64,000 nt of DNA from Malacoraja senta. Taxonomy: Eukaryota. Below the pieces are notes generated by a model. It was not told where the DNA came from, did not search any database, and was given only the letters and a program-made list of their open reading frames with translations. How positions within the stretch are numbered: the stretch's first letter is position 1; every line of letters begins with the position of its first letter. The stretch covers positions 24,740,001-24,804,000 of the forward strand of contig CM075987.1 in NCBI GenBank assembly GCA_038087875.1, given 5' to 3'. Below, in pieces: positions 1 through 64,000 of the stretch. The position numbers were made by a program, and so were the translations under genes.

Positions 1-691
1 TCTCTCTCTCTCTCTCCTTCCCTCCCCCACCCAAGTTGTTGTACAAGGTACAAATTCATCTTATTGAGTCTCATTGTCGGTAACTCGCTTTCACCTAACC
101 CATAGCTAACAATGGCCTGTTTTCTTTATCATCATTACTTTTTTTGCATATCTTTCATTCATCTGTTCGATATCTTTCTATTTCACCATCTGTATCTCTC
201 ATTTCCCTTTCCCCTGACTCTCAGTCTGAAGAAGGGTCTCGACCCGAGAAGTCACCTGTTCCTTTTCTCCAGAAATGCTGCCTGTCCCGCTGAATTACAC
301 CAGCTTTTGGTGTCTTAGATCTTCGGTTTAAACCAGCATCTGCAGGTTCCTTCCTGCACAAATATACTCTCTCTGCATTTTGTTTCGAGACAAAATGATT
401 CCACTGAAGATTGGAACTGAAAATGGCTTATCAGAAATTACATTCAGTATTCAAATCTCTACAATTTTCCACAATGTAGGGCTGGGTTGGAAGATGTTTA
501 CAACTTACGTAATATGTGTGAAACTTTCAGATGGGCTAACTTGCCACCAACTCAAGGAGGCAATCTCGACAGCTCGCTTATGCCTCCTGGTGGCCGACCA
601 CTGTATGGAATTGGCACAAGACTGGAAACTTTGTTGCCCTTCCAGTCAAATAACCTTGCACCTAAAAGGTGTAACAAGCTTTAAACTTTCA

Positions 692-1006
692 AACCCCTGT
701 CCCACGGTACGAGTTCATTCCAAGAGCTCTCCCGAGTTTGCCCTGATTCGAACTCGGAGATTTACGGTAATGGCCGCTCTCGTGGACATTTTTAAACATG
801 TTGAAAAATCTTCACGAGTCTTTCCGTGCTTACCTGCCGTTAGTGAGTCTTCCCGAGTACCTGCCGTTAGCGTAAAGAGCCGCTAAGAGACGTCCCCGAG
901 CTCCGACGTACCCGCTACGTTCATTCTCCGTGCTTACCACGAGTTTGATTTTTTTTTTTAACTGAGGAGAGCTCTTGGAATGAACTCGTAAAGTGGGACA
1001 GGGCTT
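692..1006 (+). mobile_element. Non-autonomous PIF/Harbinger-type MITE (subfamily A)
   Basis: TIRs of about 14 bp (aacccctgtcccac / gtgggacagggctt), 3-bp flanks TCA/TTA, interior shared with the copies at 3866, 19892 and 25317. Confidence 0.75.
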
Positions 1007-1247
1007 TTACAAATTTGACAAAAGCAATAAGATTTCTTGCGATCTTAACCAAAGGTGGCACCAGGTGACACGGTGGCAGAGCTACTGCCTTACAGTGCCA
1101 GAGACCCGAGTTCGATCCTGACTCCGGGCCCTGCCTGTATGGAGTTTGTACGTTCTCCCCGTGACCTGCGTGGGTTTTCTCCGGGATCTCCGGTTTCCTC
1201 CCACACTCCAAAGACGTACAGGTAAGTAGGTTAATTGGCCTGGTTTA

Positions 1248-2862
1248 CAGTGGCTTGCAAAAGTATTCATACCCCTTGAACTTTTCCACATTTTGTCACG
1301 TTACAACCACAAACGTAAATGTATTTTATTGGGATTTTATGTGATAGACCAACACAAAGTGGCGCATAATTGTGAAGTGGAAGGAAAATGATTCATGGTT
1401 TTCAAAATTTTTTACAAATAAAAAACTGAAAAGTGTGGCGTGCAAAAGTATTTAGCCCCCTTTACTCTGATACCCCTAAATAAAATCCAGTGCAACCAAT
1501 TGCCTTCAGAAGTCACCTAATTAGTAAATAGAGTCCACTTGTGTGTAATCTAATCTCAGTATAAATACAGCTGTTCTGTAAAGTCCTCAGAGGTTTGCTA
1601 GAGAACATTAGTGAACAAACAGCATCATGAAGCCCAAGGAACACACCAGACAGGTCAGGGATAAAGTTGTGGAGAAGTTTAAAGCAGGGTTAGGTTATAA
1701 AATATATCCCAAGCTTTGAACATCTCACGGAGCACTGTTCAATCCATCATCCGAAAATGGAAAGAGTATGGCACAACTGCAAACCTACCAAGACATGGCC
1801 GTCCACCTAAACTGACAGGCCGGGCAAGGAGAGCATTGATCAGAGAAGCAGCCAAGAGGCCCATGGTAACTCTGGAGGAGCTGCAGAGATCCACAGCTCA
1901 AGTAGGAGAATCTGTCCACAGGATTACTATTAGTCGTGCACTCCACAAATCGGGCCTTTATGGAAGAGTGGCAAGAAGAAAGCCATTGTTGAAAAAAAGC
2001 CATAAGAAGTCCCGTTTGCAGTTTGCCACAAGCCATGTGGGGGACACAGCAAACATGTGGAGGAATGTGCTCTGGTCAGATGAGACCAAAATTGAAGTTT
2101 TTGGCCTAAATGCAAAACGCTATGTGTGGTGGAAACCTAACACTGCACATCACCCTGAACACACCATCCCCACTGTGAAACATGGTGGTGGCAGCATCAT
2201 GCTGTGGGGATGCTTTTTTTCAGCAGGGACAGGAAGCTGGTCAGAGTTGATGGGAAGATGGATGGAGCCAAATACAGGGCAATCTTGGAAGAAAACCTGT
2301 TAGAGTCTGCAAAAGACTTGAGACTGGGGCGGAGGTTCACCTTCCAGCAGGACAACGACCCTAAACATACAGCCAGAGCTACAATGGAATGGGTTAGATC
2401 AAAGCATATTCATGTGTTAGAATGGCTCAGTCAAAGTCCAGACCTAAATCCAATTGAGAATCTCTGGCAAGACTTGAAAATTGCTGTTCACAGACGCTCT
2501 CCATCCAATCTGACTGAGCTTGAGCTATTTTGCAAAGAAGAATGGGCAAAAATTTCAGTCTCTAGATGTGCAAAGCTGGTAGAGACATACCCCAAAAGAC
2601 TTGCAGCTGTAATTGCAGCAAAAGGTGGTTCTACAAAGTATTGACTCATGGGGGCTGAATACTTTTGCACGTGACACTTTTCAGTTTTTTATTTGTAAAA
2701 AAATTTGAAAACCATGTATCATTTTCCTTCCACTTCACAATTATGCGCCACTTTGTGTTGGTCTATCACATAAAATCCCAATAAAATACATTTACGTATG
2801 TGGTTGTAACGTGAATAAATGTGGAAAAGTTCAAGGGGTATGAAAACTTTTGCAAGCCACTG
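1248..2862 (+). mobile_element. Full-length Tc1-family DNA transposon (IR/DR type), 1615 bp
   Basis: TIRs of about 213 bp (1248-1460 and 2650-2862) begin CAGTGGCTTGCAAAAGTATTCA. TA duplication at 1246-1247 and 2863-2864. Inserted into a SINE. Confidence 0.97.
1627..2644 (+). pseudogene. Tc1 transposase (DD34E), disrupted by two single-base deletions
   Basis: MKPKEHTRQVRDKVVEKFKAGLGY from ATG 1627, with frameshifts near 1700 and near 2232. Motifs [34 protein letters not shown] and [11 protein letters not shown] are present; 34 residues separate the second D from the E. Confidence 0.93.
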
Positions 2863-3865
2863 TAAATGTAAAAATTGTCCCTAGAGTGTGCAAGGTAGTA
2901 TTAATGAGCGGGGATCGTTGGTCAGCACTGGCTCGGTGGGCCGAAGGGCCGGTTTCCGCACAGTATCTCTAAACTACATTAAACTACACTTTAAGGAATA
3001 GAACAATTCAGCAGTTCATAATCAATGAATATTGCCAATAAGTTTCATAATACAATGACATAATATTGAGCATCCTCTCAGTAATGCCACCGAAGGCAGT
3101 GGAGGCCGATTCACTGGATGTATATCAACAGAGAGTTGGATATAGCTCTTAGGGCTAATGGAATCAAGGGATTTGGGTAGAAAGCAGGAACGGGGTACAG
3201 ATTTTGGATGATCAGCCATGATCATATTGAATGGTGGTGCTAGCTCGAAGGGCTGAATGGCCTACTCCTGCACCTATCGTCTGTTTTTAATCGTCTTCAG
3301 CTGCTCAAGGTGCGAAGCCAAGTCAAGCTAAGACATAAGTGCTCTTTCTCTCTCTCTCTCTCATCATTAAATGGCAAAAGAATCAAAGGCCACTTTGTAA
3401 GAGTGAAGATGCTTCGGTTTTTTTTAGTTTAGTTTAGTTTGAAGGCCTATCAAAGACTGATTCAGTCAGTTAGACATGTCCTAATTAATCCGATACATTT
3501 AACTACATCTGAAACATATTTAAGTGATTTTAAAAATATCAATGATAAGAGAGTAACAAATTTACTTAAACCACATCAACTGATAAGAATTAGCTGAATA
3601 CTTTAAAACCATACTCCTCCCCTAAACTTCCCTTATTTTGTTTGGTTTTGTTTAGATTACAGCATGGAAACTGGCCCTTCGGCCAACAGAGTCCACGTTG
3701 ACAATTGATCACCCGTTCACAGTAGTTTAATGTTATCCCACTTTCCCGTGCACTCTTTACACACTAGGGACAATTTATCGAAGCCAATTAACCTACAAAC
3801 CAGCACTTCTCTTGGGATGTGGGATGAGGGTGTCACGGTGGTGCAGCGGTAGAGTTGCTGCCTTA

Positions 3866-4184
3866 AAGCCCTGTCCCACTGTACGAGTTCATTCAGAGAG
3901 TTCTCCCCGAGTTTGCCCTGATTCGAACACGGAGATTTACGGTAATGGGCACTCGTCGGTACTCAGGGCTCTCGTGGACATTTTTCAACATGTTGAAAAA
4001 TCTTCACGAGTCTTCCAGAGCTTAACACGTTTCCCGAGTACCTGCCGATAACATTACGAGCTGCTAAGAGACGTCCCCGAGCTCCGACGTACCCGCTACG
4101 TTCATTCTACGTGCTTACCACGAGTTTTATTTTTTTTTAACTTGGGAGAGCTCTTGGGTGAACTCGTACAGTGGGACAGGGCCA
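3866..4184 (+). mobile_element. Harbinger-type MITE (subfamily A) inserted in a SINE head
   Basis: TIRs aagccctgtcccac / gtgggacagggcca, flanks TTA/TAA; the SINE sequence GTTGCTGCC-TTA-CAGC is split by it. Confidence 0.75.
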
Positions 4185-5306
4185 TAACAGCACCAAAGAC
4201 CCGGGTTCGATCCCGTCTGTATGCAGTTTGCACGTCCGACCTTTCTCGGTGTGCTCCGGTTTCCACACACATTCCAAAGACACACAGGTTTGCAGGTTAA
4301 TTTGGTTTAAAAAAATTGCAAATTGTAGGATAGTGCTAGTGTACGGGGATCGCTGGCTGGCACGGACGCGGTAGGCCAAAGGGCCTGTTTCCGTGCTGTA
4401 TCTCTAAACCAGACCAAAAGGAAAAGATAGACTGGAAGGAGGAGATTAATTGGAACTGTAGGTGTGTAATAATGTTTTTGCAACCGGAGCAAAACCAACA
4501 CGGTCCCCGGGAGAACATGCAGACTCCACACAGACAGCACCCGAGGTCAGTATCGAACCGGGGTCTCTGGTGCTGCAAGGCAGCAACTCCACGAGGCAGG
4601 TGTCTGGAGCTTGGGAGAGGGTATGAAGCCAATTCAGTGCTTCAATCTGAGGTGATCCATTGTAAAGTTTGCAACATTGCATTTTCATTTGTAACCTATC
4701 CGCCCTGGCCTCAGCCCCGGACACCACATGCCCCGTAAATCTGAAGGGAACACAGGAAATTCATGAAGTCTGCAACAGAACTGCCAGTATTTGAAAGCAA
4801 AGGCTTCGTGTTTCAAATGTAAATCTGCCATCATTTTCTGCTGAAGGCTTCAATCCAAAGCTCAAATCGGACTTTTTCATTTGGACATTTACTGGTACTC
4901 TGTGACATTTCCTACATTTTTCATTTGGTTCCCGTCCTCAGTTTTAGTTCAGTTTAGTTTAGCAATCCAGCACGTAAACAGGCCCTCGAGCCCATGCCGA
5001 CCAGCGATCCCCGCAAGTTAACGCTATCCTACACACACTAGGGACAATTTACAATTTTACCAAAGCCAATTAACCTACAAACCTGTACGTCTTTGGAGTG
5101 TGGGAGGAAACCGCAGATCCCGGGGAAAACCCACGCGGTCATGGGGAGAACTTACAAACCCCAGACAGACACCACCCTTAGTCAGGATCGAACCCAGGTC
5201 TCTGACACTGGAAGGCAGCAACTCTACTGCTGTGCCACAGGTTATTTCACTGAGGTAGTCTTCATGGGGTAGTAATGCATATTGCTCTTGAAATTTGGCT
5301 TTAGTA

Positions 5307-5308
<2 letters not shown>

Positions 5309-5364
<56 letters not shown>

Positions 5365-5451
5365 GTATGTATACATATATATACACACACACATATATGT
5401 ATATATACACGCACACATATATACATACACATACATACATATACATATATA
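5309..5451. repeat. Compound (GT)n/(TA)n/(CA)n microsatellite
   Basis: Read directly from the sequence. Confidence 0.95.
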
Positions 5452-8400
5452 ATCTTACATTGTGTGTTTACTACAAATCTGAAGAAGGGTCTCGACCTGA
5501 AACGTCACCCATTCCTTCTCTCCAGAGATGCTGCCTGTCCCGCTGAGTTACTCCAGCTTTTTGCGTCTATCTTCGGTTTAAACCAGCATCTGCAGTTCCT
5601 TCCTACACATTAATTTCTATGCTGTCAGATATATATAAGAATGAGCGATGGAGTAATCAATTGCAAACTTGCTGTGTTGGACTTGTCTTCCTGCTTTGAT
5701 GGGAATGGAGAGGAAAGCAATTCACCAACTTGCAATAAATGCTATCGTGTTGCTCCCTCTGTCTTTCTGCTCTCCATCGATCTTCCCCTGCGTCCCGTTG
5801 TGTCTCTTTGCTAATCCATCAACCGGCCCCTTTTAGGTACCGAAGATTGTCAACCATTTTGCAGCAATCAGCCAAGGAAGTGCGTGCGTATTCCCAAGCA
5901 ATCTCTTCTCTTCCTTTGCCCGTGGCCTCAAAATAAAATGTTACCAGTTTTAGTTTAGTTTAGTTTAGAGATACAGCGCGGAAACACCCCCTTCGGCCCA
6001 CACAGTCCGCGCCGACCAGCGATCCCCGCACGCTAACACTATCCTACACACACTAGGGACAACTTGCAATTTTTTTTACCGAAGCCAATTAACCTACAAA
6101 CTTAAAGAAGGAACTGCAGATGCTGGAAAATCGAAGGAAACGTCTGAAGAAGGGTTTCGGCCCGAAACGTTACCTATTTCCTTCGCTCCATAGATGCTGC
6201 TGCACCCGCTGAGTTTCTCCAGCATTTTTGTGAACCTACAAACTTATATGTATTTGGAGTGTGGGGGGAAACCGGGGCACCCGGGGAAAACCCACGCAGG
6301 TCACGGGGAGAACGTGCAAACTCCGTACAGACAAGCACCCGTGGTCATGATCGAACCCCGGTCACTGGCGCTGGAAGGCAGCAACTCTACCGCTGCACCA
6401 CCATGCCGCCCCGTTTGATCTGAATGTAAAGACTTGCTATATGCCGGATGCTGAAAGTTAAAATCTTTTGTGATTTAAATTGCAAGCGGCATGCTGCAAG
6501 CAAGTGCAGGTATGCAGTCACATCCCAGCCCTATCAGTTACACCACATCCAGCAACTAATCACTTTGTTTCACTCGTCCAAGTCTGATCTTTAATGTCGC
6601 TCTGAAAAATGCTTTTCCAGCAAACCCTCGGCGATTTGGTTTGCCAGTTAATTTGTTTCATCCGCGGGTTTAATCGGGTACTCTCCCCGAGACGAGATCC
6701 ATCATCAAGATAAATCACAAAAATGATCGTGACAACAATGTCTTTTTCAACATCATTCTCCGGGGACGTTAGAGAGGAATTCCAGACTTAGACCACATCA
6801 AGCTGCTCAAATAATCACTGATGTCGATGGGGGATTCTTGAAAGAGAGAGAAATATTATTTTTAAAACTTACAATAGACAATAGGTGCACGAGTAGGCCA
6901 TTTGGCCCTTTGAGCCAGCACCGCCATTCAATGGCTGATCATCCCCAATCAGTACCCCGTTCCTGCCTTCTCCCCATATCCCCTGACTCCGCTATTATTA
7001 AGAGCCCTATCTAGCTCTCTCTTGAAAGCATCCAGTGAACCTGCCTCCACCGCCCTCTGAGGCAGAGAATTCCACAGACTCACCACTCTCTGTGAGAAAA
7101 AGTGTTACCTCGTCTCCGTTCTAAATGGCTTACCCCTTATTCTTAAACTGTGGCCCCTGGTTCTGGACTCCCCCAACATCGGGAACACGTTTCCTTCCCC
7201 CAATCAGGGGGTCTCTTCCCCAAAACATTTCAGGTACATCAGAAACGCAAACTGCAAGCCAAACCAAATTTAAACCATTCAGATTCACGCTAACAACCAA
7301 AAATAGACCAAATTCTGAAACCTAATGAAATGAAATAAGAATAGAAAAACAGTTTTGAAAACTCTGAAGGGTTTTGAGAGCCAGGAGCACTTTTGTTGGC
7401 CTTTGCTGGCAAGAAAAGATAGACAGGAAGGAGAAGATTTAGTTGCACGGTTTGGGTGTCATAATGTTTTTGTACATCACCTATGAGGTAATAACATGGT
7501 CTCTCCAACTTTGGAATAAAGAGGGAAAAGATCGGTGTGGAGGCACAAGTAACTGCGGATGCTGGAATCTGGAGCAAGCCACAAAGTGCGGCATAACTCA
7601 GTGGGTGAGGCAGCATCTGTGGAGGGAATGGATAGGCAACATTTCAGGTCAGGACCCTTCTTCAGACTCAACGCAAGAGAAGATAGTATCTTAGATTCCC
7701 ATAGTACATTAGTCCCACCTGTTTGCGTTTTGCCCATATCCCTCCAAACCTGTCCAATCCATGTACCTGTCTAATTGTTTCTTAAACCATTTATATAACC
7801 ATTGTGGGGGGATGTTTTTATGTTTATTGTTAAATGTTCTGTCTTATCTTGATCTGTGTGCTGCATGGCAAGACAAATTTCACTACACCAATTGGTGTAC
7901 GTGACAATAAATGTCCTTTGTAAACATTGCGATAGTCCGTGCCTCAACAAACTCCTCTGGCAGCTCGTTCCATACACCCACCACCCTTTTGTGTGAAATA
8001 AGACATAATACAAATGATTTAAGAGGTTTTTCCATTCTCTCCTTCTAAAGCCCTACTGGAGTCTTATCCAGCCACATATATAAATATCTGTGGGCGTCAT
8101 TCAATATTTCAAGTGCAAGAGTACTACAGATAAAGGGCCACTGAATCAATGCTCCTTAGTTGGAACTAACTGAATACATCTGACATTCTGATTTAGCAAC
8201 AATAAGGCAATGGCTGATCCAGAGAAAACAGTGAATTAAATTACCATGTAGTACATGAGGATTAGGACTGGTTTTCCAAGCCATCGTCTTTCCCATAGAA
8301 GCATGGGAAGGTACAGAAGAAAGCAGAGCCCGCATCGGTGACTCAAGGAAGGGTGGAGCCCACAATGGTCCATTGTTGGCTGGGGACGAAGGGATACAAA

Positions 8401-9297
8401 CGGTGAATTCCAATTTGTGTGTGGCCTTACTCTGCTGGTGGAAGAGGTGAAACAGGACCCCTCTGATACCGAAGCCACTTCCAGTATGTCGATGTGTAGG
8501 GAGGAACTGCAGATGCTGGTTTAAACCGAAGATAGACACAAAATGCTGGAGTAACTCAGCGGGACGGGCAGCATCTCTGGAGAGAAGGAATGGGTGACGT
8601 TTTGGGTCGAGACCCTTTAGACTTCAAACTCTATTCCCAGTCTGTCATGACAGAGAGTGATGCATTCTCCATTTTAAAGCAATTAGCATTGCCATTGATC
8701 TTAAATTGCTCGATTCCGTTAGCCCTTAGATTTAGCTCAGGACTAATGGAATCAAGGAATATGGGGAGAATAGACAATAGACAATAGGTGCAGGAGTAGG
8801 ACATTCGGCCCCTCGAGCCAGCACCACCGCTGATCATCCCCAATCAGTACCCCGTTCCTGCCTTCTCCCCATATCCCCTAACTCCTCTATCATTAAGAGC
8901 CCTATCTAGCTCTCTCTTGAAAGCATCCAGAGAACCGGCCTCCACCGCCCTCTGAGGCAGAGATGGCAGGAACGGGGTACTGATTTTGGATGATCAGCCA
9001 TGATCATATTGAATGGCGGTGCTGGCTCGAAGGGACAAATGGCCCACTCCTGCACCTATTTTCTATGTTTTCTATATTTAAGTCTGTGAATGCCTTTGAT
9101 ATCCAGAAGCAACTAGACACATTTTAAAACCACGTGCATGTAAAAATAATTTTAAAAATCAAAAATGTGCAAATATAATTTTTTTTTTTTTAAATGAGAT
9201 TTAATTTTATTGAATCAAATGAAAAGGAAATCCTGTCATAACAAGGAACTGCAGAAGCTGGTTTATAAAAAGTCCCACACACTCCGCTGACATCAGT

Positions 9298-9325
9298 CTG
9301 AAGAAGGGTCTCGACCCGAAACGTC
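9298..9325 (+). ncRNA. Minimal type-I hammerhead ribozyme motif (Penelope pLTR)
   Basis: CUGAAGA-A-GGGU(CUCG)ACCC-GAAA-CG-UC: catalytic core, stem II and a palindromic ACGU stem III. Confidence 0.65.
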
Positions 9326-11894
9326 ACCCATTCCTTCTCTCCAGACATGCTGCCTGTCCCGCTGAGTTACTCCAGCTTTTTGTGTCTATCTTCGCTGGAG
9401 TTACTCAGCAGGTCAGACAGCATCCTTGGAGAGCATGGATAGGTGACATTTCAGGTCAGGATCCTTCTTCAGATTCAGGACTTCAGGAAATCTTGTTCTC
9501 ATCCCCTCCCGCCCCTACCTACACCTCTCCCTTCATCTTTACATTTCACTCCTCTCCTCTCCTCATCTCACGCCCTTTTGCCTCCTTTTCACTTCTAGCC
9601 TTTGTCACTCGAAAGACGTGCAGGTTAACAGGTTAATTGGCTTGGTACAATTGTAAAATTGTCCCTAGTGTGTGTAGGACAGTGTTAATGTGCAGGGATC
9701 GCAGGTCGGCGCGGACGCGGTGGGCCGAAGGGTGTGTTTCCGGTGCTGCATCTCCAAGCTAAACTAAAAGTTGACAGTCGAGAAGATCTGGAGAATTAAT
9801 TGCGAAATCTGGTCCATGAAATTCCTACTCAATCACCATCCTGGCCACACACTCATCTCCCCGCTACCTTCAGGTAGAAGGTACAGGAGCCTGAAGACTC
9901 CAACAACCAGGTTCAGGAATAGCTACTTCCCCACAGCCATCAGGCTATTAAACTTGGCTCGGACAAAACTCTGAACATTAATAGCCCATTATCTGTTTAT
10001 TTGCACTTTATCAGTTTATTTATTCGTGTGTGTATATATTTATATAATGGTATATGGACACCCTGATCTGTTCTGTACTCATGCCTACTATGTTCTGTTG
10101 TGCTGAAACAAAGCAAGAATTTCATTGTCCTATCTGGGACACATGACAATAAACTCTCTTGAATCTTGGCCTGGTTCTCTCAGGCAACTGGTTTGGCTGC
10201 GAACCCTCCTAAAACTCATCAAACTTGGTCCACGATCACATTAACCTTTGTTATTTTCAAGCATGTCAGAAATATTTACATTGCCTCCATAAATGTCATT
10301 GTAAATGACAATTCCTCAAAGAAAAAAAAAAAAGAAAGGACTGCGGAGTGGTCTTCATAAAAGGACTTATATTCCTTAAACACATCTTGTTGTAATGACA
10401 TCATTGTTTGGTTTTCTTAAACCGGCGGCTCTTCAAAAACTATTTAAACATTCAAGTATTTACAACGTTATGTTCTTACTCTGCACTGCAGTGGAAACAT
10501 TATAATCATGAGGGGGGTTGTAAAACCTCGTTTATGTGAGTGGATCAGAGAAGAACACTAAAGGAATAGAATAGACCGTTAGCATGTTTCCACAAAACAG
10601 AAAGAAAATGTTTGAAAACACTCCAATCCATTCCCCATTTTCCAATGATCCTAAACTTTTAAGGACAGTTCTATCAAATTCTATTAAACAACTCTTTTTT
10701 TTTTCTTTTTTTTATTGCATTCCAAAGTCTTTGGAAAAATAACAAAAGATTAAACCTTGTTTAAGAAAGTACAGCAGAAGCTGGAAAAATCGAAGGTAGC
10801 CAAAAATGCTGGAGAAACTCAGCGGGTGAGGCAGCATCTATGGAGCGAAGGAAATAGGCAACGTTTCGGCCCGAAACGTTGCCTATTTCCTTCGCTCCAT
10901 AGATGCTGCCTCACCACGCTGAGTTTCTCCAGCATTTTTGTCGACCTAAAGAATAAACCTTAGGATTTTCTCCAGATTTACCACAACCAGAGAGCCGTCC
11001 TGAGCCTACTATCGACCTAATTTGGTGACGCTCCGACTGTTCTTGATCGGACTTTGCCGGCACCACCTTGCACTAAATTGTTATTCCTCTCTCATGTATC
11101 TGTACACTGTAAATGGCTCGATTGTAATCGTGTATTGTCTTTCCGCTGACTGGTTAGCACGCAACAAAAGCTTTTCACTGGACCTCGGTACACGCGACAA
11201 TAAACTAAACTGAAACTGTCTGAACTGAAGATGAGCTTGAAGTTGTGAGCCTTGGTTCAAGGCCTCTCAATTCTCGTTTTTTAAGAGAGAGAAAGGTAAT
11301 ATAGTGAGGCAAAAAGTTTGATACAGAGATACAGCGCGGAAAGAGGTTCTTCGGCCCGAGTCCGCGCCGACCAGCGATCACCCCGCGCATTAATGCTACC
11401 TTACACACACTCGGGACAATTTACACATACACCAAGCCAATTAACCTACAAACCTGTACGTCTTTGGAGGGTTGGAGGAAACCGAAGATCTCGGAGAAAA
11501 CCCACGCGGTCACAGGGAGAATGCACAAACTCCGTACAGACAGCACACGTAGTCGGGGTCGAATCCGACTCCGGTGCTGCAAGCGCTGTAAGGCAGTAAC
11601 TCTACTGCTGCGCCACCCTCAAAGATCAAGAACAAGGTTTGAGGGGCATTAATTACCTTGTTGTGGTGGAGACGGCTGCAGGTGCTGAAATAGGATCCGG
11701 AAAGCTAAACCATGTGGAACTACACTCTTGGCCCCATGGGGCACCCGTGGTGGTCAGGTTGAGGAGAAGGTTCCAAGAAGATCTCATCAGGGAAAGTGGA
11801 ATACTGCGAGCAATATTGGGCACCATATCCGAGGAAGGATGTGCTGGCTCTGGAGAGGGTGAAGTGAAGATTTACAAGCATGATCCCAGGAATG

Positions 11895-12262
11895 AGTGGG
11901 TTTCTTGGTCCTCCAAAATATTCCAAATGGAATTTAAACTGGAGGTGGTGGAGGGAGGACTTAAGCCAGAAAGGGTTTTTGGGAAGAAAGAGCTACCTTA
12001 AATTTAGTTGTATCTGGTTGGGTAACTATAGTAGGGTGGGGATTATTCCATGCTTTAATTGTGCGGGGGAAGAATGAATTGTTGTACACATCTGTCTTGG
12101 TAGCTGGAATCTCAAATTGGATCGAATGCCCTCGTCTGCTCCCAATTGGTTTGGGTTTGTTGTAGGTTTTGTAATCTATGTCGAGCTGACCATTTAACAT
12201 TTTGTAAAAACAGGTCAAACGGTGAGCTTCACGTCTGTCTTGGAGAGGGTTCCACCCCAGTA
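11895..12262 (-). mobile_element. Divergent CR1-group/L2-like LINE 3' fragment
   Basis: LGWNPLQDRREAHRLTCFYKMLNG...RRGHS...YNNSFFPRTIKAWN; different from the dominant CR1 family. Confidence 0.7.
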
Positions 12263-14303
12263 ACATATGATGAGCGTTTGACAGCACTGAGCCTGTGCTC
12301 GCTGGAGTTTAGAAGGATGATGGGGCACCTTATTGAAACATACGGAGCAGTGAGAGGCTTGGATAGAGTGGATGTGGAGAGGATGTTTCCACTAGTGGGA
12401 GAGTCTAGGACTAGAGGCCATAGCCTCAGAATAAAAGGCCGTTCCTTTAGGAAGGAGATGAGGAGGAATTTCTTTAGTCAGAGGGTGGTGAATCTGTGGA
12501 ATTCTTTGCATGCACTTGTCTAACAGTTTCTTAAACATTGCGATAGTCCCTGCCACAACTACTTCCTCTGGCAGCTTGTTCCATACATCCACCGCCCTTT
12601 GTGTGAAAAACTTACCCTTCAGATTTCTATTAATTCTTTTCCCCTCACCTTAAACCAATGTCCTATGGTCCTCGATTCACATACTCTGTGCCATCTACCC
12701 AATCTATTCCCCTCATGACTTTATACACATATTAGAATATCTTCATATTTAGCTTGCACAATCTTCTCCAAATATCTCTTGTAAGGATAATCCACAGATG
12801 AAAATTGCCAAATTTTTACATTGCGAGTCGTACTAAAATGTCAATGAAAGTTGTTGATTTTCCAGTCCACTTGTTATTTTATTGTGACTGGGGCAGTAAA
12901 ATTAGAAAGACACAGAAGTTGCCTCGCCTGCATCATTAGACTCCAACATTTTATCGGCAAACTCTTCAGATTTTAATTCGCAAGTTGTTACGATTTCTGG
13001 ATTTAGGGATACAAACCTTCGTCTCAGGCAAGTACCAATACTGTTATTTTCGTTATTCTGAAATTCATTAGCCAGCATGGACGAATATCTGAACAAAGAA
13101 AACACGGAACAAACAACTAATAAATTCAGTGGAGGCCGTGCCATCAGCGGCATGCTGATGGAAATAGTTGTGAAGTGTTTCACTTGACTCCAAGCCAAAC
13201 TGCCGAAGTCAAAATCCAAATCCACTTCACGCACACATGAATTACGTGCAAAGAAGTTGATGTACAGCTCACTCATGCACCTTGTACAACCTCGAGAATT
13301 TCTCCAGTAATAGGCCCCTGGTTTAATGCTGCTGGAACACACCCAGTCAGCTTAGACAGGCAGGCTCAAATAACAGGCTGCCGTGGACATGAACCCGTGA
13401 CCTCCCCAGTGGTAGTCAAGTGATTGACTGCCTCAACTCCTTGGCTACCTCTTCATCTTCACTACTTTCCTTCTCATTTTCAGCATGCTTAAATATATTT
13501 CAACGTATCCCGTGCCCTTAAGGGGAATAACATCAAAGGCTCCATTATAACTGGTATCTAATCTACCCATTGTTTCGACAGCTACCCACCACAGAATTGA
13601 TGTTTTCATTTTTTCCCTAAGTTTGGAAGTACGGCGCGGAAACAGGCCCTTCGGCCCACCGAGTCAGCGCCGACCAGCAGTCCCCGTGCACTAACGCTAT
13701 CCTACACACACTAGCGACTGTTTAACGTTTATACCGAACCAATTACCCGACGTCTTTGGAGTGTGGGGATAACGTACAAACTCCGTACAGACAGCACCCG
13801 TAATCGGGATCGAACCCGGGTCTCTGGCGCTGTAAGTGCTGCAAGGCAGCAACTCTACCGCTGCGCCACCGTGCCGCCATAGTGCAAATACATCTAATGT
13901 CGGCTCACTTTTGCTTTAACAAGAGATTCTCGACACCACTGTTGGTGACAGGAGGAAGGGGGTGCAGAACACTGAGTGTTTCTATTTATATTTTTAACCA
14001 CATGACACGGTGGCCCAGAGGTAGAGTTGCTGCCTCACGGCGCCAGAGACCCGGGTTCGATCCTGACTACGGGTGCTGTCTCTACGGAGTTTGTACGTTC
14101 TCCCCGTGACCTGCGTGGGTTTTCTCCGGGAGCTCCGGATTTCTCCCACACTCCGAAGACGAACAGGTTTGGAGGTTAATTGGCTTTGGTATCAATGTAA
14201 AAATGTCCCTAGTGTATGTAGGATAGTGTTAACGTGCAGGGATTGCTGGCCGGCGCGAACTCGGTGGGCCGAAGGGCCTGTTTCCGCGCTGTATCTCTAT
14301 ACT

Positions 14304-15012
14304 TCCTTACTACCGATTATACCTCCTGGCATGTAGGGCAGCAACGAAGGTCCTTCACTCAGTAGTGGTGATTCCTTCAGTTGCTGTCTCCATCAAAGAT
14401 CCTATAGCGGAGCAAGATGGACCACTCCTGCTAAATGCAATGGGCTGACATGTAGTACGCAACGGAGTGGAACGTGGGCCTTTTTTTTCATCCATTTCCG
14501 TAAACGGACCAGACCCGACTTGCAGTGTAATCAACGTTGCGGGGGGAACAGTTTGTGTTAATAAATTAAAATTCTGAAAATGAGGAGAAAAGTTTTCCCA
14601 AATAACTCTTATTTTTACGAGGATGTTTCCGTAACCGGCTTCCGTCTCTGCACTATTATCCTATGGGATCTTTGGTGCGGAGACGGAAGCCGGTTACGGA
14701 AATGGGGCCTTAAATTACCCATGAATCTGCCCATGACCGTACTACGTCTTTTTCGTCGAGTGGACTATCTTGCTCGCTGTAGGATCTTTGGTCTCCATAA
14801 CATATTTGTTTTACGAGACAGGGTTGTTAGCCCCTGTGCTCAACCTCCAACCTGGAGGACCAGTGGATCGCTCTTCGTCTCACCTCTACCCTTCGACCTG
14901 TCCAGCATGGGAGACCCTAACAGGAGACGAATCTCCCGCTGGCCTTGCTCTAGGGGTCACGGAGACACACAAGCTCCCCGACCATGACAGGGTTGCAATC
15001 CAACGGGGAGCA
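14304..15012 (-). mobile_element. Second bipartite RTE-derived element (about 300 bp of its own sequence), interrupted by the 14394-14790 MITE
   Basis: On the minus strand it has an RTE-type 5' UTR (...TCCACTGGTCCTCCAGGTTGGAGGTTGAGCACAGGGGCTAACAACCCTGTCTCGTAAAAC) and an RTE-type 3' end (TTCGTTGCTGCCCTACATGCC...GTAAGGAAG). Flanking duplication TATCTCTATACT at 14292-303 and 15013-24. Confidence 0.7.
14394..14790. mobile_element. Non-autonomous DNA transposon with CAAAG termini and 8-bp TSD (P-element-like; hAT not excluded)
   Basis: Imperfect TIRs of about 32 bp (caaagatcctatagc.gagcaagat...) and a perfect TSD GTCTCCAT at 14386-93 and 14791-98. Confidence 0.75.
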
Positions 15013-16884
15013 TATCTCTATACTATATCTCTATACTAAACTAAACTAAATATAAATCTCTCCTCCTTCTTAATTCTGTTGACAGGCCTTTATAATGATG
15101 AAAGCTCAATTGACGACTTGTCGTGCCTCTTAGACTTGAAGATTTATCTCCACAAAACTATTTAAAACTGCACTTTGTTACGTAGATTAAACAGCCTTGT
15201 ATTTACACCACAGGATGTACCACGGGACACTCACGTGTGAAGGATTATAGATTTGCTCAATAGCAATCAGATAAGTATTTCAATTAGCTATAAACACTAA
15301 TCCAACAAAAATAAGTGCCATAATTGTCTGAAATGAAATGCCCCAGGCTCTCTTTGCTGAGAAATCTATCCCAGACAGCAGCACTAGGCATGTTATACGA
15401 TATTGTCAATGTGTTCTAATCTCTCCTTAATTTCAGTCGGATTCAATGGGTTCTTGAGAGTCTGATTATAATCTAGTAGCGCAGCGGTAGAGTTGCTGCC
15501 TCACAGCGCCAGAGAACCGGGTTTGATCCTGACTACGGGTGCTGTCAGTACAGAGTTTGTACGTTCTCCCCGTGACCCGCGTGGGTTTTCTCCGGGATCT
15601 CCGGTTTCCTCCCTCACTCCAAAGACGTGCAGGTTTGTAGGTTTAAGAAGGAACTGCAGATGCCGTAAAAATAGAAGGTAGACAAAAATGCTGGAGAAAC
15701 TCAGCGGGTGAGGCAGCATCTATGGAGCGAAGGAATAGGTGACGTTTCGGGTCGAGACCCGAAACGTCACCTATTCCTTCGCTCCATAGATGCTGCCTCA
15801 CCCGTCGAGTTTCTCCAGCACTTTTGTCTACCTTCGGGTATGTTGGTTAATTGGTTTGGTATACAAATGTAAAATTAACCCTGGTGTGTGTAGGATAGTG
15901 CTAGTGTGCGGGGATCGCTGTTCGGCGTGGACCCGGTGGGCCGAAGGGCATGTTCCCGTGCTATAACTCTAAACCAAACTAAACTAAGCATTCATACAGC
16001 AGGGAAACCAGCTCTTTGATCCATCTAGTCTGGGTCAACCATAAGCCTATTTCAACCATAAACCACACACTTACCTATACCCGTGGTCGATGGCCGGCGT
16101 GTACCCAGGGCAAGATGGGACATCTTGGTCGGCATGGACATGTTGGGCCGAAGGGCCTGTTTCCGTGCTGTATGACACTGCGACTCCTTCATCAACTCCC
16201 TAAGATTTCCCGACTCACCTAAATGCCGGGGGCAAATCGCAGTGGGGAATTGGCCCACTAATGAGCATATCTTGTGGAATGCGGGAGGAAACCGGAGCAT
16301 CTGCAGGAAATAAAGCCACCGGGACACCCTACAAATTCCACAGAAACAGCACCGGAGGTCAGGATTGAACCTGTGTCGTTTGGAGAGCTCTGAGGACAGC
16401 ATTTTTTACCATTGCACCACTGTGATCATGGCTTGGAAGCACCTGGAAAACATTTCCTAAATAAAATATTGTCATTTCCAATCAGTAACAGATGTCGTAC
16501 CTTCAACTGAACAAACGCTCACAGTGAAACTCTGCGGTAATATATGTAAACGACATTGAATTTGATCCTTTACTGTGTTAATTACAAAACGCAAGGGCAG
16601 ATTCTCGGTCATCTTAAGTATGAAAATGGGTTGCGATTTTTGTGCTGTTATTCTCAAGGCACAAAGTTATGAGTGAATCGTGACTTCCGATGCCCAACAA
16701 TGATCGCTCTGAGAAGGTGTTGTCTCGCCACCTGAAAATAAGTATCGTCATGGAGTCACACAGCACGGAAACAGGCCCTTCGGCCCAACTTGGCCTTGCC
16801 GCCCAAAATGCCACATCTACACGAGTCTGACCTGCCTGTGTTTGGTACAGATCCCTCTATACATTCCCTAACTACAGAGTCATA

Positions 16885-17284
16885 CCTTCTCCGTGGATTG
16901 ACACCTTGTCGTGGTGGAGAAGCTTGTGTGGTCCTGAGGTCGATGCCGTCTGGAGCTATGCTCCTGGTGGGGCCACCCATGGCGGTGAGGTCGAGGGGGA
17001 GTTCTCTGACAGAGAGCAATCCAACCAAGACCTCAACGGTGGAACAGGCGGAGGACGCTGGCTGACCTTAGTGGAGCGTCACAACGGCTGGGAAGGCGGA
17101 TGAAGGCTGCAGCAGAAAAGGGTCTCCGGTCGTCTTGGACTCCATGCCACTGGATCCTGACCCAGATCTGTCAAGGACCGTGGGGTGGCTGTCTGTGCAC
17201 CAGTCTCCCCACGTTAAACAAAGTCATGCAAAAGCGTCCTCCACGAGCGGACAGTCATACTCGTTTCGAGTGACCGCCGATGAT
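16885..17284 (+). mobile_element. Bipartite non-autonomous RTE-derived retroelement (5' UTR fused to 3' end)
   Basis: The 5' part resembles RTE/BovB 5' UTRs (CCTTGTCGTGG...GCTTG...GGGCCACCCA...GGTC...GAGTTCTCTGACA). It ends in a (GAT)n tail and is flanked by AGAGTCATA (16876-84, 17285-93). No RT ORF. Confidence 0.7.
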
Positions 17285-19289
17285 AGAGTCATAGAGTGAT
17301 ACAGCGTGGAAACAAGCCCTCGGCCCAAGTTGCCCACACCGGCCAACATGTCCCAGCTACACTAGTCCCACCTGCCTGCGCTTGGTCCTTATCACTCCAA
17401 ACCTGTCCGATCCATACACCTGTCCAAATATCCTTTAAATGCATTTCATCAAATAATTTTTAAGTGCATTAGTCGTAGCAGCAGAATTAGGCCATTCGGC
17501 CCATCGAGTCTACACCGCCATGCAATCATGGCTGATCTATCTTTCCCTCCCAACCCCATTCCCCCTGCTTTCTCCCCATAGCCCCTGACACCGTACTAAT
17601 CAAGAAAATCCATCAATCTCCGCCTTAAAAACATCCATTGACTTGGCCTCCACAGCCGCCTGCGGCAATGAATTCCACAGATTCACCACCCTCTGTCGAA
17701 AGAAACTCCTCCTCATCTCCTTTCCAAAGGTACGGCCTTTTGTAGGATTTGTACAACAATGGCGTTGGATGGACTCTTACTGAGGCCATCTTGATTGAAA
17801 CACATTGCTGTCACAATCTAACATGTTATTAGTCATGGTGACCAACAAGCCACCAAATTTCTGTACAAACCCATCTGGTTCATTGGTGGCCTCACTGGGC
17901 CCAAATTTGTTAGCCATCACTCATAACACGTTTTCTTTGATTCAGAAATCACCCAGGCGACTATCTGAGGGCGGGCCACAGAAGCCGATCTACAGTCACA
18001 CATTACAATCGCTCCACACTCTTAAATCTCTACTCCCACAGCAACATTTCTTACTTTATTGGACTTTGCGGGCATTACTTTAGTCAGAGGGTAGTTAATC
18101 TGTGGAACTCATCGCCACAGAGGGCTGTGGAGGCCAAGTCCGTGGATATCTTTAAGGCAGAGATAGACCAATTCTTGATTGGAACAGGTGTCATGGGGAG
18201 AAGGCAGGAAAATGGGATTAGGGGGCAGAGATCAGCCACGATTGAATGGCGGAAGTAGACTCACAATGGGCCGAATGGCCTAATTCTATTCCTATCACTT
18301 GTGACCTTATGATCCCATCTTCATCCTTCAAATTCTCCCTCTCCACAAAGAATGTTATTCATTAATTTATCTGTACGCATTTCGTTGAAATAGGGGCTAA
18401 TCTCAACAAAGAATGAAGGTAGAGGGCACATAGTTAGCTTGTGCAGGAGAAACTCGTCACCTTAAATCATTGTATGTGTGCAGTAACCAGGGGCAACAGT
18501 AGCATCCATCAACAAGAGAACCTCCATTTTCAAAGTGGAAATGGTCGAATGAGCAACAAAAAAAAGACCACATTCCTTGCTGTAAGACCAACAAATATTG
18601 TGCCTGCACATAAATCTCAAAGCAATAGGTTTTTCTTCCAAATAATTCCAAGCATATTTGAGTTGTATCCTTAAGCCCCTGTCCCACTTACGTGTCCTTG
18701 GCACGCTAATTACGCGACCTCGCGCCCGCACAGCCGTCTGGAACGCGTGACGTTATTTGAAGATGGACACAAAATGCTGGAGTAACTCAGCGGGACCGGC
18801 AGCATCTCTGGAGAGAAGGAATGGGTGACGTTTCGTGTCGAGACTCTTCTTCAGTCTGAAAGAAGGGTCTTGATCCGAAACGTCACCCATTCCTTCTAGA
18901 GTCATAAAGTGGTAGTGTGTGGAAACAGGCCCTTCAGCCCAACTTGCCCACACCGGCCAACAATGTCCCATCCACCCTAGTCCCACTTGCCTGCGCTTGG
19001 TCCATAACCCTCCAAACCTGTCCTATCCATGTACCTGTCTAACTGTTTCTTAAACTATGGGATAGTCCCTGCCTCAACTACCTCCTCTGGCAGCTTGTTC
19101 CATACACCCACTGCTCTTTGTGTGAAAAAGTTACCCCTCGGATTGCTATTAAATCTTTTCCCCTTGACCTTGAACCCATGTCCTCTGGTCCTCGATTCCC
19201 CTACTCCGGGCAAGAGGCTCTGTGCATCTACCCGATCTATTCCTCTCATGATTTTTTATACCTCTATCAGAACTCCCCTCATCCTCCTG

Positions 19290-19760
19290 CAAAAATGTTG
19301 GAAGATTGTGTGCTGTATGCGACGGCTGATGGGTTAGAAGCTAAGGACAAGGGGGACTCTGTCCTGGTTGCGACTGGGGGAGGGAGAGTAAGGGCGGACT
19401 TGCGGGGTACCAAGGAGACACATGTGAGGGCCTCGTCTAAAATGGAAGACGGTAACACCCCCCCGCCCCCCGTTCCCTAAAGAATGAGGACATTTCTGAA
19501 GAAGTGTCACTACGCAAAACGTCATCCATTCCTTCTCTCCAGAGATGCTGCCTGTCCCACTGAGTTACTCCAGCTTTTTGTGTCTATCTTTGGATTAAAC
19601 CAATTGTTTCTTCTCGGATGTCCTTGTATAGGACACCTCATCTTGGGCGCAGATGCAGCGTAGATGGAGGAATTCGGAGTAGGGGGATAGAGACTTTACA
19701 GGAAGCAGGGTGGGAAGAAGTGTAGTCTAGATAGCCGTGGGAGTCAGTAGGCCTATAATG
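19290..19760 (-). mobile_element. Penelope-like RT/linker fragments
   Basis: The minus strand gives YRPTDSHGYLDYTSSHPASCKVSIPYSEFLHLRCIC (about 19760-19640) and RNQDRVPLVLSF (about 19370-19335), typical of PLE ORFs; a pLTR piece interrupts them. Confidence 0.75.
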
Positions 19761-19891
19761 GTAGCACGATGGCAAGGAGCACAATGCCCGGAAAAGCAAT
19801 TCACCCAGTTAACTTTACACCCGGCTATAAAGCTCACTTTAAATAAGCAACGAACATTTCCATCAGTGGCTAACTTACACCACGTGGCTCA

Positions 19892-20210
19892 AGGGGCTGT
19901 CCCACTATACGAGCCAATTCAAGAGCTCTCCCAAGTCTTAAAAAAAATCAAACTCATAGTAAGGACGTAGAATGTACGTAGCGGGTACGTCGGAGCTCGG
20001 GGACGTCTCTTAGCGGCTCGTAACGCTAACGGCAGGTACTCGGGAAACGCGGTAAGCTCGGGAAGACTCGTGAAGATTTTTCAACATGTCGAAAAATGTC
20101 CACGAGAGCCCCGAGTACCGACGAGCGGCCATTACCCGTAATTCTCCGAGTTCGAATCAGGGGAAACTCGGGAGAACTCTTGAATTTGCTCGTACAGTGG
20201 GACGGGCCCA
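19892..20210 (-). mobile_element. Harbinger-type MITE (subfamily A, reverse orientation)
   Basis: TIRs aggggctgtcccac / gtgggacgggccca, flanks TCA/TTA; the interior is the reverse complement of the 3866 copy. Confidence 0.75.
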
Positions 20211-20447
20211 TTAGGAACGCACTGGCTTGGTTGCGAGTTAATTTTGTGTTTCTAGCAAGCCGACGTTTTTATATTGAGCGGGTAATCCCATCTCCCACAG
20301 ATTTAAGTTAATGAAGCACGAAATAGATTGGTTCAGGAGGGAACAGGGACATGTGCGAGGTAGAAACGAGGGCCAAGAGTGAGAAAAGTCAACAGTTGGA
20401 AACATTTAGGGGGAACTTAATATCAAGCAGAGATTACTATCAATTAG

Positions 20448-20622
20448 TTTAAGAAAGAACTGCAGATGCTGGAGAATCGAAAGTAGACAAAAATGCTGGA
20501 GAAACTCAGCGGGTGAGGCAGCATCTATGGAGCGAAGGAAATAGGCCCGAAACGTTGCCTATTTCCTTCGCTCCATAGATGCTGCCTCACCCGCTGAGTT
20601 TCTCCAGCATTTTTGTCTGCTG
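20448..20622. mobile_element. Penelope pLTR-derived foldback unit with 12-bp TSD
   Basis: Inverted arms of about 60 bp, flanked by ACTATCAATTAG (20436-47, 20623-34). Confidence 0.8.
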
Positions 20623-21435
20623 ACTATCAATTAGAACAGCTTTGGTTGCGGCCACACACTCATCTCCCTACTACCTACAGGAGCCTGAAGACTGCAACGA
20701 CCAGGTTCAGGAATAGTTACTTCCCCACAGCCATCAGGCTATTAAACCTAGCTCGGACCAAACACTGAACTTTATTAGCCAATTAACTGTTATTTGCACT
20801 TTATCGGTATATTGATTCATCTGTGTATATATTTATAGAATGCCTTGTAGTCAATGCCTACTATGTTCTGTTGTGCTGAAGCAAAGCAAGAATTTCATTG
20901 TCCTATCAGGGACATATGACAATAAACTCACTTGACTTGACTTGTATAGCGTTAAAACTTAACACACTGATAAAGAGATACTTATATCTGAGACCCAAGA
21001 TTCTGCAACAAATTTAATTTGAGTTTATCAAGCAATTCAGAAGCTTCTGCATAAAAGGGAGTGGGTGAACAAGCTTACAAACATTGTTGCATGTGTTGGA
21101 AGGAACTGCAGGCGCTGGTTTAAACCGAAGATGGACACAAAATGCTGGAGTAACTCAGCGGGTGAGGCAGCATCTCTGGAGAGAAGGAATAGGTGACGTT
21201 TCGGGCTGAGACCCTTCTTCAGACTGAGAGTCAGGGGAAAGCTAAACAAGAGATGTAGACCATGATGTAGAGAGATATACAATAAATGAATGAAAGATAT
21301 GCAAAAGAAAGTAATGATGATAAAGGAAACAGGCCATTGTTAGCTGTGGCCCAGGTGAGAACAAGTGCAGACAAGACTGCTTTGGTACATTGTAAATTAA
21401 CCAACGCTTTGTAGCGATTTGCCCCTCAGTCTATT

Positions 21436-21908
21436 TTACAAGGTTAATTCCCGGGATGGCGGGACTGTCATTTGCTGAGAGAGTGGAGCAGCTGGGCTTG
21501 TACACTCTGGAGTTAAGAAGGATGAGAGGGTATCTCATTGAAACGTATAAGATTGTTAAGGGTTTGGACACGCTAGAGGCAGGAAACATGTTCCCGATGT
21601 TGGGGGAGTCCAGAACCAGGGGCCACAGTTTAAGAATAAGGAGTAAGCCATTTACAACGGAGACGAGGAAACACTTTATCTCACAGAGAGTGGTGAGTCT
21701 GTGGAATTTTCTGCCTCAGAGGGCGGTGGAGGCCGGTTCTCTGGATGCTTTCAAGAGAGAGCTAGATAGGGCTCTTTAAAAATAGCAGAGTCAGGGGATA
21801 TGGGGAGAAGGCAGGAATGGGGTACTGATTGGGGATGATCAGCCATGATCACATTGAATGGCGGTGCTGGCTTGAAAGACCGAATGGCCTACTCTTGCAC
21901 CTATTGTC
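21436..21908 (+). mobile_element. CR1 LINE 3' fragment
   Basis: ORF 21456-21779 encodes the CR1 C-terminus, followed by the tail. Confidence 0.88.
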
Positions 21909-23772
21909 CCGAAACGTCGCCTATTCCATTTTTCCAGAGATGCTGCCTGACCCGCAGAGTTACTCCAGCTTTTTGCGTCTATCTTCGGTTAAACCAGCTC
22001 AAATATTTTGGTCGTTAATGAAGAGCATTATTTTTCCACCACGATACGTCGCGACAGCAAAGAAAAGGTTTCCACGAAAAGAAAAAAAAAAAACAATGCT
22101 ACTGACCCCGCAATGTATCCCAACTTGTCTACCACCCCTACTAGCCTGCTGTATGGTTTAGTTGGTTCAGCATGGGATCAATATGATTATTAAGCCCAGC
22201 AGTTCAAGCGCGGATGTGTCTGGAGCCGTCCAAGGTTGAGACTCCTTTGTGTTCTTCCAATGCGTAGGAAAGCACCCCCAGATGTATTCTGCGCCGGCCA
22301 ATTGCAAGAAGTGCCAACCAGCCAGCCTGACAAACTGAAAATTGTGACCTGATGGTGTTTCTTTTTCAAGTGTGAATGCGTGATGAGACAACTTTGGCTC
22401 GGCCGGCCCGTGATTGTGCTCCACTACGCTTGTTGAAAGAGATATCAAAGGGAACTCAAACAATGTGCTGTGCAGCAAAAAAAAAAATATATATATATAT
22501 ATATATTTTTTTTAAAAGGACAAACCAAATTGACTCTTCAACAAAATACAATCCTTATGCTCAGGACTAGCCTCATGCTTTGATGAGTTACAGCCGTTCA
22601 CACGTGCGTCTATACATAGAAACATGGAAAATAGGTTAAGGAGTAGGTCCAAAATGCTGGAGTAACTCAGCGGGCGAGGCAGCATCTCTGGAGAGAAGGA
22701 ACGGGCGGCGTATCGGGTCGAGACCCTTCTTCAGACTTGTTTCAGAAAAAAGGCTGGTTGGGTTGCTGAGGAGGTGTTACTGGAGAATTAGGCAGAGGAG
22801 CAGATTGGAGATGCAGATGGGGGTGGGGGGGGGGTTGTCCACTCTCAGCTGAATGTCTGCAAGTCCGACGCTAACACGGCCATGCAGCAGTTGCGGGATT
22901 TCTGCAATCTCCCATTTTCTTCATTTCTGTCGGGGTGTGTAGGAAGGGGCTGCAGATGCTGGTTTAAACCGAAGATAGACCAAAAATAAAAAGCTGGAGT
23001 AACTCAGCGGGGCAGCTTTTTGTTTGGTCTATCTTCGGTTTAAACCAGCATCTGCAGCCCCTTCCCTACACACCCCGACTGACGTCAGAAATGAAGAACA
23101 TTTAAGAATAAGGAGTAAGCCATTTCGAACGGAGACGAGGAAACACTTTTTCTCACAGAGAGTGGTGAGTCTGTGGAATTCTCTGCCTCAGAGGGTGGTG
23201 GAGGCTGGTTCTCTGGATGCTTTCAAGAGAGAGCTAGATAGGGCTCAGGGGATGTGGGGAGAAGGCAGGAACGGGGTACTGATTGGGGATGATCAGCCAT
23301 GATCACATTGAATGGCGGTGCTGGCCCGAAGGGCCGAATGGCCTACTCCTGCACCTATTGTCTATTGACAGGCAGCATCTCTGGAGAGATGGAATGGGTG
23401 ACGTTTCGGTTCGAGGGTCTGAGTGTCCCAGTTGTTTTGGGAGTGGTTCGGGTTTTGGATGTTTTCCTCTTCTTTAAGGAAAATGTCCAGAGTTGACTGC
23501 TTTCTCTGACCGTCCCGCTCAGCCAGAGTGACCCGCCAGACGATCGTGACGCCTTAGAGCGGTCATCAATAAGCCTGGAAAACCTCTCGCAGACCCCTTT
23601 GATAACGGGGCCTTTCATGTTCACCGCAACATGTCATCACTGGAAGCGTTTGTGTGAACCTCTGCCAGGCTCTCCTTCGTGAGAGGCCCCCCTGATTGGG
23701 ACTTGATTAACTGCAGGACATCATTCTCTTTGGCCTCCCACCTGTAAAATGCATGGTTGTGCTGCTACATCA

Positions 23773-24047
23773 AGGCCCTGTCCCACTTGGCGATTTTCTC
23801 GGCGACTGCCGGCGTCATAATCAGTGTGCCAAAAGATTTTGAACGTTTGAAAATCCAGCGGCGACAAAAAATATATTGCGACATTTGAAAAAAAAAACGC
23901 GCGTCAATACGTCATCATGCCAGATCACCGCCGCATCACGCCCCGCCCCCCCCCCCCCCCCCCCCCACACGAATTTTTCGTTGACCTGATACGTCAGTCA
24001 ATAATGTCAGCAGTCTCTGAAACAAATCGCCAAATGGGACAGGCCCT
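23773..24047. mobile_element. Harbinger-type MITE (subfamily B)
   Basis: TIRs aggccctgtcccac / atgggacaggccct, flanks TCA/TAA, different interior with a poly-C run. Confidence 0.7.
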
Positions 24048-24726
24048 TAATACTCACAGAGTCGTAGAGTCACATGGAACGCAAGGAAATAGGCCCTTCG
24101 GCCCAGCTTGCCCATGGTGTCTCATCTACACTAGTCCCAGGCTCTTTTCAATGTTATATTTCGGGTTGGGTTTTAGTCGTATGTTTTGGTTTATTATTGT
24201 CACGTCCATCTGGTGGGGATGTGGAATGAGCTGCTAGAGGAGGTGGTTGAGGCAGAAACTATCACAACATCTTAAAGACATTTGGACGGGTATATGGATT
24301 GGAAAGATTTAGAGGGATATGGGCCAACAGGAGTCTGGTGTGGTTAGTGTATTATTATCATATATATATATATATAATCATATTATATATACAATTATTT
24401 TCTATATAATATAATTTATTTACTGACTATGGGTGCTGTCTACACGAAGTTTGTTCGTTCTCCCCGTGACCGTGTGGGTTTCTCCGAGATCTTCGGTATC
24501 CTCCCACACTCCAAAGACGTACAGGTTGCGGGTTAAATGGCTTGGTATAAATGTAAATTTGTCCCGACCGTGCGTGGGATAGTGTTGGTCTGCGGGGATC
24601 GCTGGCTGTGTGCGGACTGAGGGCTTCTTTCCCTACTGTATCTCTAAACTGAACTAAAGAAGACAGATGCAAAAAGCTGTAGTAACTCCGTGGCTCAGGC
24701 AGAATCTCTGGAGAAAAGGAATAGGT

Positions 24727-24754
24727 GACGTTTCGGGTCGAGACCCTTCTTCAG
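24727..24754 (-). ncRNA. Minimal hammerhead ribozyme motif (ASTN2-sense strand)
   Basis: The plus-strand sequence gacgtttcgggtcgagacccttcttcag is the exact reverse complement of the intact core. Confidence 0.6.
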
Positions 24755-25316
24755 AAGAAAAGGGTGAGGTACGTCAAAAGAAACGTCACCTATTCCTTCT
24801 CTCCAGAGATGCTGCCTGACCTGCTGAGTTGCTCCAGCTTTATGCGTCTGTCTTTGGTTTAAACCAGCATCTGCAGCTTCTCCCTGCACAATAAATAAAA
24901 TAGGGTGTGAATACAATGGGTGTTTGTGATTATATCTGGCAAGCTCACAATCACTAGCGACCATCAATCTCTCGCGCTGGCTTGTCTAAAAAAGGAACAC
25001 TGACAACAAGATAAGGCGATGTGTTGAAACAGGGGAAGAGGTTTGCACATGTAAAGGCGGAGGTCAACAATCCTGCAGCCAACTCTTTGTTGAAGAGAAC
25101 AAAAGCTGTCCTGTCCATCATATTCATGGCTGTAACTTGCAAACCTAAACATTAACATTCAGTGGAAATCTTCTTCCTCATTTACCAATCTGGAAGGGAT
25201 GATAAAATTCCAGCAATGCAAGTTCACAGACAGAAAAATTTCTCAGGCACGATAATGGAATTGATCTGGAGAAAGTATTTGGTGCTGGACCAAAAGACAA
25301 GATGAAACCTTCCTTA

Positions 25317-25650
25317 TAGCCCCGTCCCACGTTGCGAGTTCATTCCAAGAGCTCTCTCTCCCAAGTTTGCCCCGATTCGAACTCGGAGATTTACGGTAAT
25401 GGCCACTCGTCGGTACTCGGGGCTCTCGTGGACATTTTCCAACGTGTTGAAAAATCTTCACGAGTCTTCCCGTGCTTACCTGCCGTTAGCGAGTCTTCCC
25501 GAGTACCTGCCGTTAGCGTTGCGAGCCGCTAAGAGACGTCCCCGAGCTCCGACGTACCCGCTACGTTCATTCTCCGTGCTTACTATGAGTTTGATTTTTT
25601 TAAAACTCGGGAGAGCTCTTGGAATGAACTCGCACCGTGGGACAGGGTTA
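25317..25650 (+). mobile_element. Harbinger-type MITE (subfamily A)
   Basis: TIRs tagccccgtcccac / gtgggacagggtta and a perfect TTA duplication (25314-16, 25651-53). Confidence 0.8.
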
Positions 25651-26590
25651 TTAGTTATCAATATATATATATTTTATTTTTTTTAACTATAGCAGAGGGT
25701 CAAATCATTTCATAAGTTCACGCTCATAAGTGATAGGAGCAGAATTTGGCCATTCGGCCCATTATGTCTACCTCGCCATTCAGTCATGGGTGATCTATCT
25801 TTCCCTCCTATTCTTCTGCCATCTCCCCATAACCTCTGACACCCATACTAATCTGGTATCAAACTGGCTAATGACACTTTGACACAGTCATACCGCATGG
25901 AAATAGACCCTGCAGTCCAACCCTTCAGCTCAACCCATCCACGCCAACCAGGTTTTATAATGGGGCTTGCTTGCATTTGGCCTCTATCCCTTGAATGAAC
26001 GCAGAGAACATTTCCAAGGATGTTGCCAAGACTCCAGGCCTGAGCCACTGGGAGCTTGTTCGGTAGACTTGGACTTCATTCTGTGGAGTGTAGGAAGCTG
26101 AGGTGTGATCTTAATGGGGCGTATTAAATATCAGTTTGTCCGTGGCCTCACTGTGGCAATGGAGGAGACCAATGGCAGAAAGGTCCTCCTGGGAATATTG
26201 TATGGGAATACCATAAATATTCCTTTCCATTCCTCTCATACGGTGAATGCACAGGATATGTTACCCAGGGTAGAAAACCAGAGGACATAGGTTTAAAGTG
26301 AGAGGGGAATGATTGAATGGGAAACTGAGGGGCAACCTTCTGCTTCTTCTTGCGTATGGCGTGCACAGTCTAAAGTTGTAGGACAACTTGTTCTATTTGG
26401 TCTTATTTGATTGTGCACGCCAGGTTGATTGCATTCGTCGAAACAGGCGGACCACGTGAAGGTTGCAATCTCCCACCCCAGGGGCAACCTCATCCACACG
26501 GATGGTGAGGTGTATATGGAATAAGCTGCCAGTGGACTTGGTGAGGCTGGTAGAATGACAACGTTTGAAGACTTCTTAACAAGTACGTTA

Positions 26591-26843
26591 AGGGCCTGTC
26601 CCACTTGCAGGACTTAATTCTTTCATCCCGACCATTTTTTTAACTCGTGGACATTTTTTTAGAAATCGGGCTTGAAAAAAAGTCCCGACTTACCTGATGC
26701 CACGAGTACCTACGGCTGGCATAACGAGCCGCTACGATATATCTACGGACTTCTACGGACTCGTTACGAACATTCTGCGAGTTTGAATCAGGGAGAACTC
26801 GGGAGAATTCGTGAATTACCTCGTGGAAAGTGGGACAGGCCCT
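26591..26843 (-). mobile_element. Harbinger-type MITE (divergent A-related)
   Basis: Perfect 14-bp TIRs agggcctgtcccac / gtgggacaggccct with a TTA duplication. Confidence 0.8.
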
Positions 26844-26940
26844 TTAGGAAACTGGAAGATACGATACGTTACGATAGAACTTTATCCCAGGAGAGAAATT
26901 GATCCGCAAACAGTCATAAAACACGTGAAACATGAAATCA

Positions 26941-27727
26941 AATTAGACTATTATCTAAATGGTGGCCGATTAGGAAAAGGGGAGATGCAACGAGACCTGG
27001 GTGTCATGGTACACCAGTCATTGAAAGTAGGCATGCAGGTGCAGCAGGCAGTGAAGAAAGCAAATGGTATGTTAGCATTCATAGCAAAAGGATTTGAGTA
27101 TAGGAGCAGGGAGGTTCTACTGCAGTTGTACAGGGTCTTGGTGAGACCACACCTGGAGTATTGCGTACAGTTTTGGTCTCCTAATCTGAGGAAGGACATT
27201 CTTGCCATAGAGGGAGTACAGAGAAGGTTCACCAGACTGATTCCTGGGATGTCAGGACTTTCATAAGAAGAAAGACTGGATAGACTCAGCTTGTATTCGC
27301 TAGAATTTAGAAGATTGAGGGGGAATCTTATAGAAACTTACAAAATTCTTAAGGGGTTGGACAAGCTAGATGCAGGAAGATTGTTCCCGATGTTGGGGAA
27401 GTCCAGAACAAGGGGTCACAGTTTAAGGATAAAGGGGAAATCTTTTAGGACTGAGATGAGAAAAACATGTTTTACACAGAGAGTGGTGAATCTCTGGAAT
27501 TCTCTGCCACAGAATGTAGTTTAGGCCAGTTCATTGGCTATATTTAAGAGGGAGTTAGATGTGGCCCTTGTGGCTAAAGGGATCAGGGGGTATGGAGAGA
27601 AAGCAGGTACAGGATACTGAGTTGAATGATCAGCCATGATCATATTGAATGGCGGTGCAGGCTCGAAGGGCCGAAGGGCCGAATGGCCTACTCCTGCACC
27701 TATTTTCTATGTTTCTATGTTTCTATG
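26941..27727 (+). mobile_element. CR1-clade LINE 3' fragment (ORF2 C-terminus and tail)
   Basis: RDLGVMVHQSLK...LYRVLVRPHLEYCVQFWSP...IEGVQRRFTRLIPGM, an in-frame stop, then LEFRRLRGNLIETYKI...RTRGHSLRI...FTQRVVNLWNSLP, ending in (TTTCTATG)n. Confidence 0.92.
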
Positions 27728-29753
27728 TAAAGTGACGAGTGGAAAGGATTGGGGATGTGCAAAGGTTTGGGGATGGGGTGGGGGGGGGGGAGTCCGTCTA
27801 CCCCACGACAGAAGGGGGAGGACTTGTACAGTTTGATAGCCACAGGGAAGAAGGATCTCCTGTGGCGTTCTGTGCTGCATCTTGGTGGAACCAGTCTGTT
27901 GCTGAAGGTGCTCCTCAGGTTGACCAGTGTGTTATGGAGGGGGTGAGCTGTATTGTCCAAGACTTGGACCGAGCGCAAGTGTTCGGCGAAACGGACGCCT
28001 AGTCTACGCTTACTGTCACGTGCACCTGTATCTGCTTATCACTTGGTAGACAAAAGTGCTGGAGAAACTCAGCGGGGTGCAGCAGTATCTATGGAGCGAA
28101 GGAAATAGGCAATGTTTCGGGCCGAAACCCTTCTTCAGACTGGTTATCACTTGCGAGGCTTAGTCCGCCCCCCCCCCCCCCCTCTCTCTTTCAGCTCTCT
28201 CGAACCACCTCCCTCTCTACCACAATCAGTTTGAAGTAAGGTCCCAAAGCAAAGCAAGAATTTCATTGTCCTATCAGGGACACATGACAATAAACTCTCT
28301 TGATCTTGAAGTCGAAACGGCACCTACTCATGTTCTCCAGAGATGCTGACTGACCCAATGAGTTTTGTTTAGTTTAGAGATACAGCGCAGAAACAGGACC
28401 TTTGCCACACCAGCAATGCCCGCACCAGCAATGCCCGCACATTGACACTACCCTACGCGCACTAGGGACAATTTACACTTACACCAAGCCAATTAACCTA
28501 CAAACCTGCACGTCTTTGGAGTGGGGGAGGAAACCTAAAATCTTGACGAAAACCCACGTGGTCACGGGGAGAACATACAAACTCCGTACAGACAGTACCC
28601 ATAGTCAGGATCGAACCTGGGTCTCCGGCGCTGTAAGGCAGCAACTCTACCGCTCTGCCACCTTGATGTGCCGAGTTACTCCAGCACTTTGCGTTTTTCT
28701 TCAGTTCCAAATTAAGATGCTTTGCCTCTGGTTCTATAATGTTTATAAATGGTGCACAAGTTCACAAGTTTATAGGAGTAGAATTAGGCCATTCGGCCCA
28801 TCGAGTCTACTCCGCTGAGCTCTCACATCCTATTTTCCTGCCTTCTCCCCATAACCCTTGCCACCCGTTCTAATCAAGAATTTGTCTATCTCCGACTTTA
28901 AAGTATCCACTGACTTGACTGCCACAGCCTTCTGTGGCAATGAGTTCCACAGATTCACTACCCTCTGATGAAAGAGGTTCCTCTTCACCTCCTTTCTAAA
29001 AGAGCGCCCTTTAATTCTGAGGCTACGACCTCTGGTCCGAGACTCTCCCACTAGTGGAAACATCCTCTCCACATCCACTCTATCTATGCACTGTCGTACT
29101 TCATTGTACAAGGTCAGATTGTGCACGGCTGAGCCAGAACAGGAACTCTTCCTGGTGCTATCAAGATCCATTACAATCAGCACAGGTGTTGGAAGCAGAA
29201 TCTGAAGAATTGTGGAAGCCTGAAAATAAAACTCACCCAGGAGATTTGACCATAAAGTACAATTGTACCAAAGCTATTAAATGAGATCCAAGTTCTTACT
29301 TGAGAGTTCACAGACTTTATGTCAAGACTAATTGATACGGACAAAATATGTTTCAGTACCAATAAAAAATGACAGGGATAATTTTCAATCAGTGGTGCTC
29401 CTACAAAGAACTGAGGAAAGATGTCTCAAGCCCATTCCTTCTCTCCAGAGAGGCTGCCGATCTCACTGAGTTACTCCAGCATTTTATGTCTTTCCCCAGA
29501 TTACAGTTCTAATGAGAGACTCTTGGATTGTTTTTTGCTGGAGGCTGTGGGAGACCTAATAGAAGTGAAAACAAATATGAGATGCCTGGATCAGGAAGAC
29601 AGTCAGAACCGTTTTCCCAAATATGAAAATGTCAAAAACTAGAGGGCATTGCTTTAGGGTGAGAGGGGCAACGTTTACAGAGTGGCATGGTGCCATAGCG
29701 GTAGAGCTGATGCCTCACAGCACCAGAGTCCAGGGTTCAATCCTGACTATGGG

Positions 29754-30182
29754 TAGGGTTGCCAACTGTTCCGTATTAGCCGGGCCATCCCATATATTGG
29801 GCTAAATCGGTTTGTCCCACACGGGACCGCCCTTGTTCCGTATATGACTGCCACTACTCGGGTCGAGGGGATTGTCCGGTTGCCGCGTCCGGCCCCGCCT
29901 GCCCGTGGCCCCGTCGGTCGGCAGCCCGGCCAGTTGTCCGACCTTCAGACCTTCGCTTACCGCCGACACCACCACCTCTCCTTCTCATGGCCGATCATCG
30001 GTTCATGAGTTGGATGGGGTGCAGGGCCAAAACTCCTCAGCTGGCCCGCCGACTGGGCCCGTCCTGCCCCCCGGGCCAACTCATCATTCACCCAGCCACG
30101 GCCGAGTCGGTCAACGAATTGCTGTCGGGAATTTGTCCCTTATTTTGACCCTTATATGGGAGTGAGAAAGTTGGCAACCCTA
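29754..30182. mobile_element. Non-autonomous hAT (Blackjack-like) element
   Basis: TIRs TAGGGTTGCCAACT / AGTTGGCAACCCTA and 8-bp TSD actatggg / tctatggg (7/8), inserted in a SINE. A related partial copy lies reversed at about 59150-59490. Confidence 0.8.
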
Positions 30183-31051
30183 TCTATGGGTGCTGTCTGT
30201 ACGGAGTTTGTACGCTCTCCCTGTGACCTGCACGAGATCTTTGGTTTCCTCCCACACTCCAAGGACGTACAGGTTTGTAGTTGAATTGGCTTGGTGTCAA
30301 TGTCCCTAGTCTGTGCAGGACGGTGTTAATGTGTGCGGGGATCGCTGGTCGGCGCGGACACGGTGGGCCGAAGGGCCTGTTTCCACGCTGTATCTCTAAA
30401 CTAAACTTCAGCAGACAAAGCAACATTCATGCTCAATGCAAAAACCATGACATTTACAAAAACTAGACCAAAGACAGGTTCGAAAAAGACCCTGCAGGCA
30501 CCTGTGAGATATGTAGTCAACTGTACCAGGTCTCTCGTGAGTGAGTTGCCCAAATTTTTCATTTGCCCCCCCCCCCAATCTATTTTGCCAGATCGCTTTT
30601 CGGCAATTATTCAATAAGTACATTTTGCAATTTACTCAGAATCCAGTTATATTGTTCTTTCCACCCACCTGCCCCAGGGAGAGGATTAACCATTTTAGAT
30701 TTCAGCCAAGACAATATTTTGACCATTTAAGAACTAGCTGAATTGAATTCTCCACTCTCCAAGTAGGGTTTTCATATACGGGGTGACAGAGTGCACGAGG
30801 TTTCATCATTCACAGTGCTTTCCGAGGGCATTCACAAAGATGTTTTACGAGCTCTCCGATTTCTCACGAAGGCTTTTAAGATTTGTGCTCTTAAGGAGGT
30901 TTTCATTGTGTACGGTTACTGCCACCCAGTGGTGGATTCTAAAAACACATCCCGCCCCTTACGCTTCTCAAGAGTGGAGTGTGTTTTATTGTCGTGTGTC
31001 CCAGATTGAACAATGACATTCATACTTGCTGCAGCACAACACAATATGTAA

Positions 31052-31856
31052 AACTCCGGAAGTGGCGGTGCTGTTGCACAGCTGCGGCTCGCCTGCAGTC
31101 CGTCTGTTTTTACTTTTGTTGTTGTTTTCTTTTGTCCTGTTTTAGTTAAACTTTAGTTTATTGGGTTGTGTATGTGTGTGGGGTAGGGGGGGTAAAACAT
31201 GATTTTTGTCCCTTCCTTCGGGGGGAATGCGACTTTTTCTTGTCGTATCCCCCTTCTCTGCCTCCGTCTGCGCTGAGGCCAAAATGGCGGAGCTGCCGGC
31301 CTCCAACTCCAACCGACCTCGAGGCTCCGGAGGCAGAGCCAGGACTTACCAGCGCAGGGCTGGCCGGCTTCAGGGCTGCGGTGGCGTTCTGGCGGTGGCG
31401 ACCGAGGACGCTGGTGGCGGCCCGAGTCCGGAGGCTCGGCCGCCGGCCCGGTGGACGACATCGTCGGGAGCTCGCAGGTCACAGGTGGGTGACCTGCTTC
31501 TCTGGGGCTCCCGCAACTACAGCTGCGTCCGCTGGACTGGAGGGCGGCAGCTTCGGCCACCCTGGGCCGCGGAGTTTGAACCGGCCCGTCACGGACGGAG
31601 CACGGATTCAGCCGCGGGACTGACTTACCATCACCCGGCGGGGTCACAACGTCAGCGCAGAGGGAGAACAAAGAGGGAAGAGACAGAGACTTTAAGACTT
31701 TTGCCTCCATCACAGTGAGGAGGTGCCTGGTGAACTCACTGTGGTGGATGTTAATTTGTGTTTATTGTGTGTTTTGTTATTTATTATTATATGTATGACT
31801 GCAGGCAACGAAATTTCGTTCAGACCGAAAGGTCCGAATGACAATAACGGAATCTA
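31052..31856 (+). mobile_element. GC-rich non-autonomous non-LTR element with a LINE-type 3' stem-loop
   Basis: CpG-rich 5' and central region with CCGGAAGT and AAAATGGCGG. The 3' end GAAATTTCGTTC...GAATGACAATAA resembles the Rex1/L2-type tails elsewhere in the window. It appears to interrupt an older reversed LINE tail. Confidence 0.55.
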
Positions 31857-32143
31857 TAGTACACGGTAAACAACATAATAAACGAGAGAGAAAATTTCAG
31901 TGTGTGTGTACACAAATAAATATATACACACTCACATATATAAACGCACACACAAATATACACCTGGCCACACACTCATTTCATTCCTACCATTGGAAAG
32001 AAGGTACAAGAGCCTGAAAACTGTAACGTCCAGGTTCAAGAACAGCTTCTTCCCTACATCCATCAGGCTATTAAACAACCTCAAATAAGCTCCGAACTAC
32101 ATTAAATTGGAGGCATTGGTTTTGTATTTTTGCTGCTGCTCTT

Positions 32144-32748
32144 TCTGTGTCTGTGTCTGTGTCTGTGTCTGTGTCTGTGTCTGTGTCTGTGTCTGTGTCT
32201 GTGTCTGTGTCTGTGTCTGTGTCTGTGTCTGTGTCTGTGTCTGTGTCTGTGTCTGTGTCTGTGTCTGTGTCTGTGTCTGTGTCTGTGTCTGTGTCTGTGT
32301 CTGTGTCTGTGTCTGTGTCTGTGTCTGTGTCTGTGTCTGTGTCTGTGTCTGTGTCTGTGTCTGTGTCTGTGTCTGTGTCTGTGTCTGTGTCTGTGTCTGT
32401 GTCTGTGTCTGTGTCTGTGTCTGTGTCTGTGTCTGTGTCTGTGTCTGTGTCTGTGTCTGTGTCTGTGTCTGTGTCTGTGTCTGTGTCTGTGTCTGTGTCT
32501 GTGTCTGTGTCTGTGTCTGTGTCTGTGTCTGTGTCTGTGTCTGTGTCTGTGTCTGTGTCTGTGTCTGTGTCTGTGTCTGTGTCTGTGTCTGTGTCTGTGT
32601 CTGTGTCTGTGTCTGTGTCTGTGTCTGTGTCTGTGTCTGTGTCTGTGTCTGTGTCTGTGTCTGTGTCTGTGTCTGTGTCTGTGTCTGTGTCTGTGTCTGT
32701 GTCTGTGTCTGTGTCTGTGTCTGTGTCTGTGTCTGTGTCTGTGTCTGT
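32144..32748. repeat. Pure (TCTGTG)n microsatellite, about 100 units
   Basis: Uninterrupted 605-bp hexamer run, read directly from the sequence. Confidence 0.98.
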
Positions 32749-33658
32749 ACGTGTGTACACATACATATATACACACACAAAAATAATAGTGCAAAAATAC
32801 AAAACCAATGCAGTTGAGAGCATATTTGAGGTTGTAGTGTTCAATAGCCTGGTGGATGTGGTGAAGAAGCTGTTCCTGGACGTTACAGTTTTCAGGCTCC
32901 TGTGCCTTCTTTCCAATGGTAGAATTGAAATGAGTGTGTGGCCAGGGTGGTGTGGGTCTCTGATGATGCTGGCTGCCTTTGAGGCAGCGACTCCGGTAAA
33001 TCCCTTCAATGGTGGGGAGGTCAGAACCCGTGATGGACTGGGCAGTGTTCACCACTTTTTGCAGTTTTTTTCTCGCATTTGTATTCATATTCTTGCACGT
33101 GTAGAAAGGAACGGCAGCGAAGACTGACACATAGTGCTGGGGTAACTCAGCGAGTCAGGCAGCATCTCTGGAGAAAAGGGATGGGTGACGATTTTGGTCG
33201 GGACCCTTCTTCAGACTGACATTCCGGGTGGGGACCCTTCTTTATTCTTGCACCTGGTTTATACCTGCGCCTGCATAACTTTGCCCTGGCGATTTATCAA
33301 TCAGTCACACAATTATATTCATGTATGTCTGTCTTGAAGATTCTTTTTGAAAAGATTCCGTGCAGAATGAAGATAAATAATTAAATCAAAAAAAAGTATA
33401 TGAAAAGAAAATCAAAGTACTGCAGATGCTGGAAATCTGAAGTAAAAACAGAAATCGCTGAGAGCATTCAGCACATCAGGACCAATGTTACTGAAAAGAG
33501 ATTATGATGCAATTTGTCGGACTTTCTCTGTATAAGCCGGCTGTGTTGTGTCCCAATATCATAACAATGACGTCAGTTCATCAGTACAGACTTCAGGGGG
33601 CAGCACGGTGACACAGCGGTAAAGTTGCTGCCTTACAAACGCCTGAGTTGCTGCCTTA

Positions 33659-34101
33659 AGGGCCTGTCCCACGAGCATGCGACTGCATGCGGCGAGCGCG
33701 ACCAAACCGGAAGCGGGGGTCGCGCGGAGGTCGAGTGATCCCCGTACAGGGCCGGTCCCACCAGCATGCGGCTGCATGTGGCGAGCGCGACAGGGGCTGC
33801 GCGGAGGTCGAGTGAGTGACGTGAAGTTCGAGTGAAGTCTGCGGGAAGTTCGCACGTGATGTACGGTGTCAAGACGCTGCATACGGCGTCGAGGTGGCTG
33901 CGGGCCGGCAGGCCGTTGCTGCGCGGAATTTTTTAACACTGTCAGTTTTTCGGAGCCCCGCGCGATGTCGGGACCAGCTCCGCACAACTTCATACGGCTC
34001 TGGCGATCGAAGTGGGACCGGCCCCGTGAGACCGTACGGCTCAAGCGACCACGATAGGTCGCGCTTGTCGCATGCAGTCGCATGCTCGTGGGACAGGCCC
34101 T
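33659..34101. mobile_element. Harbinger-type MITE (subfamily C, GC-rich) inserted in a SINE head
   Basis: Long TIRs agggcctgtcccacgagcatgcgactgcatgcg... with TTA duplication (33656-58, 34102-04). Confidence 0.85.
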
Positions 34102-35106
34102 TTACAGCGGCAGGGGCCTGGGTTAGTTCCCCAACTGCGGGTGCTGCGTTTATGTACGTTCTCCCTCTGGGTTTCTCCGGGTGCTCCGGTTTCATCCCAC
34201 TTTCCAAAGAAATACAGGTTTGCAGGTTAATTGGCTCCGATTAAAATTGCTCAACTTTCCCCTAGTGTGTGTAGGATAGCCCTGGTGTACGGGGTGATCG
34301 CTGGTCGGCGCAGTCTCGGTGGGCCGAAGGGCCCGTTTCCGCGTTGTATCTCTCAAGTCTAAATTCCTAAAAGAACTTCATTGTCGTGTGGCCTTTTTCT
34401 CTCACATACAATAAGACCAGTTCAATTCATTTTAATGGGCTTGAAAGCTAACTGTTTTTTTTGTTTTTTTAAACAAATCTTACTACAGCCCAAAAACTGA
34501 CAAGTTGCTGAGAAAGTCAGTATATTGTCCCTGCCAGAAAAAAAATATATAAAATTGTAGGTGAACAAGAACGGATAGGAATGCATTACAACGTTCTAGC
34601 ATAGTCGCTGGCCTGTTGTGTTTATAATACAATTGGAAGAAATCACAAATTAATTCACATAAAAAAATAACATGAGCTTGCCTCTCGGAACACTGGAAAC
34701 AACGTCCATGTGAGACGGCTTTTGAGAACTCATCGAGCAATGATTTGGTTTAAAGTGACTGCCAACAATAAAGTGTAGACACAAAATGTGGAGAAGGGTC
34801 TCGACCCGAAAAGTCACCCATTCCTTCTCTCCAGCGATGCTGCCTGTCCCGCTGAGTTACTCCAGCATTTTGTGTCCATTTTTCCCCCAGTTATCCGACA
34901 CAAGGTCTATGCATTTTATGAGCTGCTGAGAACTTTTAAGTGCTACATTCACTTTGCACTGGGCAACACTTCCTGACTTGCCCAACTCCCTGAAAGCTGG
35001 CAGATATGTATCTCCACCTTTATACATGCGGGCAACCTTGAAATGGCATTCTTGCAATTCAGCCTGGTCCAGCATCTAGCATAGAGTGCCACGGGTAGCT
35101 GGGCAT

Positions 35107-35645
35107 ACATAGAAACATAGAAAACAGGTGCAGGAGGAGGCCATTCGGCCCTTTGAGCCAGCACTGCCATTCATTGTGATCATGGCTGATCGGCCCCTAT
35201 CAATAACCCGTGCCTGCCTTCTCCCCATATCCCTCGACTCCACTAACCCCTAGAACTCTTTCTAACTCTCTCATAAATCCATCCAGTGACTTGGCCGCCA
35301 CTGCCCTCTGTGGCAGGGAATTATACAAATTCACAACTCTCTGGGTGAAAACGTTTTTTCTCACCTCAGTCTTAAATGGCCTCCCCTTTATTCTAAGACT
35401 GTGGCCCCTTGTTCTGGACTCGCCCAACATTGGGAACATTTTTCCTGCATCTAGCTTGTCCAGTCCTTTTATAATTTTATATGTTTCAATAAGATTCCCC
35501 GTCATCCTTCTAAACTCCAGTGAATACAAGCCTAGTCTTTTCAATCTTTCCTCATACGACAGTCCCGCCATCCCAGGGATCAATCTCGTGAACCTACGCT
35601 GCACTGCCTCAATCACAAGGATGTCCTTCCTCAAATTAGGAGACC
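35107..35645 (-). mobile_element. CR1 LINE 3' fragment
   Basis: ORF 35200-35634 (VQRRFTRLIPGM...RTRGHSLRIKG...) plus CR1 tail. Confidence 0.9.
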
Positions 35646-36699
35646 ATTAGGAGACCATAAGTCTCAGTCAAAGCACAGCGTGGAAACAGGCCCTTCGGCC
35701 CAACTTGCCCATGCTGACCAACATGCCCCATCTACACTAGTCCCAGCTGCCTGTGTTCGGCCCACATCCCTCTAAACCTATCCTATCCATGTACCGTTTC
35801 AAATCTTTCTTGAACATTGTGATAGTCCCTGCCTCAATGATCTCCTTTGGCAGCTTGTCCCATATACACAATGTGGCAAAATAAACCTTCTCAAATTAAA
35901 TCATGAGGCCGGCACGGTGGCACAGCGCCAGAGACCCAGACTACGGTAGCTTGCCTGTGTGGTCTCCCCGTGACTTGCGTGGGTTCTCTCCGGGAACTCC
36001 GGTTTCCTCCCACACTCCAAAGACGTAAAGGTTTGTAGGTTAATTGGCTTCAGTAAAACTTGCAAATTATCCCTAGTGTGTGTAAGATAACATTAGTGAG
36101 CGGGGATCGCTGGTCGTCGCTGACTCGGTGGGCCAACGGGCCTGTTCCGCGCTGTATCTCGAACCTAAGCTAAACTAAACATGCTGATGACTTAATTCCC
36201 TTCCCAACAGGAGCTGCTGTTTAAGAGCCAAAAACACATTTTGACTTTGCTCCAAATTCTGCTTGCATATAGGAGACATGTTTGACACAGTTTCCAATCC
36301 ATTTTTACTCGAGTACACTATGCTCATTCCAATTGAAAGTAGAATCTCAGTTGTGATCGAGTCATGGAGTCACACAGCGTGGAAACAGGCCCTTCGGACC
36401 AACTTTCCCATGCTGACCGACATGCCCCATCTACACTAGTCCCAGCTGCCTGTGTTTGGCCCACATCGCTCTAAACCTATCCCTATCCATGTACCGTTTC
36501 AAATGTTTCTTGAACATTGTGATAGTCCCTGCCTCAATGATCTCCTTTGGCAGCTTGTTCCATATACCTACCACTCTTCGTATGAAAAAGTTCCCTTCAG
36601 GATCCTATCAAATCTTTCCTTTTCTCCAGAGATGCTGCCTGACCCATTGAGTAACTGCACATTTTTGTGCCTATCTTCAGTCTAAACCAACAGTTTCAG

Positions 36700-37077
36700 G
36701 TCAGTCTCGACCCAAAACGTCACCTATTCCTTCACTCCATAGATGCTGCCTCACCCGCTGAGTTTCTCCAGCATTTTTGTCTACCTTTGATTTTTCCAGC
36801 AAATCGAGACCCTTCTTTTCCAGCATTTTTCCAGCAAATTGAGACCCTTCTTCAGACTGATGTGGGGGTGGGGGGGTGGGAAGAAGAAAGGAAGAGGCGG
36901 AGACAGTGGGCTGTGGGAGAGCTGGGAAGGGGAGGGGAAAGAGGGAGAAAGCAGGGACTACCTGAAATTGGAGAAGTCAATGTTCATACCGCTGGGGTAT
37001 AAACTACCCAAGCGAAATACGAGGTGCTGCACCTCCATTTTATGGTGGGACTCACTCTGGCCATGGAGGAGGCCTAA
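36700..37077 (-). mobile_element. Penelope-like 3' fragment with pLTR
   Basis: Minus-strand GLLHGQSESHHKMEVQHLVFRLGSLYPSGMNIDFSNFR followed by a pyrimidine-rich pLTR. Similar pieces lie at 53935-54248 (-) and 51880-52115 (+). Confidence 0.75.
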
Positions 37078-40000
37078 TATATGAAATATATTGATATTTA
37101 GAATATATCAAAATCACTTAAGAATCCTCTCATAAACAAAATACCGCAGACGCTGGAAATCCGAAATAAATCAAGGAAACGTGGGAAAAAGATCCCGAGT
37201 GCGGGCTGAAGGTTCAGTTTATGTACTGGATGTCTCCGTGAATCTCACAGAAACCCTAAGCTTTTTACACAATTGTCGACAGCATTTCCAAGAACAGGTG
37301 AGAGACATCTGTGTTGCTGTGAAACTGAAAGGTATATAGAGAAAATGATGGAAAGTCTTAATAGGTTAGACAGCATCTGTGGAAAGAGAAACTGAATTAA
37401 TGTTTCAGGTTAAAGACTAGGAAAGAGAAAATAAGTTAGATTTAAGTTGCTGAGGGGGTTTCATATAGCAACAAGACCAAAGGAGGACAGCAGATTTCCT
37501 TCTCTGAAAGGAGGCCACAGAAGGCAGTGGAGGCCAATTCACGATGTATTCAAGAGTTCGATATGGCTCTTAGGGCTAATGGAATCAAGGGATATGGGGA
37601 GAAAGCAGGAATGGGGTAATGATTCTGGATGATCAGTCATGATCATTTCAAATGACAATTCTGGCTCGAGGGGCCAAATGGCCTACTCCTGCATCTACTT
37701 TCTATGTTTCTATGAGGTGACTGGATTAGATAGGCTTTTGTGACATGGGACTGTTGTGAAAATCCTGGGGCAAGCTTTAGAATTTATTGACCCGTGTGGG
37801 TTTTCTCAGAGATTTTCAGATGTACAGGTTTGTAGATTAATTGGCTTGGTGTAAATGTAAAAAAAAAAAAAAAGTGAAATTGTCCCCAGTGCGTGTAGGG
37901 CAGTGTTAACGTCCGGGGATCGCGGGTCACTGCGGACCGAAGGGCCTGTTTTCCGCGCTGTATCTCTAAGCTAAACGAACATGAATAAACTGTGGTGGCG
38001 AGATTGGTCTTGCTTTGCATTGGGCCTGAGGTTTTAATAAACGGAAATAATTTCATCCTTGGGTGATGTTGTAAAACGAGCAATATGCACTGCGCTGTTT
38101 TCGAAGAGTAATAGAAAGAAAGGCTGGTTCAATGTCACCTGTTCCACTCTGTCGCCAATGCCATTGCAGGGTAATTATCAGACTAATCTTCTGAATATCT
38201 ATCAGCTAATCACAGGGCAATCTATTCTTACCACTTGTCTGCACCCTCATCAGAAGCTCTTTAAAATCCAAGTGACATCTGACAGGGGACCAGCTAATTC
38301 CAGCATTTTATCAATATCGACGACATTAACATCACAACGTTGCAGCTTCGGAGCACAGTTATGAGTTCTTCAATCCTTCAAATCCCTACAGATTCTCTAC
38401 TGGTTTCCACGTACCACCACGTACTACCAGGTAGAAAATGTAACCCTAGAATTTGAGAAAGGATGGTGTGAGAAAATGTGAATGTACAGACTAATTCTAT
38501 GGGAAAAAGGACACTTGGAAAATAACAATCAATCAATCGAAGACTATTGTCATTCAGAAATACACCAACAAATGCAAGTATGAACGATATTTCGTTGCAT
38601 CTGGCTCCCCGTGCAACATAAAACAAAAGGATAAAATAGATTAAAAAATAAAATGGATAAAAAGATAAAATATATAATAGTGTCGGCACATTACATGGAT
38701 ACCACCACGATTTGTCAGATTCGTACTTGCAAGTCAATGGATTTTTTTTTCCAAGCAGAGATAGATACAGATTCTTGATTAGTACGGGTGTCAGGGGTTA
38801 GGGGGAGAAGGCGGGAGAACAGGGTTAAGAGGGAGCGATAGATCAGCCACGATTGAATGGTGGAGTAGACTTGATGGGCCAGTTGGCCCAATTCTGCTCC
38901 TATCACTTATGAACTTAGTTTATATTCATGAAAGAGAGATCGTGGTTGACAGGTCTGTCGGCGGTTGAGGAGAGACTTGACAGGAAGTTTATAAAGTTAT
39001 GAGAGGCGTAGAGAGGGTAGACAGTCAGAACCTTCCCCCACCCCGCGTGGAAATGTTCAACTTTGGAGGGCATAGCTATAAAATGAGGGAGGGAAAAGTT
39101 TAATGGAGATGCACGATCATACATTTTTTATTATTATTTTTTTTTTTAACACACAGAGAGTGGTAGGGGTCTGGAACACGCTGCCAGGGGTGGTGGTGGA
39201 GGCAGATATGATTGTGACGTTGTAAGAGGCTTTTAGATAGGCACATGGAAGTGCAGGGAGTAGAGGGATATGAATCATGTACAGGCAGATGAGATCAATG
39301 TAACTAGGCATCGTGTTCGACACAAACATTTTAATCTATTTAAATGCTTGTAAGTTCTATCGATGCCACATGAAATTATCTCCGCAGTAGGGCCTTGTTC
39401 CGCAAGCCTTCCCAATTAATTCTTTCGTTTAGTTTAGAGATACAGCGCAGAAACAGGTCCTTCGGCCCACCGAGTCGGCGCCGACCAGCGATCCCCGCAC
39501 ATTAACACTATCCTACGCCCACTCGGGACAATATTTACATTTACCAAGCCAATTAACCTACATACAAACCTGTACGTCTTTGGAGTGCGGGAGGAAACTG
39601 AAGATCTCGGAGAAAACCCCACGCAGGTCACGGGGAGAACGTGCGAACTCCGTGAAGACAGCATCCGTAGTCGGGATCGAATCCGGGTCTCCGGCGCTGC
39701 ATTCGCTGTAAGGCAGCAACTCTACTCTGCTTGCCACATATGTCTTTGATCTGATCTCAATATTCTCACCAGAAATGGACTACAAAACTTACTGGTAGTG
39801 GATAAAAAAAGTCATTCGATTAGCACAATCCTAATATCTCTCAGATAATGTCTAGAACCCCCTAGTGGGCGGCACAGTGGCACAGCAATAGAGTTGTTGC
39901 CTTACAGCGCCAGAGACCCGGTTCGGTCCCGGCTACAGGTACTGTCTTTACGGAGTTTTGTACGTTCTTCCCCTGTGTGTTTTTCCTCAGTGAGCTCCGG

Positions 40001-43000
40001 ATTCCTCCCGCACTCCAAAGACGTACAGGTTAGTTGGTTAATAGGCTTGGTGTAATTGTAAAATGGCCCGTGTGTGCGCGCCTGCGTGTTGGATAGTGGT
40101 AGTGTGCGGGGATCGCTGGTTGACGTGGACTCGGTGGGCCAAAGAGCCCGTTTCCATGCTGTATCTCTAAACTAAAGTAAATTAAAAATGATGCATTAAA
40201 AGTCAATATCAGTTAAAACTCTCCAAGTTTATTCACATTTTTAACATAAGAACAAGGCTCCAGCCAGTCTCGACTTGAGACTTTCAGTATCTTCACATTC
40301 TGCTATCAGATCTGGGCCTCATCCCCCAGGAAAGTACAATTTATATATGATCATACGGTGCACAACCATAGTTTATGTCTGTTCTTTGGTATGGTTGCCA
40401 ATGACAATATTATTTAAGAAGCCGTACATGTCAACAAACCTGCATCTTTTAAAACCAGCCTCCCCTCCATTGACTCCATTTATACCTCACGCTGCCTCGG
40501 CAAGGCCAGCAGCATTGTCCATGACGAGTCGCACCCTGACCAATCCGTCTTCTCCCCTCTCCCTTCAGGCAAATAGGCATAGAAGTGTGAAAACGCACAC
40601 CTCCAGATTCAGGGACAGTTTCTTCCCAGCTGATGTCAAGCAAATGAATCATCCCACCACAACCAGAGAGCAGTGCTGAACTGTCTATCTCATTGTTGAT
40701 TCTTGTTCGGAGTTTACTGGCTTTACCTTGCATTAAACTTGTGTATCTATCCACTGTAAATGGCTCGATTGTAATCATGTGTAGTCTTTCCGCTGACTGG
40801 ATAGCACGCAACAAAAGCTTTTCACTGTACCTCGGTACACATGACAATAAACTAAACTGAAAACACTTAACCTCAAGTTTTACCATTCTTTCTCTCTGCA
40901 AACACATTATTTTGCCATCTGATGTTTAAGAAAGAACTGCAGATGCTGGAAAAATCAAAGGTAGACAAGAATGCTGGAGAAACTCAGCGGTTGAGGCAGA
41001 ATCTATGGAGCGAAGGAATAGGCGATGTTTCGGGTCGAGACCCTTCTTCAGACTTTGCTATCAGAACTCATTTATACCAGATGATTCAATGGTGATAGAT
41101 AACAGAAGCAGGCCCTTCAGTCCATTGTATCTGTGCTGACCAACAGACACCCATTTGGACTAGAAATTGAATGGGCTGGATTTTGGGAGCAGTCGCGAAT
41201 GAATATTAGAATAAACAAACATTCAAAACCAAGGAGAGAAAAAAAGTTCAAAGAGCAAGATGGTAAAAGTAAGTAAGTAAATCGGCCAAGTATTCACATA
41301 CAAGGATTTTGCCTTGGTGCTCCGCCCGCAAGTAACAACATGACTTTAGTGACAGTTATAAATGACTCAGAAAACACTAACATTAATAATAATAAAACAT
41401 CAATGATAAAACACCATTGATCAAGCATGTGAACCAACAAAATACTAGATCAAAGGGAGGCTACAGATTTTTGGCTGTTGAGTAGAGCAACTACTCGTGG
41501 ATAAAAACTGTTTTTATGTCTGTGGCAGCTCAAACTTCTTTGATTATTCCTTCAAGATGATTAGTTTTAGTTATTAGTTTAGAGATACAGTTCAGAAACC
41601 AAGTCCACACCCACTGGCGATCCCCACACACTAACACTGCCCGACACACACCAGGAACAACTCACACTAACACCAAGCCAATTAACCTACAAACCTGTAC
41701 GTCGTTGGAGTGTGGGATAAAACCAGAGATCCTGGAGAAAACCCACGCAGGTCATGGGGAGAATGTACAAGCTACGTTTCTGATAATCACCCGTAGTCAG
41801 TAAATAAAATATATTATATATAGATAATAATAAATATAATTATAATATGTCATAATAATACATTAATCCCACCTGACTGCATTTGGCCCATATCCCTCTA
41901 AATCTTTCCAATCCATATACCTGTCCAAATATCTTTTAAATGTTGTGATAGTTTGCAACACTCTCAGGGAAAAATGAATCCCGAGGTTAATAATTCAAAA
42001 TGATCAATATAAAAAGGTTATTACTACAATCAATTTCCTGTATTTCATTAACTCTGTCTCAACACTCTTTCTTACTCACTATTAAACTTAATACACATTT
42101 TCTTGTTGAATTTTACTTAAAATTGTGAATGGTGGTGCTGGCTCAAAGGGCCGAATGTCCTACTCCTGCACCTATTGTCTATTGAAAGGTAATTTAGCCG
42201 CACACACAATTAAATGTGAATTTGGCAAAACTATTAAAACTAGCAGGACATTGGTACAAGTTGGCAGCCAACACTCTTTGCCATCACAGTATTTGGATAC
42301 TGTATTCTTGCTATTGAGGGAGTGCAGCGCAGGTTTACAAGGTTAATTCCCAGGATGGCGGTACTGTCATATGCTGAGAGAATGGAGCAGCTGGGCTGGT
42401 ACACTCTGGAGTTTAGTCCATCATCGGCTCTGACCTCCCTTCCATCGAGGGGATCTACCACAGTCGCTGCCTCAAAAAGGCTGGCAGCATCATCAAGGAC
42501 CCACACCATCCTGGCCACACACTCATCTCCCTACTACCTTCAGGTAGAAGGTACAGGAGCCTGAAGACTGCAACGACCAGGTTCAGGAACAGCTACTTCC
42601 CCACAGCCATCAGGCTATTAAACCTGGCTCGGACATAACACTGAACTTTACTAGCCAATACTGTTATGTGCACTTTATCAGTATATTGACCATTGTGTAT
42701 ATATTTATAGAATGCCTTGTAGTAAATGCCTACTATGTTCTGTTGTGCTCAAGCAAAGCAAGAATTTCATTGTCCTACCAGGGACACATGACAATAAACT
42801 CACTTGACTTGACTTGATATCTCATTGAAACATATAAGATTGTTAAGGGTTTGGACACGCTAGAGGCAGGAAACATGTTCCCGATGTTGGGGGAGTCCAG
42901 AACCAGGGGCCACAGTTTAAGAATAAGTGGTAAGCCATTTAGAACGGAGACGAGGAAACACTTTTTCTCACAGAGAGTGGTGAATGGCCTACTCCTGCAC

Positions 43001-43234
43001 CTATTGTCTTCCATATTGTGGATTCCATATCTCTCTCCCATATTGTGTTTTTGATTTTTGTTTTTGGATTGAATTCTGTCTTTAATTTGTGTACTGGTGA
43101 TGTCTTTACTATTTATTTAATTCCGCTTACATGTTTCTACACTATTTGTTAAACTATGTAAGGTGTCCTTGAGACTCTTGAAAGTCGCCCATAAATAAAA
43201 TTTATTATTATTGATACATTGGACTCGGGATACA

Positions 43235-43800
43235 TTTCACCCCGTGTGCGCACGCGCGCTCCCTGCGGGGGCCAGGGGTGGGGGGGGGGGTTGTGTACCA
43301 GGTTCATCTTGATGGACAGGAGGGGCAGCCAATGGCGGCACGGCTTTGGGGGGGCGGGACGTCGGGCGCGACGTCGGAGGGGGAGGGGGAGGGGGACGAC
43401 GACGTGACGTCGAGGTGGAGGACGAGGACGACGAGACGTCGAAGGGGGAGGGGGAGGGGGAGGGGGACGACGACGTGACGTCGAGGTGGAGGACGAGGAC
43501 GACGTGACGTCGAAGGGGGAGGGGGAGGGGGGACGACGACGTGACGTCGAGGTGGAGGACGAGGACGACGTGACGTCGGAGGGGGAGGGGAGGGGGACGA
43601 CGACGTGACGTCGAGGGGGAGGACGAGGACGACGTGACGTGACGTGACGTGACGTGACGTGAGGCGTGAGGCGGCGCGGGCCCCGGGGATCCAGCCTTGT
43701 CCCGGGGACTGGACCTTTTGCTGGTGAGGCACGCGGGCCTGCAAGCGCTTGCATCTGCTAACTCCCCGCCGCACCGCTCTTGCAATGCACCGTCGCGCTG
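43235..43800 (+). promoter_or_regulatory. CpG island, putative TRIM32 promoter and non-coding exon 1
   Basis: Abrupt CpG-dense block about 3 kb upstream of the TRIM32 coding exon. It contains an NRF1-like GTGCGCACGCGC (~43245), AGCCAATGGCGG (CCAAT plus YY1-like, ~43327), a GC box GGGGCGGGA (~43351) and many TGACGT motifs. Candidate GTGAGG donors lie at 43659, 43666 and 43724. Confidence 0.7.
43376..43660. repeat. GC-rich minisatellite, 4 units of about 64-71 bp, ending in (GACGT)6
   Basis: The unit (GGGGGA)n-CGACGACGTGACGTCGAGGTGGAGGACGAGGACGACGTGACGTCG is repeated four times; the last copy expands into GACGT x6 at 43631-43660. Confidence 0.9.
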
Positions 43801-45819
43801 TGGGGTGGGGGTGTGATGGGGGGAAGTGCATCGGCCTCTTGCAGTAATGCAGGCCGAAGGTTGCATTAGTGCAGCTTGAAGCTTGCAATCCCTCCGCGGC
43901 GCGGCTCTGGGGAGGGAAATGCCTCGCTCCTCTCTCTTGCATTAATGCAACCCGGAGGTTGCAATCCCACTCGGCGGACACAGAATGCCGGAGTAACTCG
44001 AAGGCAGTTCGAAGTTTGCATTAATGCAGCCTGGAGGTTGCAACCCCCACTGCTAGTCCCCCGGGACCGGACCTTGCTGCTGGGGCACCCGGTTTGCAAG
44101 CGCTTGCATCTGCTAACACTACACAGACACTTCCTTCTTACAGACAGACAGGAGCAAAGATACTAACTAGCTCCTCTAGTATCTTTGGACAGGAGGGGGG
44201 ATCCATCGGCCTCTTGCAACAATACAGCCACAAGGTTGCAATCCCACTGCGGACCTTGCTGGTGAATCACTCGGCCTACAAAAGCGTCCCTCTTGCAGAA
44301 GTGCTGGGGGGGGGGGAGGAATGCATCAGCCTCTTGCTATAATGCAGCCTGAATGTTGCAATCGCGGTGCCTACCTGCAGTCCTCGCTTGCATGTCTAAA
44401 TGCAACCTCATCGACCGAATTGTACTGCTATTATTCGCTTCATCCTTCTGCAAAATTGCCACAATCGGAAATTCGTTGTGGTTGAGGCCTGGTGCATCCT
44501 TGGTTGGGGATTTAATTGAATGTGCAGCTGCTGTATATAATCTGATTGCCTTTGCTCAGTTGCACGTGGGGAGTTGACTGGGCAGTTCAAGTTATCTCAG
44601 GGCATCACATTGCACCGAAGTGTCCCTTCGGCCCACCCAGTGTGGATGCCACCATCATGTCTGCCCCCCCCCCAGTAATTATTCCCTCACTGCTCCCCCT
44701 TCTGTGATTCATAAATTCGTACGTTACTGGAGCAGAATTAGGCCATTCGGCCCATCGAGTCTATTCTGCCATTCAATCATGGCCGATCTATCTTTGCCAC
44801 TCAACCCCATTCTCCTGCCTTCTCTCCGCAACCCCTGACAACTGTACTGATGACTGGTAAAGAGAAACATGCTGTTCCTTTAGGGTCATTTCCCATTTGG
44901 AAACTAGTGTTGCCGCTTGGCTTATGTCAACCTATTAAGGGGCCTTTCTGATTATCTCCAATGTCAGGCAACTGCACCATACAAATTCTCTGGATGCTTT
45001 CAAGAGAGATCAGTCATGATCACAATGAATGGCGGTGCTGGCTCGAAGGGCCTACTCCTGCACCTATTGTCTATCGCCTATCCATTCCCTGCATTGATGC
45101 CGCCAGACCTGCCAGAGGCTGAGAGGAGACCTGATAGAAGTGTGTAAAATTATGAGAGGCTCAGATAGGGTAAACATTTTTCTCAGGGTGGAACTGTGAA
45201 AGACCAGTGAGCATAGCTTTGAGATGAGAGGGGCAACATTTAAGAAACATTTAGACAGGTACGTGGATAGGACAGGTTTAGAGGGATATGGGGCAAATGC
45301 AGGCAGGTGGGACTAGTAGTGTAGGTGGGGCACATATGGGCAAGTTTGGCTGACGGGCCTGTTTAGAAACATAAAATTGGTGCAGGAGTAGGCCATTTGG
45401 CCCTTCGAGCCAGCACCGCCATTCAATATGATCAGGGCTGATCGTCCTGAATCAGTACCCCGTTCCTGCTTTCTCCCCATATCCATTGATTCCATTAGCC
45501 CTCAGAGGGCTTTAGATTGTGTGCAGGCAGATGAGATTAGATTAGTAGCTCATCGGGTGGCATGGGGGAGCAGCTGCTGCCTTACAGCGCCAGAGACCTG
45601 CGTTCCATCCTGACTACGGGTGCAGTCTGCATTAAGTTTGTACTTTCACCCTGTGACCTGCGTGGGTTTTCTCCGGATGCTCCAGTTTCCTCCCGCACTC
45701 AAAAGACGTGCAGGTTTGTAGGTTAATTGGCTTGGATAAGAATTGTAAATTTTCCTGGGTGTGTGTAGGATAGTGCTGGTGTATTGAGATCGCTGATCGG
45801 TGTGGACTGAAAAAGGTCT

Positions 45820-46305
45820 GTCTAGAGTCATAGAGTGGTACAGTGTGAAAACAGGTCCTTCGGCCCAACTCGCCCACACCGGCCAACAATATCCCAGCTA
45901 CACTGCGCTTGGTCCATATCCCTCCAAACCTGTCCTATCCATGTACCTGTCCAACCGTTTATTAAACGATGGGATAGTCCCAGCCTCAACTACCTCCTCT
46001 GGCAGCTTGTTCCCATACACCTACCACCCTCTGTGTGAAAAAGTTACCCCTCGGATTCCTATTAAATCTTTTCCCCTTCACCTTGAACCTATGTCCTCTG
46101 GTCCTCGATTCCCCTACTCTGGGTAAAAGACTCTGTGCATCTACCCGATCTATTCCTCTCACGATTTTGTACACCTCTATAAGATCTCCCCTCTTCCTCC
46201 TGCACTCCATGGAATGGAGACCCAGCCTACTCAACTTCTCCCTATAGCACACACCCTCTAGTCCTGGCAACATCCTCGTAAATCTTTCCTGAACCCTTTC
46301 AAGCT
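45820..46305 (-). mobile_element. CR1 LINE 3' fragment (SINE-partner tail type) in the presumptive TRIM32 intron
   Basis: ORF 45986-46273 (MLPGLEG..RRKRGDLIEVYKIVRGIDRV..RTRGH); the tail GGGCCGAAGGACCTGTTT resembles the SINE 3' ends. Confidence 0.85.
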
Positions 46306-46580
46306 TGAAGAAAAATATTTGTCTTCCATTTGCTGGAGTTTCTGTACTCCATCTCTAAACTAAACTAGTTTGGCATTATATTCATCATGGATATGATCCT
46401 GAGAGAGTGCTGTTTTTTTTCTATGACCGAAGATAGACACAAAATGGTTGAGTAACACAGTGGGACAGGCAGTATCCCTGGAGAGAAGGAATGGGTGATG
46501 TTTCGGGTCAAGACCATTCTATGACCTGCAGGATTAGTGCTTTACTCAGCATCTCCAGTTCCTTGTGTAGCTGAAATATT

Positions 46581-46607
46581 ATTTTTTTGCTCCTCTACTG
46601 CCGATAG
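46581..46607 (+). other. Splice acceptor of the TRIM32 coding exon
   Basis: Polypyrimidine tract atttttttgctcctctactg followed by ...gatAG at 46606-46607, 26 nt upstream of the ATG. Confidence 0.7.
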
Positions 46608-46633
46608 GTGAGGGAGCTGCCCGAGCCGTGGCC

Positions 46634-48574
46634 ATGGCAACCAGCCTGGATGCGGAAATTGTTCGGGAGTTGCTGGAATGCCCCATCTGCATGGAGACCT
46701 ATGACCAGGCCGCGATCAGGCCCAAACTGTTGCAGTGCGGACACACCGCATGCAGGCAGTGCCTGGAGAAGCTCATCGCGGACAGCATCAACGGCGTGCG
46801 CTGCCCCTTCTGCAGCAGGGTGACGCGGATGAGCAGCCTGTCCCAGCTCGCGGACAACCTGACCGTGCTGAAGATCATCGACTCGGCCAGCCTGAGCGAG
46901 GCGGTGCGGGCGGTCATGTGCAGGGGCTGCCGCAGGAGGCAGCCGCGCAGCTTCTGCCAGCGGTGCGGCGTGGCGGTGTGCCAGGCCTGCGCGGACGCCC
47001 AGCACCGGGCCCGGGGCCACCCGGTGGCGACGGCGCGGGCGGCGGCCGAGAGGCGGCGCGGGGAGGTGGCGGCCAGGCTGGCCGGGCTGCGGGAGGCGCA
47101 GGCTGGCCTGCGGCGGCGCAAGGCGGCCGTGGACGCCCTGGCCAAGAGCGCACAGGCCGGCTACCGAATCGTGCAGCAGGACTACACCCGTGCCGAGCGG
47201 CAGCTGCAGGAGGAGCTGGCCAAGTCGCGACGGGCCTTCACCTCTGCCCTGTCGGAGGTGGAGCGGATGAACGGCCAGGTTCTGGAGGAGCAGGCCTACC
47301 TGATTGACATCGCCGAGGTACAGATCATCTCTCGGTGTGACTACCTCAGCACCAAAATCAAACAGGCGGACACCGCCCTCCTTGAAGAAGACATCGATGA
47401 GGAAGACCCTGACATGACCAGCGGCCTGTCTACGCTGTTGACCTTGCAACAACTCGAGCTGGTTAAACGGGAGCACCTGGAACCCATTGAAGTTGGCCAA
47501 GTGGAATCCAAGCTGTACACCGTCTCCATTGAAGAAACTCTGGCGGAGATGCCCACCACCTCCGAGCCGGCGCAAGGCGTGGACTCCACCGAGGATACGG
47601 CCAGCTTCTCAATGCCGGCCTCCCCCCCCAAACGCAGGGCGCACGAAGGTCTGGCCTCCGGGCCTCATCCGAGCTGCCAGCTCTTGAAGAAGATTGGTTC
47701 GCACGGCAACCTGCCGGGGATGTTCCACCTGCCGGTGAGCCTGTGCGTCTCGCCACAGGGCGAGGTGCTGGTGGCGGACCGAGGCAACTTCAGGCTGCAG
47801 GTCTTCAACAGGAAGGGCTTCGCCAGGGAGATCCGCAGGAGCCCGAACGGCATCGACAACTTTGCCCTCATCTTATTCGGGGCCGAGCTGCCCAACCTGG
47901 TCCCCCTCTCGGTGGCGGTGAACAGCGGCGGGCTGATCGGCGTCACCGACCACCACGACAACTCGGTGAAGGTGTACACCTCGGCGGGCCAGTGCGTGGC
48001 GTGCCACCGGAACCAGCTGACCAAGCCCTGGGGCATCGCGGCCATGCCCTCGGGGCAGTTTGTGGTGACGGATGTGGAGGGCGGCAAGCTGTGGTGCCTG
48101 ACGGTGGACCGGCACGCCGGCGTGGTGGACTACTCCCGGCTCTGCAGCGCCGTGCGGCCCAAGTTCGTGACCTGCGACGCCGCGGGCACCGTCTACTTCA
48201 CCCAGGGCCTGGGCCTGAGCCTGGAGAGCGGGCAGAACCAGCACCACCTGGAGGGCGGCTTCTCCATCGGCTCGGTCAGTGCCGAGGGGCAGCTCCGCCG
48301 GCAGTTCAGCCACTTCTTCGCCGAGAACGAGGACTTCCGCTGCATCGCGGGCATGTGCGTGGACGGGGCCGGCAACCTCCTCGTCGCCGACAGCGGCCGC
48401 AAGGAGGTCCTGCTCTTCCCCAAAGAGGGCGGGTTCGTCAGCCTGTTGCGGGAAGGCCTGGTGTGCCCGGTCGGTGTTGCCGTGTCGGCCAAGGGGCAGC
48501 TCCTAGTGCTGGACTGCTGGGACCACTGCATCAAAATCTACACCTATCCCCCGAGGCAGCAGATGGTGAATTGA
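46634..48574 (+). CDS. TRIM32: E3 ubiquitin ligase TRIM32 (RING, B-box, coiled-coil, NHL repeats), single coding exon, 646 aa
   Basis: The ORF track starts at GTG 46628; the real start is probably ATG 46634 in a strong Kozak context (GCCATGG). RING: CPICM...CGHTACRQC...CPFC. B-box: CRGC...CQRC...CQAC...H...H. NHL repeats include [56 protein letters not shown] and [12 protein letters not shown], which closely match remembered vertebrate TRIM32. It is nested antisense in an ASTN2 intron, as in other vertebrates. Confidence 0.97.
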
Positions 48575-49231
48575 CCCCATGAATGGGAAGTCCCGACAAA
48601 CCGCGTGTGCGTGTGTGTGTGTGTGCAAGAAGGATTCGCAGATGCTTTAAACCGTAGACAAAAAAACGAGTACCTCAGCTGGTCAGGCAGTATCTGTGGG
48701 GAAAAGGAATAGGTGATGTTTCGGGTCGGAACCCTTTCTCAGACAGGAATCTTCAGACAGCATATCTTTATTTCATTTTTTTCTTTTCTTTTTTAATTTA
48801 ATTTATTTTATTTTATTTTTTATTTTTATTTTTTGTATTTTTGCTTTTTGTATTTCTCTCTTGTTTCCCTCTCCCCTTTGACCCCCTCTGTTTGAAGAAA
48901 GGCCTCGACCCGAAACGTCACCTATTCCTATTCTCCATTGATGCTGCCTGGCCCGCTGAGTTAACTCCAGCTTTTTGTGTCTCATCTTCAGCCCACAAAC
49001 CCTTCCCGACACCAAGCTTATTCCCACCAGCAGAACAATCGACCATTTCAAATCTCTGTGGTTAGAGTAACTAATCAAACTCAGACCATGAAGTGAATTG
49101 TGTAGGAAAGAACTGCAGGTGCTGGTTTCAATCGAAGACAGACACAAAATGCTGGAGTAACTCGGCGGGACAGGCAGCATCTCCGGAGAGAAGGAAATGG
49201 GTGACGTTTCGGGTCAAGAACCTTTTTCAGT

Positions 49232-49259
49232 CTGAAGAAGAGTCTCGACCCGAAACGTC
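49232..49259 (+). ncRNA. Hammerhead motif in the presumptive TRIM32 3' UTR
   Basis: CTGAAGAAGAGTCTCGACCCGAAACGTC: core intact, one mismatch in stem II. Confidence 0.5.
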
Positions 49260-49435
49260 ACCCATTCCTTCTCTCCAGAGATGCTGCCTCACCTACTGAG
49301 TTACTCCATGAAGTGAACTCTTGTGCATGCTGGAATGCCTAGTTAAATCAACCACTATGATTGTGTATAACAGGACCCTTGATTTGCAGTTTATACAAAC
49401 TTACGTTTTCCTTGGTTTACAGTGAGTGCCACTTT

Positions 49436-49686
49436 AATAAAAGATTTTGTGGGGGAAAAAACCTTGGAATATTATGCCACGTTCTGGAACTATATAGATA
49501 ATTTCAAAAAATAGTCACAAAAAATGTTTTCGTTTTCATCCCTTGAATAGTCTGAAGCACAGAAAAGGTGATTAATTGTGTTCGACCGAGGCTTGTTTGG
49601 AGGCTGTTGCTTCGGTTTAAGTTCATGTGGGGTTTTGTAATTTGCGTTAAAAATGATCAGGAAAAATGGAATGTCTTACAAATAAA
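49436..49686 (+). other. Candidate TRIM32 polyadenylation signals
   Basis: AATAAA at 49436-49441 and 49681-49686, in unique AT-rich sequence downstream of the stop codon. Confidence 0.45.
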
Positions 49687-51305
49687 GCATTTACTTTCAC
49701 AAGCCTATCTTTGCGTACCTGTTCCAACATACCGCTGGTAACAAAAAATGCTGGTGGCACAGTGGTAGAGTCGCTGCCTTACAGTGCCAGAGACCCGGGT
49801 TCGATCCTGACTGCGGGTGCTGTCTGTATGGAGTTTCGACCTTCTCCCCGTGACCGCGTGGGTTTCGTGCTCGGGTTTCCTCCCACGTCCCAAAGACGTA
49901 GGTTCGTTGGCTTCCGTAAATAGTGCACCTTCCTTAGTGTGTGTCGGATGGTGCTAGCGTGCGGGGTGATCGCTGATCGGCGCCAACTAGATGGGCCTGT
50001 TTCCATGCTGCACTAAAGAAGTACTTTGCCGTCCTTGCCAGTGAAGTGCTTCATTCAATATACAGTTTCAAGATCATGCGGGCTTTTGAAATAAAAATAC
50101 ATTTTGTTGGCATGATCTATGAAAGAGAACCGTCTGCTCTTGCTACTTACTACATCAGTAATTACCACTTCTCGACAAACTGAAGCCAAATAACCGGCAG
50201 TTTTCCTACTAGCCAGTGGCTGATGCTGCACTTAAAGCCTGACTTGACAGAAACTTTCCACAAGTAAACAACTCCTGACTCTTGACATTATGAATTGGGG
50301 TCATAGTCCTTAGGTGGCTATCCATGTACATCAGTTGTACTGTGTATGTACTTGTAAGCGCCCTTTGTGAGGTGACTATTTGCACACCCGGGGTATGCAA
50401 GCAAAGAATTTCACTGTGACTTGTCACATGTGACAATAAAATTCTCCCCGTGACCAGCGTGGCTTTTCTCCGAGATCTTGGGTTTCCTCCCACACTCCAA
50501 AGACGTACAGGTTTGTAGGTTAATTGGCTTGGTATAAGTGTAAATTGTCCCTAGTGTGTGTCGGATAATGCAACTGTGCGTGGATCGCTGGTCGGTGTGG
50601 ACTCGGTGGGCCGAAGGGCCTGTTTCTGTCCCGAGTCCCTAAACTAAACGAAACATTCATTCATTCACAAGTTTTGGGATAGAAGGCTGCTTTACTTAAA
50701 CCTTGAACAAAAACAACATTCCTACAAATGGCCTGGATTTTGCAGTGAACATTGGCACCCTACAGGGTAGACAAAATGCTGGAGAAACTCAGCGGGTGCA
50801 GCAGCATCTATGGAGCGAAGGAGATAGGCAACGTTTCGGGCCGAAACCCTTCTTCATAATATTGGCACCCTACATGTCCCTCAAGAAAAAGATGAGATCA
50901 AAATAGAGAAATGTTGGAAGTTCATAAGTGATGCAACCCATCTAGTCTACTCCGCAATTCAATCATGGCTGATCTATCCCTTCCTCATAACCCCGTTCTC
51001 CTTCCCTTCTCCCCATAACCCCCTACACCGTACTAATCAAGAATCTATCTCTGCCTTAAAAATATCCATTCACTTGGCCTCCACAGCCTTCTGTGGCAAT
51101 GAATTCCAATGATGAATCCATGTTTGATGCGTGCAACAAATATACAATGGTGGAACTTCATATAAGCTCTCAAAGACTTATCTCTATGCTGTAGACATCC
51201 TCATTTCTACATCATCTGTTCACAAGGCCCCTGGTATTGAATGGTATGTGACATGAAGCTACATTTAGCCATCTTACTGATAATGGTTTAGAGGAGTTTT
51301 AAAAA

Positions 51306-51665
51306 CAGGGTCCACCACCGATTCTCCGGCACCCTTGGTACCAGAGCATTGCCGTGTTTTCTGTTTTGCCGGACCAACAGAGGTCGTGGCTTTGGGGGAG
51401 GGGGTAAAAATACCAGGCCGCAAAGTCAGCTATGGGAACGGATCTGCCAGCTGGGACGGAGTTCCGGAGCCTGGGGGTCAAATTCGACCTGCCAATTCGA
51501 CCTGCGCAAGTCCCGACGAGGTTGAGATCGGCCTCCTCATCCAGCCTAGGATCCACATTTTTGGTGGGACTTCCAGGGAGGGGGGATTTCAAACGCACCC
51601 TCGTAATTTTGTCCGGTTTAAAGAAAGCGGCGTACCATCAGTGGCCGGAAATTGAGTGGAGCTGC
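51306..51665. mobile_element. Degraded Tigger/pogo-like MITE
   Basis: Diverged inverted termini cagggtccacc..gattctccggcacccttggtac / gtaccatcagtggccggaaattgagtggagctg. Confidence 0.4.
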
Positions 51666-52994
51666 ATTTTAAGGGAAAACCAGGGACGTACACTAAACAG
51701 TGGGGGAGGAAATATAAAACTTGTTTTCATTTGCATACCAATAGTTTTGTAAAAATGTTGGCCGTGAGAATAACAATGCGCAGAATTACACAATATTTTG
51801 GGCTTAACATGGTGCTGAGCAATAATAGGTCAATGTGCGTGAAAAACTCACTTAGACCTAATGCAATAATGAACACCATATTCAGGTAGTCCCTGCTTTC
51901 TCCCTCCTTCCCCTCCCCTTCCCGGCTCTCCCACAGCCCACTGTCTCCACCTCTTCCTTTCTTCTTCCCGCGCCCCCACCCCCACATCAGTCCGAAGAAG
52001 GGTCTCGACCCGAAATGTCGCCTATTTCCTCCGCTCCGTAGATGCTGCCTCACCCGCTGAGTTTCTCCAGCATTTTTGTCTACCTTCGATTGTTCCAGCA
52101 TCAACAGTTCTTTCTTCAACAATATTCAGAACAGTCAAGAAGTCGTTCATTGTCATACAATTGCTGTCTCTTGATCCCATTGGCAAAAAGAGCAAACAGT
52201 TTGATGTGCAAAGTGCTGACTTGCTGACATTGACTTTGTGATTTCCCCATTCATACACAAAGAGTTACTGAAATTGCTGTCAGTTTTGTGTGATGTGTTA
52301 TGGTGAATGCTGATGCTACAACTGGGGTTTAGATGAGGGGTGGGGGGGGGGGGGATCTCATTGAAAGCTACTGAAAAATGAAAGGCCTGGATAGAGTGGA
52401 CAAGGAGAGGATGTTTCCAGTGGTGGGAGAGTCCAGGACCAGAGGGCGCAGCCTCAGAATAAAAGGACCTATCTTCAGAATGGAGAGGAGAAGGAATTTC
52501 TTCAGCCAAAGGGTGGTGAGTTTACAGAATTCATTGCCACAGACGGCTGTGGAGGCTGTCAATGGATATTTGTAAGGCAAATTGAACTATTTCTTGATTA
52601 GTAAAGGTGTCAGTGGTTACGGGGCGAAGGCAGGAAAATGGGGTTGAGAGGGAAGGATAGATCAGCCAGGATTGAATGGCGGAGTAGACTTGATGGGCCG
52701 AATGGCCTAATTCTGCTCCCAGGACTGAAGCAGTGGTGTGGGGGTGTCCAGTGGATGGTGTGGACTCGGTGGGCCGAAGGGCCTGCTATCACGCTGGGTC
52801 TCTGAACTAAACTCGACTAAAGTGTTGGGGAACGTGGGAAGAAGGATCCCGAACAGAAACGTCACCCGTCCTTTTCCTCCAGAGATGCCCGCTGACCTGC
52901 TGACTACTCCATGCATCCAAAGTGTTGATGGACTACCTCCATAAAGTGGATGTGAAAGAGACCAGAGGAGAATATCAAAGCTCCTGCAATGGGT

Positions 52995-53850
52995 ATGGCG
53001 GATATCGCTCAGTCCGCTTGAACCTACCTGATTTCCCGGTTGCTCAACACTTTAATTCCCTTTCCCATTCCCACACTGACCTTTCTGTCCTAGGTCTCCT
53101 CCATTGTCAGAGTGAGGCTAAATGCAAATTTGGAGGAACAGCATCTCATATTTTGCCTGGGCAGCTTACAACCCAGTGGTATGAAGTGTTAAAGAAGGAA
53201 CTGCAGATGCTGGAAAATCGAAGGTACACAAAAATGCTGGAGAAACTCAGCGGGTGCAGCAGCATCTATGGAGCGAAGGAAATAGGTAACGTTTCGGCCC
53301 GAAACGTTACCAGCATTTTGTGTACCAGTGGTATGAATGTTGATTTGTCTAACTTCAGGTAGCCCCGGCATTCCCTCTCTCTCTTCCCTCCCCCACCCAA
53401 GTCGCACCAGCTTCTCGTTTTCACCCAACAAACAGCTAACAATGGCCTGTGTCCTTGTTCTTTATCTCTCCACATCACCGTCTTTATCTCTTGTTCCCTT
53501 ATCCCTAACCATTCTGAAGAGTCCCGACCCGAAGCATCACCCATTCCTTCCCTCCAGAGATGCTGCCTGTCTCTTCGATCTTGTGTCCACCATCGATTTA
53601 AACCAGCATCTGCAGTTCTTTCTTTCACATTTTGTCCTCTACACTGCGAAATCTCCTCAAGGTATGTCTACTTTGAAGAAGTTCCCCTCCCCTCTCCGAC
53701 GAGTTCAGCACGCCAACATTCTATCTTTGTTCCGCCCCCTCCCCTGACATCAGTCTGAAGAAGGGTCTCGACCCGAAACGTCGCCCATTCCTTCTCTCCA
53801 GAGATGCTGCCTCACCCGCTGAGTTACTCCAGCTTTTTGTGTCTATCTTC
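52995..53850 (+). mobile_element. Penelope-like element 3' fragment: GIY-YIG C-terminus plus pseudo-LTR(s)
   Basis: RSVRLNLPDFPVAQHFNSLSHSHTDLSVLGLLHCQSEAKCK.../...GMNVDLSNFR (frameshifted and interrupted), followed by pLTR sequence with a hammerhead core at 53755-53782. Confidence 0.8.
53755..53782 (+). ncRNA. Minimal hammerhead ribozyme motif (Penelope pLTR)
   Basis: Same intact core CTGAAGAAGGGTCTCGACCCGAAACGTC, downstream of a PLE GIY-YIG fragment. Confidence 0.65.
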
Positions 53851-54414
53851 GGGTATGGTGGACTAATCTGTACAAAGCTCCTATCTGGAACTGTGCTGTG
53901 TTGGAGGTGTGATTTGGTGGGCAATATCGAATAAATGTGTCGTAAAGGAACTGCAGATACTGGTTTAAACCGAAGATAGACACAAAATGCTGGAGAAACT
54001 CAGCGGGTCCAGCAGCAGCTATGGAGCGAAGGAAAAAGGCGACATTTCGGGTCGAGACCCTTCTTCAAACTGATGTGGGGGTGGGAAGAGGAAAGGAAGA
54101 GGCGACACAGTGGGCTGTGGGGGAGCTGGGAAGGGGAGGGGAAAGAGGGAGAAAGCAGGGACTACCTGAAATTGGAGAAGTCAATGATCATACCACTGGG
54201 GTGTAAACTACCCAAGCGAAATATGAGGTGCTGCTCCTCCAATTTAGTTGGTGAGCACCGAAGCTTGGTGTCGTTTGTCCTTTACTTTCAGTCGTGAGAT
54301 TTAGTGGATTCTGCAATGCTGCCTGTCCTCCAGTTACTCCAGCTTTTTGTGTTTATCTACAAACAAATAACTTCTCCTCCTGGCAATGACAATAGAGGGT
54401 GATTTTGATCTTAC

Positions 54415-54594
54415 CTTTCTGATACTGGAGCCAGAGCTGCTGCTGGACCTTCTTGCTCGGAAAGTGTATTTTGCAAGTGAGCTCCGAGCCATAAAGAGCC
54501 TCGGCAATGTAGTGGCTCCCGTACTGCTGAATGATGGATATCATGTCCTCTCTGTTGCTCTCACCCTTGAGTATCTTCAACACGTTGGAGAAAC
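54415..54594 (-). CDS. ASTN2: Astrotactin-2 internal coding exon (180 bp, MACPF region)
   Basis: Translates to (G)FSNVLKILKGESNREDMISIIQQYGSHYIAEALYGSELTCKIHFPSKKVQQQLWLQYQK(E), including the MACPF YGSHY signature. Acceptor atccag|GT, donor AAG|gtaaga. Confidence 0.96.
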
Positions 54595-57500
54595 CTGGAT
54601 ACCAAAAGAGATATTCACATTCACAAGAGAGAAAGCTGGATGTTTAGGCTCTTGCAAAAAAACAAAACAAATTAGAACATGAGGTCTGAAGAAGGGCCTC
54701 AACCCGAAACGTCACCTATTCCTTTTCTCCAGAGATGCCGCCTGACCCGCTGAGTTACTCCAGATTGTTGTGTCTATCTTCAAAAGAACAGAAGAAATAG
54801 GAGTAGGCCATTTAGTCCCTGAAGCCTGACTTGGCTTGGCTGTAAAGTGCCAAAGAGGAGGTAGCTCAGGCAGGGACTATCGCAACTTTAAGAAGCAATT
54901 AGACAGGTACTTGGACAGGATAGGGTTGAGAGGGATACGAGCCAAACGCAAGCAGGTGGGACTAGTGTAGCTGGGACATGTTGATCGGTGTGGGGCAAGT
55001 TGGGCCGAAGGGCCTGTTTCCATGCTGTATCACTCTATGACTATATTAGTTGGGCTTTGTGGATTTCTTTCGCTTTCATTAAAAAAGCTTCTGTTCTTTC
55101 TCACAGCCAACTCTGCATGAATTGCCTTAAAGTTAACCTCATTACACACCATTGTCCCATTTAAAACCATGTGCAAATGGATGGTTAGATTTACATTGCA
55201 AATCAGTGGCCTGGTGGTTAAAAAAAATCGCAATCAGTTTTAAGATCGCAGCATAAGCCATTAAATTGACGAGTGAGGTCATTACAAATCATGCTATCAA
55301 ACACAGAATAATTTGGAAATTTAATACTCTAATTTGGGACCTTTAGGATCATCCATGTCATATTTTAGTGCATTTTCTTTGGACATTCCATAACAGATTC
55401 TGCTGATTCTGAATGAGTCTTCTGGCTAATACAGTAATGAAGCAAAAATTAAAAAAAAAAACGAAACTCACGGAAGACAAGGGGGCGCATTGAGAAAAGA
55501 CATGAGCTGGAGCAGTACATTGTGAATCTCTGAGGATGCACTCACTCGTGTGCTTGTGTTTTCAGATCAATACCGAGCTTAATTGGGAAATTCTTGCATA
55601 AATTGTAATTTCCAGTTATTCATTTGTTAATAAAAATTAATGATTCACGGTTATCCTCAACACCAGTGTGCCGCCAGGCTGTTGTTTAAGAAAAGAACTG
55701 CAGATGCTGGAAAATCGAAGGTGGGCAAAAAATGCTGGAGAAACTCAGCGGGTGAGGCAGCATCTATGGAGCGAAGGAATAGTTGATATTTTGGGTGGAG
55801 ACCCTTCTGCGGACGGATGTGAAGAAGGTTCTCGACCCGAAACGTCACCTATTCCTTCGCTCCATAGATGCTGCCTCACCCGCTGAGTTTCTCCAGCATT
55901 TTGTCCACCGCCATGGCTGTGTTCTCAGCCCCTCAATCCCCTGTGGATTCAGGACTGTGCGGCCAAATTCTGTTCTCACTCAAAAGACAAACCGTTGGAG
56001 GAACTCAGCGGGTTTTTAGTTTAGTTTAGTTTACAGAGACAACGCAGAAACAGGCCCTTCGGCCCACCGAGTCCGCGCCGACCAGCGATCCCCGCACACT
56101 AACGCTACCCCACACACCAGGGACCATTTACAATTAAACCAAGCCAATTTACCTACAAACCTGTACGTCTTTGGAGTGTGTGGAAATCGGAGCACCCGGA
56201 GAAAACCCACGCAGGTCACAGGAGAGCGTACAAACTCCGTACAGACACGCACCCGTAGTCAGGATCGAACCTGGGTCTCTGGTGCAGGAAGGCAGCAACT
56301 CGACCGCCTCACCACCGGGCCGCCCTCTGTGTAGGATAGGTTGGTAGGTTAATTGGCTTGGTATCAATGTCCCTAGAGTCGGATAGTGTTAATGTGCGGG
56401 GATTGCCGGCCGGTGCGGACCTGGTGGGCTTCGCGAAGGGCCTGTTTCCGAGCTGCATCTCGAAGCTAAATTATCCGAGCTGTATCACTAAACTAAACTA
56501 AACTAAAAGTGCTGAATAAGGGTCTCGACCCGAAACATCACATATCCATATTCTCCAGAGTTACTACGTGACCTGCTGGGTTACTCCAGCACTTTATGTC
56601 CTCTAGTGGACTTTATTGTCCTTTTCCTATTAACGTGCTTACATTTAGTGGAGTCATCTCTCCTGTGGTCACCGCAGTACAGACCCATTAATGCAGTGAT
56701 CCTGAACTGACCAGCTGGTGGTCTTTGAGCCATTGGAACTTATGCAGCTAATCCCATTTGTCCATCATCCCTGGTGCATTGGCTATAAATTCTGTGGGCA
56801 TGATAGATTGGAAGTGACTATTTACAGGCTTATTGGATGAAGTCTATGAGACGATCAAGATCAATCAGTGTCAGCGACGAAGTGAGTAAATTAAAACGAT
56901 TTGGATTATACTTCCTCCCATGCACCTCAGCACTGGCTCCTCCTCACTATCTTTACTAAATTGGCAAACCTTTCCTGCTTTCACAATCCTCCGTAAAAAG
57001 TGTATAAAATCATGAGAGGAATAGATCTGTCCCTTGCCCAGAGTGGGGGAATCAAGAACCAGATCTGTCCCTTGCCCAGAGTGGGGGAATCAAGAACCAG
57101 ATAGGTTTAAGGTGAAGGGGAAAAGATTTAATAGGAATCTGAGGGGTCACTTTTTCCACACAGAGGGTGGTGGGTGTATGGAACGAGCTGCCAGAGGAGG
57201 TATTCTCTGCCTCTGGAATTCTCTGCCTCAGAGGGTGGTGGAGGTCGGATCTCTGGATGCTTTCAAGAGGGAGCTAGATAGGGCTCTTAAATATAGCGGA
57301 GTCAGGGGATATGGGGAGAAGGCAGGAACGGGGTACTGATTGGGGATGATCAGCCATGATCACATTGAATGGCGGTGCTGGCTCGAAGAGCCAAATGGCC
57401 TACTCCTGCACCTATTGTCTATTGTAGTTAAGGCAGGGACTATTGCAGCATTTCAGAAGAAATTAGACAGGTGCATGGATTGGACAGGTTTAAAGGGATA

Positions 57501-58049
57501 TGGGCCAAACACAGGCAAGTGGGACTAGTGTAGATGGGACATGTTGGTCGGTGTGGGCAAGTTGGGCCGAAGGGCCTGTTTACACACTGTCTCAGTTTAT
57601 ACAATCTTGATTTCCCACTGAAACTTTAACTTGTTCATCCATTTAAATTGCATTCAGTTAAGAGACCAACCTTCTGTGATGCCTCTTCATACCTCCTCTG
57701 GACTATTACAAGAAATATTAAGCAAAGGTCTTCATAGCACTTCATAGCATAAGCATAGCACTCCTAATAGGAATCTGAGGGGTAACTTTTTCCACACAAA
57801 GGGTGGTGGGTGTATGGAACAAGCTGCCGGAGGAGGTAGTTGAGGCAGAGACTATCCCAACATTTAAGAAGCAGTTAGACAGGTACATGGACAGGACAGG
57901 TTTGAAGGGATATGGACCAAGCGCAGGCAGGTGGGACTAATGTAGCTGGGACATGTTGGCCAGTTTGGGCAAGTTGGGCCGAAGGGCCTGTTTCCACACT
58001 GTATCACTCTATGACTATGTACTTGCATCCAGTTATACACATCAGTATG

Positions 58050-58740
58050 TCGACAAAAGATTTCTTGGATTCCCACAGGTGTACGGTAGAGAGTATATTG
58101 GCTGGTTGCATCAAGGCCTGGTTCAGCAACTCGAACCCCAAGGAATGAAGGAGATTGCAAAAAGTGGTGAACACTGCCCAATCCACCACCGGTACTAACC
58201 TCCCCACCAGCGAAGAGATCTATAGGAGGCGCTGCCTCAAAAAGGCAGCCAGCATCACAAGAGACCCACACCACCCTGGCCACACTCTCATTTCACTCCT
58301 GCCATTGGGAAGAAGGTACAGGAGCCTGAAAACTGTAATGTCCAGGTTCAGGAACAGCATCATCCCAAAAACCATCAAGCTATTGAACATCATGAACTCC
58401 AACTAAACTCCAAACTACCTTGACTGCACTCGGGAGTTTGGGATTTGTCTGAGGTTATGGGGAGAAGTCAGGAGAATGGGGTTGAGAGGAAAAAATAGAT
58501 TGGCCATAATTGAATGTCGGAGTAGACGCGATGGGCCGAATGGTCTAATTCTGCTCCCAGAATTTGCCAACATGAATTTGTTTTGCTTTTCTTGCATGAT
58601 ATTTTTATTTATAGAATTTGTCAATGTTTCTTTATTACATTATCTTTTGATCACTGTGTTCACAAACATGTTGTGCTGCTGCAAGTAAGAATGTCATTGT
58701 TCCGTTTCAGTACATATGACCAGTAAACAGTCTTGACCCT
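58050..58740 (+). mobile_element. Rex1/Babar-like LINE 3' fragment
   Basis: RCTVESILAGCIKAWF...LQKVVNTAQ...RCLKKAASITRDPHHPGH...LPLGRRYRSL..SRFRNS. Related tails lie at 9835-10165, 20650-20945, 40450-40860, 42420-42815 and 32790-33065 (-). Confidence 0.8.
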
Positions 58741-58749
58741 TATTTTTAC

Positions 58750-58854
58750 CTGCCGATTGGGTTATTGAATTGAGTTTAACCCTGTAGAGGTTGCTTCGTA
58801 CTCTCCACTCTTGCACCATGGGATAGCCTGCTGCCTCATTGTATTTCGCATTTC
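58750..58854 (-). CDS. ASTN2: Astrotactin-2 internal coding exon (105 bp)
   Basis: Translates to (G)NAKYNEAAGYPMVQEWRVRSNLYRVKLNSITQSA(G). Acceptor ttgcag|GA, donor G|gtaaaa. Phase 1-1, in frame with both neighbouring exons. Confidence 0.95.
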
Positions 58855-60169
58855 CTGCAAAACAAAGCATGTCCTTTGTCGAATCGACAATCAAGGCACA
58901 TCACCATCATGATTTAAGAACATAAGACAAGGATTAATGTTGGTCTAAACACTTGCCTCCATAGTAGATTAAACGCCTGTCAAATATTGAAACTGAGCAT
59001 ATTGACTGCCAGTGAATTATGTCTATACAGCGGGGAAACAGGCCCTTCAGCCCACCATGCCCGTGCCAACCAGCGATCCCCTCACACCAACAGTATCCCA
59101 CACACTAGGGACAATGTTTACATTTATACCAAGCCACTTAACCTACAAATAGGGTTGATGCCTTTCTTCCGAATAAGGTACAAAGGGTCAAAATAAGGGA
59201 CAAATTCCCGACGGCAATTTGTTGCCCGACTCTGCCGTGGCTGGGTGAATGATGAATTGGCCCGGGCGCCGGATTTTGCACGCGACGTCGCGCGGCCCGT
59301 GCCAAACCTCCTCAGCTGGCCCGCCGGCTGGGGGCTTTGTGTTCAGCTGCGCGCAAAGTCCGGCACCCCATCCAACTCGTGAACCGATGATCGGCCATGA
59401 GAAGGAGGGGTGGTGGTGGTGTCAGCGGTAAGCGAAGGTCCGAAGGTCGGACAGCTGGCCGGGCTGCCGACTGACGGGGCCACGGGCGAGGCGATCGCAG
59501 GGGTGACGCCTGTTCGGTGGTGAGTAGTCGCCCAAAGAGTCGTACCTTTTTCTGGTCTTTGAAAAAAAATTCGGCGACCTGCTGCGGCTATGACGAATGC
59601 CAGCAAGTCGGCGAAAAGAAACGGGTAAGTGGGACGGGCCCTAAACACTTCCAACATTCAGCTATAAAAGTACCTCATTTAACTTAACTGTGGCAATACA
59701 CAGTAATTGAAGGGCAGGATTGCATGAAGTGGGGGCACTTTCATCATATCATTAGTTACTTACAGGCCAGAAAGCTTCTCAGAGGCGGAAGGAGATAGAT
59801 TAATGTCCTGACCCGAGCACTCTTATTCACTCTGCACACATACATTGGTCTCAGCTTTGATCGTGTCCACTGCCAGACAAAACTCTGCACAGAGGCACCA
59901 ACTGCACCAGGCTATTTATCAGTTTAATTTATTGTCACGTGTACGTGAAAAGCTTTTGATACATGTCAGTCAGCGGAAAGATGATACATCATGGCAATCG
60001 AGCTGTTTGCTGTGCATAGATACATGATAAGGGAATAACGCTAAGTGCACGGTAAAGCCAGTAAAGTCCGGTCAAACATAGTTAGAGGATCACCAATGGG
60101 GCAGATAGCAATTCAGGACTACTGTCCTGAACTAACGTTCTCACTCAGAAGGTAGTGGATATGTGGAAT

Positions 60170-60503
60170 TTTAGTTTTGTTTAGAGATACAGCGCGGAAA
60201 CAGGCCCTTCGGCCCACCGGATCCGCGCCGACCAGCGATCCCCCCGCACATTAACACCATCCAACACCCACTAGGGACAATTTTTTTTTTTATACACACA
60301 TTTACCAAGCCAATTAACCTACAAACCTGTACGTCTTTGGAGTGTGGGAGGAAACCGAAGATCTCGGAGAAAACCGACGCAGGTCACGGGGAGAACGTTC
60401 AAACTCCGTACAGACAGCAACTGTAGTCGTGATCGAACCCGGGTCTCCAGCGCTGCATTCGCTGTAAGGCAGCAACTCTACCGCTGCGCCACTGTGACCG
60501 CCC
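60170..60503 (-). mobile_element. tRNA-derived V-SINE (HE1-like), representative full-length copy
   Basis: A-box GTGGCGCAGCGG, B-box GGTTCGATC, V-domain GGAGTTTG.ACGTTCTCCCCGTG, CR1-derived tail GGGCCGAAGGGCCTGTTTCC and (TAAAC)n. More than 20 copies occur in the window, e.g. 4942-5238 (-), 5948-6412 (-), 11325-11617 (-), 13620-13878 (-), 14005-14303 (+), 35908-36180 (+), 39428-39737 (-), 39868-40178 (+), 56015-56325 (-). Confidence 0.88.
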
Positions 60504-60553
60504 TATGAGTTGCCAGATGAGGTTGTCAATGAGGTGGATAGCAGTTCAAGACT

Positions 60554-60742
60554 AAGAAGGAACTGCAGATGCTGGAAAATCGAAGGTAGACAAAAGTGCT
60601 GGAGAAACTCAGCGGGTGCAGCAGCATCTATGGAGCGAAGGAAATAGGCAACGCTTCGGGTTTCGGCCCGAAACGTTGCCTATTTCCTTCGCTCCATAGA
60701 TGCTGCTGCACCCACTGAGTTTCTCCAGCACTTTTGTCTACC
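60554..60742. mobile_element. Penelope pLTR-derived foldback unit with 14-bp TSD
   Basis: Inverted arms gtagacaaaagtgctggagaaactcag...ggcaacg / cgttgcc...gcacttttgtctac, flanked by AGCAGTTCAAGACT (60540-53, 60743-56). Confidence 0.8.
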
Positions 60743-60878
60743 AGCAGTTCAAGACTGCTCTCTGGTTGTGGTGAGATGGTTCAGTTGCCTGATAACAGCT
60801 GGAAAGAAACTGCCCATTATATAGACAATAGTGTGTAGGAAAGAACTGCAGATGCTGGTACAAAATGCTGGAGAAACT

Positions 60879-60906
60879 CTGAAGAAGGGTCTCGACCCGA
60901 AACGTC
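60879..60906 (+). ncRNA. Minimal hammerhead ribozyme motif
   Basis: Intact core CTGAAGAAGGGTCTCGACCCGAAACGTC. Confidence 0.55.
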
Positions 60907-60998
60907 ACCCGTTCCTTCTCTCCAGAGATGCCGCCTGTCCTCGCTGAGTTACTCCAGCATTTTGTGTCGATATGGATAATAGTGTTACAAACACGTAC

Positions 60999-61123
60999 CG
61001 GTGAGGAGCTGGAGGTTGGGCAGTGGCTCAGAGAGGACTCCTCGACACTGCTCCTCCACTGGAAGGGGAATCACCACCAAACCATCAGCCAGCTGAGGGA
61101 AGTCCTTCATGAAGTTATTCTCC
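60999..61123 (-). CDS. ASTN2: Astrotactin-2 internal coding exon (125 bp)
   Basis: Translates to ENNFMKDFPQLADGLVVIPLPVEEQCRGVLSEPLPNLQLLT(G), an ASTN2-type rather than ASTN1-type sequence. Minus-strand acceptor ttacag|G and donor G|gtacgt. Confidence 0.95.
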
Positions 61124-62057
61124 CTGTAAGAAACAGCAAACATTGCCAGAGGTTGATTTACGTTCGAAGATACAGCGTGGAAACAGGCCCTTCGGCCCAA
61201 CTTGCCCACACCGGTCAACATGTCCCAGCTACACCAGTCCCACTTACCCGCGTTCAGTCCATATCCCTTCAAACCTGTCCTATCCATGCACCTGTCCAAC
61301 TGCTTCTTAAACGTTGGGACAGTCCCAGCCACTACTCCCTCCTCTAGCAGCATGTTCCATACACCCACCGCCCTGTCTTAAAGCTGCAAGGATGTGAGTG
61401 AAAGAAGGGACACAAGGTGGTGGAGTAACTCAGCAGGTCAGGCAGCATCTCTGGAGAACATGGATAGATTACTCCAGTACTTTGTTGCTGTCCGTGTTTT
61501 CCGGAAAAGGTTCCTGACTTAGGAAGTTGGAGACTTGGACTAACTTGGAGACACAAGTTACTCCAACATCGTGTGTCCTTTTATGCATTAACCATCATCT
61601 GCAATTTGTTTTTTTCATGTTCATGGTTGTGGGAGCAGAATTCGCTATTCGACCCATCAAGTCCACTCTGCTATTCAATCATGGCTGATCTATCCTTCCC
61701 TCTTAACTCCATTCTCCTGCCTTCTCCCCATAACCCCTGACACCCGCACTAATCATCCTTTGCTTCGAAGGATGTGAATGATCTAGATAAAGGGAGTGAA
61801 GAACACTGAAATTAATTGTCATCAGAACATTATTTTTCTTAAAAACAATATGGCCTACATCCAACTTCAAAAGAACAGTTCAGCTAAATTAGTCCTTCCC
61901 AGATTAATGTTAACTTTAATGTAACTAAGATGACCAAAGAAAAAGGTTGCAGGTGCAGGTCAATCATATATAGTATGGCAACAGGCCCTTCAGCCCACCG
62001 AGTCCATGCCGACCATCGATCACCCATTCACACTATGTTCACACTAGTCCACTCCCC

Positions 62058-62567
62058 ATAGAGCGAGTGCAGAGAAGGTTCACCAGACTGAATCCTGGGA
62101 TGTCAGGACTTTCATATGAAGAAAGACTGGATAGACTTGGCTTATACTCGCTAGAATTTAGGAGATTGAGAGGGGATCTTATAGAAACGTACAAAATTCT
62201 TATGGGGTTGGACAGGCTAGATGCAGGAAGATTGTTCCCGATGTTGGGGAAGTCCAGGACAAGGGGTCACAGCTTAAGGATAAGGGGGAAATCCTTTAAG
62301 ACCGAGATGAGGAAAAATGTTTTCACACAGAGAGTGGTGAATCTCTGGAACTCTCTGCCACAGAGGGTAGTTGAGGCCAGTTCATTGGCTATATTTAAGA
62401 GGGAGTTAGACGTGGCCCTTGTGGCTAAAGGGATCAGGGGGTATGGAGAGAAGGCAGGTACGGGATACTGAGTTGGATGATCAGCCATGATCATATTGAA
62501 TGGCGGTGCAGGCTCGAAGGGCCGAATGGCCTACTCCTGCACCTATTTTCTATGTATCTATGTATCT
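62058..62567 (+). mobile_element. CR1 LINE 3' fragment
   Basis: ORF 62067-62471 encodes the CR1 ORF2 C-terminus, followed by the tail; near-identical to the 26941 copy. Confidence 0.9.
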
Positions 62568-64000
62568 ACACACTAGGGACAATTTATAATTAACCCACCA
62601 ACCCGTACATCTTTGAGATATAGGGGGAAACTGGAGGAAACCCACGCAGTCTCAGGTAGAGCGCGCAAACTTCATACAGACATCACCTGAGGTAAGGATC
62701 AAACCTGGATCGCTGGCACTGTGAGGCCTCAGCTCTACCAGCTGCACCACTGTAGTTTTTTTTAGTTTTTGTTAGTTTTAGAGATACAGCGCGGAAACTG
62801 GCCCTTGGGCCCACCGAGTCCGCACCGTCCAGCGATCCCCGCGCATTAACACCATCCTACACACACTGGGGACAATTTACACATACACCAAGGCAATGAA
62901 CCTACCTCTTTGGAGTGTGGGAGGAAACCGAAGATCTCAGAGAAAACCCACGCAGGTCATGGGGAGAACGTACAAACTCCGTACAGACAGCATCCGTAGT
63001 CAGGATCGAACCTGGGTCTCTGGCCCTTGCTTTCCCTCTCTCTCCATCCCCTCCCCCTTCCCAGTTCTCCCACCAGTCTTACTGTCTCCGACTACATTCT
63101 ATCTCTGTCCCGCCCTCGACCCGAAACGTCACCCATTCCTTCTCCCCAGAGATGCTGCCTGTCCCGCTGAGTTACTCCAGCGTTTTGTGTCTACCTTTCA
63201 TTCAGAAACACTTGTAAATCATTGTGATCTTATTGTTGTGATTGCTTTAAACATGGATCTTTTTGTGCTGCAACTTTTTTAATAGCACTCCACGTTCCCT
63301 GGTTAAAACCAAAGGGTGAGAATGTAACAACAAGCCCCATGACCATGCTATTGTTGAGTTGGCTCCTTTGTTTTTCCTGTTCCGCTAATGCCAGATCCAC
63401 AAAAAACTGGCCTCTGTCCGGGCATCGGTTGGCACAGTGGCTGTGGGATCCGTGACACTATAAGTATGTATTTCTGTATGTACTTAATCTATGAACCACT
63501 GTTGTATAACGTTAGTACCTCCACCAATGTAAAGCACTTTGCTCAACGAGAGTTGTGTTTTAAATGTACTATGGAAATAAAAGTGACTTGACTTGACTTG
63601 ACATTCACAGTTTTCCATGTTCAGCATCACCACCTAAAGTGCAAGTTAAATTTGCTTTTATGAAGGCAGCAGGAAGCACATTACGCTGGATATATAACCC
63701 AAATGTATAATTCAGAAGTCTATCGACCAACAGGGGGGGACTTGCAAATTTCATGATCTCAAATTATTCCAATGCACTGGAAAACCAATGAAGCAATCCT
63801 TTTCTTTTGACTTGTGTGCTGTTGTAACGTTGTGAAACCGGCTGTAAATTTGTACATGACAATGGATTGGGATAATGATTCCATAGCTCTGATTTTCACC
63901 GGCGTTGATGAAAGATGAGGTGCAGGATGTGAGGGGGGAATCTTCACATACTTCTTTTGAATTGAGCTGTGGGATGTTTTTGTTCATCTCAAAGAAATGT

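Follow-up and report, generated by a model that had tools for sequence, protein, structure and literature searches.

The window, which is the whole stretch of 64,000 nucleotides that was analysed, carries copies of the elements termed here X, Y and V, together with an old remnant of the 5'-terminal region (hereafter, the head) that X and Y share. Their positions are as follows.

16886..17284, forward strand: element X, consisting of the head, a body derived from a LINE 5'UTR and tail A, the end being (GAT)n
14304..15010, reverse strand: element Y, consisting of the head, a body of ~160 nt and a tail, which in the family is (AAGT)n
26337..26479, reverse strand: element V, ~143 nt, with an (AAG)n tail and no P4 domain (see below)
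11647..11791, forward strand: degenerate, 5'-truncated old copy of the head, matched by model R1 with 23.3 bits (E 4.6e-4)

X and Y both represent abundant short retroposon families, with at least 1675 and at least 740 candidate places, respectively, in the 1.94 Gb genome. Their start positions (16886 for X and 15010 for Y) were set by alignment of copies and by target-site duplications (TSDs), and the placement of both elements in the earlier note proved right to within 1-2 nt. The window copy of X belongs to a short subfamily, without the 8-nt duplication typical of the majority subfamily, and the repeat AGAGTCATA lies on either side of it. The window copy of Y is split by an insertion of ~400 bp at about 14393-14791 and carries two changes in the loop L3 (CUGUCAU), and is thus regarded as decayed. 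V is flanked by the TSD GTTGCCCCT and has 21 nt in common with Y at 90%. The only part common to X and Y is the head of ~145 nt, to which the similarity of the window copies (67% identity, 93/139) is confined; copies that match the family consensus exactly are 72.7% identical over 139 nt.

LINEs of the RTE clade encode an N-terminal AP-endonuclease and a reverse transcriptase (RT) in a single long ORF, are about 3-4.5 kb in length and end in short tandem repeats without poly(A). The head and 5'UTR of a third family, Z (locus L110), match the 5' end of the LINE copy L114 with 91% identity over 313 nt. L114 is internally deleted, with remnants of endonuclease and RT, and retains the Z head at its 5' end, the endonuclease N-terminus and the C-terminus of the ORF. 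Between X and Z the identity is 71% over 363 nt. The LINE copies seen in the genome are partial, the other one (L111) being a 3' half with a match to RVT_1 (E 5e-10). Full-length homologues of 1063-1077 aa with PF03372, PF14529 and PF00078 are found on contigs of 3.4-4.4 kb, and two of them are annotated as craniofacial development protein 2(-like), a name which we take to mark RTE/BovB descent. The derivation from an RTE-type LINE with loss of the coding part, which the earlier note had proposed, is supported by the likeness of the Z head to the 5' end of L114 and of X to Z. In SIDE-like derivatives the 5' and 3' ends of the parent LINE are joined and the coding region is lost; this arrangement is seen through Z, X and L108, in which the head is followed by the final ~40 codons of the LINE and its 3'UTR, and Y shares the head only. 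The tails seen are (GAC)n, (GAT)n, (AAG)n and (AAGT)n. A tail-A query of 72 nt, some body sequence included, found X copies only, and local BLAST of the tails against the collected loci yielded a single non-X lead (L046:886-917), upstream of which no RT could be recognised.

The earlier note had described in the heads of X and Y a closing stem, an inner stem and two hairpins, and had left the fold without a name. The closing stem is present (X 16895-16900/17017-17022, Y 15001-14995/14871-14865), as are the hairpin GGAGC/GCUCC of X against GGAGA/UCUCC of Y, with one compensatory pair, and the hairpin GGG/CCC, whose stem is unchanged between the two. The inner stem exists as well, with the register GCCGU/AUGGC given for X being shifted; in shared columns it reads CCGUC/GGCGG in X and CCAGC/GCUGG in Y, with two compensatory pairs. 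A further stem, absent from that description, is the 7-bp 5'-terminal one (X 16886-16892/16916-16922, Y 15010-15004/14980-14974), which holds three of the five compensatory pairs between X and Y and whose presence turns the closing stem into a pseudoknot. As modelled here, the fold has the topology and the core motifs of an HDV-like ribozyme, and its parts are listed below under the names used for that class.

16886..16892, forward strand: X, 5' strand of P1, CUUCUCC, with partner 16916-16922; base 1 marks both the start of the element and the predicted cleavage site
16895..16901, forward strand: X, 5' strand of P2, GGAUUG(A), the final base mutated (family consensus U)
16903..16915, forward strand: X, P3 (ACC/GGU) around the 7-nt L3 UUGUCGU, invariant in X, Y and Z
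16916..16923, forward strand: X, 3' strand of P1, GGAGAAG, followed by C16923
16924..17009, forward strand: X, linker UUGUGUG and branched P4 domain
16946-16950/16981-16985, forward strand: X, inner stem of P4, CCGUC/GGCGG
16952-16956/16960-16964 and 16970-16972/16976-16978, forward strand: X, hairpins of P4
17010..17015, forward strand: X, J4/2, C17010 (candidate catalytic cytosine) and then AGAGA (family consensus AAAGA)
17016..17022, forward strand: X, 3' strand of P2, GCAAUCC, which is the closing stem of the earlier note
14865..15010, reverse strand: Y, head
15010-15004 with 14980-14974, reverse strand: Y, P1, CUCCCCG/CGGGGAG
15001-14995 with 14871-14865, reverse strand: Y, P2
14993-14981, reverse strand: Y, P3 and L3, the latter mutated to CUGUCAU
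14877, reverse strand: Y, candidate catalytic cytosine

In HDV-like ribozymes, as described in passages of PMC4908430, P1 encloses the 5' strand of P2 and P3, P2 closes over P4, and the helices form two stacks, P1-P1.1-P4 and P2-P3. The heads show in the 5' to 3' direction a 7-bp P1 starting from +1, the 5' strand of P2, a 3-bp P3 with a 7-nt L3, the 3' strand of P1 directly after P3, a one-pair P1.1, the P4 domain, the string C-N-A-A and the 3' strand of P2; all helices of the nested double pseudoknot thus stand in the right order in X, Y and Z. The lengths in the consensus copies of the three families (P1 7 bp, P2 7-9 bp and P3 3 bp) agree with those expected from sections of PMC3774820 (P1 6-7 bp, P2 at least 5 bp and P3 3 bp). 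The same paper gives a conserved U and C-G in L3, the G being highly conserved; L3 of the heads is UUGUCGU and those of canonical relatives are UCCUCGU, UCCACGU and UUCUCGU, and the L3 G is replaced at a CpG in L168, a metagenomic relative, and in the window copy of Y, both apparently decayed. The catalytic cytosine of the class occupies the first position of J4/2 according to the part of PMC10879173 consulted, and an invariant C followed by N-A-A is found 4-6 nt before the 3' strand of P2 in X, Y, Z, L168, L116 and V; C-N-A-A is also found in the canonical relatives. In X and Y this C could pair with a G of the linker (GUC/GAC), a pairing which the Z consensus lacks; such a GUC/GAC helix, which at the P4 base would leave the candidate cytosine buried, was discounted, the Z consensus there being GAC/GAC. 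The string AGGUCGA was also considered as J4/2 and rejected, as it has no P2 partner downstream and RNAalifold pairs part of it within P4.

The canonical P1.1 consists of two pairs between L3 and the bases following P1, whereas one pair is possible in the heads: C16923 of X is able to pair with G16908, the third position of L3, and among the aligned heads 16 rows have G-C here, L168 has A-U and one row has G-U, the neighbouring position being U-U. HDV-like ribozymes also typically carry at +1 a G, in a G-U wobble at the cleavage site, a wobble named in the title of a work cited by PMC3185411; X, Y and Z have instead a C paired with G, and V and the canonical relatives have G. The validated ribozyme L1TcRz starts, by its primer sequences, with C, so a G at +1 is not universal. 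J4/2 is 6 nt long in X and Y; in Z it comes to 4 nt if a 9-bp P2 is assumed. Between P1.1 and P4 the heads have a strand of 5-6 nt, as against 0-2 nt for R2 ribozymes in the sections of PMC3774820 cited above.

Compensatory covariation, which the earlier note had named as the check on its proposal of a selected structured RNA, was assessed in two alignments. In that of X and Y (A1), 99.4% of 170 cells are paired, falling to 38-57% with the partners slid by 1-3 columns, and five pairs are changed on both sides (0-2 in the slid controls). The wider set comprises 18 rows drawn from X, Y, Z and the metagenomic L168, which amount to four lineages only, the row for L168 being without the 5' strand of P1; of its 627 cells, 94.4% are paired, six slid controls giving 40-53%, and 19 of the 35 pairs are changed on both sides, against 1-6 in the slid controls. 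None of 500 shuffles reached 19, and none matched the observed paired fraction, both-side-change count or covariation score. By helix, both-side changes affect 5/7 pairs in P1, 5/7 in P2 and 1/1 in P1.1, the model used for building the alignment having had no P2 or P1.1; for alignment A4, the fit was made to the nested helices. RNAalifold, unaided, recovered P1, P3 and the P4 helices. The three families X, Y and Z have three different 7-bp P1 stems, each of them fully complementary, and P3, L3, the base following P1 and C-N-A-A of J4/2 are invariant among them. The linker is the same in X and Y and one base off in the Z consensus (CUUGCGUG); P4 holds invariant strings such as AGGUCGA, and its base falls in columns that are non-homologous across X, Y and Z. 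Covariation across the four lineages (X, Y, Z and L168) backs the proposal, and the head represents a genuine RNA structure under selection, the kind being a known one.

An HDV-like descriptor of our own was applied to the window, the collected loci and metagenomic RTE elements. It matches the X head of the window, P1 included. In 280 kb of loci it found 66 head-type sites with the exact ACC-UUGUCGU-GGU core, 45 of them with P1, and 14 other matches (3 in Y heads with a variant L3, 2 in copies of V and 9 elsewhere, unrelated and lacking P1). On the metagenomic RTEs it gave 21 sense-strand matches, 7 antisense and 7 in shuffled sequence. Canonical HDV-like ribozymes, P1 included, occur in the metagenomic RTE 5'UTRs L119, L126, L128 and L134; in L123, L135, L131 and L120 the descriptor matches and P1 was not found. 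L123 and L135 have the P3 of X, Y and Z (ACC/GGU) and the loop UCCACGU, which has in common with their L3 the pattern U...CGU. The layout of the metagenomic ribozymes is the reverse of that of the heads, with a J1/2 of about 96-175 nt in the cases in which P1 was found and a mostly short P4. V has a G at +1, a P2 of GAUUGCA/UGCAAUC, a P3 of ACC/GGU, an L3 of UUCACGU and a J4/2 of C-GAA.

The 5' ends of the elements were surveyed in 85 copies. Flanking repeats 8 nt or longer were detected for 46; in 23 of these the repeat stops precisely at base 1 of P1, in seven it reaches one base into P1 and in one two bases, and the element 5' end is thereby placed by TSDs at the first P1 base, the predicted cleavage site. 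RNA read starts were analysed in one raw-read polyA run of a stranded library (463 reads), three other runs being contigs without ends. One variant copy dominates the polyA run, and read starts show no accumulation at +1; 94 reads cross the +1 junction of this expressed copy, which has a mismatch in P1 and, judged by strand, may be antisense in its transcript.

Covarying helices, invariant joining strands, a 5' end at the first base of P1, LINE parentage and canonical relatives are all observed, and we put at roughly 0.7 the probability that the ~145-nt head is an HDV-like self-cleaving ribozyme that X, Z, Y and, minimally, V have kept from the 5' end of an RTE-type LINE. None of X, Y, Z and V has a promoter that can be recognised as its own, and all would be transcribed inside longer host transcripts. 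The ribozyme would fold co-transcriptionally and cut directly 5' of the first nucleotide of P1, putatively by means of the candidate cytosine of J4/2, removing the upstream host sequence and fixing where the element RNA begins; the LINE reverse transcriptase would then recognise the short LINE-derived 3' tail and copy the RNA into a new site. A broader proposal, which we hold tentatively and at slightly less than even odds, is that the heads are an active divergent subclass of HDV-like ribozymes (C-G cleavage site, single reversed P1.1 pair, linker of 5-6 nt and large branched P4) that serves as a modular head of X, Y, Z and V with different LINE tails in one animal genome, and that their 5' ends come from self-cleaved read-through transcripts and not from a pol III promoter.

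The core is kept in the non-coding X, Y, Z and V, which need no translation element, and L3 U...CGU and J4/2 C-N-A-A are invariant, as an active site would be. Both facts bear against the reading in which the HDV-like fold is maintained without cleavage, as a structured 5' module for the binding of a LINE protein, for the protection of an uncapped 5' end or, in the LINE, for cap-independent translation. In favour of such a module are the non-canonical core (+1 C, one-pair P1.1, long linker and long J4/2), the reads that run through +1 in the polyA run, and the statements in passages of PMC6765202 that the R2 protein binds a 5' pseudoknot and that HDV-like ribozymes have been proposed to be IRES-like. 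A pure binding module, however, leaves the 5' ends exactly at the first P1 base unexplained unless transcription starts there too, and a validated ribozyme with a C at +1 is known in L1TcRz; a non-cleaving module is thus an improbable explanation that nevertheless deserves some weight.

SINE-like copy number and sharp 5' ends would also be expected if the head were kept mainly as an internal promoter (pol III A and B boxes or a pol II core) with incidental RNA pairings. Weak A-box-like and B-box-like strings can be picked out by eye, and Pr77 of L1Tc is both promoter and ribozyme according to PMC3383444. A promoter acting at the level of DNA, however, predicts no compensatory double changes, which here affect more than half of the pairs, and the parent sequence is a LINE 5'UTR; we consider this reading very unlikely. 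A classical pol III SINE head (tRNA, 5S or 7SL) was rejected, as ARAGORN found 0 tRNA genes, Rfam gave no small-RNA family on the heads and the sequence is that of a LINE 5' end.

The Rfam results bear also on whether the heads could have some other unnamed functional or self-cleaving fold, with a superficial likeness to the HDV-like class. A scan of the window at the gathering score gave 0 matches, and a scan of 14200-17400 at E up to 10 gave seven, none of them, HDV-like families included, on the heads of X or Y; they fell on hairpin repeats (15702-15808 and 14561-14712) and unrelated spots. Covariance models are unable to encode a pseudoknot, and the long P4 of the head bears on this non-match. 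P4 also contains invariant strings (AGGUCGA) whose role is unexplained, which lends the other fold some support. On the other hand, P1, P2, P3, L3, P1.1 and J4/2 follow one another with the order and spacing of the canonical RTE 5'UTR relatives, the head passes the same descriptor as these, and the minimal relative V has no P4 domain at all, so that another fold is highly improbable. That there is no selected structure, the likeness being due to shared descent and the pairings to chance, can practically be dismissed in view of the shuffles and slid controls and of the three fully complementary P1 stems, even though independent lineages are few and nested MFE folding, which ignores pseudoknots, gave for four heads unremarkable z-scores of -0.47 to -1.24, i.e. 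no stabler than shuffles.

If the heads do cleave, as the HDV-like reading predicts, there would be thousands of copies of HDV-like ribozymes in at least four retroposon families of one genome, which would form a natural mutational series with three P1 stems and three P2 stems, with and without P4, and would widen the known sequence space of the fold, especially as to the +1 C and the one-pair P1.1. They would also be a clear case of short non-autonomous elements spreading without a small-RNA promoter head in an animal-type genome of 1.94 Gb, which bears on the annotation of "SINEs of unknown origin", and host transcripts with sense copies could contain hidden cleavage sites. If they do not cleave, the head would be an ordinary conserved LINE 5'UTR structure. 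A literature search, partly loosely targeted, found no description of an HDV-like ribozyme on a vertebrate SINE-like element.

The comparisons below refer to those parts of the cited papers that were available. HDV-like ribozymes are reported in RTEs and in some non-autonomous SINEs (PMC6765202). Like the HDV-like and R2 ribozymes (PMC6765202, PMC3774820), the heads form a nested double pseudoknot at the extreme 5' end of the element, with the (here predicted) cleavage site at the first base of P1, a P1 of 6-7 bp, a P3 of 3 bp, a conserved C-G in L3, a J4/2 led by a C (here the candidate catalytic one) and variable P4 and J1/2, and the host is an RTE-type LINE without an evident promoter. They differ in having a +1 C (C-G) and not a G (G-U), a P1.1 of one G-C pair with reversed polarity, a linker of 5-6 nt before P4, a branched P4 of ~90 nt and a J1/2 of only 0-2 nt, and in being undetected by the Rfam models.

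L1TcRz of the Trypanosoma cruzi element L1Tc cleaves before a C and is common to the non-autonomous NARTc (PMC3185411). With L1TcRz/Pr77 (PMC3185411, PMC3383444, PMC4035085) the heads share an HDV-like ribozyme fold at the very start of a LINE, its presence on short non-coding derivatives and the C at +1, cleavage before which was shown for L1TcRz and is predicted for the heads. L1TcRz, unlike the heads, belongs to the L1Tc/ingi LINE clade of a protist host, measures 77 nt and is a proven promoter.

The SIDEs of R2 (PMC3414825) are likewise internally deleted, non-autonomous elements, with the 5' ribozyme retained along with the 3' end that reverse transcription requires. R2 is, however, site-specific in rDNA and co-transcribed with 28S, whereas X, Y, Z and V are dispersed in hundreds to thousands of copies, with one head joined to at least three tails. 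The ribozyme-bearing SINE-like elements of schistosomes (PMC8501958, PMC6765202) are also short retroposons of the non-autonomous type, and a self-cleaving ribozyme embedded in their RNA trims it, as would be the case here; their ribozymes are hammerheads and twister variants, of another class, and occur in another group of hosts.

X and Y, the two short retroposon copies of the window (16886-17284, + strand, and 15010-14304, - strand), represent families that are numerous in the surrounding genome (1.94 Gb, 6182 contigs), where at least 1675 candidate places were found for the 156-nt 5' part of X and at least 740 for the 5' part of Y, the 40 scored matches of each being all 91-100% and 95-100% identical, respectively. 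The 5' ends are sharp across the copies of both families. A canonical X copy measures about 335-390 nt, has or lacks an 8-nt duplication and carries one of two tails, (GAT)n or (AAG)n; a canonical Y copy measures about 305 nt and has an (AAGT)n tail. Many copies carry heads identical to the consensus of their family, and both families are thus considered young. The region shared by X and Y is restricted to the first ~140 nt, the head, in which consensus-identical copies are 72.7% identical over 139 nt and the two window copies 67% identical. Two further features of the window concern these families:

about 14393-14791: insertion of ~400 bp, splitting the Y copy between body and tail
11647-11791, + strand: degenerate 5'-truncated head relic (model R1, 23.3 bits, E 4.6e-4), its L3 CpG decayed

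Insertions at this point of the body are also found in several other Y copies. X is nested in another interspersed repeat (16745-16885 and 17285-17380; …AGAGTCATA…GGAAACAGGCCCTTCGGCCCAAC…), with AGAGTCATA present twice, once on either side of X. Two long near-perfect hairpin repeats (15702-15808 and 14572-14712, the latter inside the insertion that interrupts Y) are most likely foldback or MITE-like; their Rfam matches, which fall on the two strands alike or in an unusual context, stay below threshold (47 bits for MIR1507, cut-off 73; 35 for STnc400, cut-off 80).

The closing stem and both hairpins described for the head in the earlier note pair in X and in Y; the inner stem also pairs in both families, but its proposed register was off, the same-column register being CCGUC/GGCGG for X and CCAGC/GCUGG for Y. 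In the X and Y alignment, 99.4% of the cells are paired, as against 38-57% with slid partners, and five pairs are altered on both sides. An overlooked stem, P1, joins the first 7 bases to the 7 bases directly 3' of the small hairpin (CUUCUCC/GGAGAAG in X, CUCCCCG/CGGGGAG in Y; three compensatory double changes). Since P1 encloses the 5' strand of the closing stem (P2), the two form a pseudoknot; RNAalifold, unaided, predicts the nested part of the fold. The head thus comprises, in order, P1 (7 bp from the first base, +1), the P2 5' strand, P3 (3 bp), L3 (7 nt), the P1 3' strand, one possible P1.1 pair, a large P4, an invariant C-N-A-A and the P2 3' strand. HDV-like ribozymes are described as having this architecture (PMC4908430; PMC3774820).

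A pattern of the P3/L3 core and linker matched 2908 places, as against 2 for the reversed control, and odd P1 strands among these revealed Z, a third and older family in which P1 is CCUCUUC/GAAGAGG and P2 is GGAUCGUU(U)/(G)AACGAUCC, while P3, L3 and J4/2 are the same as in X and Y. Among 80 metagenomic loci coding for related LINE proteins, nhmmer identified a single clear homologue of the head, L168 (E 2e-21), with four double changes in P2 and A-U at P1.1 where the others have G-C, and one partial homologue, L116. An 18-row alignment of these four lineages (X, Y, Z and L168, the last without its P1 5' strand), fitted to the nested helices and to neither P2 nor P1.1, has 94.4% of 627 cells paired (40-53% in slid controls). 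Both sides are changed in 19 of 35 pairs (1-6 in slid controls), a number reached by 0 of 500 shuffles; P1 and P2 contribute 5 of 7 pairs each, and P3 and one hairpin, being invariant, are neutral on covariation.

Flanking direct repeats of at least 8 nt were detected in 46 of 85 copies surveyed; the repeat stops precisely at the first base of P1 in 23 of the 46, one base into P1 in seven and two bases into it in one. Repeats ending at the first P1 base imply that the reverse-transcribed RNA began where an HDV-like ribozyme is expected to cut. RNA reads neither showed nor excluded ends at +1. In RNA from another organism (run X24), one variant X copy (L008:1300-1950) is expressed as part of a polyadenylated transcript; 94 reads pass from a common upstream flank into the element, and the strand bias of the reads is strong.

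When applied to related metagenomic RTEs, a simple descriptor of our own (3-bp P3, L3 of U-N3-C-G-N, 7-bp P2, C before the P2 3' strand) detected canonical HDV-like ribozymes in their 5'UTRs, with 21 matches on the sense strand as against 7 on the antisense strand and 7 after shuffling. P1 is G-initiated and about 96-175 nt upstream of P2 in the first four loci below; it was not found in L123, L135, L131 and L120, which match the descriptor, the P3 of L123 and L135 being ACC/GGU as in the window heads.

L119:80-330, canonical ribozyme, 5'UTR of an RTE-protein contig
L126:20-300, the same
L128:582-760, the same
L134:2021-2230, the same
L123:130-230, the same
L135:160-260, the same

The descriptor also matches the window's X head, P1 included. 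In 280 kb of loci it recovered 66 head-type sites (exact ACC-UUGUCGU-GGU core) and 14 further matches, namely three Y heads with an L3 variant, two copies of a fourth family, V, and nine unrelated ones, none of which (0/9) has P1.

26337-26479, - strand, window: V, ~143-nt SINE-like element found by the descriptor
L079:2749-2890, + strand: V copy
L018, - strand: V copy

V begins with G and shares the P2/P3 scaffold of the heads, with P2 GAUUGCA/UGCAAUC, P3 ACC/GGU, L3 UUCACGU and J4/2 C-GAA, without P4; downstream of this core come ~90 nt and then the (AAG)n tail, with TSDs on the flanks. At least 617 candidate places were found, the 40 scored copies being all 95-100% identical. Judged by its sequence, V looks like a minimal candidate HDV-like ribozyme.

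The parentage of these elements is indicated by L114, an internally deleted LINE copy with a Z head at its 5' end, after which come a 5'UTR of ~520 nt, the beginning of an AP-endonuclease and the ORF C-terminus. L111 has the RT (RVT_1, E 5e-10), its C-terminal C2H2-like motif scoring below Pfam's cut-off. Full-length homologues (~1065 aa, endonuclease and RT) are encoded by contigs of 3.4-4.4 kb, and craniofacial development protein 2-like, the name given to some of them, is taken as a mark of RTE descent. Over 313 nt, Z matches the LINE 5' end at 91% identity, and the alignment of X with Z has 71% identity over 363 nt; X and Z are therefore internal-deletion derivatives, and the RTE derivation proposed earlier for both window elements is supported for X and extends to Z, the common part of Y being the head only. 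A one-off Z derivative shows how such mini-elements originate, its head being joined straight to the LINE's last ~40 codons (C2H2-like motif) and 3'UTR hairpin:

G000:C1:36843230-36843900: L108, TSD TGTGTACC on the flanks

Predicted proteins (P0001-P0014) from records of very different animals match the LINE endonuclease fragment at 63-85% identity, the record names mentioning mantis shrimp, lizard, prawn and coral. RTE elements are often reported to have a patchy distribution, and this wide spread suggests the same.

On the sequence evidence, the head is predicted to act in master copies as a self-cleaving ribozyme that processes the 5' end (probability about 0.72). Against this reading, the heads have no match in Rfam and unremarkable MFE stability, the base at +1 is C, not G, P1.1 is a single pair, the linker before P4 is long and J4/2 is long in X and Y. 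An HDV-like fold retained for binding or end protection, with catalysis absent, appears unlikely; minor rivals jointly share the small remainder. The ribozyme reading has a precedent for the initial C in the validated L1TcRz, which the non-autonomous NARTc also carries (PMC3185411). HDV-like ribozymes on RTEs and some non-autonomous elements are already in print (PMC6765202), and, within the literature consulted, NARTc and R2 SIDEs are the nearest analogues; the head is thus filed under this known kind, with an unusual core. The related RTE ribozymes have a long J1/2 (about 96-175 nt where P1 was found) and, in most, a short P4, whereas the window heads are the opposite.
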